From: Chlorokybus atmophyticus
Taxonomy: Eukaryota; Plantae; Mesostigma and Chlorokybus algae
Reading direction: 5' to 3'
Length of the DNA stretch: 64,000 nucleotides
Assembly: GCA_009103225.1 (NCBI GenBank)
Contig: RHPI01001616.1
Coordinates: 126,640 to 190,639, forward strand
Part shown: piece after piece, positions 1-64,000 of the stretch
Layout: every line of letters starts with the position of its first letter
Numbering within the stretch: position 1 is the first letter of the stretch
Made by a program: the position numbers and the translations under genes
Notes under the pieces: model-generated
The model's database searches: none
The model's input: only the letters and a program-made list of their open reading frames with translations
What the model was told of the DNA's origin: nothing

Positions 1-43
1 GAGAGAGAGAGAGAGAGGGAGGGAGGGAGAGAGAGAGAGAGAG
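1..43. repeat. (GA)n/(GGGA)n microsatellite
   Basis: Direct reading of the first 43 bases. Confidence 0.95.
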
Positions 44-534
44 GGGCAGGCAGAGGGCCGCGCCCTCTGCGCGATGGCAGTGCTGGTGGGCGCCGCGCGG
101 GCTGCACCCAGGGTGGCGGGCGGCTTAAACACCGCCTGCCGCCTACTGCAGCTCACGGAGGGCTTGACCGTCAAACTGTTCAACGCAATCCAGCCCCGCG
201 GACCTGTGGCACTGGAAATCATTGAGGGCGCTGAGGGCCCGCTTAACCCCGCGCTAGCAGGCTGCTCAAACTCACACTATCTCGATCACTCCAGCGCAAA
301 CACAATGAGCTCCGGCAACGCCAGAAGTTCGCGGGGCTGCACCGGGTCCGTCGCCTTGCCGACCTTACCCTCCATGAACTACACCAGGCGGCGTTAGACG
401 CAGTCCGCGTGCTTGACCACTATTGCCGCGCAGAGGATGATGTACACGAGCAAGCGGGTGACGCAACGGGCTCCACCTGCGGGGGCAGCGTTTGCTTGCA
501 AGCTGGCGCAATGCTGACACGTGTTTGAGTGCAA

Positions 535-2585
535 CCGGACCGGGCGTACTTTTTCATGTGTTGGTTGTGCAGTCCGGGCTTTGCAGCGCGAGCAAGCGCT
601 GATCCTGTTCTTGCGCGTGTCCATCTTGTCACGTCAACCAGCAGTCTTCACCCGACTGACAACGGCAAAGAAGCTGCTTGTAGCGATGAAGTTGAAATGT
701 ATGTTGACATACACACGTGCAAGTGACACGCCAACAACATCAACACAAGAGCATGACTGCTACTGCCGCCACAGCATCCGCACACATGCTACATCGTGAC
801 CTCTCTTCTTCATTGCAACAAGTCTGGGCTTTATACCCGGCCAGTCTCTACACACGTCTACATTGGCAAGCACCGCGTGCGCTATACTCAGCCGATTGCT
901 GTTCTGTAAGCTACGCTGTCTAGCTCACAACCAGAGCTTTCCAACAAGCTAAGCCACGCCTGCTAAGCTTACGTATCCACAAAGCTACGCGGTTTCTCCC
1001 AACGCTCTACTCAGCATCTGGTCCGGAGTCCGTCCTGGCTCGACCATCTTGCTAAGTCCGGAGTCCACGTGCTCAGCCCATACCTTCGACCCTCAACTTC
1101 TATATGAAGGGCAAGCTGACCGGATACAAGCATCACCCATGTAATACCTTCAACAATGTATGCAGTACACGGCACAGGGCCAAGTATGAACTCATCACTG
1201 ATATCCTTACTTGGTCCCACTTCAACACGTTCAGTTCAACATTGACAACAGTCAATCCGGACAGTAGCATCCCGGTGATGGTAACACTCGTTTTCCTGTG
1301 GCGCAAGCAGTCAACAAACTTGAGTGAGATGTTGAACAGGTGGCTGCATGGCAAACAATTCAATTCAAGCAAACAATGCACGCACCGCTGCCAGTAGGCC
1401 TGATCATTGTACTGACGTTTTGCAACCCAGCCAGCATGGCTTCTGTCTGGCCAGGATGGGCAACACAAAGCCCAGTCTGGCTTAGGTCGCCCCTTTGAGG
1501 AAAAGGCTGAGCCCACATGGCTGTGCGACCTGCAGCACCCGACTTAGATGTCTGCAGTTGGCAAACTTCATCAGTAAATAGGGGATTAAACATATTCTGT
1601 ACACATCTGCATACTACTCATGTACTCGCTTACAAACAATCATCGCACTTGCATGTGCAAATATACGGTACGTTTGGGCATATTCCGTGCTAGCGTAACC
1701 ATATGCATGTAGTATGGAGGGGGCCATGCATGCATGCATGCACGCACGCCTACTCATATACATGTATGCATTGTGAAGCCATGTTTGCATTCGCGCTAGG
1801 CCGCATGCATGCCTGCATGCATGCGATATAGACTATTTTACAGACATCGCAAAAGTTAGCTCTCGAGGTAGCTGTGGTCCGTGCAAAACCTACCACCAAT
1901 CCATGCAAGCACGCTTGACTAAAAAGACAGCATTTGCATAGGTCGTACAACGAAACCACTGTACCAAACCATCGATGTTAACGAAAGCAGCACTGCTTCT
2001 GCTTGCCTACCTGCCGTGCGGCACGGCAGGTAGGCATTGCCTTGTTGTTGACGGCGCCGTGCGTGGATATAAAGCACTCGAGCCCTTTCACGCACCCTCT
2101 CTAGCAGCAACCTCTTCACCTATTGTCACAAACAACACCCACACTGTGCCAGCACCAACGTGCCAGCGCCTCAAACCTGGCCGAACTAACAAGCTGCCTA
2201 CCAGCATGCTCTAGCAGGCAGCAGCTACGGAGCAAACCAGACAACAACTTGCCAAAAGCTTCAGCCAAAAGGTCTACAGCAATCCACTAGTCCTGCCTTC
2301 GCCCGCTGCCTCCGTCGCCGTCAGCAGCACCGCCGCCGCCACCGTTACCGCCACCACCAACGTCACCGACACTGCCGCCAACATGCACCAGCAGCTATGT
2401 CCTGCGCACATGTGCATGCATGCAGTCTTGTGCGGAAGAGCACAAGCTGTGCAAATTGCTTGTGCTACTAGGTTGCACCCAGGACGAGTCCACTGCAAAG
2501 GTTCTGGCTCGGGACCCACGCCTACGTCATGCGGGCCGGACGAGGGACTCTGACTTAGGGTTGAGGCCGTTTGAATTATGGCGCG
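535..2585 (-). pseudogene. Decayed, inverted copy of the promoter and 5' exons of the RecQ-RdRP gene (homologous to about 35245-37800)
   Basis: Minus-strand peptides WAQPFPQ...HPGQTEAMLAGLQNVSTMIRPTGSG (1394-1530), GMLLSGLTVVNVELNVLKWDQ (1213-1300) and QEQDQRLLALQSPDCTT (563-613) match exons at 37218-37800. Intron sequence is also shared (e.g. ttgtttgccatgcagcca vs aatgtttgccatgcagcca; tgcccaa..gtacc..ttgcacatgca.gtgcgatg). The copy carries deletions, frameshifts, a stop and an insertion of about 450 bp. Confidence 0.88.
2004..2036. repeat. Perfect 16-bp inverted repeat with 1-nt loop
   Basis: tgcctacctgccgtgc-g-gcacggcaggtaggca. Confidence 0.95.
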
Positions 2586-2886
2586 CAAGCACCAGACCTA
2601 GCATCAGGCCAGGCCATAAGCCTGCTCGCCGCCGCCATCGTCGTCGTCGTCGCCGCTCGTTGTTGTTGTCCTATCAGAGGAAGCTGTATTCAGTGACGTT
2701 GAGTCAAAGCTAGACACACACCACGCTCTCCCATCAGGCCCACAGTGTGGTATAGTCTGGTAGGAGAGTTTGGCCTGGTCTGGTTGGGTCTGGTCAGGTG
2801 GTGGAACTGGGAGGGAGCGTATGGGCGGCATGTCGCGGGCGATCGGGTACATCTGCAGACCGATCGGGTGAGAGCAGAAGCTTGCA

Positions 2887-4695
2887 ATGGCGTCGCTTTA
2901 CCTGTGTATCACATTACTCAAGCAGCGATTATTCTGTTTATATGTACATTGTGTACTTGGTCAGACCTCGGCACTCATAGTAATTTGCTTATGTTCTTAC
3001 TTGTTTGCTGGTTTGGGTAAGCATGCTGCTGTTGGGGACATGATCCACTGATGGCACCAAAGTGCAAACATCATCCCCTAACTCTGCCCAAACATGACTG
3101 CCATTGAACAGGTGTAGGAGAAACATCTGACAACATATACAGTTGCTGTACATGCTTATAAGTGTATCCCACTTGTTTTTGTGTTATGGTCAACATATCC
3201 AGCTTATAGCGTGTTGTTGTTCTATAAGGGCCAGGAAAACAAGTCTCTGAACATGTTACTTGGTGGTATCAGTCATGAAGTCATATTCACATTGTACACA
3301 TCATCAGCGTGCGTATATGTCCTGAAACTGATGAGGTATAATGCACAGGGTGAGTGTTGGGTTTGTGTACCCGTCGTACGCCTCGTACAAAGCCCTGGAA
3401 GCCAAGACGCCCGAAGCCAGCGCGCAGTGGCTGACGTATTGGGTGGTGTTCTCACTGTTCATCGTTGTAGAGTACATCGCGGACTACCTCTTCGCATCAT
3501 GGTCAGAGATGGATGGAATGCTTCCTACTGTTGCATCTCGATTTGATGTTGGTTGTTTTCTGCATGGGGGTAGGACTGTCAATGCCAAGTTTATGTGTGT
3601 GAGCGTGTGGTTACGTGCGAGTGTGTTTGTGAGTATGTACATACGTGCTCACACGCATGCGCGTGGTGTTGCATGCAAATGCCTGTTCCTTTTCGTACAC
3701 ATTCTCGCATGCACATTCTCGCATGCACTATATGAGACTGTACACACATGAGTGTACAGTCTTATATGTTACACACACCACATATGCGTGACTGTACACG
3801 AGCACAAGCACGCGCTGTGTGTCACTTCTTATGACCATTGCTATCCGTGTGCAGGTTACCGTTTGCGGCGGTTTACTACGTTGCAAAACTCGGCTTCATT
3901 ATTTGGCTACAGCTGCCACAAACACAGGTTGGGTATTTTTCAACGCACACATCACATGCTAGTTGTGCTGACACACGCATACTGTCCATCTGCAGGGTGC
4001 CAACGTGCTTTACGTGAAGGCCATCCAGCCGCTCATTAAGAGGCACGAGGCTAAGATCGACCAAACGCTCGAGCAGGGACGCATGACGGCGGAGTCCAAC
4101 TTCTTCCACATCCGCTCACGCATCACGGTGCGTAGCGTGTTTGTGCGTGTTGCACTTCAATCCTTGATGTGGTTGCAATGCCCAACAGTGCTGTGAAGTG
4201 GAGTGCGGTTCGTCCATGCATGTGTTTCTGCTTGCATGCCCTGCATCTCTTGTTTGCACTGTCTGTGATACACACATTGCCCTGATGTTGCACTCATAGC
4301 TAGGATGCAGCACTGGTAGCTCAAGGTACCCATCACCTGAGCACACATACGGTTGGCATCACACACACACACCTTCTTGCGTAGTATCATTGCCAACACA
4401 GTCTGTGCAACACGCAAGCCAAGTTTATTGTCGCTAAGTACAGTACAGCAAGGCAGAGTGCAGTGATTCTGATCAAACAAGTCCACAAGTAGTAGCTTAT
4501 CTCCGACTCACATCAAATCTCTGAATCTCTTGCCTTCAGGGTTCTGGTGTGGTGAATAGGCATTCTCCCTCCGACCACGCCTCTTTCGGTGGCCGGGTGG
4601 TGGTGTCGGCCGCGGATGAGGCGGCATCCTCATCAACGGGAGGTGGCGGACCGCCGGGGCGCGTCAAGGGAAAGGACTTTAACGATACATTGTAG
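2887..4695 (+). CDS. TB2/DP1/HVA22 (REEP/Yop1) family ER-shaping membrane protein, about 5 exons
   Basis: Exons encode VSVGFVYPSYASYKALEAKTPEASAQWLTYWVVFSLFIVVEYIADY (about 3350-3502), LPFAAVYYVAKLGFIIWLQLPQTQ and GANVLYVKAIQPLIKRHEAKID, all family signature motifs. The last exon ends KDFNDTL* at 4695. The first exon and start codon are tentative. Confidence 0.9.
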
Positions 4696-5061
4696 TTTGA
4701 AGCGGATTAGCAGCAGACTGTATAGTATCTTTGCATCATTCCAGTTGGTGTCTCTGGACGTGTTGCGAGCGTGTGAGCATGATGATGATCTCAAGTGCGT
4801 GTGGAATTGCATGCTGCTTGTATGCAAGCAGTCTATACGTGTGTGTGCATGTTGTGCTGCGGGTAGGCCTACAACAAGTCAGTCTTTGTCTTTGCTGGTT
4901 AGCCTGCAATATGTTACTGGTCAAACATTCTGCTGTCAGGTTGTCATCAGCAAACCCCAAATGCAGGCCAGCACTTTTACTTGCACAAACCAACGAGCAT
5001 GTCAGAGAGTCCAACATGTGGCTTGTTGAGACTGCTGTCAATAACCTCGAGAACGTTCTCA

Positions 5062-8000
5062 TCAACTCCAAGTCAACACTTCCCTCAGCAACGCGAACCT
5101 CATATCGCCCTCTTTCACTTTCACATTCACACTACCATTCTTCCCTCCCTCATTGCCAAAAAAGGCTGCGACGGGGTCCTCGAGTGCGACAAGGTCCTCA
5201 TCCGATGCATTCCCGGCATCATCCTGACCCATCTGGGACCCTAACTCTGTCTGGGACCAGCCCGGGACCAGGACTTTGGGTGGTGGGGACTCGTATTTGC
5301 ACGCCGGGGGCAAGACTACGGGGGACTTGGTGGTGTCCAACATGTTGTTGTGGTTGGTGGTGGTGTTGTTGGTGTTCTTTTTGCTGTGCTTGGAGGTGTC
5401 GATGCCCGCGGCAGCGTCGATGGCGAGGAAGAGAGACTGAGGGACCACTTCGGGGGCGGCCTCGTCGGGTTTGTAACGCTCCAGAAGGCGCCTGATGATC
5501 GGCAGCGACAACCCAACACAAACCTGGTGATGCACATAACACATGTTACGACGACAAAACCTACACACGCACGCACGCACGCGCGCACACACGCACGCAC
5601 GCGCGCGCGCACGCACGCGCGCGCGCCCGCGCACACGCACTTGCAAGCACACACGCGCGCACGTGTGCGTGTGCACGCAGGGGCGCGCCCACCCACACAT
5701 CCGTCATTTGTCACCTCATGTCGTATCTGCGCGTCGAGCAGTCCCCGTTTCGGAAACATCAGCAGGTCCGCCGCCGCGCGCAGCAGCGGGAATAGCGGCG
5801 CGAACCCCGCGTTGGGACTGCCCGCCGCCCTCCTTTCTCCTCCTCCGCCGCCGCTAGGAACTGCGGGCTCACTCACGCCAGCCCTACACGCAAACGGGAA
5901 TGTTGGGTTCAGAGTCATTATAGTATGCGGTACTTGCAGTTTGTGCTGTAAGATGCCTCACGTACGGCACGTAACCCCAACAATGCAAGATACTACTACA
6001 TAACAGTGCACACTGTACTACACAGTACACCGAGGCTTGAACTCAAGTACAGCACACAGCCAACAACAGTACACAGTGTTGCATGCGTTCACCCACCCAC
6101 ACCCATAACTCACCTCACAGCCCAGTCGTTCCACGCCGCCACCGCGATCTTCATCCCCGCCCCCGCCCCGAACGTCAGCCCCTTGTCATAATAATAGTTA
6201 TCATCTTGAACATAGCTACTTCCTAAGGGGAGGGCGCGCGGGTCGAAGTGGGAGGAGTCGGAGGTGGAGGGGGGAGAGCGTGAGGGTGTGGGTGTGGGTG
6301 TGGGGGTGGGCAGTGGGTTGTGGGTTGGGGGGGAGGGGGAGGGGGTTGGGTGGCGGAGGAGGGAGGTGAGGAGGGCTGCGTCGAGGCGTTTGCACAGGTG
6401 GCGAAGGACCTGGAAGAAGGTTGTGTTGGGTTAATGGGTTCTAGACAAGGGACTCACGCCATCAGTGCTTGTCTCTATGCACACACGTGCACAAGCGCGC
6501 GCACAAGCATGCCCGCAAACACACGGGTGAACGCGCACGCGTGCGTACCCCCATGTATATAGCTTGCAAGCACACATGCTCGTGCACGCACGCTTACGCA
6601 CATGCATACGCACGCACGCACGCGCACGCATGCTTGCAACAACTTGCGCACACTCACGCACACACACGCTTGTGCATGCGCACACGCACATGCACATGCA
6701 CGCGCACACATGCTCGCACACACACATGCTCGTACACGTACACGCACACACACATACACACGCGCACACAGGCTCGTACACACATGCGCATGCATGTTCG
6801 TAAATACGCGCGTGTGTGCGCATACGGACACGTACGCGCATGCGCACACACGCGGTTGCGAATAGACATGCTCGGTACACGCATGCTCGCGCACATACGC
6901 CCGCCCGCCCGCCCGCCNNNNNNNNNNNNNNNNNNNNNNNNNNNNNNNNNNNNNNNNNNNNNNNNNNNNNNNNNNNNNNNNNNNNNNNNNNNNNNNNNNN
7001 NNNNNNNNNNNNNNNNNNNNNNNNNNNNNNNNNNNNNNNNNNNNNNNNNNNNNNNNNNNNNNNNNNNNNNNNNNNNNNNNNNNNNNNNNNNNNNNNNNNN
7101 NNNNNNNNNNNNNNNNNNNNNNNNNNNNNNNNNNNNNNNNNNNNNNNNNNNNNNNNNNNNNNNNNNNNNNNNNNNNNNNNNNNNNNNNNNNNNNNNNNNN
7201 NNNNNNNNNNNNNNNNNNNNNNNNNNNNNNNNNNNNNNNNNNNNNNNNNNNNNNNNNNNNNNNNNNNNNNNNNNNNNNNNNNNNNNNNNNNNNNNNNNNN
7301 NNNNNNNNNNNNNNNNNNNNNNNCATCTCACTCTCACCTGTCCCGTGAGCACTCCCATCGCCCCGCCCACCCGTTCCTTATCCCCGCACCCACACAACCT
7401 CATTCTCGCCGCCGACAGGACCGAAAGCCACCTCGACGTCGCATCCCCACGCTGGGCCTTGAACTACAATGATGTTGGTGTGTGGATGTGTGTTACGCGC
7501 ATACACACCTTCTTACTTGGCCGCTGCCTTGCATGGCGGGCAGGCATAGGTCGGCCCATAGGCGGCCGAGGATGCGCGCGTGGGCGGCGGTGCAGAGCTG
7601 GGAGAGACAGTCGAGGACGGCTGGGGAAGGGGTGGGAGAGTGAGGCGTGTGCGTGTGTGTGCGTGAGAGAGAGAGTGGGAGTGGGCGTGGGCGTGGGTGT
7701 GTGCCTATGTGTCTGTGTGCGTATACTTGTGCTTGCACACGCCCCAGCGACATGTGTGAGAGTGACAGTGTGACCGTGAATATGAGTCCGAGAGTGAGGA
7801 TGAGAATGAGTGTGTGGGAGTCTGCGCGTGCATGTGCGTGTGTGAATGCAACTGTGTGTGTGCGCATGTGTGTGTGTGCACGCGTGCGCATGCGTGCATA
7901 CATGCTTGTGTAGTTGTGTGGGCACCTGGGTCTGGCTGGCACGCTTGCTCCTGCTGCCCCATCAGCGTCATGCGCGCAAGCAACATCGCGCAATTCACCC

Positions 8001-8688
8001 ACCAGAACGTCAACCTCCCAACATCACCCTCACTCGCCTTCATCTGCACGCACACACAAACCACACATCTCACCACATACCCTCATACTCAAATCCAAGA
8101 TCATATGTGCAACTGTATGCGTGCACGTGTGTCATGTGTGTGTGTGTGTGTGTGTGGGGGGGGGGGTNGCACGTGTGCGTACATGTGCATCTGTGTCTAT
8201 GTGTGTATGTGTGTGTGTGCTCTCTCTCTCTCTCTCTCTCTTACCGCCCACGCCACCGCTCCCACCGCTCTCCTCCCAAAAAGCACCCCCGCCGCGTCCT
8301 CCCCCGCGCCGTACTTGCAGGCGTGGGCCCAGTAGCGCGCGAGGCGGCGGGCGGGAGCCGTGGCTGCAGATGAGGATGACGAGGAGGGGAAGGAGATGCG
8401 GTACACGGCGAGTTCGAGGAGGGCAACGTCGCGGAGCTCGGACTGCGCGACAGGGTGTTGTGGGTGGGTGGGTGGGTGCGTGCGTGTGAGCATGTGCGAG
8501 TGTGTGCGAGCACATACGAGCAATGGTGCTTGCATGCACGCGCGCATAATGCGTGTGGGTGTTTGTGTTTGCACGTACACAGACGCGCTGTCTTAGACAC
8601 GCACAGGCACATGTGGGCGTGGGCGTGTGGGCGAACATAGCATGCGCGAGCACATACACTGGCACACATACCCACGCTTCACACATTT

Positions 8689-8725
<37 letters not shown>

Positions 8726-10970
8726 CAGAGACACAGGTACGCGTGTGCGTGCGTGCGTGCATGTGTATGCATGATTGCATGTACGTGCGCATGCGTATGT
8801 GCCTGCATGCGTGCATGTATGGCCGTCACCAGTCAACTTTCAAATCCACGCAAGCCTTGTTGGTATCCACACCTTAACCCGCAACAGCTTCGCTTCCGCC
8901 GTCGCCGCTCTTCTCGCCGCCTCTTTCGCCCGCTCTTCCAGCACAGCCACCTCCTTACTCATCCCACTTCCCGCCTCTTCTCCCCGTGCGGACGACGCAT
9001 ACAACGGCGTGATGGCGCTCTTCGCCCTCGCATCACGCACATCACGCACATCACTCTTCACAACTACTTTGTCATTCCCAACTATACGCGCAAGGACTTC
9101 GCTCTGCTTCCCATGTCCATCACCACCGCCATCATCATCACCAACACCACTATCAACATCAGCATTGATGTTGTGTTCGTGTGTGGCGTGTTGTTTGGGT
9201 GTTGGGTCGGCTGTGGCGGAGCGCATCAGTCGGGTTGCGGCGAACACGCCGGAAGCGGCGGTGAGAGCTCTCCTTGATGTGGGGGACACGGAGGATGTTG
9301 GTGGGGATTGAGTGGTTGTTGAAGACGTTGTTGTTGTTGGTGGTGGGGAGGTGGCGTCGGGTTGCTGTGCAGCGGATTGGGAAGCGGCTCTGCAGGTGAC
9401 ATAAACGAGTGTGTTACAAGCGTGAACACGTAGAATTGCACAGGCACAACTGCACCCAACACCACACACAAGCACTGTAAACGCGTCTACACGCACACAC
9501 GCACGCACGCACACGAGCACACGCATAGGCGCATACACGCACGCGGGCGGGCACGTGCACAAGCACATACACGCACGCGCGTATGTGGTCATTCATACTC
9601 AAGCACAACCATGCACGCGCACGCGGGCAGGCATGTACACACACGCGCAGGCACGCAAGCACGCATACTCAAATCCACACAGCTCACCTCCGCACCACTG
9701 CGTCCGCGAACCGGTTCGCCGGCGTGTGTCTATACGGCTTATTCCCCGCTTGATCCGCTACCGCGACGGGGTTGGGCCACCCGCCCGCCGCGCGCACAAC
9801 CTTCGCTTCCTCTTTATCTTGCTTATCTGCCCTCCCACTCACACCCACTTTACGCTCATCAACCTTCTCATCCTCTTCTTCGTCCTTCTCCTCCTCCTCC
9901 TCATCCATGTTGTTGTTGTGGTGGTTGTCTTTCTTCTGGTTGCTAACTTTATCCTCCTCCTCGCCCTCTTCGTCCGTTAGCATGATCTCCTCCTCCTTCT
10001 CCTCCTCATCCACCTCGTCTATCTTATGCACCGGCGAGTTCTAATCACAAAGACACACAGACACACATTCAATGACAAAGATACATAAGGCAACAGGCAT
10101 GTGTAACTATGTGTGTGCTTACTGCGGCGGATTGTTGGCGTTTGGCTTCGTTGGCGCGCCACGATGAGGCGACGGAAGCAGCGAAGGTGGAGGCGTCGGC
10201 ACCGAGAGCAATGCCGTCGTCGTCGTCGTCTTCTCCAGTGTGTTGCACACCCTACATGAAGTGGTTGTTGGGGATGTATACACATTGAACATGGGCAGAC
10301 ATGCATACACTTTCAATGATACAAGAGTATGTGTATAGCACATGAGTGCAGTCACACGCATGAACGCACAGGCACACGCACACGCGCTGACATACACGCA
10401 CCTCGTCGTCTTCAGCGAGTGCTCGCGCGAGATCTTCTCTGTCCATATCATCAATATCGCCCTCATCGTCGTCATCATCACCACCATTGTGACTGTTGTT
10501 GAGATTGCTGCTGCCATTGCGAGCGCCGCCCTTCGCGGGATTGAAGCTGGCGACGGAGGAGGTGTCGGCGGAGTAGGCGCTCGAGGCGTCGCTGAACCCA
10601 CCGTCGCTGTTGGGCAACAAAGGTCTGTAAGTTCTGTGCAAAACCATGTGCGTGTGCGCATGTGAGCGTGCGCGCGTGTGTGCGCATGTCTGCACATGCA
10701 TGTGCGTACCTCTATACATGACATTTGCATATGCGTTTACCAAAATGCGGGAGACTGAGTAAGCCACACAGTGTGTGAAACTGGCTCAAGAGATGATAAC
10801 AGCAAGTCAACACTTACCTGCGCGCTCTGCCTTTCCCGCTCTTGCGCCACGAACACCCTATCGTCACCTTCAGCTCCGGCTGCCCACCCGACTGCACCAC
10901 GCAAACACACACTCACTATCACCACCCACAACCCGCACCACACACCCGCGCACACACGCACGCACACGCA

Positions 10971-11002
<32 letters not shown>

Positions 11003-11980
11003 CACGCGCATGCGCTCGCACACAAAGACATGCATACACACGCAGACACGCGCACGCACGCACGCACACAATATCCCTATCGGCGCTTTCGCTTATGACT
11101 TCTCATGCACACCCACCCACCCCCACCCAACAACCCCTCCTCTCACCGCTTTGGCCGTATCTTTCCCCACGGCCACCCCCCACCCCTTCTCCTCCTTACT
11201 CTCAAACCCCGCATACTCCGCCAGATCAATCACCACCCTCCCCAGCGGGTTCCCGCTCAGCTTCTTCTTCAAGTCCTTCTCCTCGACCAAGTGAACCTCT
11301 ATCGTCAACGCCTTCTTGGCGAAACCGACGCCGGACTTCTCTTTGTAGAGAGTGGCGGGCACGGAGACGGTGGTGTCGGGGGGGAAGGAGACTTGGTGCT
11401 TGTTGGAGGGGTGTTTGGAGCCGGGGTGGGAGGCGAGGCCGCTGCGGCGGGATCCGCGCTGCCAGGAGATGAGGACCTGGGGAGGGTGGGTGGTTATGTG
11501 GGTCTGTGGGTGGGTGGGTGGGTGGGTGAGTGATATGTGATTGAGAGTGTAAGGTAGCGTGCGTGTGCGCGTGCATGTGTCAGCGGGTGTGTGAGTGCAT
11601 GTGCGTACGTGTGTATATGTGTGTGTATGTGTGTTTTGTATGTATGTATGTGCGCCTGCGTGCATATGCAAGCATACGTGCATGTGAGCGCCCAAGTACA
11701 TGTCTGTCTGTACGTGCGCGAACGCATGTGTGCGTACGCGTATGCGTGCACACGTATGTGTGCATCGGCGCACGCTTGCGCACGCGCGCGTGTGTGTGTA
11801 TGACTGATGTGATAAAGACGCCACCACACGCACACGCGCTCGCACACTGCACACTCCCTGCACCTTTTCGCTGTCTCTGATTGGTGGCCACGGCGCCAGC
11901 AAGTGCACTCTAATGTCAAAGTCGAACTTGACGGGGGCGCCCGCACCGCCCTTCGAACCGCCCCGACCGAACAAACCCAT
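5062..11980 (-). CDS. NT-C2 (EEIG1/EHBP1 N-terminal C2) domain protein with coiled coil and plant-type C-terminal helical domain
   Basis: N-terminus [25 protein letters not shown]|[28 protein letters not shown] (NT-C2). Later exons: [27 protein letters not shown]; LTFWWVN; [33 protein letters not shown]; [15 protein letters not shown]; [25 protein letters not shown]. One intron contains an N gap. Confidence 0.88.
6465..6917. repeat. Long degenerate alternating purine-pyrimidine (CA/CG/TG/TA) intronic tract running into an assembly gap
   Basis: About 450 bp of mostly RY alternation (gcacacacgtgcacaagcgcgcgcac...). Similar tracts fill many introns in the window. Confidence 0.9.
6918..7323. other. 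Assembly gap (N run); further gaps at 14204-14573, 23857-23910 and 41725-41898
   Basis: N runs, mostly abutting G/C homopolymers or simple repeats. Confidence 0.99.
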
Positions 11981-12167
11981 GGTTGATTGTGTGTATACAA
12001 CAACCTCACTTCACTCACTGAGTGACTGACTCAGTTTCATTCAGTAAGCAATGAGCTCAGTCCTTCCATTCAGATCAGTCAAGCAAGTGAGGTTCGCCGG
12101 CCAAGTGGTGTACGATTCTGATTCGGCATGCTGGTGAGCTTGACTGATCTGGACTGGGATGATTTGG

Positions 12168-12473
12168 CCTGGCCTGGCCTGAGATGCCTTTGCCCAGTCT
12201 GCCCTGGCCTCGGTTTTCCAGGCCTGGCCTGGCCTGGCCTGGCCTGGCTTGACCTGAAACCCTAGATCTTCCCTTGTATCCTACCCCTTCGCTTCCTCCC
12301 TGTCCTGGGACCTAATCTGTCTGGTGGGGCGATCTCACCCTCCAACCTGCCACCCTCTCCCCTTCCGTCGAAGACTGGCCTGGTCGCCGCCCCCCCGCCG
12401 CCCGCCGCCCCAGGCCTACTGGCCTGACCTGAGGATGGCCTGGTCTGGTACGGCCTGGTCTAACGTCACGTGA
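12168..12473. promoter_or_regulatory. Divergent promoter region with (GGCCT)n arrays, a telobox-like AAACCCTAG (12257) and GTCACGTGA (12465)
   Basis: Lies between the ATG at 11980 (-) and the ATG at 12789 (+). Contains ggcctggcctggcctggcctggcctgg at about 12220-12247 and further copies. Confidence 0.6.
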
Positions 12474-12788
12474 GCAGACTTTTCACCTTTGATATATTTC
12501 ATTTTCACAAAGCATAACTTAACGTAGCTAAGATGGATAGTGCAGCTTCATAACGTTACGTTTGCTAGCTATGCTGGTAGAGCGGCGGCGACGGCGGTAA
12601 GGAGGAGGCGACGGTGGACCAGGACGAGGTGGTGGAGACATTTAGTCTATACGGTAATTGTTGTAGCTCTTAGCAGGAAGGGAGTGATCAAGGGTTGTAT
12701 GGCAAAAGTGAGGAGTTGGAGGTTGTAGTTATCACCGTCGTGGTAGTTATTGTTGCAGTTCATGGTGTCGGTGTGCATGTAGCCGAGC

Positions 12789-13566
12789 ATGTCGTCCTAC
12801 GACAAGGTCAAGCCTGGAGGCCTCAAGCTGAAGGGTGGGCTGAGCGTTAGTGCCGGCCGAGTAGACAAAAAGAACAAGAAGAAGAGGAAGAACAAGGACC
12901 AGGACAAGGAGCAGGACAACAACGCCGACGCCGCCCAGCAGCAAGCCGGCGGCGGCGGTGACGGCCTGGTCGATTACGGCGGCACCGGCCACTTGCCTGA
13001 GGGCAAAGGAGCCTCCAAGGGCTACGAGCAGCTGTTCCACGTGGAGACCAAACGGTTCGGGTATCAGCTGCCGCCCCAAGCGCAGACAAGGGAGGATGCT
13101 TTAGATGCAAGGCAGAAGCTCAAAGCTGACAGGTGAGAGAGGAATCTTGGTTACTTCTTGGTTCCGTTTTCTTGCTGTCTCCTTCGCTGGTTGCTGTTTG
13201 TTTCTTTTTGTGTATGTTGTTCTGTTTGTGCATTGGGAGATGCTGGGTCTAAAGACAGGGTGGTTTGCTTTGCAACCTGGATAGGTGCAAGTAGTGTAAG
13301 GTCTTTTGCCTGTTTTGTTCATGCATGCGCGCTGAAGTGATTGTGGTATTGTGAGTGTTGGCATGTGCACGGACATGTGTATGCGTGTGTGTTCGTGCGC
13401 TGTCTGGCTGTTTGCTTGTGCACAGAATTGGCGCTTGTTGTGTGTTGATCAATAGGAATCATGTGCTGCGTTCACTTGCGTTCTGCAAGCAAACGGTATA
13501 TACTCAATATGCTTGAAGGTGATCCGACAGTAAAGCCATTCCTCTTTATGCAGGTATTGTAAATAA
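12789..13566 (+). CDS. Small basic conserved protein (FAM32A/DUF1754-like N-terminus, C-terminal KADRYCK), 2 exons
   Basis: MSSYDKVKPGGLKLKGG..KKNKKKRK..YEQLFHVETKRFGY..ALDARQKLKAD(R). Intron 13133-13553 (GT-AG) is followed by YCK*. Confidence 0.85.
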
Positions 13567-16002
13567 GCCAAAGGTTCCGGCTTGCGATGGTGATTGCCTA
13601 CCACAACTATGGAGACAGCAATTACAAACCCACAGCTGACTGGTTCGCAGTTGGGCGTAGCTAGTTGTCACATATACTTGTAAAGAAGGGTTGCCCATGC
13701 TGGCATGCCGTCGCGCAGTGCAGTTGTGGTGGTTGCGGTGGAGATTATTGTCATTGCTGACAATAATTATCAGCAAGATGACCAGGGTATACCATGGCTT
13801 GCTGTTTGCATCAGATCTTGTTGTCGTACTTGTCAAGACTGAAGATCAATCAGAACTGGCGCGCGGGTTGCATATCATGAGGAACGTGAAGTCTAGTCGT
13901 CAAGCGTTGTCAAGAGGTCTGCACTTTCGAACAACCTTGCCTACTCAAACCACCAGCTCTTTTTTCACATCAGCAGACATACAAATGGGCTGGTTTGGTA
14001 TGTACCTTCCTATTGCACTGCTATGATTGAGCACCGAACATTGTGCTGGACTCTGTGGTTGCCTGGATTCCAAATTCTATACCAGCCGTGCTGCTGCATG
14101 CTATTCATGATTTAATTCGCCCAAAGCCATAGTAACATGCATACTATCAAGCCTTGTTGCGCTATTGTGCCCCACTTGTTCCCCTCTAAAGGAGAGGAGA
14201 GCANNNNNNNNNNNNNNNNNNNNNNNNNNNNNNNNNNNNNNNNNNNNNNNNNNNNNNNNNNNNNNNNNNNNNNNNNNNNNNNNNNNNNNNNNNNNNNNNN
14301 NNNNNNNNNNNNNNNNNNNNNNNNNNNNNNNNNNNNNNNNNNNNNNNNNNNNNNNNNNNNNNNNNNNNNNNNNNNNNNNNNNNNNNNNNNNNNNNNNNNN
14401 NNNNNNNNNNNNNNNNNNNNNNNNNNNNNNNNNNNNNNNNNNNNNNNNNNNNNNNNNNNNNNNNNNNNNNNNNNNNNNNNNNNNNNNNNNNNNNNNNNNN
14501 NNNNNNNNNNNNNNNNNNNNNNNNNNNNNNNNNNNNNNNNNNNNNNNNNNNNNNNNNNNNNNNNNNNNNNNNNGGGGGGGGGGGGCATAGTCCGAAGGTT
14601 CAACTGCGTCATTGTGTATATATATACGCACACACACATATATATATACATATCATCAGCACTCCATCTTTTGTATACACATGTGCATTGCCGCTTCGCA
14701 TTGTATGTACATAAATATATGTATATTTTAACATGTCTCGTATTATGGATTTTCGCGCGTATATGTCACATGGATGCTGAGTTGACAAGTTGTCATAACT
14801 TATCAAGTTTACGGATAATGTATTCGACATCAGCGAAATATGGAACTTGGCATTTCTCGCATGTGAGGAAGTGTTGAAAATAACCCATCTAGTATAGGTG
14901 AGAGACATTCAATTTCATCGAAGCATAGCGTGCACAAGTAACAGCAGGTAGAGGCTAATAGGACGACAACACCCAAGGCCTCCACTATATGTTGATGTCA
15001 TGTATTGTAAACTCACAACCCTTGCGTGGAATAAGGACAATTCCAAGGAAAGTAGCAAAAACTTTGTGCTACTTAGTAAGAATGTTATGGCATGCACCTG
15101 AACTTTGCTACAGATTATAGCTGCTTAATGGAGGTAGCGGTGTGGGCTATCGCCTCTCGACCACAAGAAAGCACAATGACAAAATTACATGTCAAATGGC
15201 GTTGAGGTAATAGGATGCAATTTAATACATTTATGCGTTATAGCATATGACAGCAACGGGTCACTGAAGCAATATAGCAGCACACCACAAGCACTTCATT
15301 ACGAACAGCGAGCACGGCTACAAGGCAACAACAAGAAGTAACAGCTATGAAAGGCTATTCTTGCATGGAGTGACATAAGAAGTAATGTATCAACTTACTA
15401 TGCTCGTCGTAATGAGAGATATTCATGTCGTACAACCATTCGACATCAAGCTATGAAAGCGTTCTGCTCAGTTACCTGGGGGTTAATGCCTTGGGTAATT
15501 GAACCCAAGGTGCAATGGGACTTCCATGCCACGGGCGTCACGTGAAACCACACAAGCACGCGACACGTTGCCGCGTATGCCACCGTATCGCGCCGCCACC
15601 ATTGGAACATGCTCAGTATCGTTGCCGCCGCAGCGTGTGCGAGATACCGACTGGCTGTCCACTTGCTCACCATCCAAACACCACTGGGCACTGCGAGTGT
15701 CACGGCCTGGCCTGCGGGGTGGCGGTGGTGGCGGCGGCGGCGGCGTAGGTGCTGAGGAGGTAAGCTGTCGGACTGTGTCATTGCTGTCCGCATGGTAGAC
15801 TGGCTGCGAAGTTGTACTCTACAGAACCGGCTGAAGTTGCGGAGCTGGTGTCATTCACAGCGTGCTGCATGCTGCAGTGCACTGAGCTGAACTGAGCTTA
15901 AGTCAGCTTAGCTTGCATGCAAGTTTTTCGTCGTCGCCCTTGGGTAATTACAGTCCAATTTAGTGCATGCGTACAGGTTGAGTCTCAACAACTTCATTCA
16001 CG

Positions 16003-19000
16003 ATGGCGTCGTCCCTGGTGTGGGCGGCATACCCAACGTCAGCGGCGACGGTGGTGCTGTTCGGCCTTTTCGCCCTGGGCGTGGCGTTCTACCGACGCAG
16101 CAAGTCTGGTCCGGACACCGTCGAGTTCTTCCTCACCGCAAGACGGTCTATTGGATCACTCCGCATTGGCTGGTAACACAATGTGTTTGTAGCCCGAGCG
16201 TGTGTGACTGCTTGCTTGCACTTGCTTTGTGTAGAGTTGTGACCACTTCAGCTGATCTTTACTCCAGCTGTGAGCTGTGAGTCTGATGCTTGTACACTGA
16301 GGTCAACATTGCAAGAACTGCTGTTTCAGCTGCTGCTGCTGTTGTCGTTGTAGTCATTGTGGCGAAGCACTTGATTGGTGAGTTGGAGCTGAGGCTCCAG
16401 TCCATCAGCCACGTTCAATGCTTCTGCTCCACTGGCCGTTTTTTGCACAAGTAGAAGTGTTCAGTTCTCACTGTTATAAGCACAGCCATGCAAGTTGCAA
16501 GTGTTTGCAAGTTCCTCAGTTTGTTATGGTGCTCCAACTTGCATTGAGTGTTGTAACAACAATCACCACACCCACACCCACAACAGCACTATCAGCAGCA
16601 GCTATGTCCAAGCAATCCAGATGGGTCCCTGTGTGGTGTTATTGCTGCCTTGCCTCCAGCACTCTCAGATGCACGCGATCATGAGCATCCACACCTCACC
16701 TCCCGTCCCTCGCCAGGTCCTTTTACGCCTCGGCCATGGGTGCATGGGTCCTCTTCGGCCCGCCGAGCTATGCGTACTACGCGGGCATCACTGGCCTGGC
16801 GATGTATGCGTTCTCCGCGGGCATGCCGCTCATCGTGGTTGCCTTCTTCGGGAGCCTCGTGCACGAACGCCACCCTGACATTATGTCCATTGCTGACTAT
16901 GCACAGGTTAGGAGGTTGTGTGTATGGCTGCGCGTGTGTGTGAGACAAGATTGGTGTGAAGTGCACTGACGCAAAGAAGGCACTAGGGGTGCTCGTGTTG
17001 ATGCCCGATTTTGTTGGTTTGAAGCTGTATGCTTCATCCCAACATTGTCATTATGTTGGCATACAACCGAGCTGAGATTACACCCTCAGCCACCTGACCA
17101 GGGTAATGCCTGCGAAGGGAAGCTGCCGTGTTTCCTCTCTTTGTGTTCATGTGTTCGCAGCTGCGCAAAACAGCCTCACATCAATCAACCCTCTCGCGCC
17201 GGGACAAAGACAGCCAGGCTGCTGAACACAACAACAAGCGAGAGCTTGGGTGGTTTTGGAATGTCTCGCATTGCAGTCTCTATACATGCATGATGTTACC
17301 AACATTCAATCAAGCTGACAATCTGGTTGCTTTTCTTGCAGCGGAGGTTCGGCCTGATTGTGCAGCTGTACGTGTCGACGATCATCCTTCTCAACATGGG
17401 GATAGGGTTGACGGCGGAGTACACTGCCATCGGCGACTTGTTTGAGTACATAGTAGGCACAACACGCATCCCTATTGTCATCATTGAGGTGCGGCGATGA
17501 CGGCTTTACATGTGCATACACCACAACATGCGCACAAACACATGCGCGGGCACGCGCACATGGATGAGTATGCACATACATGCCCACATGCCCACAAGCG
17601 CCCGCCCGCACGTGTGGGCATGTGTGCATTTGCTGACATTAGCAAACAGGTGCACGCGTGCAAGCAGACGCACAACTTTTGTCTCTTAGGCCGGAATGCT
17701 CACACGTATGCACACACACACAAGCACAGGCACACACACTCCTGTCTTGTAGGGTGTTGTGGCTTCGGCATACACGGCTTTTGGAGGTCTGTATGTTTCC
17801 ATCATCACCGACCAGGCGCAAGCGTTCATCAGCATAGTTACGCTATCAATCCTGGTCATTTACGTCGGAGTTACTTTTGATGCGCCGTTGCCCAAACCAC
17901 TGCCGCCGAACCTTGCTGCCAACAATTACACAGGCTTGGCCTCCATTGGCACCATGCCAATCTCCCTGGTCTGCGCCACTGTCTTCAGGTGTGCACATGC
18001 GTGCATACGTATGCGCGCGCTTGCGCATGCGCATGCATGTAGTTGCGTATATGCAAGTGTGCAGGCTTGCGCGTGCATGTGTGCGCGCTTGTGTGTGTGC
18101 GCTTTCATGCGCAATGCGCACATCCCACGTAATGCCATCATGCTGATGCTTCTTGGTTGTCCCCCGCAGTGAGGTGTTCTGGCAGAGGTGTTGGGCAGGA
18201 GCCACCAGCAGGCAGCTGAGAACCGGGTCCATCCTTGGGGCCGTGGCAGTGATCTGTGCCACGTTTTTGATTGGCTTCGGGGGCTTCTTGGCCGCATGGG
18301 GCAATGTGTTTGTTCCAGCAGGTAAGCAGTTGAAACCAATTGCATCAATTGTGCATGCAGAGCCAACAAGTCAACTTGTGCAACCCACAGGTCCTGATGA
18401 TACCGGCAACACTATCTTGTTCTCCTTGTTGCACAACAATTGGGTGATTGTCATCACATCGGTCTTGGCCGTGACTTGGAGCACATCTGCAGTGGACAGC
18501 TTCCAAGTAAGTTGTTGCCGTTGTTTTAGCTTACACAAGCACATACGCTGACTTCCAAGCTGCATCACCAACATGTTGTGCATGCAGAATGCCATTGTGG
18601 ACACCGTGTCCGGCGTGTGGCTGCGCGGCGTGCCGCTGATGTACATTCGCGCGCTCGTGCTGATACTCAACATCCCGCCCATCGTTGTAAGCCTCAAGGG
18701 CTACAGCGTCCTCAGCCTGTACCTGCTTGCTAACTTGGTCACCACCACATCCGCCATCCCCCTGCTGCTAGGTTAGAGCTTGACAACACCCACAAGATTG
18801 ACAGTTCAGCACTACATTTCAGTTAGTCTTTCTGTCACATGAACAGTCCCCGTCTTTGCTTTTTATCATTAAACAGTTCAGATTTCTTTTCGTTTTCTCT
18901 TTTTAACAGTACTATCTTACACAGATGTCATCAAAACTACTACTTACATTACTTTTGTTACTTCTTTGCCAGGTCTGTGGAGGGATAAGTGGGGAAGCAA

Positions 19001-19620
19001 GCTCGTGACGTCGTTCTCAATGCTGTTTGGCTGCTTGTTTAGCTTCGCTTCGCTCTTTGTGTATGCAAAGATCAAGCAGAATGAAGGCGAGAGCTACAAC
19101 GATGTCGTGCACACGATGTTCTTTGGACTCTATGGTAAGGTTTCAGACATAAGCACACAGCTCTCACCCGTTTACAAAGCAGTTGCTCACCTCAACGCAT
19201 GTCAAACATGCATGCTATGTGTGCTCATGTCGTGTCTCTTTTGGCGCAGATTACCCGCCCTTTGTCATTGCGTTGGGTTTCTCTGCCATTGGCGTGGCTC
19301 TTGGCGCTTGCATTGAGCTCGGACTTGCAGCTGTGTTCCCCTCAATACAGGTATAACTCTCTGTATCTTTGCTGTTGATAGAGTCACCCTCAAGCTATTG
19401 TATAAGGTATTGACACAAACTGGTCCTTCTGTTTATGCAGTTGTCAAGATGGCTTGCGCTGCGCCATCTCAGCGAGAAGGCGCATCTGAAGCAGAGTTCA
19501 GAAATTGATGAAGCCGCTGTCGCGAATGGCGATCATAAGTATAGGGTGGGCGTGCCAGCTGGCGACAGCAGTCCGCTGCACGGAGATGCTTTTAGGTTTC
19601 ATCACTGTCCACCCTTGTAG
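16003..19620 (+). CDS. Sodium:solute symporter (SSS/SLC5) family transporter, DUR3/Dur31-like, about 10 exons
   Basis: MASSLVWAA..EFFLTARRS; FYASAMGAWVLFGPP..; RRFG..; AYTAFGGLYVSIITDQAQ; SEVFWQRCWA; STSAVDSFQNAI. Many transmembrane segments; exon phases are compatible. Substrate not determined. Confidence 0.9.
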
Positions 19621-19829
19621 TGAGTGAAGTCTATACCACCCATGTATAGGTTGTATTTTTTCTCTATCTACTAATCCTCATTTCGCAATTAGCAGCTTGC
19701 TATGATCTTCCATCCATTGAATCGATTGGTCACCTACTTTGGTCACCTACTTTGCTGTTCGTGCAGCTACTGGCCGGAGTAATGTGCGATGGAGGGTACA
19801 CAGTTGTAGGCAAAGTGTGCATGGTTGTT

Positions 19830-20029
19830 CTGTGCAGCAGTGGTGCAGGCAATGAAAGGTTCATCTGGGCTAGCATCTGTACTGGGCAGATTCCACCGCA
19901 CAGATCTATCGATTGCTGTTTGGGGACACTCTGTGCAGCAGTGGTGCAGGCAATGAAAGGTTCATCTGGGCTAGCATCTGTACTGGGCAGATTCCACCGC
20001 ACAGATCTATCGATTGCTGTTTGGGGACA
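19830..20029. repeat. Near-perfect tandem duplication, 2 x 101 bp
   Basis: ctgtgcagcagtggtgcaggcaatgaaagg...gattgctgtttggggaca starts at 19830 and again at 19931. Confidence 0.95.
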
Positions 20030-20769
20030 ATAATTCTGTGCTGAAAATGATAGCTACGGTAACCTGAACAATAGTTATTTCGGCTTGGTGCACATGCAAG
20101 TGTACAGAATGACCTCAAGTAGCATTGTTGTTAGCTATCCACTCACACGCGTTCATTGAGTGACAGCTGCATATACGCTTTGGACTGCCAGCATGTGTAT
20201 ATGGGCTGTTGCTATGTGCATTACAGCCTGTGTCCCTGTGCAGCGTAACTCCCCGCCTGCTCATGAACAATACACAAATAACAATCGGAAGTGCAAGATC
20301 TCTAGCTGTGCATGCACTCACCATAGAGCCTTGCCAAGTGAAGGATATGACACAAGATGGCACCCAACCAATCGGAACTGCGCACTGCATGGAGGTTGGA
20401 GACTTGATGAACCGTATTGTCGACAAGTGCAATGGCGGTTGCACGCCCCAACAATTGCACTCGGCCCCTCAATCACCAATGGCGGCACTCAGGGCATCAC
20501 ACAACAGTTGCATCACATGAATGAACCCCATGCACGTAATCGAGCAGCACATCTCGACAACACTACCATGATGCTTTGACCACGAGACCCATTGCGAGCG
20601 ATATTGAAAGCATAACAACAGTCTAGTTACGGCATAATGAAGTCTAGTTACCAACAACCTCGAACCGCGGCACATGTTGCGCATGTGCTGTATCATATTT
20701 GTTGTTGTGATTGTTTGTGGGATCTGATATCACTGGAAAGCACTACTTGCAACAGCACCCGCTGTTGTT

Positions 20770-22644
20770 TTAGGCGCTCACATTCACCTGCACTTCCACA
20801 CCCTCGGGTCCGTGTAGCTCCAACACTTTAAGCACAGACATAATCTGCAGCAAGGCGTGCTCAATTGAAGCATAAGCAACAGACAAAGCATAGTGCTGCA
20901 GCATGAGAAATGCATGCAAACGGTTCCCTCCGCCACATCAGTTAAAAACCGCAGCTCACCTTGGGTCGAACATCAAACACCTTCTTCCTGTCATTAGCCT
21001 GCAAATAGATGCGACCGATTGAGTACGGGAGACGACTTCTGACTGCATGTGTTGGACAACACCTGAAAGACTCGAGAAGCCCATCTTGCGTAAAGACAGG
21101 ACCCCATCAACAAGGCAGGCCACTTACAAGGCGAAGCATCTGCGCGCGCACGACAGCGTTCTCCACATATGGCGTGCCCACAGCCAGCTTGTCCCCACCA
21201 CCCAGCAGCAGAACTCGTCCGAGTTCCACCTGAACAATGCATACTGTTATTGAACCCACATACTGATGCTCCGCACGTAGTGCATTTCTTTCAAACTACC
21301 AACACACTCACTATGTTGGCAATCAAGTGCCTACAGACAAACCCCGCTAAAATGCTTCCTGCTAAGGAGAGCATTCACTGCATAGCTCCGCGATGTGCAA
21401 AGCTATGCGATCCTTAAGACTGCATTCCACCAACTGGCCACCACTGCTCATCGCACATGCAGTCCATGTTATGCACTCTGAAGCACAATGCGCCATATCA
21501 CACCTGATCACCAGGCTCTACGCCCTGTAGCTTCTCTGTGTAGATGATGTCGTCCTGAGCAACCCTGTACTGATGCGAGCCCACCTGACATTGCATAACA
21601 CATGAGCATTGAGTGCAGCCAGGCACTCACATACACAATACTTGAGGCCATGCAGCATGTCGCGGGGACCGTGTTTCCATGTGTACCTCAACAACAGCGA
21701 AGGTGTGACCGTTTGCTGACATGGTCACTGCGCATTGCGACCTGCGGGCTAATCAGTAGCAAACCAACAGTGAGTATGCTTTGGGGAAGTTGTTCAAGTA
21801 GGCAAGAAAACTATAATATAATGGTAGCTGCGGTTGGGTATCATCTAGTCACTCCTGGGATAAGCATACACAACAGACGTCCCCTGTGCATGACAGCAGT
21901 GCAAAGATGCCTGAGCGAGTACTGGATTGCACAGTGATATAAACCAGGCTTTTGGGACATGCACTGATCAGCAATGCTGCTGACTTGACAACCTGACAGT
22001 TACCCAGTGCAAACAACTGGTACAAACTAACAACAGCTGCAATACTATATCCCGACAAGCAGGTGATGGCTCTGCATTGTGATGTGAACAACAACGCAAC
22101 GATGATACGTTCGTGGGCAAGGCACGCAATGCTCACCAGCGGTTGAGGGTGTGGAGAGTCGAAGGGCGCCAGCAGTGCGGGCAGACTGCCGCCATGAGCA
22201 TTGGACAGCAGAGGTTGGCTGCAGACAAGTAAGGAGTGTGTGCAATGTGAGCTTCTCGCTTTTGAGACATGCCATTGCATCAAACTGCGTTCATGGCATC
22301 GCGTAGACACTACTAGGAACAAGTTGTGGTCACTACGAGCAAGGATATAGCGCAAGAGCTTAATAAAGTGACGCTCAAGAATGCCACTGCTTACATTGCG
22401 TAGGAAATTGCTCTGCAAGTCGTGTTGTGCAAGTCATGCTTGCACAGCATAACTTGCAAGGCAATGCCCCACACCACGCGCCACGTGGCACGTCAAGTTT
22501 TTGGCTGCCAGCGACCTTATGGTGAGCCAGTGCATTGACGTTAAACAACGACCACAACCCCGCCCCTACCTTCTGCAAGCCCGATCGCGGAGACGCCGCC
22601 GCCACGGCGGCGGCGGCACCTGGCAGGCACGCCACAGCCTCCAT
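20770..22644 (-). CDS. bL21: Organellar ribosomal protein bL21-like (probably mitochondrial type, with N-terminal extension)
   Basis: Exons GHTFAVVE|VGSHQYRVAQDDIIYTEKLQGVEPGDQ|VELGRVLLLGGGDKLAVGTPYVENAVVRAQ match bL21. Putative last exons are ANDRKKVFDVRPK|IMSVLKVLELHG..VSA*. The 5' exons and start codon are tentative. Confidence 0.75.
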
Positions 22645-22872
22645 CCAACCACCCAGGAGAACAACTCCTCTTACGGAACACCGCAGCCCTTCGCTTCTTG
22701 CCCCTCCTCCTTGTCCCCCTCCTCTTCCTTCTTGGCAGCGGCGGCGGCGATGACAGCGACGCCCGCCCGGAAGACCTGCACAACGCGTCAGCCGCCGCCT
22801 GAAGGCGAGGCGGACCTCGCGATGCCCGGGCGCAGGGGCTAGCAGGCGCACGCAGCGCGCGACACGGATGAA

Positions 22873-23030
22873 TTAGGGTTTACTCGACCCTGCTGGATAA
22901 GGGCCGCATTTACGTGGCGCATCCATTGACGCGCGTTGCAACAATTCCGTCACGCGTTACGCACTGTGCGCGTAACGTTGGTCGCGGTCCAATTTCAAAA
23001 GTCACGTGACAGGAATGGGCCACGTGTCAT
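22873..23030. promoter_or_regulatory. Promoter of the bL21-like gene: telobox, palindromic G-box and site-II/ABRE-like element
   Basis: TTAGGGTTT at 22873-22881; GTCACGTGAC at 23001-23010; TGGGCCACGTGTC at about 23016-23028. Confidence 0.6.
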
Positions 23031-23099
23031 GCGCGCATGTCTCCAAAAAGTGATCAGTCATAAGACCATCCAGGTGGGCATTTTTATTAGATAGTTGCC

Positions 23100-24130
23100 C
23101 ACATGGATCAAGCCCCCAACAACAGGACGAAGAAGGGGTCAGNGGGGGGGCAATTCACAACTGGCCCCTTTCCCCGCACAATCTTCATGTCTACGCGTAT
23201 ACAGACATATGTGCTGAATATGCACACGCACAAATACAAGATGCATATTCGGACCCCCAAACATAGTAACAAACTCAAACAAAGAAGCACAATTAAACAT
23301 GATTAAGAACCTCTCGAAGCTATCTTTAAATCTAACGGGCCATAGGTTACACATCTGTCGACACCCTTACATCACTACGGCATATGAGTCATCTTCCGCA
23401 ACGAGAAAACAAGCTGTGTAATGTCTACCGGCTAGCTTGTTACAAATAGCTTTAAAGCGTCTTACCCTACTTATGTTGAAGATCGTAGTATACTATAAAA
23501 GCCCTCAAACATAACGGCGCGCGGAGGGGAGGGAGGGGGCGGGGGGCTCTTTCCATGTAAAGAATTGTATATGATTGCAAATGAACATGTGCGTGTGCAA
23601 ACACGATGTATATGATTTGTAATTGAATTCAATTGGGCTTTCAACTTGTTAGTAAATGATGGTTGTCATCAACAAACCAAGCTGATCGCAAGCGATCATG
23701 TATGTTCGTTGCGTTCTTTCTCGGGTTGTGTTTGCTCCCTTTATGCTCCCCACCGGCTTGCGTATTTCTCGCATGGTGCCTGAGGGTCCTAGCTTGCTAT
23801 GCACTCTTAGAGTCGACCTTAGGTTTAAAAGACTGTAAGCTGAAAGCTCTGCTCCCNNNNNNNNNNNNNNNNNNNNNNNNNNNNNNNNNNNNNNNNNNNN
23901 NNNNNNNNNNCCCCCTTTGCGCCCCCCCGCCCTCCCTTGATCAATTGTTTGCTTCTTTATCCGAGTTTGCTGCTTGGCTGCCAAGCAACAACCTTAGCAT
24001 GCTAAATACCGTCCAACATAGTGTGTCTTTCCGCAACTTTTATGATTGTTCTCTGCCCTTTAACGTATTTCTTTTAAACAATTCAACACGTTGACTAATG
24101 TTTGCATTTTCATTCGCACTAAGTCGCAAC
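23100..24130. other. AT-richer non-coding island with G/C tracts and a gap; possible transposon remnant (similar character at 14100-15400)
   Basis: Composition differs from the flanking genes and intron-type RY repeats are absent. I found no transposase motif or terminal repeats. Confidence 0.25.
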
Positions 24131-25137
24131 TGCGATTGCAATTGTCATGGTTAACCAATTTGCACGGAAGTGTCATAATGCAAGGATATTGGAGCTTGCA
24201 ACTTGCATCTGAAAGGCCATCTTATTGTCATATATGTGTTGCTATTGAATGACACAATGTGTTCATATAGTGTGCAGTTGCCCCGAGGCAACTTGCTCAC
24301 TGTGGGCGTTTGTGTACAGAAAGTGCGAGAGGGGTATGTGTGAGGCGAACTACTGTGCTTGCTGCTACCGTGCACCGTTGCCAGGCTGCTGAGGGGCCCA
24401 GCCAGCTGTTTGCTTTGGTTGCTTTGCTGACTACTGCCTTGGTTTGCCTAACACTAACTTGCACCCTGCACCCCACCGCACTATCATTCTACACTGTTTG
24501 CTAGCGTGTGTAGAAGTCAGTGGTTGCTTGTGTCAGTCAGTCACTCAGATTTGCGTATTTACATCTGCATGGTTGCGCATGTGTGGCACAACATGTTAAC
24601 TGCATGTATAGGCAACCATGAATGTTCGTGCGTGGAGGAATCCGAGTTGTTGTTGTGCCTTCACACACGTGATGTGAAATTACCGTTCGGTACTTCAAGA
24701 ATTCATATTGCTGTAAGTATACAGTAACGCTAAGCTACATGCTTGAGCGGACAATGCCAAGCAGGATTAGCACAGTAAAAGCTTGTATGAAGAGGCTTTC
24801 TTGCGACGAGTCACTGATAACGCCGCCCTTGTTGCTGATAGTCGTCAACAAGGCTGCAATTGATAATGTAGTTGTCGGATTGTGGCATAACACCACAATT
24901 AGGTTGTACGCTGAGGCACCCCTCACTACGTGCTTGCAAACAAAAACATCAGCGTGCACACCTACAAGTCTAAGCTCTCTGACCTACGAGTCGCCATTAC
25001 CAGCGCTGTATTTTGTCTGCACCTTGTGACCTACAATAGCATGCACTACAATGCTGCACAAACCCCTACAAAACGAACACCAACAGAACCTAACTTCTCC
25101 TGTACAACTACGCCTATGGGAGCCTACCGCAACAACA

Positions 25138-26505
25138 TCAAGCAACTACACCTGCCGCTGACAGCGCATTATATGCAGCCACGATGCGCTTGAACCGATC
25201 TTCCGCAACCTTCTTTGCCCTATCACCAATGTGCTTGTCAGGATGCCACGCAATGACGCATTTCCTGTACGCATTCTTGAGAGCGGACTGGGTGAGTTTC
25301 TCATCCTGCGATATGCCGAGTGTTTCCCTGTGCTCGCAACCGGGCTGGACCGTCCAGGCATGAGTTTGATAGTAACTGTTGGAGTGGCTGTGGTTGTGGC
25401 TTGAGGCTCTTTCATGAGCCTTTTGCTTCTTGGACACTCTCTCTTGAGAAGCCTTCTCTTCCCTGGCCTGCTGATGCAACCTCCATCTCACCTCCCGAAT
25501 GTGGTCCCACTCTTCAAAGCGCTGCTGTCCCTCTGCCGAACTCCTGTACCTGCTCAGCAATCATGACATATTTGTCTCTTTGCCTGCCTGCATGAGCATG
25601 CGTGCATGTGTGTGTGTGTGCGCGTGCGTGCGTGCATGTGTGTGTGCGCACATGCACGCATGGCCACCCATGCAAGCGTAACTGTTTGCAATCATGTGAC
25701 CCCACCCATACATCTAATACAAGCAAGCAGCAAAAAAACGCGTAGCTAAGGATAACAACCAACAAGCGAACAGCATAGAATAAAAGGTGTACACGTTGCA
25801 GTGCCATGTACTGTACAACCGACATGAGCTCATGTTGTACCTGAATTCTTCCTCTTCAGCCTGTTGTTGTTGCTGTTGTTTGCGGAACTGCGCCCACGCC
25901 CGCCGCCAGAGCGACTTGAGGCTCGTGTTCTGCCAGCTGTCGTGCAGCTCGTAGAAGAACCACACGTGCTCGCTGCCGCCCCGTCGAGGACTCCCGCCTC
26001 CCGCATCAGACCGCGCATGCCGCTTGGCCTGCGGCTTCGGCGTAGTCCCGAATATGTTCCAAAACTCCGCATGACCCAAACCCCGAAAGCGCCTCAACTC
26101 ACGCCTCGCCGCTGCACGCCTCTCCCTATGAATCAAACACATACTGGCACATAAGCACGCACACACGCACGCGCACGCATACACACCCCTATGCAAATGC
26201 ATGCACACGCGCACGCACCTACAACATATCAACACAATGAACTGGATGATACTCAGTGCATACTACCCTTTGACAGATGATACAACATCACACCTGTTTC
26301 GTTCAGTGCGATCGAGTCTGTCTTGAAAGTTTCCCATCCACCTGCCTTTACTTTTGTGCGTGGCCATGCCGCGTGCGCCACCATTGATGTCGCCGTTGAA
26401 TGCATTTGCACACGCATTCAGCAAGCTTGGCTGCTGCCAGCTGGTTGAAGCTGCTGCTGGCAGAAGCCACGCATGTCCGCGGCGCAAAAGCCATGCTTGC
26501 TGCAT
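25138..26505 (-). CDS. Type III J-domain (DnaJ) protein with C-terminal J domain, 3 coding exons, possibly organelle-targeted
   Basis: ETLGISQDEKLTQSALKNAYRKCVIAWHPDKHIGDRAKKVAEDRFKRIVAAYNAL contains the HPD motif. Upstream exons MQQAW..ERN(R)|ERRAAARRE..EEEF(R) join in phase. Confidence 0.88.
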
Positions 26506-27984
26506 GGAAGGGAGGCTTCTTGATGTTATGAAGAACTGTCTTGAGCTATGCTCTCCTCAATGTGATACTGCACAAGGGAAATGAAGTCATTGTTACATGC
26601 ACTGGCCTCATAGCGCAAACACCCGCATACTAATGTGCATACGCGTGGTTGTGAGCATTGCATCAAATGGTTGTGTATCTCGATGTACATATTCACATGT
26701 ACATACTGGAAGAAACCCACACAGATGCACCTCCATGCAGATGTAATCATGACATACATCAATGTGGAAAGGCACATGGTACATGTGAACATGGGTGTGC
26801 ACGCATGCGCGCGGTGTATGTCTACACTGCTTCATGGCGGAGAGACCCGTTAACGGTCAAGCACACATGCACTTCCATATGCATGTGTACATATTATACA
26901 CACCTTCTTCAGCACCCAACGGTACATATCATAACCTCGCGCAATGACTTTGCGAGCCTCTTCCGGCTCAGTCTCATCTGAGTATGACTGCCAAAGCAGA
27001 GGTTAAAACAAAGCTCAGCACCAGTTGATAAACCAAGCCCTGTGCTGCCAGTCAAAGGCTGTGTGCGCGCTCGTGTATATGTCTGCATGCGCGCGTGCAT
27101 ACAGGTGTGCGTGCCTGTGTGCCTGTGTGCATATGCGTGCGTGCGTGTGTGTGCAAGTTTGTCTGCGCAAGTGTGCGTGTAACAACAACCATGTACCGCA
27201 AAGTTCTCACGGGCATGCGCGCGATAGTACGAGCCCGCGTCACGCGGCAAAAGCCGGCTTGCTCGGATAATCTGCAAGCATCATGTTCAAGGTCTCAACT
27301 TCTCAAGTTCTTGATATATACTCAAACACCACGAAGTGCAACATGCTCTCACATAACACAACACTGCTGTCGGCTTTGCTTTGATACCTCAACTAATCCC
27401 AGCATGCACTTGCAATGCTGTTTCATACTTTATCACCACTCTCGCAACAACTACGGCTGCACACAGCCGCAGCAAGTGCAAAACTGTCGACCGTAAGCAT
27501 AAGCAGCGGTATGCAACTGCGAGACTGCTGTTGCTACGTAGGGAACGTTAATACTAAAATAATATGTGTCATAATTGTGGTCACAATCACAGCGTTGCTA
27601 GGTGCACTCACAACTGACTGCTTCCAACCACTAGCGCCAATTAGCAAGCTGAAGTGAGCGGACTGATAGACAGCATGCAACAAGCAAGCAAAACCCTTGC
27701 GTTGCATGCGCCCGCATACAGCAGCAGGCTGTCGAGCAAGCTGGGGGAGCAAGCAGCGGATGCTTTTGACATGCGAAACACCAAGCATGCTTTCAGCGCT
27801 TACTGTTCTGTAAAGCCGCAACGCCTCCGCTCGTACCACACCACCACCGCCGCCGCCGCGCACAACCCCGCCGCCGCCGCTCATACCAGCAGGCAACCAG
27901 CTTGAGGTTATGAGCGTGAAGCTGGTTGCTAACAAGCTCAGCTTTCAGGTTGGAGACTGAGCTGTGAGTTTGGAACAGTGTAGC

Positions 27985-30900
27985 ATGGCGGCGTCGGCAA
28001 TGACAGCAACAAGTACGACCACGCCCACGACCACAACGAAGCACAAGCATACTGCAAAACGGAAGCCACTCGTGCGGCTGTTGATGCTACTGCTTGCCCA
28101 TGCCGACATCATCTGGTAGGATTTCAGCTAGTTGTCTGCTTGCTGGCTTGCTGTTGTTGTTGTGGTCGTTGCTGGCGACGATGGTGATGGTCTCTTGATT
28201 GTCGTCGACAGTGGCTTGCTGTACGTCGCTGGCGTGGTTGGTGTGGGCTGCTACCCGCGCATGGCCAGGGCCATGCACGTCTCGGAGAACGCCTTCATGC
28301 CAGGTGCAAAGTACAACCAGCTGCAAGCATGCTTGCAGCGGTCAATCAAGCTGGTCAGTTTTGTTCATGGATGCATCCACTTGCAAGCATTGGCCGAGCT
28401 TATGTTTGGCTTCTCCTAAAGAAAGCAGTGCATTAGTATTCATGAACATGCTACTCAAGTCAAGCATAACGCAATGCACATTGTTATATGTCCTGAATGC
28501 GATTGCAGCGGGTTGCATTAGGTAAAAGTTACTGTCCAACGTCCTGTGCTGGTACTTATGTCACACAGGTACTCCTAACCCTGCATTCCCATATAGTCGC
28601 GCAGCTGAAGTCACGCATCTTGCAGCTCAGCTCACCACTAACATCAGGTAACCAAGCACTCTACTGTGTTTGTTGAACTGTGTATGGGTGCATGCGTGCT
28701 TATGTGTGTGCGTGCGCGCATGCGCACATGTGCATGCGCACCTTTATGTGCGTGCCCGTGCACATGCGTGTATGCGAATGTGTGTGTGTGCGCTCATGCA
28801 TATACATGCGCGCGACTGCGTGTGTATACGCATGCGTATACACACGCAGTCCCGCGCATGCCCTGCGTGCGCGAATGTACCTGCGAGCTCACATGGCACG
28901 TGTGCGTGCACATGCATCAGACGTGCATGTGTGTACGCTCACTTTGCATGGCAGGGCAGCGCGACACCGCAATGGCTGCAGCAACACTTGGAATACGCGG
29001 GGATCGATGCTTACACGCAGACATTTCCATCAGCATTATCAGCAGCAGTCAGTGATGGAGAACAACCAACTGGCATCAATGTTGTTGGCATCCTCCGAGC
29101 AACAAAGGCAGACGGCAGCGAAGGAATTGTGCTTGCCACTCCGGTTAACTGGCTCAACCCGGTGAGCAACTCAGCAACAGTATTCGCACCGCACACATGT
29201 ACAGATGTGCGTAGTTGTACAAGAGTGTGTGCACATATGGACACACTCACACATCTGATGCTCACGCATACATGCTCGTGATTACGCACATGTGTACATA
29301 TGTGTACATGGACACGTGGGTGCATTATGCATACGTGTCGTGCTTGGCACACGTGTGAATGTGTGCATGTGTATGTGTGCACAAGTCGCAATCAACCATT
29401 GAGCGTCGTGCTCACGAACATTCATATTTGCTTCTCCAGAGTTCAGTTGATGCGCTGGCAGTAGCCTTTGGCTCAGTGCTGATGCAGCATCTTGCAACAA
29501 TGCCGTGGCTTGCGAAGGACATCGTGTGGTTGGCCTGCGATGCTTCAACTGGTACAATTGTTGTCTTTGTTGCGCGCATGTTGCCAATATAGTTCTATCA
29601 ACCAATATGCCGGTTGTTTCGCAGGAGCTCATGCGGGTATTGAAGCATGGGTCAACCAGTACTACTCGCCTACGCACGCACACACGCAAAGCGCATCCAA
29701 CAACACCTCGCAACAGTACTTTCAACGTGCTGGCGCAATCCAGACCGCGATCGTGCTGGACTTTGCCACCGCATCCTTTGACACAGTTGAAGTGAGCCAA
29801 CACTGTTAACAATGTTGTTGTTGCTGGTTTTTCGCGCACGCGCTATCGACGACACATCTGTGACAATCTGCTTTTCCGCAGATTGCTGTGCAGGGTTTAA
29901 ACGGCAGGTTGCCCAATTTGGACCTGGTCACTGTTGCACAGCAGGAATCTTCTCACATGCAGTTGCCATTCCAGCTGGCAGTGATGAAGAAGCACGAGGC
30001 ATTGCAGAGGTTTGTGCAGCAAACTCTATCGAAGCAACTTGTTACCACACACGTTCGACATGTTTGGCCAAAATGCACTCACCCACATGCTCTCGGTTGA
30101 TTACTTTGTGATGTTTACAGCTTGTCTGTTCCCAAATTTCTTAGACAAGTTGACGAATACATCCCAGGAGCACAATCGTATTGGGGCTCAGTTCAACCTC
30201 TCCTCAACTTCTTACAAGAACAGGTACTGATGCCAAACCCAACACTGTAAAGCACACTGTAGACTGTTCTGATAAAGTGTAATGTTGTATACATGTCACA
30301 GTTGGTGGGGGTTCCGACGGGTGTGCATGCAGCCTTTTTAGAATATGCCATTGATGCGATCACACTTCGCTTGGAAGGGCGCTCAACGCAGAGTCGCAAC
30401 CGCAACGTGGCATCTGACCGCAACATCCACAAGCTTGGGAGGTATTGAGCTCATGCGACTAACTGTAGTTCAGTGTGCGACTCACCAAAACACGCACACA
30501 CGCGCGCAATGTGTTGTTATGTGTCACATGTGTACTGTGCGTGCGTGCATGCGTGCGCATGCGCGTGTGTGTAACCGTGTCAAAAACAGGTACATGGAGC
30601 AGCTGATTAGAGACTGCAACAACCTTCTCGAGCGTCTCCATCACTCGCACTCGCTGTATTTACTCACTGACGCCTCAGTGACATCATTCGTGTCCATCAA
30701 CGACTACATGTTGCCTTTGGGGCTGCTCCTTGCAGCTCTTCCATTGAAGGCAGGCGCCATCGCTGCTGCAGCGCACACAACAGCTGGCAGCAACTTCACA
30801 CCGAGCGCTTGGCTTTATTCTTTGCTTGTTGTGGCCATAGCAGTCTTTGGCTGCTGTATCGTCGGCGCTTCAGTCATCATCAGCCTATGGCAACCAACCA

Positions 30901-31340
30901 GCAATAGTTTCACATTCCCGCTGTGGTCAGTTCTGTTGGCGGTTGTGCTTGCAACAACAGTCTCATTCAAGAATCCTCTCCAACTTAAGGATTACATGCC
31001 GCCATGGAAGGCAGTGAAGTGTGTCACGCTGGCGGTTACAGCAGCGGGGTTGGCGACGGTGTCAATGTTGGATTTTGCTCTTGCGCTCACGTGCACCATT
31101 GCGCTGGTCCCTGCGGCTCTGCTTGCTGGGCCAACTGGCGGTGTTGTGGCCAAGGCTGCTGTGGTGTTGTTGTCGCCAATTGGGACGGCGCTACTGTTGG
31201 GTCCAAGCTTTTGTTGGGATGTCTTCAGGGCTTCTGCGCAGAGTTATGTGCAGTGGTGGACTTTGGCGTTTCCCGTCTTACTCACAGTGTACCTGCCCTG
31301 TAGCTTGCTAAGCCTGTACCTCGCAGTCTTGGCAAGGTGA
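27985..31340 (+). CDS. GAA1: GPI transamidase subunit Gaa1/GPAA1
   Basis: HVSENAFMPG; GINVVGILRATKADGSEGIVLATP; WLAKDIVWL; QGLNGRLPNLDLV; GVPTGVHAAFLEYAIDAITL; NNLLERLHHS..FVSINDYM; multi-TM C-terminus ending at 31340. Confidence 0.93.
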
Positions 31341-32000
31341 TGCCTTGTGCACATTCTTGTAGACATGACATGGTTGAATTGCAAGTATGGTGCCACCAAG
31401 CGTGTCATGCCACACACTTTCACTGCCTATTGCATGCTGTTCCATGTGATATCCATGGTGTATGCTTTAAATGTTGCGTGCATGCTTTCATAGACAATTT
31501 GCAAAGCCCCAGACACCAAGTGACTGGCTCATGCAGTTGTTCGAGAATTCATTGAACATCACCTGCGTGATATAGTCTCGCAAGTTACTTGATCACAAGT
31601 CGTAACCAAAGTGATAACTGATGTTTGCTTCACTTGGCGGAGGTGGAACCCGAATGTACCTTGCTCGTTTCGTGCAAACTGCATCATAACAAAACTTTGC
31701 CGTCAACTTGTGTGTTGGTGCCTTCTGCATGACAGCAATGAGAAAGCATTCAGGAACGAGAAAGAGACATAGCTGGTGAGATAGCTTGCAAGCTTCACAG
31801 TTAGTAACAGCGCGCAGTGTTCTACTACTAGCTCGCTGCTGCTCAGCCCTTCTGACCTGGCCCCCTGCACATGGCCAGTCACATCTGCATGCGGGTTGAA
31901 GTGGTACATGCACAGCCGCGCAAACTCTTTGCGAATGATCGCCAGCAGCTGCGGCTGTGTTGGAGTATGCAATATCCAGAGGGTGAGAGGTCCGTTTTCT

Positions 32001-35000
32001 TTACAAAGCTATGTGCTGCAGGCCGTGCTTGGGCAACTTGGGCAGTTTGGGTGTTCGGGGAGTCTGGCTCTTGACGTAAACAAGGTCGTACATGTCCGAG
32101 TTAAGGTGGGCTCTGTACAGCTGACAGACCAGCGCAGAGCCTTCTGTCATCGTGCGCTCATCACAACCCGGCGCCCACCACTTGTACACTAGCTGCGCCT
32201 TCCTGTCTTTAGAGTTTAGAGGGATCTGCCCATCACAACAAGTGCAATAATTAGTCAGTTGCTGCCTGTGCTTAAGTAAACCAGTGCTGATGAACGATGA
32301 GTCGATACAGGGGGTTGTGTGTGACCATCCGAATGTGCTTATTGCTGTTTACCTGCCAGTGCTTGTACAGCTCTTCACGCGCGGCTGGGCTGATGATCTT
32401 CTTGAGCAGGCGTGCTAGGAGTCCTCGTTCTCTATCAATGGCTTTGGCATCCCCAACCTGAGAACCGCCGGAACATGATGATAAACTTGAATATGACCAA
32501 TGTGCGCCTACTGTGAGGTCAGTGACAGTCTCGCAACATGTACCTGACCAAGCACATCACCACGCCCAAATCGATGCCGGGTCTGCAACCACTTGAGCCT
32601 CCTATACTCCACCTCGTAGTAAAATGCATCTGGTGTTTGCCTGTTTGAAACCTGCCAGGCAGCATGCAAGACATCGACTTACGGTCAGCTCAGTCACAAC
32701 ATGAAGCGCATGCTGCAGATAGGGCAGTACCACAAAGGCGATGTAGAAGCGGGATCTGTGCAGCAATGGAATGAACAACTCTTCCCACAGCTGCACCACA
32801 CTTGCCATCATCTCTTTGCCGTCCATCTGGACCGTGTCGGTGAAATGCTTCAAGCCAAACGAGCTTGGCGTGCTTACATACAAGAGTTTATACGTCAGTT
32901 ACAAGCGCAAGGTGCGTTAAACCAAAACAGGTTACAGTGCTTGAGATACACAGGCATGTGTATCATCTGTGCACGTATCAGCTGCGAAAAGATGGCAGCT
33001 GAAGTACCTGGCTGCGGAGGTAGTCATCGCCTCATCCCTCTCTTTTGACAATAATAGATTGCGCTCCTCCAATCGCAGAACCTCTCCTACAAGCAACTGC
33101 ACCAGGAGTTGCACCTCCAGTTAAGCCAAGCGGTTCCGAGCATGACATTAGCAAAGTTTCTGATGAGACCCACACACATGCCTCAAAACTATCTTTGGGT
33201 ACTGTATGACATACAACTTGGTCTATGCAAGCAATGCAACCTGGCACACACGCCCACACACACAGAGACACAGATCAACATGTAGAGAACACACAGCAAC
33301 ACAAAGCAGCTGATGTACGCAGATGCTAGTCACAACAGGCTGACTGGCCTAGTTACAAGGCTACCTGTTTTTGGTACTGCAATTTGGACACCTCATCCCT
33401 CAATTCTACAATGTACTTCTTGACAGTCCCCACGTTCTCCTCCAAAGCCTGTGCGAGTGAAGTGTATCAAACAACAGACCAATACTGCAACCTTGTGCAC
33501 GCTGCCACCCTGAAGCCCCTGCACCTTCTCAAATAGCATGCGGAGCTTCTCAATGTTGAACAGCACCATGCCATTGGCAGCCACCCCACCAGCTGGCAGA
33601 GGCTTGCTGGCAAGCTTGTTTGATGGTGCTTGCTGCTGATTTTGCCACCTGAACAGTAAAACTGTTGGCTATTTTAACAGGTTTAACTGCTGTCATCTGG
33701 CTCAACCACCGACTCCTCCATGTAACAAATGGACACGCATATCCTTGCTGACCTGCCATGTTGCTGGCCATCATCCCGCTGCACCAACTGCATCTGCAGC
33801 TGGTTATGTATGGTGTTGATGTCATCGGTTGATTTGGACAGAGGAATGTGCGAATGCTCGCTGTTGGCATTCTTCTCTGTCAGCACGCGCCTGCTGCTTC
33901 GTACAAGATCCTCCGAAGTGGCTGTCGCTGCATCAAAGTACATCTTGTCCAGGGACGCCTGCCAACGAACAGCAACACATAGAGTCGTGGACAGCGTGTT
34001 GATAGATACCTTCAAACGAACGTGTGCACACAATCCAAGTCACAAATAACAATTCAGCTATGTAAGTGCCACCAGAGTCAGTTAGCATATTGCAAGCACA
34101 CCTGCATGTCTGCAAGCCTGGCTTCTAGGTCCCTTACGGCCCCCTCAGCGAGGTTACCCATCTCATTGGGCGGTAGCTCCTGTTAACATCAGCAATAAAC
34201 ATTGGATCAGATCATCAGTCATAAAGGCCCAGAGCCAACACTACAAAGTTGGCAGAGTAAAAGGTGTTTATATAACTATTCTGATCAGTGCAAATGTCTT
34301 TTCTCATCTCTCCCATAAGCCCACTTGTAGTCCATGTGATGCTCACCAACATAAAGTTGCATGCCCAGGAACTAGAGTTGCATGCAGCATGAATGCAACA
34401 TGGCAAGTTTATTCCTGCTCCTCATCCTCGAACTGGCAGCTACCGAGCACGTTTACACATGTTTACCAACAACACATGTCAAGTCTTACCTGCGGTGGTG
34501 GAAAAGCCTGTGTAGACTGCCGCAAGGCCCGCATTGCATCGTCCCTTTCCCTCATCAAAACATCTGCGCCTACAATGGTATATGCCGTGGGCAACAAGCA
34601 ACGCACCAGCGAGCGTGCATCTGTTGCTTATCATCAGTGATACTCTGCTACTGACAATAAACTCACCTTCTTGGCTTTTGGCTGCCTTGATCATCAAGGT
34701 GATCTCATTCTGCACGCTTTGCCATGCCTGCTGAGCCTCATTGCGTGCCGGGCTGTATGTGTCTTCGTCCTTCGTTCGGCCTTGCACATACCAGTGCTAA
34801 GCAAGTCTGATTATGGGAAATCAAACACGTAACCGTTGAACAGCGGAAACTCTTCAGCTTACCTGTCCGGCCACTGTCATCCGTTGAATGCTCGTCGTGG
34901 GTAGCGTCAGCTGACAGCGTGCGTGATGAAGTTGAAGCCCCATCAGCCGACACATCTGCTTCATCACGACAATAGAATATGTGAAGAACACACTTGCCTG

Positions 35001-35159
35001 CTTTTGCACAAGAGACTCTAGCCAAGACTTACCCCCAGCCCTGCCATTTGCAGCACCTGCACTCCTTGCTCCAGCACCTCTCCCGCCGCTGCCGGTGCTG
35101 TTACCGCCGCCGCTCCGACCCAGCCCCGCCTGAGCCCAGCTCCACCCAGACGCAGGCAT
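32001..35159 (-). CDS. NACK/HINKEL-type kinesin-7 stalk and tail (DUF3490) protein with no kinesin motor domain
   Basis: LEARLADMQASLDKMY; NIEKLRMLFEK|ALEENVGTVKKYIVELRDEVSKLQYQKQ|LLVGEVLRLE; VVQLWEELFIPLLHRSRFYIAF; FYYEVEYRRLKWL; ERGLLARLLKK..REELYKHWQ; LNSKDRKAQLVYKWW..EGSALVCQL. Only about 130 aa of low-complexity or coiled-coil sequence precede these motifs. Confidence 0.85.
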
Positions 35160-35236
35160 ACTGTCCCCTCCCCTCCCCGCCTCTGCCACAGCCCGACGAC
35201 GCTCACCCCGCCGCCCACACTGCCGACGCCGCCTCC

Positions 35237-35245
35237 AAACCCTAA
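35237..35245 (+). promoter_or_regulatory. Telobox (AAACCCTAA) in the divergent promoter between the NACK-tail gene and the RecQ-RdRP gene
   Basis: Exact motif, located just upstream of the GC-rich leader of the minus-strand gene. Confidence 0.6.
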
Positions 35246-35719
35246 TTCAAAGCCTGTTTCAAACAGTTTGGAAAAACGCGCTGAAGAGAACCGTTTGCAC
35301 TAACAGTTCCTGAGGACCTTTTTTCATGCCTGGGACTCCGATCCTGAATGTCTATCCGAGAGCACAAGTTAATCCGCATAGCTTGTGCGTCCCGCACTTG
35401 AGCATGCACATGAGCAGATGAGAACACAAGCATAGCATCATGTCAGCTGCATGCTGGATCAGGTCAGCGGCCGTAGCAATGGCGGTGGCGGTGTTGGTGG
35501 CGGCGGCGGCGTTGGCACCAGAGGCAACACTGGAGTGGGTGGGACTAGTGGAGTGTTTTAGACGTGCTGACTGAAGCTTTTGACAAGCGGTTGCGCAGTT
35601 TCGCTAGCTGCTGCTCTCGAGCCTGCTAGTGCATGCTGGTTGGCAAGATCAGGCGTGAGGCGCATTGATGCTTGCACAGTGTGGGCGTTGCTTGACAATA
35701 GATTGAAAACCTTGCTGCT

Positions 35720-38700
35720 ATGGTGGGCGCTGAGGAAGAGTTTGTCGACTTGACCCTTATTGATTATGACGACGATGAGACAGAGCAGGTAGGCACTGAG
35801 TAGAAGCAGAACCAGCGCAAGTTGCTTGCTGCCTACCAATGCCAATGTGTTGGTACAAGGGCTCCTCCTCGGTTGTTTGTACGGTCAATACAAGTGCGGT
35901 ACTGCACTGATATGCGCTCGCTTTTACATTGGCAAACGTTGAGGCATTGGTAATGCCTGCAAGATGCATGCGTATGCACAAGGGCTAGCAGTGGCTGGGA
36001 AGTGTAGCTGAGCACGAGAAGCATCAAGCTCAAGAGGCGGGGAACTGCTACCTAAATGGTTAAATCACATTCACCACTTCAACAACTTTACATGAGAGTA
36101 GAGCATCATGAACCATATACCTTGCTATACTGCTGCACGCATGCATGCAACAATGTAGCCTCTACCGCATACATGTATTCGGTTAAACTAGTGCGCATGT
36201 ATCGCTCACATTGCATGCATACATGTATGCATGCAATGTGAGCGCATGCATGCATTCGCACTATTACCGCATACATGCATGTATGCATGTGCGCTTGCAT
36301 GCATGGCTCCAACCATATTTGCAAGCAGTTTGGCTGCACATAATGATTCCTAGTCCATGCAGGCACCCATCACTACACCACGCATCAGAATAAGACCTCG
36401 CCGGCAAGCTTCTTGTGCTATTGGGCCGGTTATAACCCTCCACAAAACCGCAAGAACAACAAAGCTCGCCAACAAGCAGTCAAGGCGTTCTTCCGTACAC
36501 AGTTAGTTCTTATTTGCATGGTGGTAACTCTGCAGGAGAACTCTGTTCGCCAGTGCAACTCAATCCCATCATCATCATCATAACATGCGTGCGCACGTGC
36601 ATGTGTGCGCAGATGTGTATGCGTGTTCATGATTGCATTCGTGTGGCAGCTGTGCAGACTGAAAGCGTGCCAAGTCTAGCACGCGCAGTGGATAGGGAGC
36701 TGGATCCTGAAGCGCTCTTGCGTGTGATCAGCAAATGCAAAGGTCCACCGCCAGGGCACTCCGCCCAGCACAGCGCTCATGCCGTGGACACGCCAACGGA
36801 CGTGTCGGCTCCACATACGCCAGCTGGCACGAGTTCTTCCCGACCAGCTCCAGACCAATCCGCTACAGCATCTCAACATGTAGCCGTGGAGGAAGAACCA
36901 GCCACATGCACATGGCCAGCCACACTTCACACTGCTGCAAACACGGAGCGCGATGATGCCCAACGCAAAGAACAGTTGCGCGATGACATCCGACAGGAAT
37001 CCACAGATTTGCAGACTCCTGAAAGCTGCATGCGGCTTCTCTATTCTGCTGCCCAACTGTACCAAGAACTTGCACATGCAGGTGCGATGGTTGTGTGCAT
37101 GCCAGTATGCTAATACTGCGTTGTGTAGCAGCGTGTCTACATTGCCGGTTCGCTCCCCTCCGATCTCCCATGTAACATGTCTACTGAGTTTTGACATCTA
37201 ACATTGATTGCTGCAGATTGCACACGCAAGTGGGCTCAGCCTTCTCCTCAATGGGACGACAAGGTTCATGCAGCCCTAGCCAAACTGGGCTTTGCTTGCT
37301 GGCGTCCCGGCCAGAGAGAAGCCGTGCTGGCAGGCTTGCACAAGGTCAATAGAATGGTCAGGTGGCCTACTGGCAGCGGTGCGTAGATTTTGCACTTAGT
37401 TCAACCTTCTTTGAATGTTTGCCATGCAGCCAGCTGTCAACCTTCTTCCCATATTTATGTTGCTTGCGCCGCAGGCAAGAGCGCATGTTACCAGATTCCT
37501 GGCATGCTGCTGCCTGGATTGACTATTGTCGTCGTTCCTTTGAACGTGCTGAAGTGGGACCAGGCAAGCAAGCAAGCAATGCTGAAACACATGCAGCCCT
37601 CTGCTCTTTCAACTATATATCTCTTGATTACATTGCTGCAGGCAGCTTCTTTGCGAAGACGTTTGGGCAAGGACTGCTGCATGATTCTCAACAAGATTGA
37701 CACACGCAACTCTGAAAGCATCCAAGAACAGGACCAGCGCCTGCTTGAGCTGCGAAGGCCGGACTGCGCAACCAAGTTTGTCTTTCTGACACCTGAAAAA
37801 GTAAGTGAATGTGTACAACAATGGGCTGCTCTCAGCCAGCTTCATGCTGGTGTACTTCTTAATCTGAAGCATTCATTGGTTGCTGTGTAGATGGTTTCGT
37901 CAGTAGCCGTGAGAGACTTGTTGCGCGAGCTTTATGCGCAGGACAGGATTGCAGGGGTACGATGAGTATAACTCACTGCCGTATATGCAAGGCCAACACT
38001 TCCAGGCTTTTGCATGCTCCCATCTGCCTGCCCTACTCATCTCTGCCTGTTCAGGTCGTGTTCGATGAATGCCACAATTTGCTGGATTCCCACAAGCTGT
38101 TTCGCAACGACTATGTGGTGAGATCGCATGCACACAAATTTTATTATTGCAGCAGTGAAGTCTGTATGACACTGTGACAATGCGTGCGCAGAAAGCTGCC
38201 CGGTTTATGAAGGAGTATTTACCAACAGTTGCCAAGACGGTGATGACGGCTGTCATCTCAGACCAGGACATGGACAAAATGTCCAGGGTGTTTGATGGGC
38301 TCAGCATAAACCCTCAGCCATGGCAACGCTTCCTGCAACCTTTGCGTCGACCCAACATACGCATTGAGGTACGTGCATCTCATGCCTGTGACGTGGTTGT
38401 CATGCGCATTGTTGGATTGTGCTGTCCTCTATGTGCGCACGCACACAAGCATGCATACATTTCGCGTGCACGCCCGTGCGCATGCAATTGTGAGGCACTG
38501 TGCATATACATACTCATGCACGCACACGGGCACACACACTATTGATGCCACTGCATGCGTGCGTGTCTCTGTGTGACATATGCAGCTTGTCAATCAACAC
38601 CAACATACTGATGAGGCTGCTAAGTTCACTGCTCATTGCATGCAGGGTTGGCATCGTACAGAAAAGCGACGCAACGCGAGCTCAGTTGAGGACTGTCAAG

Positions 38701-41700
38701 ACCTCGTTGACTACATTCACAATGAGTACCAAAATCAGAGCGTCATCATCTACGCGCTTACTGTCGAAGACTGCTACACTATTCAACAGAAGTTGAAGGT
38801 AAGAGAGAACAGAGCACGGTCAACTCGTCACTCCTCGCTGTGAGTGTAGTAGTTGTATGCTAAGTCCTGTGCAGAACTGCGGTTTGGATTCAGTTGAGGT
38901 CTTCCATTCGAGTGACCACAAAACACGAGGGTTGAGCGAGAAAGGTGAGGATGGAGACCTCGCATTTGCTAGCTCTGTCTTCTTGGTATACATGTCATGT
39001 CTGGTTTTGTGTGCTCAGAGAAGCAGGCAAGGTATGAACGATGGAAAGCGGGTAGAGTCCAGGTGAGCATTGTGTTCGTTTTGCATGCTGATAACACACA
39101 CAAACATATAGAGGCGGGTGACACACACATTCACACAGATAAACAGTAAGAGCACAACAAACAGTCGCGTTGCAACCAAACAGATGCAGGTCAAGCGTGT
39201 ATACGCATGTGTGATGTGACATGCGCTTCAGTTGTGCTGCATCTTAACTGTTGTGTCGCCGTTATGCAGGTGATGGTAGCCACCAACGCTTTTGGTGAAG
39301 GCGTTGACAAGGCTGATGTCCGGCTGGTGGTCTTCTACTCAATACCTTTGGATCTGGTTCGCTGGGTCGAAGTACGTGTCCATGATGTTGTCATTCATAC
39401 ACGATGGAGATGCGTCTGTGCGGGCTCGTGCGCGTGCGCGTGCGCGTGCATGTGCGTATGTGTTGTTGATGTTGTTGCTGCTTTTGTTCTTGTGAAGACT
39501 GCATCCCAACTCTTGCTACTTGGCAGGGCATTGGCAGAGCTGGCCGGGATGGTGAGCCTGCAACAGCCATTACTTTTTACAGCTTCGATGACAAGGACGC
39601 AGCTGAAGGGTTGCTGTCAATGAAAAGGTGATATCAAGTACTGCAGCATAGTGCTTTTCGGACAATTAATATTCAAGCTAGTGTATCTGCAGTGATCGCC
39701 ATGAAGAGAAGAGACAAAACCTGCTCAACGTGATCAGAGTGTGGGAAGCGGACTTCCTCTGCAGAGTGCGCCATGTTGAGAAGGTGCACACACGCATTGA
39801 TGCCCACGAACACACGCACACATGAGCACGTGCATGCATATTCATTCGATCACTTGCTCACTTGCTTACTCATTCACACATACCCAAGATCGCACACGCG
39901 CACACGCCCACACATATGCTTGCCGACATCTATTCTATGCAGTTACTTGGCGACGATCCCGGCGCTGACTGCGGCAACTGCGATGTGTGCAATCCGACGG
40001 ACAACGCAGCAGCCATCAACACGATCGAAGCGAGAGACGACATGCTGAAGATGTTGGAGCACGTGCGGCGCAACGAGGGCATCACGTTGAAAACACTCAT
40101 CGAGATGTTACGACAGACCTCCACGACAAAGCACAAGTCGCGCGCATTCTGGACGGTAAGCATGCGATTATGACAACACGCACACGCCCCTGCGCACACA
40201 CACGTGCACGCGCCACGCATGCAATCGCAGAGACACATGCTGCGCTTGACGTGCTCATGCATACTTGACCACTGCCCTCCAGAGACTGGGAGTGCGTGCT
40301 CTGCTTGATGGCTACCTGGAAGACGAGCATGTCCCATACTCCAAAGAGGTATTACGTGTGATTGATTGGGCGCTTGTGGCTGCGTGTGATCTTGTGCGTG
40401 TGCGCGTGCGCGTGTGCGCGTATTTGTGGCTGTGTGTACGCGTGTATCTGTCTAGGTGATTGGTGTGTGCAAGCACCAGTACATACGCGTATATATATAT
40501 ACTTATGCGCGTGTGTGCGTGTGTCTGCCCGCGTGTGTTTGACCATTGATTCAGACTTGGTGCAGGGGGGAAAAGGTGGCAACTATTGTAAGCTCAGCCT
40601 TGGTCTAAAGGGTTTCACCTTTGTGATCAACCCGCCAGACACTTGGTCATTGAAGGCTGAGGACGGCCTGGTAATATAGCTTCATATCCTCAAGCTGATC
40701 CAAACATCAACTTGTAGTGCTCTGTCAGTGCAAGTTAATCTCACACGACAGGTTGATCGTTGTCTTGCAGGACCAGCACGTCAAGGAGTGCACCGAGTGC
40801 CAAGAGACTGGCGACCTTCACTTGTGTGACTTCTGCGAACAAGCCTTCCATAAAGATTGCCTTCCACAACACGCAGGTTGAACATATATCTACACAAGTG
40901 TGCGCGCGCGCGCGCGTGTGCGTGTGTAATGGCCGTTATTTTACTGCTTTCTGTTGACAATACTTACCTGTGTGGCAGTTCCTGCGGCTAATGCTGAGTG
41001 CTGGGCTTGCCCGAAATGCCTGGAGAAGGGCCTGACGCCCAGACAACTCTACCTTACGCGCAAGCTGGTGTTTGCATGGCTGCCAATGGCAGCATTGAAG
41101 GCAAGCTGATGGCACATACACAACATGCATTCACGACAATAATGAACTGTACTTGTAACGTTTACTTGTGTACTTTGCAGACCATTTTTAGGTCAGTCCC
41201 GGGCAAAACGCTCAAAACACCAAACCACATACTGGCACATGCCAAGGTGAGTGGATATGTGGTTTTTTTGTTTTTCATGCAGTGGGTTATGTCAGTCATT
41301 GCCAATCAACTTTAAAGTGATTTGTGTATGCGGCATGTGTTCATACAGGAGGAAGGAGCCCACACCAGCGATGTGTGCGTGCCTTGTCTCAATTGGAAGA
41401 TCTGTTGGGCAGACGTGGACGACAGGCAACAAGTGTGCGTACCAGAAGTGTACGTCTGCAAGGCTCCCAGAAAGGGCAACCATCACCGTTTCTATTCAGC
41501 GCAGGAGGTGAGCAATACCAAAGCAAAAAACGTTTGGCTGTTCGTTCAGCTGCATCTGTTGCATCAATATATACAAAAGGTGCAAGTGGGGTAGCACACA
41601 TATATTATGTCCAAACCCATGCAACACATCACACCACACCTGCACTAACCTATATACCACATACACGACGACCGGGCCAAGCCAAGCATGCGCTTTCATG

Positions 41701-44700
41701 CTACCTACTTGCTAACCCCCCCCCNNNNNNNNNNNNNNNNNNNNNNNNNNNNNNNNNNNNNNNNNNNNNNNNNNNNNNNNNNNNNNNNNNNNNNNNNNNN
41801 NNNNNNNNNNNNNNNNNNNNNNNNNNNNNNNNNNNNNNNNNNNNNNNNNNNNNNNNNNNNNNNNNNNNNNNNNNNNNNNNNNNNNNNNNNNNNNNNNNCC
41901 CCCCCCCCTGTCATGCATGCATGCACTTGCAGCCTTGTTTACCTGCACATGCGCCTTGGTATGTGTGTGCAGGTGGGTTGTCTTCGTTTTAAACGCACGC
42001 TTGTGCGCACACACATACACCATGCATTACTGATGCACCACTGATTTGCGCAAACATCTATCTCCAGATGGAGCGGTACATGGGTAGCCAATGGCGGCGC
42101 AAAAACATCGTCAAGCACGTTGCTAAAGCCATCAGACAAAGTCCTTTTCATCAGCAGCTACAGTTCGTCATGAACGTGCTCAGCGGGTCCAACTTAGTGC
42201 AGAAGGATGTGTCGGACTCCTCTGATGATGACGAGTCTGTTCAAGAAGCGGAGCAGAAGGACACCACTGAAGGTATAAGTGATATGCATACATCGACTTA
42301 CCCAGTACTGCACTCTCAGGTTGCATATGTTGTTAAGTGGTTGCATGTGTCCACATATGCTCGTTGTGCCAGTTTTGCCATTATTGTGCCTGTGGTGGTC
42401 TGTGGTGAAGTGTGCATGTCACCTGAAGCAAGCAGATTCACGCATGCTACTGTCTGTGCTCACTTAACAACCAAAGAAGTTTGTGCTTCTGTCTGTTCAC
42501 ATGTTGTCTCAGATGAAGGGCTTGACCTGCCTGACATTGAGGAGACAAAGCGGAGAAACATGAAGAGAAATCAGGCGTTTCTGGAGGGGATCATGCAGGC
42601 AACACAGAAGAGGCAAAAGATGGATGCAGATGCAGAGGGAAGCGGCAACGCAGAAGCTCAAGAAGTGGAAGAATGGCTTGATGAAGAGGGTGAGTTGTAC
42701 CAGCTTTGGAGCATTGATGTGGTTGTGGGCAGCAATTGACATCAAGCTCTTACATGCAGAGAGAGACTGCGAAGACAATGAGAGCATGCTGTCAACGCCT
42801 TGGACAAGGCTGCCAGCTGTTGTTTGCCAAAGACTAGAGAAGCTGGACTTTGAACGCAGGTGCGTGTGCGCGTTGGTGTTCGATGCGCAGCAGCCTGCTA
42901 TATGCGTTGCTGGCAAGCAATGTGTGCGTGTGTGCGCACGTGTGCCCATGCGCATGGGCGTGTGTGCGTGTGCGGCTGCTTGATAGTTCGCCTGCGTGTG
43001 CATGTCCACAGGCTTGAACCACTATGATTTACATAATCAACGTTGTGGACTTCGTTTGCAGGTTTCTGGCAGAACAAGTGTTAGACAGCTACCATCCCTC
43101 TTTCCGGACTCACGCCGGCACACCTCTCGACACTTCAAGGCGCAACTGCTTCCTCAAGTCTCACATCACGGACGAAGTCATCAAACAGTTGCTCTCATCA
43201 CCTGTGTCAATTGTTCGTACTCACCTTCTGGACGTGTTATCAAATTCTGATGTGCGGCTCTCAAGCTTCGGTGCACAACAGGTGAGAATGTCACATGCTG
43301 TTGTGTGAAGATTGTGGTGCTGTTGATGCTCCCACATTGTGTATGCGCATCTCAGCTCAAGGAGGCAAAGCAGAATGGGGCTGGAAAGAAAGCCTTTCTG
43401 AATGTGCGGATGCCATCAGAGCTGGAGCTTGGTATGTGCTATGTGCTATCTACTATAAGTTGCAAAAAGTTGATCTTTGTTACCACCCGACTAAATTGAA
43501 GTGTCGCACTACTGAGTGATCTTAATTCTCTTGATGATGCAGACACGCAGCAAGAAAAGCTGACATACAGAGTGACAGTTTCAACCGTTAAGAATGTTCA
43601 CCCGCTGAAACTGCGCGTGCAGCTCACTGGTCCCTTCATTGCAGCAAAAGGTTTGATACGTGCATTCTGTTGCGTGCGCGAGCGTGTGCATAACTTCACA
43701 CATCAAACACACAACATGTGACCATGTGTGCTCTTGGTAGGGTGCCGCGCCCATCGCAAATTTGGTAGCGCCCGCTTTCTGCGAGTTCACTGTGGGCGCA
43801 GCGTCTGGTACAATGCAAGCCGACTCGCCCAGATTGTTGACGAGACTTTTGTTGTGGCTGGGAGGCACTACCAATACATCTTTGGCAAAGCTCAACAAGG
43901 TTGGCACTTGTGCTTCTAGCGTTGGTCCATGCAGCACGCATGCAGTATATGTATACACAGATATGCATACATATGGATTATACAACGCACAGAAGTTTGC
44001 ACATTTTGACGCATCTCTTCCTTTGCACATTTTTGCTCAACGACGCTGTCACTCTCTACTCAGAGACACTATTCTTCTTTGCCACGCACGGGGCCAACAT
44101 CCCGACCAAGGATGAGATAACTGTCCAGCAGTTTCATGACTGGGCCTTGCCGCGCGTCAATGCAAGCCACATGTCCAGAAGCAAGTTCAACTCCCGGTTT
44201 GCCTTGAGCTTCAGCGAGTCAGGTCAGGACTAGCTACACCTGTTGGTATGCAGTGCATGTTGGAAAACACAGAGACGAGTGGGTGTGCGTGTGCATGTGG
44301 GTGGGTGTTTGCATATGTGTCTGTGTGTGTGAGAGCGTATGTGCACGCGTGTGTGCATGTGCGTGCCAGAAATAAGAAGAGAGTGTGCTCGCGCGTGTAT
44401 GTGCGTACTTACAGTGTGTCCACCACAGATGCTACAGTGGAACTGGACCCCACGCAAGCAACGCTCATCCCTGACGGATACGCGGCTGACACGAACAATT
44501 GCCTGACGGACGGGAGCGGCTTCATCCACTTGGACTTGGCGCACAGAATGTGGGAAAAGCTTGGCAGCAACCCCCTCGACGGCCTCCCGGGCGCCTTCCA
44601 AGTAAACAAAAGCCCAGATGCATCAAACTATAATCAGCTTACTCAATGTAAGTGTTTGCTCGGGTGCAGATGCGCTGGATGGGAGCGAAAGGCGTGTGGA

Positions 44701-47700
44701 CCGTCTTGCCACCCAACCAGTGGAGATGGCCAGACAAGCTGATGGCGTACCGACACTCGCAGAATAAGTTTGACATCCCTCAACCTGACACCAACCAGGT
44801 GCGCACGCCAGTATCACACATCAAGCACACGCACATGCACAAGCACAAGCACAAGTGTTGATTCTGATACGTTATCACAGCGTTGTTTGGAGGTCTGTGC
44901 GTATGCATCGGAGTACGGCCCTGGCCGCCTCAACAGGCAGGCAATGCCGCTGCTCATCTCACGCGGGATGACTGTTGATATGGCGGTTGAGCAACAGAAG
45001 GAGGTTCTTGAGACGGTAAAGGGTTGTTTTCGAGTATGACGAATGCGCGTGTATGCATGGGCACCAACTGCTTGTGAATGCAACAGAAAATTCAGGAACG
45101 CGTTCATACACTTGCGTGCACAAACACGCACACATGCACCTCAACGGATGTTTATGCTCCGCTTGTGTATTTTCGAGAGCTAAAGTACCAAGCTGAGCCG
45201 GCCTTTTGCTCTGTAGTTGTCCAATATGTTCACAAGCTCAAGCGCTGCGATAGATGTCCTGCATTCAGCTCAGGTATAAAGCCTGTTTGACTTGCTGTCT
45301 GCACCATCAACCTCCCCTGTTGTATACCTTGATGAGAGAAAGCTATTGCTCAATTATCACAGGCTGGAATTGAAGGCAAGGCATTGCGAATGCTAGAAGC
45401 TGGCTTCGAGCCTCTGAAGGACAGACACTTGTACAACAAGCTTTTGGAAGTGTACAAGAAGCGCGTTCGCGAACTGGACAATAACCACATCACTGTGTTG
45501 CGATCACAGAGGATGATTGCACAGGTGGGGTGGTTTTACGAACTTGTTATGTGGTTGTATGTTGGTGTGTCGTCTAAACACGTTTGTGATGCAGCCTGAC
45601 CCGTTTGACCCGCCGGTGCTCGGGCCAGGAGAGGTATTCTTGTCGTCGTCAAGGAAGATCAAAGGGCGCTCGGTGTTGTGTGTGCAGGTATGTTCTGTAT
45701 TCTTGTTGTAACTACTTTGTCACAACAGGCACGCGTTACTTGTCTTACTTGTGTCTGCCCACTCATACGGCTTGCATCTGACCTTCACCTTTTGTATTAC
45801 CTTGGGATACAAACCCAACCTGTGTTGTGTTTGTTTGTGTTGTGTTGATTGATGTGCCTGTACTGTGTGGTTGGCATTGCAACCAATAGTGAGGCTGACG
45901 TTGTGCTGGGTAGGGAGATGTCGTCATCATGAATTCGCCATGCACACTGCCAAGTGACGTGATCAAGGCAAGAGCTGTCAACTGTGCTCAGCTCCTCGAA
46001 TTGGGTCACCAGGTGAAAACTCACGGGCACTCTGCCTTAAGTGTTACAACTCGCACGCGCGCGCGCTTCCACCCGCATGTGCTGCGCGTGCGCGTGTACA
46101 TGTGCATGTGTGCATGCACGTGGCAACAGCAGACGGCATAAGCACAATGTGGTTGACACAAGGAGAATTGTCGTTCTGTGCACAGGACGTCCTCTTTATC
46201 AACATCGTTGATAAAGTCAGCTTGATGGCGAGGGCGTCTGGAGGCGACTTTGATGGCGACCAGCCGCTCATCATCTGGGATCCGTGAGTGCATCAATGTC
46301 TGCAATAGGAAGCAATTGCACTTTGACCTACACAACAACAAAACACATGTCGTGTGTGGATTTTGACTTGCAGAGAATTGGTGGGCTGCATCACCTGCAA
46401 TCTTGATCACATTGAGGAGCCTTCCTTAAATGAGTATGTGAGAAAGTCAGTTGCGCTTGTAGGAGAGGACATACCAACTGCAACAAAGGTGAGAGACGTT
46501 GTTGCTTATGGCACTGGTCGTGCGCACGTGGGTGCGTGTCTTGCGGTTTAGACCGCAGCTTCTTTGTTGCAGGAGCATGTCCTTGACTGTCAGGGTGTTG
46601 TCGAGGACATCCGAGAGACTTCGAAGCTCCTGGACCGCATACAAACCAAACACTCCCCAGGTTGCTGCAGCTGCGCACCCACGCACGCGCCTGCTGGCTC
46701 ACTGACGTACTCACTGACACACGCACACGCACAAGCTTGGCCTCACTGCACTGCGAATGGTACTGCAGAGCACCCCTTGGCTGTCAAGCTTGGATACCTA
46801 CACCGTCAGGCGCTTGATGCTGAGAAGCAAGGCACCAAGGTGAGACACACGCGCACACACATGCACATGAGCATGTATGCACAAGCACATGTATTATAGT
46901 GCGTGCACGTACGCACATGTGCGCGCACGTGCGCACACGCACTATACTACAATATGCAAAGGCAGACACTGCGTGCCTGCACACCAGTGCACTGTTTGTG
47001 AACATCCACTGTGCGTGCAGCTGTCCTGGGCAAGCTTGAAGGAAGAGGTTAAGGTCGCTTTGAGTGACGCAATGCAGGACGACACTGAGGCATCTCCGCT
47101 TCGCACAGCCCTGGATGTAAGTCTCAAAGAGCATTCCAAAACGATTGAAGAGCTGAAGGTATTGTTGTTTGTCCTAAGCTTCAGTGTTTCTGACCAAGCA
47201 ATGGTGCGTTGATGCAAGTAGACAACCTCTGCTTTAACTACCTGCAGGAGCAATCGGATGCTGCAGCATTAGATACGGATCTGTTGTTGCCTGGGCGTAG
47301 CGCTTATATGCAAGAAGCACGCAAACAACACCGTGCGTACAACAGGGGGTAAGCACATAAACATGCACTGGTTCTCAAGTACACACACACACACACAATC
47401 GTTATTCGGTATGAGAGTCCATTGTGCTGATCTGTTAAGTACTTGTCTTTGGCATGTTTGTTAAACTGCTGCTGTTTCAACTACAGGTTGCGTGAAGTGC
47501 TGTCGAAGTTTGAACCGCTGCTGAAAAATGATACACTATCGGAGCGGCGAGAAGCATTGTTGGCTGAAAGGAATGCGCAATGCAGCGCCGTTAAACATGA
47601 GTTTTTGACAGCTTTTCACAAGACGCCACAAGAAGACTGGTGAGAACATGCAACCCACACTTGCTGTAGGTTGTGCTCTGGACTTTGTTTGTTGCATACT

Positions 47701-48159
47701 TGAAGCAGCTTGTAACACATCTCAATATCAGGTATGCCAAAGCTTCGGCATACTATGAGGTTGGCGATACCGAGAGCTCATTTGCCTGGGAGGTAGCATG
47801 TTGTGATGTGATTTTCTAGAATATTACTGCATGCAGTCCCACACCGCAGAAAAAGCCCTTAATGACAGTCTGACTACGCGCGCAGGTATGTGGTGATGTT
47901 CTCACGAACATCAAGGCGAATGCCATAAATGATAGATACACCAACGAGTGCGCGATCAGCAAGTTGAGTAGACAGTGCCGAGAGAAAATGCAGAGGTAAG
48001 TATGGCATAGGGTATGATGATTATGTTGGCAAACATTGCGTTTGCTGTTAGGTGACTGCATAGGTATCACCACACTTTGTTTGGGTTGTCATTGACATCT
48101 ATGACTTGTGCTACAGGAGCGCACAAGATGTTACTGCAGAGGCAGGGGCAGCAATATGA
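35720..48159 (+). CDS. Multi-exon fusion protein: RecQ helicase - Zn/RQC - PHD finger - MBD-like domain - RNA-dependent RNA polymerase (cellular RDR family)
   Basis: Exons from 36.65 kb to the stop at 48157-48159 join in compatible phase without an internal stop. Helicase: WRPGQREAV, PTGSG|KS, DECH, FRNDY, ATNAFGEGVDKADVR, GRAGRDG, CR..CGNCDVC. PHD: C4HC3 at 40.77-41.02 kb. RdRP: RAHRKFGSARFLRV, KFNSRFALSFS, TDGSG, FQMRWMGAKG, LNRQ, MLEAGFEP, SGGDFDGD, KASAYY, FAW. The 5' end (ATG 35720, MVGAEEEFVDLT) is less certain. Confidence 0.85.
37218..40670 (+). other. Sub-domain: RecQ helicase core, Zn-binding and RQC winged-helix region
   Basis: Motif 0 LGFACWRPGQ; motif I PTGSGKS; Ia VVVPLNVLKWDQ; II DECH at 38064-38075; IV SVIIYA; V; VI GRAGRDG; four-Cys Zn site. 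No HRDC domain seen. Confidence 0.93.
40771..41019 (+). other. Sub-domain: PHD finger
   Basis: DQHVKECTECQETGDLHLCDFCEQAFHKDCLPQHA|VPAANAECWACPKC, a canonical C4HC3 pattern. Confidence 0.93.
41349..42085 (+). other. Sub-domain: MBD-fold-like segment
   Basis: LNWKICWADVDDRQQVCVPEVYVCKAPRKGNHHRFYSAQE|MERYM resembles the MBD pattern GW..E....DVYY.SP.GKKFRSK.EL.RYL. It is split by the gap-containing intron. Confidence 0.55.
43740..48000 (+). other. Sub-domain: eukaryotic RdRP (double-psi beta-barrel) catalytic region
   Basis: The ordered RDR motifs are present. Catalytic loop SGGDFDGD..IIWDP has DFDGD at 46246-46260. Confidence 0.96.
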
Positions 48160-48989
48160 GTACATTTGTGAGTGCGCATTCGTCAACTTCGTGTTCTCAG
48201 CTGTAGTGACTGAGCCAAGTGAAGCAAGGTCGACTAAGTGAACGCAAGTGTCACATGCCCGATGCGTCCTGTTGGCACAACCACTGTTTGGTTGATCTTA
48301 CTTGATCGGACTAACCTGCACCACACCCCGCCGCTTCTTGCGTTTAACGGGCTATTATTGCATACAGTTGTGCTTAGCTCTCGTTCACCCCTGATCCTAC
48401 CCTTTGCTCGAGCTGGGCTGTAGTTCATCCGCAAATTCTACCCTTTGCTCGTGCATCACATATTGTGCCTTGTGTGCATGTGCACAAAATGCAAGTGATG
48501 CATGCAACAAGTACGACATATGCATTTTGCATGTCTACTGCACAATTTCGCGACACCCTTGCCGCAAAACTAACATTGTCAGCCGTTCTGCAAGCGGCGA
48601 AACCCCAACCCTCCGGCATCAGCCTAAGGCTCTGGCGGCTGCAGTGGCGAGTTGCCCCGGTTGGCAATTTAGTTGACTGTGGCGCCACTTGTCCAGGTAC
48701 GGCGCTGTTGTCTTGGCTGTGCTCGCTTGAGGGCTGTGCTGCTGTGGGCCCAGCGCATTGCTTGTTTTATTGCTGCTGTGCTTGCTGTGTTGGCACGTCT
48801 AACTCTCTCTTGTGTGCCTACTTTGCCCTACCATCACCTGTTGGTTGTTTGTACAAGCAATGCGATACGGAATTGCACATGCACAGTGGCATACACAGTC
48901 AGCAGCATGAGTGTGTATAATGAATAGAATGCAAGGATTGTGTGCATTGACTTTACTGTCCTGCCACTGTCTTTGCCTATGCATGGACA

Positions 48990-49110
48990 CGACACTCAAC
49001 TACAACCACTCACACCTCAATCACGACCACCGCGCTAAACACACACTGTCTACCACTAGCTACTTTACTATTCTACTGCCCAACCCTGTTAGCCATGCAT
49101 GCATGTATGA
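48990..49110 (-). repeat. Copy of the dispersed GCATGnCTAACRGGG repeat family
   Basis: Reverse complement reads gcatgcatggctaacagggttgggcagtagaatagtaaagtagctagtggtag, matching the copies at 60-61 kb. Confidence 0.7.
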
Positions 49111-49333
49111 CTAACTTGCGATAGCACCGTGCGTTAGCGTCCACATCACCGCTCAGCAGTACGACCAGCACACTCCCCCCGACGCGCCTCTTGTGAGTAT
49201 GCGACACTGCGGTGCCCTACGACATTACAATGATGTATACTACATTAGACCTACTCCTGCGCTCCATCATATCAAGATCTCAAGCACAGGTGGTCCACAC
49301 CTGTGGGATATGTCTACAGCCTCTAGCATGCAG

Positions 49334-51055
49334 TCACTCAACGCGTTCAGTCTTGCGCAACCTTTCTTGGTCGTTCAGCTCCGAGCCGAGTCCGAGTCCC
49401 ATATCGTAACCACGAGCCAATGCGAAGCGCAGCGCCAACCATGCGAACGCGAGACACACCACGCAAAGCGCCAGCGCGGGGAGGGTGCTGGCTGGCAGAG
49501 ACCCCAAAATCAACTCATCCAACTCTGCATAGTAGAGAGCACAGAGCAATGCAAGTCAGGGACAATGTGGCTGTTCTATTCTATTCTAGAAGTTGCTGCC
49601 ACCATAAGTGTGCGTGCGTTCGTGCCCGTGCAATGATGCACTACACGACACGTACACATGCAATGTAAAATCAGGCCAGTGTTATTGTCTAGTGCCAAAG
49701 GAGCAATCAATCGTAATGCATCACATATTGATTATAAAACATCGTCATATTCGTACGGAGGTTGAACTCAACATATGGAGCGTGCGGTTTCCCAGATGGC
49801 CGCACTCCTTCTCGCCTTGCACGGACAAGTAGATAGATATATTCGCCTTGCTCATCCTAAACAAAACACCAAGCACATCAATTGGGCTGAGTATCTGAAT
49901 CAATACACATGCACAAACGTACCCGCTCATGCCCATGCGCACGCAAGCACGCACGCACGCATGCATGCACACCCTGCATGCCAATTGCTCTTACCTGTAG
50001 ACGCCCATGCTCATCAACTTTGAACACCACTTTCTCGGCGTTCAACAGCCGGCGATGGCGATAACGCAGCCTTTGTTGGTTCTCCGAGTGTGTTGATGAA
50101 ACACTCAGGTCAAATACTGTCGGAATCTGCATGAGAAAGGGATATCAGCAATGACTTTGTACACAATGACTCTGCGTGGATGTGTTTCCATGTGGAACAT
50201 TGGAACGTGGCAGTGATTGCATGCAGCGCCAATGCAGCCTGCGTGCTGCAGCCTGCTTGCACTGCATGCAACAGCAAAGGTACTTCCTACCATACATCGA
50301 TGCATCGCCCACTCAGGCTCAAACAGCAGAATGCTAATGCACAACACGCGCTTGACTCTTTAAGTTGTGGGACATAGATTGGCAGCAGTATCATACTGCT
50401 GGTGCAGATGGTCTGCATGACAGAAGAGGTGCGTGTGTCTGTGCGTGCGTGCATGCTCTTTTTCTCACACACGCGCGCGTGCACGCGAGCTGAGAGAGAG
50501 CACGAAGTGTTGTAGTGAGACTATTCACAATGTTCAACAACACAGCCGCACTCATAGCGCTGCAATTTGCACACCATATTCGCAAGCAGAACTCAACACC
50601 TCCCAGCAAGGGCCTTGACAGAGTGCAGTGAGTGAGACCTTGAGTCAGTAATGACGCAGCAACACAGAAAGCCAAGACAATACCCCATTGACATTTTAAA
50701 CACAACCAGTCAGCCAAGCAATTGCTTTATTAACAGTTCAATGACTCAACCGTCAATTGACTGACAGATCTGAAAGGAACTTAGAACCAATACTGCTGTA
50801 CGAGTGCAGTGACTGAGTCTCACTCACGCTGGCAGGCCAGCAAACCCTCGCTTCATAGGCAGCTCCCCACTTCACCCCTTCAATCCTATACAACCCCACC
50901 GCCCCTCCTCCTTCATGCTGGAAGTAGTAGAGGCGCTGGGAGAGCAGCGGCCGGCCGGGCGCCAGCACGGGGAGGTCGCCGTCGTCGACAGCCCCGGACA
51001 ACGACCCGGCCGCTAGCAACGCCGCCAGCAACAGCGACAACAACCACACGGCCAT
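49334..51055 (-). CDS. Signal-peptide, single-pass membrane protein of a conserved plant/algal family (possibly Pga1/PIG-X-like GPI cofactor), 4 exons
   Basis: MAVWLLSLLLAALLAAG..LYRIEGVKWGAAYEARVCWPAS|IPTVFDL..RRLLNAEKVVF|..YIYLLVRARREG..VEFNL|(Q)LDELILGSLP, then a TM helix and stop at 49334. Exon phases are compatible. The family name is from memory and unverified. Confidence 0.75.
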
Positions 51056-51779
51056 GCTGTGGGGCTTGCACACATGCGTGTTGGAAAAGCCCAAAGACTT
51101 GCAAGCGACACTTGGTGCTATACCAAGCGAGGATGGTACAGGTTGTTGATTGTACAGAGCAGTTGTGTCCTCGTGTATGCAAACAAACACATGCATGCTG
51201 CATACACGGGCACACGCATTTACGTGCTGCGTTCTGCGACATATCTGATGCAAAGGACTTCCACGGGACGAGCAAACGATTGTAGATGGCAAGTGGCATC
51301 ATCGACAATGATGCGTTGTGCACAGGTTGTGAAATGGGTGTCAAGAAACTACTATATTGTCAACACCAACAGTGGTTGCGCACGCGCACACATAACTGCC
51401 TCCCGCATATCCTGTACACTCTGGTAAACCGCCTGCCGCAACTCTCAGTATTGTGGGAGGTAGCTTGCTACCAATCAATACTATAGGCATAACGTACTTT
51501 GGCACGCTACACATGTGCGAATTCAAGGCAATGTACAGGATATGCGCGGTGCTGTTAGACATGCGTAGTCACTCTGCTCAACGGCATACCATGCAACAGC
51601 AAGACCACCACCGGGCCATCAAGTACTGTGTACATAAATTTCAAGAACTGTTCTAGGCATGCAATGAATGCCTTGCATTCGTTGAACATGCACATAGTCA
51701 CTCACTAACTGCCAGCACACACCTTTCTTCAAACACATACCTTCATTTGCCAATCAACACCACCCGGCACAGCCAACTA

Positions 51780-52260
51780 CTGAATGCTATCTACCACTAG
51801 CTACCCCACCCTGTTAGTTATGCACATGCAGTGGTTTTAACCTGTGTCAAGTGTGTCTCTACTCACTACACTGACTACTAGCACCTTACCTACCCACAGG
51901 CTGCCCCGTTAGACATGCCCGCTACCCATAGGCTTTGTGCAGCAGGCTGGTTCCTTGCCTGCTAATGCCAACTGCCTCGCCTGGCATCTGCGCATAGTGC
52001 ACTAGTGCATATAATATAAGCCCTTGGTAGCTGAAGTTGTTTGCCCCCGCCTTTGCTGTTGGCTTGTTTGTGTTGCATGTGTTGATTGCTTACACACCAG
52101 TGTGCATGACTGTGCATGGTTGACCCGGATCTACACCCTATGCACACACTCTACTTGTGTACAGGTAACTACGCATGCATGTTGACTAACGGGGCAAGGG
52201 CTTAGCGAAAGTAGCTACCTAGTTTGTATAGGTAGCCCGGTGGTGTAAGAAGTTGTTTGC
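51780..52260. repeat. Three copies of the GCATGnCTAACRGGG repeat family (two minus, one plus) in a divergent arrangement
   Basis: ccctgttag at 51809 and ccccgttagacatgc at 51904; cag|gtaact..gcatgttgactaacgggg at 52162-52194, followed by tagcccggtggtg. Confidence 0.7.
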
Positions 52261-52691
52261 TGGCGTGTGCAAGTGTGCGTGTGTGTGTGCATGTCATGTT
52301 CACAATGCAATGGGGTCACATGCATAACATTGCATATATGTTACACATGCGCAGGCAGTGACCTGCCCACAGAGCCGTGTGCACAGTGCGCAACGACCCA
52401 TGCCTACCCACTGGCATGCACAACGCGTTATTGCCCATCCGATTAGCACTGAACAACGCACTCATTATACATTGTGTACTCTCCTGTGCATGTGCGTGCA
52501 TAAACACCTGGCACCGATGAAAAGGTAAACAAGAACCATCAACAAACTACTTAGGCATACTGCCACTGTACACATATGTGCCTTAAGCACCTAGCATTGT
52601 TGTTCTAACCACGTACCAAGGAGTGTGTACAGGTGAGGTTGGACTGGGCACCCAGAAAGAAGTAAGATAATCGGTAACACACAAACCGACA

Positions 52692-54573
52692 TCAATTCAC
52701 AGGCCGCCTCTTCAGTCCAGGCTTTGGGCTGGCGGCGAGGGCGACGAGGCCATTGCGGAACATTGGTATGGTCACGATAATTGTAGTAAAGGCGCCAACA
52801 AGGGCGAGGCTGACGGCTGACACGGACGCGGCAAGAGGCTCATTGGCAACGAGGGAAGCAGTGCCAAGGCCATGCGAGCACGCGCCGACAGCCACGCCAC
52901 GAGCAACGGGACCCTTGACGCCGGCTTTGGTGAGTAGAGTGGACGCAAAGTTGGCGCCGAGAAGGCCGGATAGCACCACGCCCACAACGGAGAGAGACAC
53001 ATCCGACCTGAGCATCTGCGCGATGGGGATGGCCAACGCGCTCATGACCGAGCGCGGCAGCGGGACGGTCGCCATCTTGTCGGAGAGTTTGAGCACGCGG
53101 GCTGCGAAGGCGGAGAAGATGAGGCTCAGCGCCGACCCGCCGAGCGTGCCACCGACGATGGGAAGCGCCTGCTGCTGCAGGAGCTTACGCTGGTTGTAGA
53201 GGGAAAATGCCAGTGAAATCAGACCAAGAGGCAGCGCTTCAAGGAGGATGTCACCCGCGCCGGCCTTGCGTAGGTTTCCGGTCTTGTACCGCCTCAGAGC
53301 CGCAGACCATTTGTTGTCTGTGACAAGGCCGAGGCCGATGGCGCTGAGGGAGGTCAGCACGCCACACGTGACTAGCGGATGCAACACCTTCGTTATGGAA
53401 GGTGGCGGCAGGCGCCCAACGAGATAGAACAGCACCGTCGACGCGAACATCAGTGGCGTTTCGGACACTGGCAGCAGCAAGGCGGTTGCGCTAACGGCGG
53501 TGGCAGCTGCCAAGATTGAAGGGAATTGTGGTCCCGGTCCAGCAGGAGCGGATGGCTTCATGTTGGCATCCACCACTGCTCCTTGCCTTGCTTCACTAGG
53601 GGGAGTCTCCAAGCCCATCACAATGCCAGCTGTTGTCAGCAGGTTGAACACAAAGCCACTTCCTGCGCAGCGCAGCGGAAGCTTGTGATGTGACTGGAAG
53701 TGCATGGACACAAGTCTGAGGTCTTCACGGCTTCTTACCGACAATGACGGCCAGTTTGACGGCATCAGCGGCTGAAGGAATGCCGGACACCGCCAATGGC
53801 AGTGTAATCTGTGTGCACAGCCGGTGTGAGCAACCCAACAACCAGATGCGCTAACTTGGTTCCTATCAGCAGGGTGAACACCTACAGGGTGTACAGTGTG
53901 TGAGCTCACCAAAGGAGTGACAAAGAAGAGAGGCAGCCACTGACTCAAAAACTGCACGCCAGGGGATGTCCAGCTGCACGATTGATCCCATCAGGTCAAG
54001 CAGCGAGAGACCACAAGCATGTCTCATGGAATCCACGGCTGCTTTGCACCCTACCTCAGCAACTTGGCTGTTGCTCTCGGGCTGGCTTGCTGCGACGCAC
54101 ACAGTGCAGCGAAGAGGCCAAGCATGCCAGCCAAGGCTGATGGGAATGAACCCTTAAGCACCTGCGGATTGATAGCCAGCAAGTAACATGAAGTGAGCAC
54201 ATGCAGCAGTACAAGTTCGCTGTGGACTGTGATTAGGCTGGACAACAGATGTGAACGCTTCAAGCAAGATACGGAACCATGAGGTTAGAAGTTACTTGCA
54301 AAGAATGGCTCTTACTTTGTCAATCAATCTGTTGCCGCCATATAATGCAGCAACCACAACTACGGTGCGAAGTCGCGATGACCACGGGTTCACAATCGGC
54401 TTGTCCTTGCCGGCAGCCATTTGTGCCTTTCGCTTCTCCCGCAAGTACAGCGTGATTGCCAGAAAGGCTGTGATAGGCGCGACTGATGTGGCCAACACTG
54501 TCCGGTTCAACAGCGCTCGCACCCATGGCTGCTGGCCAAGGCTGCCATACGCTTCTTTCAGAAGTACCTGCAC
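52692..54573 (-). CDS. PLGG1: LrgB-family plastid glycolate/glycerate translocator (PLGG1-like); 5' end unresolved, possibly extending to about 55270
   Basis: FPSALAGMLGLF; FLSQWLPLFFVTPL; ITLPLAV; KVLHPLVTC; LAFSLYNQRKLL; PRSVMSALAIPIA; GLLGANF; ARGVAVGACSHGLGTA..EP. Confidence 0.88.
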
Positions 54574-55864
54574 ACAATGCTGTCAGTCGACATGCAAACC
54601 AGCAACTTGGTGTGCTACCCCCATGCACACGACATCCACAGCGACAGCAAGACATCAACTGTTGCTGCACGCATGCTGCATTCAAAGCAACCACCATCAA
54701 GGACAATCACTGCCACCACCAACATGCGACATTGAGAAACTGGTGGTTGTTTGCACAGTTTGAGGTATCCATGTCTGACGTACCAACAGATAATATGTGC
54801 AATATGTGCAATATGTGTGTACATACAAAAAACTGCTCATGTTCCTAGTGTAAACTTGAGACAGTGCAGGTGTCCGAGGTTTAGAGACTGCACACATGCA
54901 TACGAAAGAATGGAGTGCGCCGTCAAGCATTGAATAAATCCCATGCAACGGACCTCAACCATGAGAAGCGCACTGTTCTTTCTTGTTTAGGGGCCAAACC
55001 TAGTTTCCTCAACGCATGCAGTTGCACGTGCTTTTACAGGCAATTGCTTGCAGTAGACTTGATGTTGTGCTGTACATGAAATGAACTGAGTATTGATGTG
55101 TTCATGCGTGCTTAACTCCAGCTGGACGTTGCCTGCGTTGGTCAAGACACTGCACACATGACGTCGAGAGACTACGCGCTCCTACTACCAAGCACCACTC
55201 TAGAAGCTCACGCATTGCATGCATTCCCACGTACCTGAAGCTGAAGCCCATTGTCGGCGCGAAGCGCGCTCATTGTGCTCATTGCGCCGGCCAAACAAAC
55301 AATCCCCAACCCTCGCAGTAGCAGCAAGCTTAAGCTTGTAGCTTCCTATCCTCCAGCCAACCCAAGACAACAGCGCAAGGCACACCGACACCAACCAAAC
55401 CACCAGCTAGGTGAGCGAGCGAACACTCGCACCCTGCCACCAGTACCCCCAGCTCAACCTTCCAGCACACTGTGAACCGCTGCTTGCAGCACTACCACCA
55501 GACGAAGCAAGGTAACCAGCAACAGGCAAGCAAACACAGTCTACAAACAAGCAAGGAAGCAACTCAGCAAGCAAGCAGTCCCAGCGATCAGCACGAAATC
55601 ATTCTCAGCAGAAAACGTAGCTCGCTGCCGCTCTCAGCCATGCATATCGACACGTAAATTAAGGATGCCAATCACGCACTACGTTAGCTTAACGCTTGAC
55701 ATTGCCAACACTGTACAGTAACCAGCCCGGTGCGTTGTCGAAAACCTGCACAACTAACGTTATGCTATAATTCTGCCTGATGGAAAATCAATCCCAAGTT
55801 TCGCCTGCCACGTCGGAGATGAGAACGCCGACAGTCGAATCACTATTGTCGGCAGAAAGCTGCA

Positions 55865-55915
55865 TTAGGGTTTGCTGAGGGTTTGGGCGCCAAAAGCCTG
55901 GCCTCGGTCTGGTGT
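55865..55915. promoter_or_regulatory. Telobox plus GCCTGG motif upstream of MED27
   Basis: TTAGGGTTT at 55865-55873; gcctggcctcggtctgg at about 55896. Confidence 0.55.
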
Positions 55916-55958
55916 GGCCGGGCTGCAGGGAGTGAGGGGGGACGTTTTATGGCCCGGG

Positions 55959-58900
55959 ATGGCGGCGGCAGCGCATTACGGCGCGGACAGGTACAGTGGG
56001 TCCACAACTGCTTGGCTTGAACCCACATAGAGCCCACATTGAAGCCTGGGTGGGTTCAATGTGCTAAGCTGCGGATAGGTGCTGTTGTGTCTGGCGAGGA
56101 GCAGAAGTTTGAACTCAGTGAGCTTCATGCTTACAGGTCGGATTCTCCTCTTGAAGGATTGGAAAGGGCAGCTCGGCAGCTTGCAGACGTGCGCACGGGC
56201 GTTGAAAAGGTGCTGGACTTGGTGGTTGAAGCTGGCAGGAAGAGAGAAACGCAACCCGCGCGCAAAGGTGTGTCATTGATGCGCGTGCATGCGACTTAAC
56301 GATGATGTACAAAAGGGGCATCTACATACTGCTGTGCAACATGAAGCATGACAATAGCGCACGCTACCGGCTCGCCATTAGTATGGCGTAACCCAGCGTG
56401 TGAGTATTGGCCTCATTTAGTTGATGGTTGGTGCTGACCGTTTGCTGCATGCACCAGCTTTTGTTCAACCGGGATCTAAATGCGTTGCCTGTGTTGAAGT
56501 GTGCACACTGGAATGTTGTTACGTCAGTTTAAGCGGATTCACTGCACTGCACAATATGATCAATCGGTACGCGTTTGTGGATGTGCTCGCAAGCTGGTGA
56601 ATATCTGTCGAGTTATCTCACACGTCCTTGCCTGCGGTTTCCTTGCGCAGCTGAGGGTGTGGGCGAGGCCTTGCAGACGGAGTGCGGCCTGGTGTCTGCA
56701 CACTTGTCGGCGCTCAGGAACACCTTCCTTGGCCTGGGAGGGCTGCTACCAAACCCGACGGCCAGCTTCCCACTGGTACGCTCCAGGCAATATTGTGAAT
56801 GATGCTATTTTTGAAATGCAGCGGTGCTTGAATTTGTTGCAGAAACGGCGTCAAATTGTCCATTGACTGAACACAGACCTTTATGCTGACATTATGCTAA
56901 CATGCGCAAATTTTGGCAGAGGCCTCCTCCACTATCGCTGCCATCACAACCAGATGCCATTGCACCAACATCAATATTGCACAAGTGGCGCGCTGCGGTT
57001 GCTTCCCAGGTGAATTGCTTGCAACCATGTATGGTCTACGGCAGCACAGCTGTCCAGTGGCACACGAGACCAATGCAAACTGTGTTGAGTAGTAGTCCAT
57101 TACAAGCGGACATACATGGTCTCAATCTCAAAGAGATTGAGTGCGGCTCTTGCCTCAAGGTTGAAACCGCCATGGAACAAGGCTGCAACCAATTGGTTCC
57201 GAGCTGGAGTCGGCCACATATGTGTTCTTGTTTGGCTCATGCATGTACGAGTTCTTGTTTGGGTCCACGCCGTTTGCATTGGTTTCAGGCTGTCTACGGG
57301 CTGCAAGACCAACCGATTTTTTCCATCATCATTGGCGAGTGCCATACCCAGTAGATAAATATTGCTATCGACCTCAGCCAGGGCTACCAACTATTCTTTA
57401 TGTCACACATCTTCGCATGACGAGATTCAGCCATAACTTTATGTCAACCTGTGCTGTTGTGACTTATTGTGCCCGTTGTTCATTGCCGTGGTGTAGGCAG
57501 CGAGGTCAAAAAGTGATTCGGCGCTCTCAGCGTTTCAATCCACCCTTACACGAGAATTTCCGGCACTAGCAGCTCAGGTGGACAACTTACAAAGCAACGC
57601 GCAGATCAGCACACTCGTTGCACGCTTGCAGTCGGCAGTCCCTGATGCCATTATCAGACTGCAACATAGGACACCCATGGGATACAGGGGGGCAAGCGAT
57701 GCAGCGACAGATGCAGCTTCAGCTTCAGGTGACACATACGTGCTTCATGGCGGATGCCTTGTATGCATGTATTGACAGTGGCGCTGCAATCAGGCTTGCA
57801 GCTGCAGTTTCCGGGCGTTTGGTGTGCGGCTGTTGCATTCAGCAGAACTGGCAGCGCATTCCCTGAGGCGGTTTCTCTGTTCTCTGACGAAGAGGTATGT
57901 GCACCTGCCTAAGGACACATACGATACTTGTTGATGGACAGTGTACAACAGCGCTGTGGTGTTGCTGTTAGTGCCTTCCCTGCTGTTTTTGATGCTTGGT
58001 GGCTTGGGAGCACAGGCCACGACTACAACTATCGATCCGTGGCATACTTCAGCACACGCTGTCTTCCGCTATGTTGCGGTACGCTTATTTGCCTGGTATT
58101 CATCCTGCGCTTGCCAGCACACCCAATGTCACGCGTAGACTGCACAATTACCTGTGCCCCATTTTCAAATTCAGCTCACTAAGAAATCAGTGTGTGGGAT
58201 GCCATCTGCATGAGCTGTACGAAGTGCGCAATGCAAATACCTTGAATGGCTTGCAGGGACACGCTATGAATGCGCTTTTCTTCTTTCAAAGAGTAGTACC
58301 ACATGTGGCGCTAGAGACTTTGCTGGTATCAACTTTTGCTTCCATTCGTTCGCTAAGTGCTATTCATTATACTTTGTGAGAGAGGTGGATGGGATTGTGG
58401 GTGGGCTTGCGCACGTGTGCATGCCAGAATGTAGAGTGAGCAGTCTTGCAGTTCCATATTGACTGGTAACCAAGGTTGGAGCTAACACAATCCTGCTGTG
58501 GTGCAGCTGTGGCTGGCGACCTACCGGAACCTTTTCGACACACCCTGCAGGTATGCTAGCAAAGTGCAAAGTGTGGGTCATGCTGTGTGTCCTGTGCATG
58601 CAAGTGCCTGTTAAGTCCACAGCATGGTTTGAACATCTTTCAACATGGATCAGCGCTAATCGTCAATGTTCAAGGAGGTTGCTGTATGTGTCATTGCACT
58701 GCACCAAGGCTCTTTCGATTCTGTTCTCAGCGTTGCATGGTCTGATCTGAGTAGGGACCGGGATGTTGTTGGACGTGTGAGTAGGCTTAACACCGTGCTG
58801 TTATTTTTGTCACTTGATAACGCAAGTTGCTATGCAATATGGGCATGTGTAGCGCGTGAGCGCGCGCAGACGCGTTTGTGCATGCATGTGCCTTTGCACT

Positions 58901-59184
58901 TGCGTGTGCATGTGTAGTTGTTGGTTGGTTCGTTTGTTCGTTCATTTGTTTGTTGGTTCATTGGTTCCTTGGTTTGTGTCTTCGTTTGTGTGTTGGTCAT
59001 AACCGTAGTGTCTGGCAGTGGGTGCAAGCAACGAGTTGCTGCAGACCCTATCACGCATTCGTTGCTACCGCCCGTGCTGCGACCATACTACACCTTCAGC
59101 CCAGCAAGCCTCGCTTCGCACACATCCAACGCCACAAATGATGCAGTCTACCACGTGCAGTGTTACCCAGATGTGCACGTATAG
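55959..59184 (+). CDS. MED27: Mediator complex subunit 27
   Basis: LEGLERAARQLADVRTGVEKVL; PDAIAPTSILHKWRAAVASQ; LQFPGVWCAAVAFSRTGSAFPEAVSLFSDEE; SAHAVFRYV; HAMNALFFF; LWLATYRNLFDTPC|SGC..DPITHSLLPPVLRPY..VYHVQC (C-terminal Zn site). Some internal exons are uncertain. Confidence 0.82.
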
Positions 59185-59589
59185 CCAAGCAGGTTATGCA
59201 CAAATGTACATACGACCAATATGAGTACAAGGTGCACAGCTTCAGCAGACACAGTCATAGGCAATGTGGCGCTGTTGTGAACAGGTGCAGCCATGTTTAG
59301 TGAATTGGGTAAGCTTGTCCAAGGGCGCAAACACTGTTGAGAATCAGCATGGTTGAATCCTTTGTATGCACCAGTTGTCAAACCCAAGCTTACTCCAATT
59401 GTGTAAATGGGGGTGTAGCTGATGTCACGTACGCACACATGACATCTTGTCGATAGAACCCTCATATGTTGTGTGTCCGTCTAGTCACAAGCCCGGGGGT
59501 GTTGTGTACATCAAATGCAGGACATGCACAACGTGTAGTCCAGTCAGCACGCAGCAACACATGCAAGGTGTCGTACAAATGACATTTAG

Positions 59590-61160
59590 TTGACCACCGG
59601 GCTACTACTAGCACGCTAATCTACTGCCTCTACCCCGTTAGACATGCAGCAGTCAATATGCAGTTGGTAATCACCTGCCCACATGGGCGTTGGTTAGTTG
59701 TTGGCGCTTTCGGTCACGCAGACAGCATGCAAATTGGTGACCAGGACTCCCCCTCCCTCTCTCCCTGGCTCCGCCTCCTTCCTCGCCCTCTGCTAGCGAC
59801 GCAGCAGGGTTTGCTGGGTTGTGTCGTAGTTGCGTTGCACTGCCGACGTCAGCAGTGCCTGGTCCAGTGCCCTCCGCACAGGTTGTGCTGTCTTCGGTTT
59901 GGGTGCTGGGCTGGTTAGGTGCTGGTTGGGGTTGGGTGGTGGGGTTGGTGTATAATGTATAGGATGCAGGGATTGTGGCATGCATGAGAGTGTGAGGCAT
60001 GCAATGCTAACAACACAGCACATCACTCAGCACTTACATTCACCGAGGGTTCAACCTACTCACTACCTACATAACTTCACTACTAGCCCAACCCCGTTAG
60101 ACACGCAGGCATGCATGCACGCGCTATTACCTGCACACGCGCATTGATTAGCGGACTTCTTGCAGCAGCGAGCACAATCAGAGTCTGCTGGTCGTTGTGG
60201 CCGAGGGCGCCTTGCTCAAGACTGATGTGTCAAGCGGTGTCGCAGGTAATGGCGCGTGCATGCATGCATGCATATCTAACGGGGTTGGGCTAGTAGTGAA
60301 GCTAGCTAGGTAGTGAGTAGGTTGAACACCCGGTGGTGAATAAGTGGTTGAGTATTGTGGTGTGTTGCTTGTGTTACAGGTTTCACACTCTCATGCATGC
60401 CACAATCCTTGCATCTTATATGTTGTACACCCCATGCCCTGGTTGGCGCTGCCGTCCCATGCCAGAGGCCAGTCCAGCTCGCTCATGCTGTCTTGGTGAG
60501 CGACTGGCTACCCTATGCTAAGGCATAGGGCGTGCATGTCACAATGCATGCTGCTATGTGGCAGTGGTGTGGTTGGGTGGGTGCTTGACCGGGAGCACCC
60601 TGCATGCGTAGATAGTGTTGGGTAGTTAGTTAGAGCCCGCCCTGTTGGCATGCATGGCGGTGCAAGAGGCTGAAGACGAAAGACAAACACAAGTCAAAGT
60701 ACATGGGGAGCAGGCAACTCGCCCGTGTCATCCGAGTAGGCGGACACGTGACCACGACCACAACCATGGAGGGAGTACTGCACATGCATGGCAGTGCATG
60801 CGCATGGTATGGTTGTTCAAACCCTAAGCGCGCAGCAGCGTGAGGACCGAGTCGGCAGCGACGGCCATTGTGGCGGTCGGTGGAGGGTTGAAGAGAGGCG
60901 GCGGGGGGAGTCTGCTGGTTGTTGTGGCCGATGGCACCTTGCTCAAGACTGATGCGTCAAGCGGTGTCGCAGGCAATGGCGCGTGCATGCTTGCATGTCT
61001 AACAGGGTTGGGCTAGTAGTGAGGCTAGGTAGGTAGTGACTAGGTTAAACACCCGATGGTGAGTGTAAGTGGTTGAGTGTTGTGGTGTATTGCTTGCGTT
61101 CCATGTTTCACACTCTCATGCATGCCACCATCCCTTCATCCTATATGTTGTACACTAGCA
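59590..61160. repeat. Cluster of four GCATGnCTAACRGGG-family copies: minus at about 59590-59675 and 59951-60134, plus at about 60242-60427 and 60968-61155
   Basis: Direct alignment of the copies. The two plus copies also share about 60 bp of upstream sequence (tctgctgg..ccttgctcaagactgatg.gtcaagcggtgtcgcag at 60183 and 60911). Confidence 0.9.
60819..60827 (+). promoter_or_regulatory. Telobox followed by a GC-rich leader-like segment
   Basis: Exact AAACCCTAA; no downstream ORF identified. Confidence 0.4.
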
Positions 61161-61325
61161 GGACCCAACGGACTCCCCCTCCCGCTTCACTTACAACCCC
61201 GCCGCCACCTCCCCCAGCCTACTGCCGTCTCGTTAATTGCCGTATTAATACTATGTGAAAATGTGGTCGTAATGGTGTACCAACTGCATCATTGTTGCAC
61301 CGTACGGCATACGAGTATGCATTGC

Positions 61326-61499
61326 AAGTCCATGTATACGGGTATATACGGGTATGCATCATAAGCTGTCCTTGCATACGGCAATAATACGTGCACATAA
61401 TGTTGGTAAACCAAGTCCATGAATACGAGTATATACGGGTATGCATCATAAGCTGTCCTTGCATACGGCAATAATACGTGCACATAATGTTGTTAAACC
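61326..61499. repeat. Tandem duplication, 2 x 87 bp
   Basis: aagtccatg.atacg.gtatatacgggtatgcatcataagctgtccttgcatacggcaataatacgtgcacataatgttg.taaacc starts at 61326 and 61413. Confidence 0.95.
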
Positions 61500-61510
61500 A
61501 GCGGTAATCC

Positions 61511-61672
61511 ACCTTTGTTGCATTGCCCCATCACCAGACAAATGCCCCTGCCCCAAGTTTAAAGCCATTGCGCACCGCGCGCCACCAGCAACCATTCACA
61601 ACTTGGTGACGCGCGGTGCATAACAGCATGAAACACGGGGCAAGGGCATTTTGGTGGCGGAACAGCAAAAGG
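61511..61672. repeat. Imperfect fold-back (MITE-like or hairpin-RNA-like)
   Basis: aaatgcccctgcccc (61540) pairs with ggggcaagggcattt (61637-61651), and gcaccgcgcgccacca pairs with tggtgacgcgcggtgc, each with one mismatch. Confidence 0.75.
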
Positions 61673-62654
61673 CCTTGAAATACGTGCATGCAATAAGTAT
61701 GCATTACGATTTATGTAATACGCGCATATACGCGTATGCAATGGATTTTGGAGCCGTACGGTGCAACTATGGACTGCATGTGTCCAGTGAATGCGGTGTG
61801 CCTTGCATGCACAAAACCCGCCTTGCACCTTTTGCACACACTTTTTAATTGAAGCTCAACCTCAGTACATCGTCTGAGAGATCAGTCAGTATTGATGTAA
61901 GTGTATGCTAACTTTTGCCCTACCGCTTGCAAAATTAGCGCCAGCAGCAGCTTTAAGCTGCATATATGGTAACAAGTCTCATTTACCCTCAAGCTGTGCA
62001 CCAAATTTGGCAAGACCTCAATGGGAGTGAAAAACGCAAGGCATTGTAGGTGCACGTGGTCCACGTGGTGATGCCTATTTCGTATTGTCCACCGCACCAT
62101 GCAGCTGCATTGCATATAGTGTACTAGAGTGGGTGTTGGCATGGTTAGATAAAACGCGATATCCTCAGTTAAACTTAACCTTGGTTGTCCAATTGCTCCA
62201 TTTACTTGTACTTTAGGTTTATCTTGCATGTACTGCCATACCGCAGATGTAGGAAGGTTCGAGAATGTTGTACACGCCGCACACACTTTTTCCAAACAAT
62301 AAGCACGCACTGCATGGCATTAGCGGGGTACTTGCTACCTACGTAGGTAGCAGGGGAGTTTGCATTCACACATGGCCTTTCCGTTGGATGTTGCTTAATG
62401 CAAGTGCGTTAAATCCATTATTCCATTGTGGGCAGGGAAACATGCACATCAATCACTTGCCAACTTCACATTAACAGTGTTAAAGTTATGCCAAGCCATG
62501 GCATTGCCGCGCAATTAATATGGCGATGTACAAAAGAATATCGAGGCCATGAATTGCTGCATGCAGCACTGTGTTGTCGCGCAGTGTGACTGCTTTATGC
62601 TGTTAGGCGATGTTCAATCCTCATACACAAGTGTGTGGGGTAATTACAAGCATG

Positions 62655-63600
62655 AATAGCCATCTATGCAACCAAAAGAGCCATGGTGACAGCAGCTCCG
62701 CACTTGCTATAAATACGCTTGCAAGGGAGATTGTATTGCCTCCTGCTGGTTGCGATGGATGAAGCCCACGAACTTTGTGTTCAATCTAAATATGGTAATG
62801 CAGCAACGCGTTATACCGGCGATCATAATTGGTTATACAAAACGTCACTTACAAAATCAGTATGACAGCATATACCGTGTTGAATTGGATGTTATGCATA
62901 TTATATCATGTTGTGCTTTGTGCAGTATTTAACATGTCATAATAACATATATTGTTTGCTTTAAGACTCATAATACCAATGAATGGTCTTTGGGTATTCA
63001 CTACGCACGATATATGTTGCAACCACCTATGAGTGTATCCTATTGCGAAAGTGTGCTAACGTGAAGTGCTAGTGGTAAGACTGCGTTGCATGATGCAACT
63101 TGCAGGCAAGCTATGTTGCACGCTGTTATGGAGCCTCCGCAAGCGCGACTCTCAACTGAACACGCTCTTTGCATGCATATTCGCGCCAAGGCCTGCGCTG
63201 CGCGAGTCGCACGCACGCACCAAGGCCGTTGAACTGCACCGTCACAGGTCACTGACAACTTGTCACTGACAAGAACGCCTTTTTTGAGGCTTTATCCACC
63301 AGCACTAATTAGGGAGACGGTCACAATCGTAATGCTGGCAGACACGAGTGCCTGTGGTGACTCATGGTTAGCACCCCAAGCATCATCGGACATGTGACCG
63401 ATTTCCTTGAAGAAGTCGTCAGGGCTTTAACTGGCGACGACTGACATGCGACGTCAGTCACTACCATAACTGACACTTGACGGGAAATGTTATAGCTGTC
63501 AGGCCGCTGCCGGCCCTAACAGTTAACTTTTGCACCGCGTGCGACGTTCCCTAACCAGGAACCACGGACGGTGTTGTTATCTTTAACCGCCATGCTGGTA
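62655..63600 (+). pseudogene. Possible decayed RecQ/DExH helicase fragments
   Basis: RLQGRLYCLLLVAMDEAHEL (DEAH at 62758-62769) in a frame with stops, plus an AG/GT-bounded 75-nt exon-like segment LTFAPRATFPNQEPRTVLLSLTAML (63523-63597). Confidence 0.3.
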
Positions 63601-64000
63601 AGTAACGGCAACTGCCCGGCCTGCTTGCGCGTAACGGCGGTTGCAGGCAACTTGCAGCTTTCGTCACCCAGGGACAACGGTACCCGACATGCCGAGCATC
63701 GCATGACAATATGAAGGTACCGGCAGCTTTACGTAGAACGCTCATGAGCGCGACGATGCCAAGGGACACATGATGGGCAATGTTTGCATTAGCTCCGCTA
63801 TTAGCATTGAATGCAAAATGCTTACCCGGTACTTTGTATTGGCTTAGAGCAATTAACGTGAAACAGAGAGCCTCGGATTTCAACATGTAGAAAATTGCAT
63901 CGATTGATATAGGCTTTTATAATAGACGTGGTTATCTCGGCTGAGCTTTCATTGGGTGTGCTTGTTAATATTATATGTTTATTATATTATATTATACATG

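Follow-up and report, generated by a model that had tools for sequence, protein, structure and literature searches.

Gene structure of the locus

A single gene on the forward strand occupies positions 35720-48159 of the window, i.e., of the 64,000-nucleotide stretch of the Chlorokybus atmophyticus genome analysed here. [quoted passage not shown] The public model for this span, Chrsp187S02905 (P0001; 45 exons, 1902 aa), is an automatic prediction and maps exactly, exon by exon, from the ATG at 35720 to the stop codon at 48157-48159. Three RNA-based corrections result in a model of 46 exons and 1947 aa, with an open frame of 5844 nt and 45 introns (44 GT-AG and one GC-AG), which agrees with all 15 coordinates checked in the contigs assembled from an RNA run (X1). 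The coding span is supported by the exon-by-exon mapping, RNA joints, the open frame and the contig coordinates. Protein searches were conducted with the public 1902-aa sequence, which differs from the 1947-aa model at three splice sites. A gene finder built on codon log-odds and splice matrices missed the exon encoding DFDGD and created false 7-nt exons; the mapping of P0001 was used instead.

The N-terminal stretch of approximately 210 aa (35720-37216) is rich in Ser, Pro, Ala, Thr and Gln, and residues 1-240 of P0001 matched no Pfam family at E<=1. Within the helicase core, positions 37564-37641 (78 nt) are coding in the public model and insert 26 residues after motif Ia, ahead of the following RecQ block. 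They are probably an in-frame GC-AG intron that was kept as coding: the splice-site scores, computed from the sequence only, are 5.2 and 5.5, the GC intron at 41101, which has RNA support, uses an identical donor (GCAAGC), and the BLM alignment has a gap at this insert.

Transcript evidence

Between 39.9 kb and a point beyond 45.4 kb, each exon junction is spanned by spliced RNA contigs. Contig 1 of X1 (4183 nt) starts in exon 39693-39765, which belongs to the RecQ zinc module, and continues through the PHD finger, the intron holding an assembly gap, the linker and the exons of the RdRP as far as the 3′ end, with 100% identity and GT-AG splices, extending about 282 nt beyond the stop codon. 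The inferred 3′ UTR accordingly covers 48160-48441, its end being an estimate from contig arithmetic (4183 nt minus the stop codon at contig position 3901) and not an observed end. A second X1 contig leads from the helicase exons into exon 39527-39627 and has a loose end that reads the preceding exon; the helicase core (37.2-39.6 kb) is linked to the RdRP by abutting contigs within exon 39693-39765. A second RNA data set, from another study and year (X2), shares the splice joints of X1, including 40671-40770 and 42860-43061, its depth staying even, at about 6-7, on either side.

The RecQ C-terminal part is joined to the PHD exon by a 100-nt GT-AG intron (40671-40770), spliced in X1 at a depth of 23 and in X2 at 6.4, the shorter flank measuring 103 letters; a preliminary description of this DNA had already read it as an ordinary intron, and two independent RNA data sets now agree. 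Only short spliced introns (100-217 nt) lie between the RecQ C-terminal and PHD exons, so there is no unspliced intergenic DNA in this place. The introns predicted earlier at 40349-40565, 40671-40770 and 41508-42067 are all exact: the first two are RNA joints in both X1 and X2, and the third, absent from the 15 listed joints, follows from the coordinates of contig 1.

The assembly gap, an N run of estimated length at 41725-41898, falls wholly within intron 41508-42067, because no transcript letters derive from it and the frame is kept. Contig 1 passes directly from exon 41349-41507 to exon 42068-42272, in phase 0 on both sides, and its 225 letters between 41098 and 42066 correspond to exons 40979-41100, 41181-41246 and 41349-41507, with none left over. 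A second gene or a promoter hidden in the gap, which the preliminary description had named as a possible refutation, is ruled out by these coordinates.

RecQ, PHD and RdRP are encoded in one gene and, with the helicase core joined through abutting contigs, apparently in one spliced transcript. The gene is real, expressed and intact, and its 46 exons encode one polypeptide of about 1947 aa. The earlier reading of one fused gene at 35720-48159 rather than two neighbours, with more than 45 GT/GC-AG-bounded exons in compatible phase, was therefore correct; the single public model and the spliced RNA agree on it.

The helicase half

The helicase core (37217-39627) was identified from Pfam, NCBIfam and PDB matches. 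It contains motifs 0 (WRPGQ), I (PTGSGKS), II (DECH), V (VATNAFGEGVDK) and VI (GRAGRDG), and Pfam places DEAD at residues 243-444 and Helicase_C at 497-610 of P0001. The top NCBIfam match was recQ_fam (190 bits, 5.4e-56), below its cut-off of 219.8. The best 38 PDB matches were all RecQ helicases (BLM at 1.3e-37, RECQ1, RECQ5, EcRecQ, RECQ4 and WRN), whereas RNA helicases appeared at 1e-12 or worse, against 1e-37 for the RecQs. Scores for individual subfamilies are close to each other (BLM 133, RECQ1 127 and RECQ5 117 bits). Motif III reads TAV and departs from TAT, the usual RecQ form; compared by eye with the E. coli RecQ motif, the aromatic loop also appears altered. Judged by these matches, the helicase is of RecQ type, but divergent.

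The core is followed by the predicted RecQ zinc-binding subdomain and the start of a possible RQC-like winged helix (39693-40155). The four Cys residues (FLCR ... CGNCDVC) are spaced as expected, and this region is included in the RECQ1 alignment, which ends at residue 712 of P0001; Pfam RecQ_Zn_bind scores 14 bits, short of its cut-off of 25. Two further exons (40283-40348 and 40566-40670), delimited by RNA joints 40156-40282 and 40349-40565, may finish the winged helix. RQC gave no Pfam match in P0001 at E<=1, alignment to a small BLM/WRN profile by hhalign ran into the first RQC helices with a non-significant probability of 4.6%, and AF2 applied to P0001:615-965 without an alignment returned a pLDDT of 36.5. 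The proposal of RecQ motifs followed by a Zn/RQC region is thus borne out for motifs 0, I, II, V and VI and the four-Cys cluster, and for RQC it lacks a Pfam or significant hhalign match. No HRDC domain was matched in P0001:600-1180, where the PHD finger and the Cys-rich segment are located; HRDC is found in BLM, WRN, Sgs1 and bacterial RecQ, but is not universal in the RecQ family.

The PHD finger, Cys-rich segment and linker

A C4HC3 PHD finger is encoded at 40771-41100, split by intron 40877-40978 and supported by PDB matches, Pfam PHD and RNA joints. Its ligands, CxxC-x9-CxxC-x4-HxxC-x14-CxxC, can be read directly. In a phmmer search of PDB the closest proteins were the CHD4 PHD (2.8e-9), PHF21A (1.5e-7) and AIRE (3.9e-6), and the Pfam PHD profile is covered in full (positions 1-47 of 47), with 16.8 bits where the cut-off is 24. 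The PHD finger of the preliminary description is hence genuine; its exon ends at the GC donor 41101, in contrast to 41067 in the public model. The residue two before the first Cys is Lys here but acidic in CHD4 PHD2, an acidic residue at this point being the mark of H3K4me0-reading PHDs.

The Cys-rich segment that follows (41181-42272; exons 41181-41246, 41349-41507 and 42068-42272) had been regarded as MBD-like. It produced no Pfam match at E<=1 and no PDB sequence match at E<=10, its atlas scores were at most 0.43, with neighbours of zinc-finger type, and the AF2 pLDDT was 36; on these four negative results the MBD reading was rejected as unsupported. The position aligned by eye with the arginine of the canonical MBD ‘FRS’ motif reads Tyr (FYS). 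Further downstream lies an acidic/basic linker (42513-42859). Its exon 42760-42859 is missing from the public model but flanked in both X1 and X2 by the RNA joints 42690-42759 and 42860-43061, and the protein search found no relatives of the linker.

The RdRP half

The pre-domain and the cellular RdRP domain (residues 1178-1707 of P0001) are encoded at 43062-47158 and supported by PF05183, PDB and atlas matches. PF05183 is matched with 264 bits and E 3.3e-78 over profile positions 3-542 of 582. Single exons match colinear parts of the profile, and Pfam searches with single exons or ORF pieces returned only weak and partial matches. The catalytic-loop exon (46186-46283) encodes SGGDFDGD, aligned to SGGDYDGD of QDE-1. 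With a nearly full-length profile match and an intact DFDGD, the RdRP domain is as complete as had been claimed for the sequence stopping at 48159.

The best PDB match of this half is Neurospora QDE-1, with 94 bits as opposed to 66 for RDR2. In the atlas, the closest cluster (score 0.97) consists of plant proteins and carries the automatic name ‘RDR4’. Identity to any RdRP matched is at most about 30%. With QDE-1 and the plant ‘RDR4’ cluster closest, a gamma-clade affiliation is suggested, and DFDGD is the motif of gamma-clade RDRs (PMC9290346). By motif and similarity scores, the RdRP probably belongs to the gamma clade (RDR3/4/5, QDE-1-like). As QDE-1 is its best solved relative, the analogy with QDE-3/QDE-1 is strengthened.

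Comparison with known systems

In Neurospora quelling and qiRNA biogenesis, QDE-3 and QDE-1 cooperate in the conversion of DNA to aberrant RNA and dsRNA; QDE-1 makes RNA from ssDNA and requires RPA and the RecQ helicase QDE-3 (PMC2950127). The two enzyme families of this system, RecQ (QDE-3) and RdRP/DdRP (QDE-1), acting with RPA in Neurospora crassa, are the same as those found here, but in Neurospora they are separate proteins, whereas in Chlorokybus they are joined in one chain on either side of a PHD finger, and the active site reads DYDGD in QDE-1 and DFDGD in the algal protein. In plants, DNA-damage small RNAs of rice need OsRecQ1 and OsRDR1 (PMC3559376), and OsRDR3, a member of the gamma clade, uses both ssDNA and ssRNA as templates and works at repeat-rich regions (PMC9290346). 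DFDGD is common to the Chlorokybus protein and the plant gamma RDRs (Arabidopsis RDR3/4/5, OsRDR3, tomato Ty-1/Ty-3), yet the nearest plant RdRP clusters in the atlas (699-992 aa) possess only RdRP-family Pfam domains, without helicase or PHD. The earlier proposal that the protein would act independently of Pol IV gained no support; partial NRPD1/NRPE1-like transcripts are known from Chlorokybus (PMC11194755).

Helicase-RdRP fusions have been described in Dictyostelium (RrpA-C), Peronosporomycete oomycetes, Hydra and Nematostella (PMC4791657). As in the present case, an N-terminal superfamily-2 helicase (DEAD and Helicase_C) precedes a C-terminal RdRP; however, those helicases have been classed as DEAD-box or Dicer-related, and the proteins lack a PHD finger and belong to other lineages and another RdRP clade. 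Despite the same order, a fusion of this type was rejected for Chlorokybus on account of its RecQ-type helicase with zinc module (RecQs at 1e-37, RNA helicases at 1e-12). A 2306-aa protein from the Logan/ENA assemblies (P0007) also combines both enzymes (RdRP at 517-1163, DEAD/Helicase_C at 1802-2166), but in reversed order and without PHD. Its helicase shows DEAD/Helicase_C and AAA-type matches in Pfam; given the reversed order and the lack of a RecQ_Zn_bind match, it was not accepted as a second RecQ+RdRP example.

Many RecQ-topoisomerase III fusions, bacterial or metagenomic, occur among the 120 RecQ-like matches listed. There the partner enzyme is a different one, the proteins are prokaryotic and have no link to RNA silencing; nevertheless, RecQ is joined to a functional partner. 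RecQ is known to partner with topoisomerase III, so a RecQ fusion can reflect a genuine partnership.

The two protein database searches returned no second RecQ+RdRP protein among their matches, so that within these matches the fusion is seen in one species only, C. atmophyticus, and the literature search found no description of a RecQ-PHD-RdRP architecture. An exhaustive HMMER search, for which the query was one 57-aa exon, returned the protein itself and three low-complexity false matches (granulin, ankyrin and Kelch), and therefore says nothing on distant relatives. The fused gene model and its Pfam domains are already public, and the architecture is undescribed in the literature searched; the novelty suggested in the preliminary description thus holds, within these searches, for the architecture, but not for the gene model.

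Discussion

On balance, we lean towards the fused protein working as a covalent version of the Neurospora QDE-3 and QDE-1 pair. By analogy with that system, the PHD finger would bind histone H3 tails and so bring the enzyme to chosen chromatin, where the RecQ motor would unwind DNA, e.g., at repeats, stalled forks or breaks; the RdRP could then transcribe the unwound single strands into aberrant RNA, from which it would make double-stranded RNA for Dicer. A broader proposal, to which we assign a less than even chance, regards the protein as a ‘Rosetta stone’ fusion: the partnership of RecQ with gamma-clade/QDE-1-type polymerases would be ancient, would be present in the green lineage and would make silencing-trigger RNA from unwound DNA, here as one chromatin-docked enzyme.

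The fusion could be real while the helicase serves the RdRP on RNA, by clearing structure or proteins from the template or by freeing dsRNA, with the PHD finger doing no more than bringing the complex to nascent transcripts still bound to chromatin. The changes in motif III and in the aromatic loop, judged against the canonical forms, could mean a change of substrate. Roles of this kind were proposed for the N-terminal helicases of Dictyostelium, oomycetes and cnidarians and for separate helicases of other RdRP complexes, the order of helicase followed by RdRP is known from Dictyostelium, Peronosporomycetes, Hydra and Nematostella (PMC4791657), and cellular RdRPs including OsRDR3 also copy ssRNA (PMC9290346). 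The helicase, though, is of RecQ type, its top PDB matches being without exception RecQ DNA helicases, with RNA helicases from 1e-12 down, and QDE-1, the best solved relative, has DNA-templated activity (PMC2950127); we consider an RNA substrate unlikely. Doubtful to a greater degree is that the full-length product is a minor read-through or long isoform, the main products being a separate RecQ helicase, a PHD-RdRP protein initiated internally near 39.7 kb, or both. The depth in X1 would fit this, as coverage of the 3′ contig (23x) is roughly threefold that of the 5′ contig (about 7x) and the break lies inside exon 39693-39765; likewise, assembly of the RecQ exons is incomplete (0.23 and 0.15 of the words sampled, against about 0.35-0.39 expected; in X1, 0.23 against 0.37 for downstream exons). 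But the depth of X2 is even over the same break (about 6.0 against 6.4-7.7), poly(A) libraries are commonly 3′-biased, and the 3′ contig starts inside the RecQ zinc module, which by our reasoning would be useless without the helicase core. Moreover, the joints not among the 15 listed are six, precisely the number that the model still needs, two of which would be 39628-39692 and 39766-39942, and between the RecQ C-terminal and PHD exons there are only the 100-217 nt spliced introns.

A lineage-specific chimera that arose by exon shuffling and is transcribed, with one half catalytically dead or decaying and no coupled function, appears to us less probable again. It would agree with the absence of an orthologue of the same architecture among the protein-search matches, with the score of the helicase under the recQ_fam cut-off, and with a decayed partial duplicate of the 5′ end of the gene, 34 kb upstream, which shows local rearrangement. 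That duplicate, however, lacks GKS and has acquired a stop, illustrating how decay looks at this locus; the fused gene, by contrast, retains an intact 5844-nt frame over 46 exons and all the motifs checked (GKS, DECH, GRAGRDG, the four zinc Cys and DFDGD). Very improbable is an artefact of annotation or assembly, in which two neighbouring genes were merged over the gap: there is indeed an N run of estimated length in the span and the public model was generated automatically, but spliced RNA crosses the region from 39.9 to beyond 45.4 kb, gap intron included, with no extra letters, and the two studies agree.

Neurospora genetics ties QDE-3, RPA and QDE-1 together in marking repeated or damaged DNA for RNA silencing. 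A natural fusion of RecQ, via a PHD finger, with a QDE-1-like DFDGD polymerase is an independent, sequence-level sign that both activities belong together, and it offers a single recombinant protein in which DNA unwinding and DNA- or RNA-templated RNA synthesis could be studied as one coupled reaction. The fusion also suggests seeking RecQ partners for plant gamma RDRs; if true, the ‘Rosetta stone’ reading would point to a DNA-templated, RecQ-partnered role of the plant RDR3/4/5 (Ty-1) clade. Chlorokybus is among the earliest-branching streptophytes, so the gene bears on the silencing machinery as it was before the Pol IV-RDR2 coupling of land plants.

Gene model and public annotation

Protein searches identified the product of the locus as P0001, the public 1902-aa protein model Chrsp187S02905 (eukprot jgi/Chlat1/2766/Chrsp187S02905). 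By tblastn and exact spliced mapping, it runs on the plus strand from an ATG at 35720 to a stop codon at 48157-48159 in 45 exons, which is exactly the span 35720-48159 of the preliminary description. Precomputed Pfam annotations of the public model list DEAD, Helicase_C, RdRP and RdRP_head; the RecQ–RdRP fused gene model is already public, but undescribed. Neither the identifier Chrsp187S02905 nor any description of a RecQ–RdRP fusion was found in the literature searched, and a survey of small-RNA genes in green plants reports ‘ancient RDR-like homologs’ in Chlorokybus, while nowhere using the word helicase (PMC7994812).

RNA contigs differ from Chrsp187S02905 at three splice sites, all on the plus strand. 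The second PHD exon ends at 41100 (GC donor at 41101) and not at 41067, which adds VFAWLPMAALK; an exon of 100 nt (42760-42859), missed by the public model, follows an exon ending at 42689; and the exon starting at 44429 (acceptor 44428) begins nine bases upstream of the public start at 44438. The RNA-corrected model comprises 46 exons and 45 introns (44 GT-AG and one GC-AG), with a median intron of 102 nt and a median exon of 107 nt. Its open frame is 5844 nt, or 1947 aa, and the remaining letters of the 3′ contig give a 3′ UTR of ca. 282 nt. Additionally, the public model likely translates an in-frame 78-nt GC-AG intron (37564-37641): this candidate intron, predicted from the sequence, inserts 26 residues (ASKQAMLKHMQPSALSTIYLLITLLQ) into the RecQ core, and without it the spacing downstream of motif Ia is that usual for RecQ helicases.

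A decayed, inverted partial copy of the 5′ end of the fusion gene lies on the minus strand at 561-2359. It takes in sequence upstream of the gene as well as its first exons and intronic DNA, with 70-87% DNA identity to 35480-37775. The GKS of motif I is lost and a stop codon is present, so that the copy is a pseudogene fragment derived from a DNA-level duplication.

Transcript continuity across the fusion

Exons of the fusion gene are present in RNA data sets from two independent studies of Chlorokybus atmophyticus (X1 and X2), whose runs were aligned to 39400-45399, each listed joint being assigned to its unique GT..AG. A 4183-nt contig from X1 matched the plus strand with 100% identity in GT-AG-spliced pieces. 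These begin at 39941, in an exon of the RecQ zinc module, continue over both PHD exons (40770-40872 and 40975-41098) and 42066-42270 into linker and RdRP exons, and extend beyond 45399. Contigs from X2, a separate study of 2013, are shorter and have identical joints, among them the RecQ-side/PHD joint (intron 40671-40770) and the linker/pre-RdRP joint (intron 42860-43061). Both are spliced in both studies, and the one-gene fusion proposed in the preliminary description, for which reads across 40671-40770 had been named as one check, thus holds.

Introns that were not listed were solved from the sequence and contig coordinates (GC-AG 41101-41180, 41247-41348, 41508-42067 and 43651-43740), and the resulting exon chain matches all 15 of the 15 contig coordinates checked. 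The contig letters between the pieces at 41098 and 42066 are exactly those of exons 40979-41100, 41181-41246 and 41349-41507. The assembly gap (41725-41898) therefore contributes zero letters to the mature RNA in the X1 contig arithmetic, with phase 0 on both sides, and lies within an intron. Since the contig leaves no letters for the gap, a gene or promoter concealed there and splitting the transcript is excluded.

The 4183-nt contig starts inside exon 39693-39765, so that it includes the zinc module and leaves the helicase core outside. Helicase-core exons are found on a second X1 contig, which enters 39527-39627 and whose loose end reads the exon before it; the two contigs meet inside a single exon of 73 nt, and none of the X1 and X2 contigs carries both catalytic domains on one sequenced molecule. 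Six joints are unlisted, the same number as the corrected model still needs. Depth in X1 is ca. 7x for the 5′ contig and 23x for the 3′ contig, and in X2 it is even (ca. 6-7). RecQ exons are only partly covered (0.23 and 0.15 of sampled words, against ca. 0.35-0.39 for complete coverage), and the downstream stretch is at full expectation in X1 (0.37 of words). We read the weaker 5′ coverage as 3′ bias; an additional, shorter isoform of the fusion gene may also exist.

In two further RNA runs, X3 and X4, contigs match the locus solely at short, (TG/CG)-rich intronic simple repeats (39427-39457, 39805-39825, 40393-40524 and 42921-42945) and then continue into unrelated sequence. Such microsatellite-like intronic tracts recur in other Chlorokybus transcripts or loci.

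Domain composition of the fused protein

Pfam places DEAD at residues 243-444 and Helicase_C at 497-610 of P0001. The top NCBIfam models are recQ_fam (190 bits, 5e-56, under its cut-off of 219.8) and then recQ. The best 38 matches among solved structures are all RecQ helicases, led by BLM (1.3e-37) and RECQ1 (1.1e-35) and followed by RECQ5, E. coli RecQ, RECQ4 and WRN, with RNA helicases appearing only from 1e-12. Motifs 0, I (PTGSGKS), II (DECH), V and VI (GRAGRDG) and the four zinc cysteines were all found; motif III has the sequence TAV, and the aromatic loop looks altered by eye. Only 14 bits were obtained for RecQ_Zn_bind; Pfam finds no RQC, of which hhalign gives only a hint, and HRDC is absent by Pfam.

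The PHD finger shows the full C4HC3 pattern and matches the solved fingers of CHD4 (2.8e-9), PHF21A (1.5e-7) and AIRE (3.9e-6), all of them readers of unmethylated H3K4. In the alignment, a Lys occupies the position, two before the first Cys, where the second CHD4 finger has an acidic residue, and no histone specificity was therefore assigned. The adjoining segment (exons 41181-42272, residues ca. 850-960), previously labelled MBD-like, did not keep this label: it had no Pfam match at E<=1 and no PDB match at E<=10, its scores against an atlas of protein clusters compared by language-model features were <=0.43 with zinc-finger-type neighbours, and the AlphaFold model of the region is unusable (pLDDT 36.5). 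It is a Cys-rich segment of unassigned fold. No relative of the linker (residues 785-1180) was found in the search of long proteins.

The polymerase is recognised by Pfam RdRP at residues 1178-1707 (264 bits, 3.3e-78). Its catalytic loop SGGDFDGD aligns with SGGDYDGD of QDE-1, the RdRP that is paired in Neurospora with the RecQ helicase QDE-3; among solved structures, those of QDE-1 score highest (94 bits), with Arabidopsis RDR2 lower (66 bits). The atlas cluster closest in language-model features is a plant one, auto-named ‘probable RDR4’ (0.97, 219 shared features). The gamma clade, common to plants and fungi, has DFDGD as its hallmark (PMC9290346). The QDE-1 match, the ‘RDR4’ cluster and the DFDGD motif together provisionally suggest a gamma-clade polymerase. 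Of the preliminary assignments, the RecQ helicase is thus borne out by recQ_fam and the solved RecQ structures, the PHD finger by its C4HC3 pattern and solved PHD matches, and the RdRP stands as QDE-1-like.

Occurrence of the architecture

The fusion was seen in one species, Chlorokybus atmophyticus, which is among the earliest-branching streptophyte algae. Among 120 listed of 156 RecQ-like proteins (1046-3328 aa), P0001 alone has an RdRP domain, and the whole-protein atlas search returned plain RecQ clusters only. Among 11 RdRP matches a helicase was also present only in P0007, an unnamed protein from Logan/ENA assemblies; in contrast to the Chlorokybus fusion, the domain order is reversed and the helicase has no RecQ zinc-module match. 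The RecQ–RdRP architecture is likely absent elsewhere, a grading that reflects RecQ and RdRP protein searches based on shared words and a sole exhaustive search with a 57-aa exon.

P0007 (2306 aa) has an N-terminal RdRP (517-1163) and a C-terminal DEAD/Helicase_C (1802-2166), which reverses the known helicase–RdRP order. Among the RecQ-like matches, dozens of bacterial and metagenomic proteins of ca. 1300 aa (P0020-P0120) carry RecQ with zinc module and HRDC, fused to topoisomerase III (PF01131, PF01751), a known RecQ partner. Like the Chlorokybus protein, they join RecQ to another enzyme, and we offer them as a parallel.

Possible function

The gene is expressed, and its product combines the RecQ–RdRP architecture with intact catalytic motifs. 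The preliminary interpretation is partly supported: the fusion, the RecQ helicase, the PHD finger and the QDE-1-like RdRP stand, the MBD does not, and the role as a silencing initiator is a proposal by analogy. The claim that it acts without Pol IV is unsupported, as partial NRPD1/NRPE1-like transcripts occur in Chlorokybus (PMC11194755).

The main rival reading is that the helicase would act on RNA templates, a role already proposed for other helicase–RdRP proteins. Such fusions are described from Dictyostelium, Peronosporomycete oomycetes, Hydra and Nematostella, and their helicases are of DEAD-box or Dicer-related type (PMC4791657). The Chlorokybus protein is of this known kind, with a helicase of RecQ type and an added chromatin reader. 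Neurospora QDE-1 produces aberrant RNA on ssDNA templates and converts it into dsRNA, which requires RPA and QDE-3 (PMC2950127); DNA-damage small RNAs of rice require both OsRecQ1 and OsRDR1 (PMC3559376); and the gamma-clade OsRDR3 uses ssDNA and ssRNA templates and acts at repeat-rich regions (PMC9290346). By analogy with these systems, the simplest reading is that the fusion protein would represent QDE-3 and QDE-1 coupled in cis: the PHD finger would dock the enzyme on H3 tails, the RecQ part would unwind DNA and the polymerase would copy the exposed strand.

Follow-up and report, generated by a model that had tools for sequence, protein, structure and literature searches.

A PHD finger and an orphan Cys-rich segment between the RecQ helicase and RdRP parts of a single Chlorokybus gene

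The quelling pair of Neurospora, the RecQ helicase QDE-3 and the RdRP/DdRP QDE-1, acts together with RPA and supplies the same two activities that are joined in the Chlorokybus gene described here; QDE-3 and QDE-1 are separate proteins, whereas in Chlorokybus the two activities belong to one polypeptide with a PHD finger in between. A chromatin-reader domain is not known from either Neurospora protein. The coupling of the pair is functional, since QDE-1 requires the RecQ helicase QDE-3 and RPA (PMC2950127). Helicase-RdRP fusions of oomycetes, Dictyostelium, Hydra and Nematostella likewise have an N-terminal DEAD/Helicase_C portion and an RdRP; their helicases were described as DEAD-box and were discussed in relation to Dicer, and neither RecQ nor PHD occurs in that account (PMC4791657). 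The Chlorokybus protein differs from those fusions in that its helicase is a RecQ with a zinc/winged-helix region, followed by the PHD. In land plants, the H3K4me0 readers SHH1 (SAWADEE) and ZMP (PHD) steer siRNA biogenesis, and the targeting of Pol IV-RDR2 follows the same logic, in that a reader of H3K4-unmethylated chromatin sets the sites where dsRNA or siRNA precursors are made (PMC9699677). There the reader acts on Pol IV as a protein of its own, whereas in Chlorokybus what appears from its residues to be a reader-type finger lies within the RdRP polypeptide itself.

We examined a window of 64,000 nucleotides from a Chlorokybus atmophyticus contig, and all coordinates below are positions in that window. 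The host is a single expressed multi-exon gene encoding about 1,900-1,950 residues, in which a RecQ helicase and an RdRP are joined. P0001, a public gene model of 1902 aa with DEAD, Helicase_C and RdRP domains, carries the bridge module inside one open frame running from RecQ to RdRP, and a 4183-nt X1 transcript contig spans 39941 to beyond 45524 with GT..AG joints, as one ORF on one transcript. Every junction within 39941-45524 was crossed by spliced contigs from two studies at identities of at least 99%, and a frame check of the genomic exons gave consistent phases and zero stops across 12 exons. The bridge is thus in frame with both enzymes, and its transcription and splicing were seen in two independent studies. 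P0001 was found to be wrong in two places: exon B is cut 33 nt short relative to the RNA-supported exon, with the loss of 11 residues, and the exon 42760-42859 is skipped. The locus as a whole is best explained, at a probability that we put roughly at 0.6, by a protein with its parts in the order RecQ helicase, zinc/winged-helix region, PHD finger, orphan Cys-rich segment (about 60-70 residues within the RecQ-RdRP bridge), acidic linker and QDE-1-like RdRP. The features of the bridge, all on the forward (+) strand, are as follows.

39941-40155, 40283-40348 and 40566-40670, +: three exons with the RecQ zinc-binding motif (CGNCDVC) and a winged-helix-like region, immediately upstream of the module
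40771-40876, +: exon A, the N-terminal two thirds of the PHD (C794-x2-C ... C-x2-C-x4-H-x2-C, with K792 and E793 before the first Cys)
40979-41100, +: exon B, the closing W-x-C-x2-C of the PHD and a linker, with a GC donor (AAG/GCAAGC) at its end; X1 piece 40975-41098
41181-41246, +: exon C, a 22-residue linker, placed by X1 depth, letter count and frame
41349-41507, +: exon D, the orphan Cys/Trp-rich core, P0001 residues 875-927, placed by an X2 contig (41347-41503) and X1 depth
41508-42067, +: intron of 560 nt, GT..AG, phase 0/0, containing an assembly gap
42068-42272, +: exon E, a predicted helix followed by a basic stretch and an acidic tail of Ser/Asp/Glu; X1 piece 42066-42270
42513-42689, +: exon F, an acidic and basic low-complexity linker toward the RdRP, placed by the joint 42272/42513 in X1 and X2 and by frame

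The three RecQ exons have GT..AG joints in both X1 and X2 spliced contigs, with an open frame and consistent phases, and the joints 40670/40771 and 40876/40979 on either side of exon A were likewise seen in spliced contigs. The peptide strings quoted in the sequence-only reading of this DNA proved to be encoded on the + strand where that reading had placed them: DQHVKEC...GDLHLCDFC...H..C in exon A, the closing W.C..C in exon B, ...EVYVCKAP...HRFYSAQE at the end of exon D, and MERYM at the start of exon E. Exons C, D, E and F gave no Pfam match, and exon C holds no domain recognisable by that search. The KRR/KRQK stretches of exon F are possibly nuclear-localisation-like.

The helicase belongs to the RecQ family by its best matches (BLM 1.7e-37, RECQ1 4e-35, E. 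coli RecQ 3.8e-30), the RECQ1 alignment extending to about P0001 residue 712, and GSGKS, DECH, GRAGRDG and CGNCDVC are all present; Pfam RecQ_Zn_bind matched P0001 weakly (E 0.11). The RdRP was matched by Pfam PF05183 (3.3e-78) over P0001 residues 1178-1707, and among solved structures it is closest to QDE-1 (2.7e-26, versus 3e-17 for RDR2). Its catalytic D-x-D-G-D loop is present as DFDGD at residue 1598, and the catalytic motifs GSGKS, DECH, GRAGRDG and DFDGD are intact. An HRDC domain follows the RQC region in bacterial RecQ, BLM and WRN, and is absent in RECQ1/4/5. The bridge had been proposed to sit where HRDC normally does, and this placement was borne out: Pfam found no HRDC in P0001 at E<=10, and the PHD takes that place, directly behind the zinc/winged-helix region of the RecQ part.

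Ligands and alignments make the PHD a canonical C4HC3 finger, one of the cage-less class to which CHD4, PHF21A and AIRE belong. The eight zinc ligands (C794, C797, C806, C809, H814, C817, then W-A-C-P-K-C) fit the PHD spacing C-x2-C-x(8-21)-C-x2-C-x4-H-x2-C-x(12-46)-C-x2-C, and all of them align with those of the CHD4, PHF21A and AIRE fingers in the phmmer alignments; exons A and B each encode a part of the finger, and the splice that joins these is RNA-supported. With the full finger (P0001 784-842), phmmer against PDB gave CHD4 PHD1/2 at 4e-9, PHF21A/BHC80 at 8e-8 and AIRE PHD1 at 6e-6, which places it above chance, and exon A alone gave PHF21A at 8.8e-5, also CHD4 and AIRE, and a Pfam PHD match at E 0.0019. 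Pfam PF00628 on the whole of P0001 was weak (16.8 bits, E 0.007, against a gathering threshold of 24 bits). Assignment to the AIRE-PHD1/CHD4/BHC80 class without an aromatic cage, as had been claimed, agrees exactly with the nearest solved relatives: E-Q-A-F-H has Ala, and not Trp, two positions ahead of the zinc-binding His. The cage-less ("type 1") PHDs (PHF21A/BHC80, CHD4 PHD1/PHD2, AIRE PHD1 and plant ZMP) have the same C4HC3 ligand spacing, share with the Chlorokybus finger the strand G-[DE]-L-x-x-C-D-x-C, A/Y-F/Y-H-x2-C-L and the ending W-x-C-P-x-C, and are likewise without Trp at that position. They differ in their hosts, which are a remodeller, a demethylase-complex subunit and a transcription factor, whereas the Chlorokybus host is an RNA-silencing enzyme.

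The residue that bears on the state of H3K4 is less simple. In the cage-less PHDs the second residue ahead of the first Cys is Asp or Glu, where the Chlorokybus finger has Lys792 (alignments; PMC9699677), and the residue that recognises K4me0 was described as "an N-terminal aspartic acid" (PMC9699677). K792 aligns with the D of PHF21A (H-E-D-F-C), the D of CHD4 PHD1 and the E of CHD4 PHD2. An "acidic N-terminal patch" had been reported for this finger; D788 and E793 are indeed acidic, but what counts in the aligned relatives is the position of K792. The proposed H3K4me0-reader pattern holds for the class of the relatives but not for the K4-capping residue. Glu793 and the nearby Asp788 are candidates that might substitute for it. 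Specificity for K4me0 is unreadable from the sequence because Lys792 replaces the Asp/Glu of the class with Glu793 adjoining, and a preference for unmethylated K4, taken from the class, is plausible but uncertain.

The same lysine lends some weight to an alternative that we consider unlikely, namely that the PHD does not read histones and makes intramolecular or protein-protein contacts as in TRIM28/KAP1, with the rest of the bridge being a flexible lineage-specific linker. The sequence matches of the finger also include TRIM28/KAP1, SP140 and ATRX-ADD, and some of its close relatives, such as TRIM28/KAP1, were described as being without H3 binding (PMC9699677, figure legend). The bridge beyond the PHD, moreover, has no relatives and was modelled at low confidence, and there are long acidic tails of low complexity in exons E and F. 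Against this, the best-scoring PHD relatives are bona fide H3-tail binders, and the strand G-D-L-x-L-C-D that pairs with the H3 backbone, together with the Asp after the third Cys, is conserved in the alignments; the Cys/Trp enrichment of exon D also argues for structure.

Exon D has the pattern C884-x2-C887-x2-W890 ... C904-x6-C911 ... HH-R-F-Y-S, with 5 Cys in 32 residues (P ~0.001 against the background of the protein itself, for a stretch picked after the sequence was seen). It had been called MBD-like, and the sequence-only reading combined it as a degenerate MBD with a PHD reading H3K4me0, the two together steering the enzyme to silent chromatin; we regard that combination as improbable. 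In its favour are the K4me0 readers among the nearest solved PHD relatives, and a likeness seen by eye: W890 precedes E-V-Y by 16 residues and P..G...F-Y-S..E...Y-M comes next, which mirrors what we take to be the MeCP2/MBD consensus (W-x16-D-V-Y...P.G..F-R-S..E...Y-F) if insertions totalling four residues are allowed, and which we treat as a lead. AF2, run on the single sequence without an alignment, gave strands and then a helix starting right after F-Y-S, as in MBDs (exon E helix AQE/MERYMGSQ, P0001 925-935, model positions 58-68), in models of low confidence (pLDDT 41.7 for P0001 785-1000 and 50.3 for 868-960).

The searches did not bear the label out. At E<=10, Pfam returned MBD (PF01429) for none of exon D, P0001 850-960 and six sub-ranges, with the reservation that the HMMER filters hide matches weaker than E ~0.1-0.3 and very remote kinship could escape them. 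The orphan segment had zero PDB sequence matches by phmmer and no usable language-model neighbour, and exon D found among 1.84e9 representatives only itself and one junk repeat protein. The check by AlphaFold and Foldseek that had been suggested returned no MBD among the fold matches of the low-confidence models (Foldseek best E 1.9), and neither did a VIA-wide fold search (best Z 3.1, a chromodomain) or an Atlas fold search (TM <0.5 throughout) with a poor model; nothing structural is shown for the segment because both AF2 models are poor. Both arginine fingers that contact methyl-CpG, which we take to be R111 and R133 of MeCP2, are missing, as had been noted beforehand: their equivalents, placed by the alignment of the sequence-only reading and by our own reading, are Val/acidic and Tyr923 (F-Y-S). 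The number of Cys is also untypical of an MBD, and Lys792 at the K4-capping position counts against the PHD half of the combination. The likeness to the MBD family, degenerate non-DNA-binding members included, consists of the motif seen by eye and the low-confidence strands and helix, and the segment cannot be demonstrated to be an MBD.

By eye, the segment agrees with a CW-type zinc finger about as well as with an MBD. Compared with what we take to be the zf-CW pattern, C-x2-C-x-K-W-R ... W-x-C-x8-12-C-x2-P-E, the segment reads C884-x2-C887-x2-W-K ... C904-x6-C911-x2-P, again as a lead. That the segment forms a small zinc finger, of the CW type or similar, serving as a second histone or nucleic-acid contact module beside the PHD, is nonetheless quite improbable in our judgement: the Cys enrichment and one Atlas row for a zinc-ribbon cluster point that way, but the TM of that row (0.33) is at noise level, Pfam gave no zf-CW match (PF07496) on exon D, P0001 or sub-ranges, and although four Cys can be arranged into the pattern, two of the three conserved CW Trp are out of place and there is a single CxxC knuckle. 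No relatives were found in which the Cys could be seen to be kept. The best description of the segment is that of an orphan module with possible zinc binding, for which the models give strands and a helix.

The assembly gap (N, 41725-41898, with poly-C runs on both sides) lies inside the intron between exons D and E. In the 4183-nt X1 spliced contig, record position 644 corresponds to 41098 and position 870 to 42066, and the 225 letters between them match the summed lengths of exon C (66) and exon D (159); exon D therefore joins exon E directly and in frame, as the letter count closes and the gap is intronic, and that count leaves no room for a hidden exon at the gap. Transcript depth was zero on both gap flanks (41670-42063), and the D/E junction is identical in P0001, so that a check set beforehand was passed on contig, depth and junction alike. 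That the helicase, reader and RdRP come from different genes, through a wrong gene model or mis-assembly across the gap, might be suggested by a gap within the module and by the two errors of P0001, but it is very improbable and largely refuted already by the contigs crossing every junction, the exact letter count over the gap-bearing intron and a frame open throughout.

Returning to the fused RecQ-PHD-RdRP protein, its parts suggest, tentatively and at odds that we hold to be low, a polypeptide that unites a QDE-3-like RecQ helicase and a QDE-1-like RdRP with its own chromatin address (the PHD, perhaps with a degenerate MBD- or CW-like module), in which synthesis of dsRNA or aberrant RNA would be held in cis on nucleosomes with unmethylated H3K4. 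Under that same tentative reading it might be a forerunner or an analogue, in one protein, of the way in which SHH1/ZMP target Pol IV-RDR2 in land plants. In the explanation that we prefer for the locus as a whole, unwinding by the RecQ part and synthesis of aberrant or dsRNA by the RdRP part would take place on chromatin, and the protein would not act in trans as Neurospora QDE-3 and QDE-1 do. The "feed-forward heterochromatin loop" that had been inferred for the polymerase is not supported.

The firm results are smaller: the coding sequence is unaffected by the gap, P0001 needs two corrections, and the "MBD" label should not be passed on. The targeting of silencing polymerases to chromatin differs in fungi, fission yeast and land plants, and always uses separate recruiting proteins; Chlorokybus represents the earliest-diverging streptophyte lineage, at the base of the plant line. 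If the tentative reading is true, an RdRP that has a built-in histone reader and is fused with its RecQ partner would serve as a natural "Rosetta stone" linking DNA unwinding, chromatin state and dsRNA synthesis, and the question of recruitment would become testable with one recombinant protein.

The gene that carries the bridge exons is represented in public data by P0001, a gene model of 1902 residues (eukprot jgi/Chlat1/2766/Chrsp187S02905), which was returned by a phmmer search of exon D against 1.84 billion representatives; the host, Chlorokybus, is a basal streptophyte alga. The Pfam domains of P0001 are listed below, followed by the exons that form the bridge between helicase and RNA-dependent RNA polymerase (RdRP).

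Pfam domains of P0001 (residues) and exons of the bridge (window positions, strand)
P0001 243-444: DEAD
P0001 497-610: Helicase_C
P0001 635-676: RecQ zinc-binding, weak
P0001 794-836: PHD, weak
P0001 1178-1707: RdRP, 3.3e-78
40771-40876, + strand: exon A, N-terminal part of the PHD
40979-41100, + strand: exon B, RNA-supported 3' end 41068-41100
41181-41246, + strand: exon C, 66 nt
41349-41507, + strand: exon D, 159 nt, the segment that the sequence-only reading called "MBD-like"
42068-42272, + strand: exon E

The helicase belongs to the RecQ family (BLM 1.7e-37, RECQ1 4e-35, E. coli RecQ 3.8e-30) and for the RdRP, Neurospora QDE-1 is the closer match (2.7e-26) and Arabidopsis RDR2 the more distant one (3e-17). 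GSGKS, DECH, GRAGRDG and DFDGD, the catalytic motifs, are all intact, and both enzymes are apparently active. Pfam detected no HRDC domain in P0001, so that the placement of the module where HRDC would be holds; HRDC is also absent from RECQ1, RECQ4 and RECQ5. The gene's 5' RecQ part has a second, diverged copy, a paralogue in inverted orientation about 35 kb upstream; it lies at about 560-1680 on the minus strand and continues beyond the left end of the window. Identity is 71.7% across 381 nt between 37193-37568 and 1552-1206, and 86.8% between 37723-37775 and 613-561.

The eukaryotic DNA of the window is rich in introns and has a G+C content of about 50%, and every peptide string cited in the sequence-only reading was found in plus-strand exons. 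We aligned contigs from four public RNA runs (X1 to X4) to 39700-45600 (5,901 nt) at 95% likeness. Two runs from two studies, X1 and X2, gave perfectly matching contigs in which each predicted intron was skipped at GT..AG, and these contigs are therefore spliced cDNA; a single 4183-nt contig of X1 spans from 39941 to past 45524. Within the finding, intron 41101-41180 is the only one that departs from GT..AG; it is GC..AG, and its strong donor reads AAG|GCAAGC. Phase bookkeeping placed the 12 exons from 39941 to 43431 in a single uninterrupted frame. The contigs from X3 and X4 that match at 40394-40524 and 42921-42945 were rejected as transcripts of the gene: these are short GT/GC-rich, microsatellite-like intron stretches to which unrelated contigs cross-match at 95-99% identity. 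Low-complexity runs are frequent in the introns of the window and give rise to long spurious ORFs rich in C, V, H, A and R.

P0001 disagrees with the RNA contigs at two places, 41068-41180 and 42690-43061. At the first, the model closes exon B at a GT (41068) that lies 33 nt 5' of the RNA-supported GC donor (41101), with the loss of 11 residues; at the second, it skips exon 42760-42859, with about 34 residues lost and 3 gained. The joined peptide used for searching and folding was the P0001 version, i.e., without the 11 exon-B residues (41068-41100) and without exon 42760-42859, and the exons were also searched singly.

A run of N at 41725-41898 interrupts the intron of 560 nt that separates exon D from exon E, and is flanked on both sides by poly-C (41713-41724 and 41899-41909); the assembly probably broke at a long homopolymer that sequencing or assembly could not pass. 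In the X1 contig, position 644 falls at 41098 and position 870 at 42066, and the summed lengths of exon C (66) and exon D (159) account exactly for the 225 letters between them, counting the ambiguous AG pair at either junction. The depth bins match the lengths of exons C and D and depth is zero over 41670-42063; the letter count and the zero depth together exclude a hidden exon within or close to the gap. The D-E junction is thus direct, in phase 0 (...F-Y-S-A-Q-E|M-E-R-Y-M), and the continuity of the bridge, its position and the expression of the gene are confirmed. Downstream, exon E, the 240-nt intron that follows it and exon F (the linker at 42513-42689, towards the RdRP) form one stop-free frame of 248 codons (41993-42736, + strand), and retention of this intron would leave the reading frame open; none of the aligned RNA contigs retained it.

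The PHD finger was assigned from its sequence relatives of known structure. The exon A half by itself matched PHF21A/BHC80 (8.8e-5), CHD4 and AIRE PHD1 in the PDB, and the whole finger (P0001 784-842) matched CHD4 PHD1/2 (4e-9), PHF21A (8e-8) and AIRE PHD1 (6e-6), followed by PHF12, KMT2C, SP140, ZMYND11, TRIM28, CHD5, KDM5B/5A PHD1 and ATXR5. In the alignments to these relatives each of the eight zinc ligands is matched, and so is the W-x-C-P-x-C ending. The position two before the His is not Trp, and the aromatic cage is therefore absent; the cage-less class proposed earlier, that of PHF21A/BHC80, CHD4 and AIRE, is borne out by the PDB matches. The further assignment to readers of unmethylated H3K4 is plausible yet uncertain: the class and the missing cage agree with it, but the position two residues ahead of the first Cys, acidic in every printed alignment (D in PHF21A and CHD4 PHD1, E in CHD4 PHD2), is Lys792 here, with Glu793 adjoining. 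Type-1 PHDs recognise H3K4me0 through an N-terminal Asp, and a close relative, KAP1, shows no H3 binding (PMC9699677). The finger likely binds the H3 tail.

The "MBD-like" label given to exon D did not gain support beyond the motif seen by eye, as no profile, sequence or fold match to an MBD was obtained. At Pfam E<=10, neither MBD, zf-CW nor any other credible family was found on exon D, the joined P0001 peptide or six sub-ranges; PDB sequence searches with the segment gave noise only, and an ESM-Atlas feature (language-model) search with exon D and residues 868-960 gave no usable neighbour. Besides its own gene model, phmmer returned for exon D only P0002, a family-less tandem-repeat protein that matches spuriously via its repeated word VC[IV]P[EQ]VY. 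Word searches that queried the 92-aa ORF surrounding exon D, P0001 785-1000 and P0001 as a whole found no eukaryotic match, and the last of these found bacterial RecQ-UvrD proteins only. A metagenome scan for exon D gave one contig, OIXH01006900.1 (6001-6075), within a bacterial helicase-like ORF with VVDEAHKL nearby, and this was set aside as a chance match through the shared word DRQQVCVP.

Two AlphaFold models were made without an alignment, both of low confidence. For P0001 785-1000 (pLDDT 41.7) the PHD, too, came out wrongly as helices, and 868-960 (pLDDT 50.3) showed five short strands (883-924) and then a helix (925-935). Fold searches with the latter low-confidence model had a best Foldseek E of 1.9, a best VIA-wide Z of 3.1 (the Chd1 chromodomain) and an Atlas TM <0.5, and none of the three listed an MBD; because the model is poor, this absence is not a refutation. 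The segment has two Trp, and five Cys fall within 32 residues (P ~0.001 relative to the composition of the protein itself, for a stretch picked post hoc). By eye, the pattern C-x2-C-x2-W-K ... C-x6-C-x2-P recalls a CW-type zinc finger, and W...E-V-Y...F-Y-S..E...Y-M recalls an MBD; the first likeness is as strong by eye as the second, and both are leads, not tests. Of the sequence-only reading, the PHD and its position were upheld and the MBD-like label was not; the gene is expressed and its exons are continuous across the gap.

The locus is one expressed ORF comprising a RecQ helicase, a PHD, an orphan Cys-rich segment, an acidic linker and a QDE-1-like RdRP. The PHD would dock the enzyme on nucleosomal H3 tails, and unwinding and RNA synthesis would thereby take place on chromatin. 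Such a mechanism would parallel Neurospora, where QDE-1 requires the RecQ helicase QDE-3 and RPA for producing aberrant RNA and dsRNA from DNA (PMC2950127), and land plants, in which SHH1 and ZMP, readers of H3K4me0, set where Pol IV-RDR2 acts (PMC9699677). The "feed-forward heterochromatin loop" suggested earlier is possible; the earlier interpretation is supported in part, in that a PHD of the H3-tail-binding class sits within a RecQ-RdRP, but the MBD gained no support and a Lys replaces the acidic K4-recognising residue.

Helicase-RdRP fusions have been described from oomycetes and Dictyostelium as well as Hydra and Nematostella and treated as DEAD-box helicase domains, in a text that mentions neither RecQ nor PHD (PMC4791657). 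A survey of small-RNA genes in green plants noted "ancient RDR-like homologs" in Chlorokybus, with zero occurrences of "helicase" and of "RecQ". No description of the RecQ-PHD-RdRP architecture was found in the full-text literature library searched, an absence limited to that library. The finger is of a known reader kind, and what is new is the architecture that hosts it; the fusion of RecQ with RdRP, with which the present results agree, is the greater novelty.
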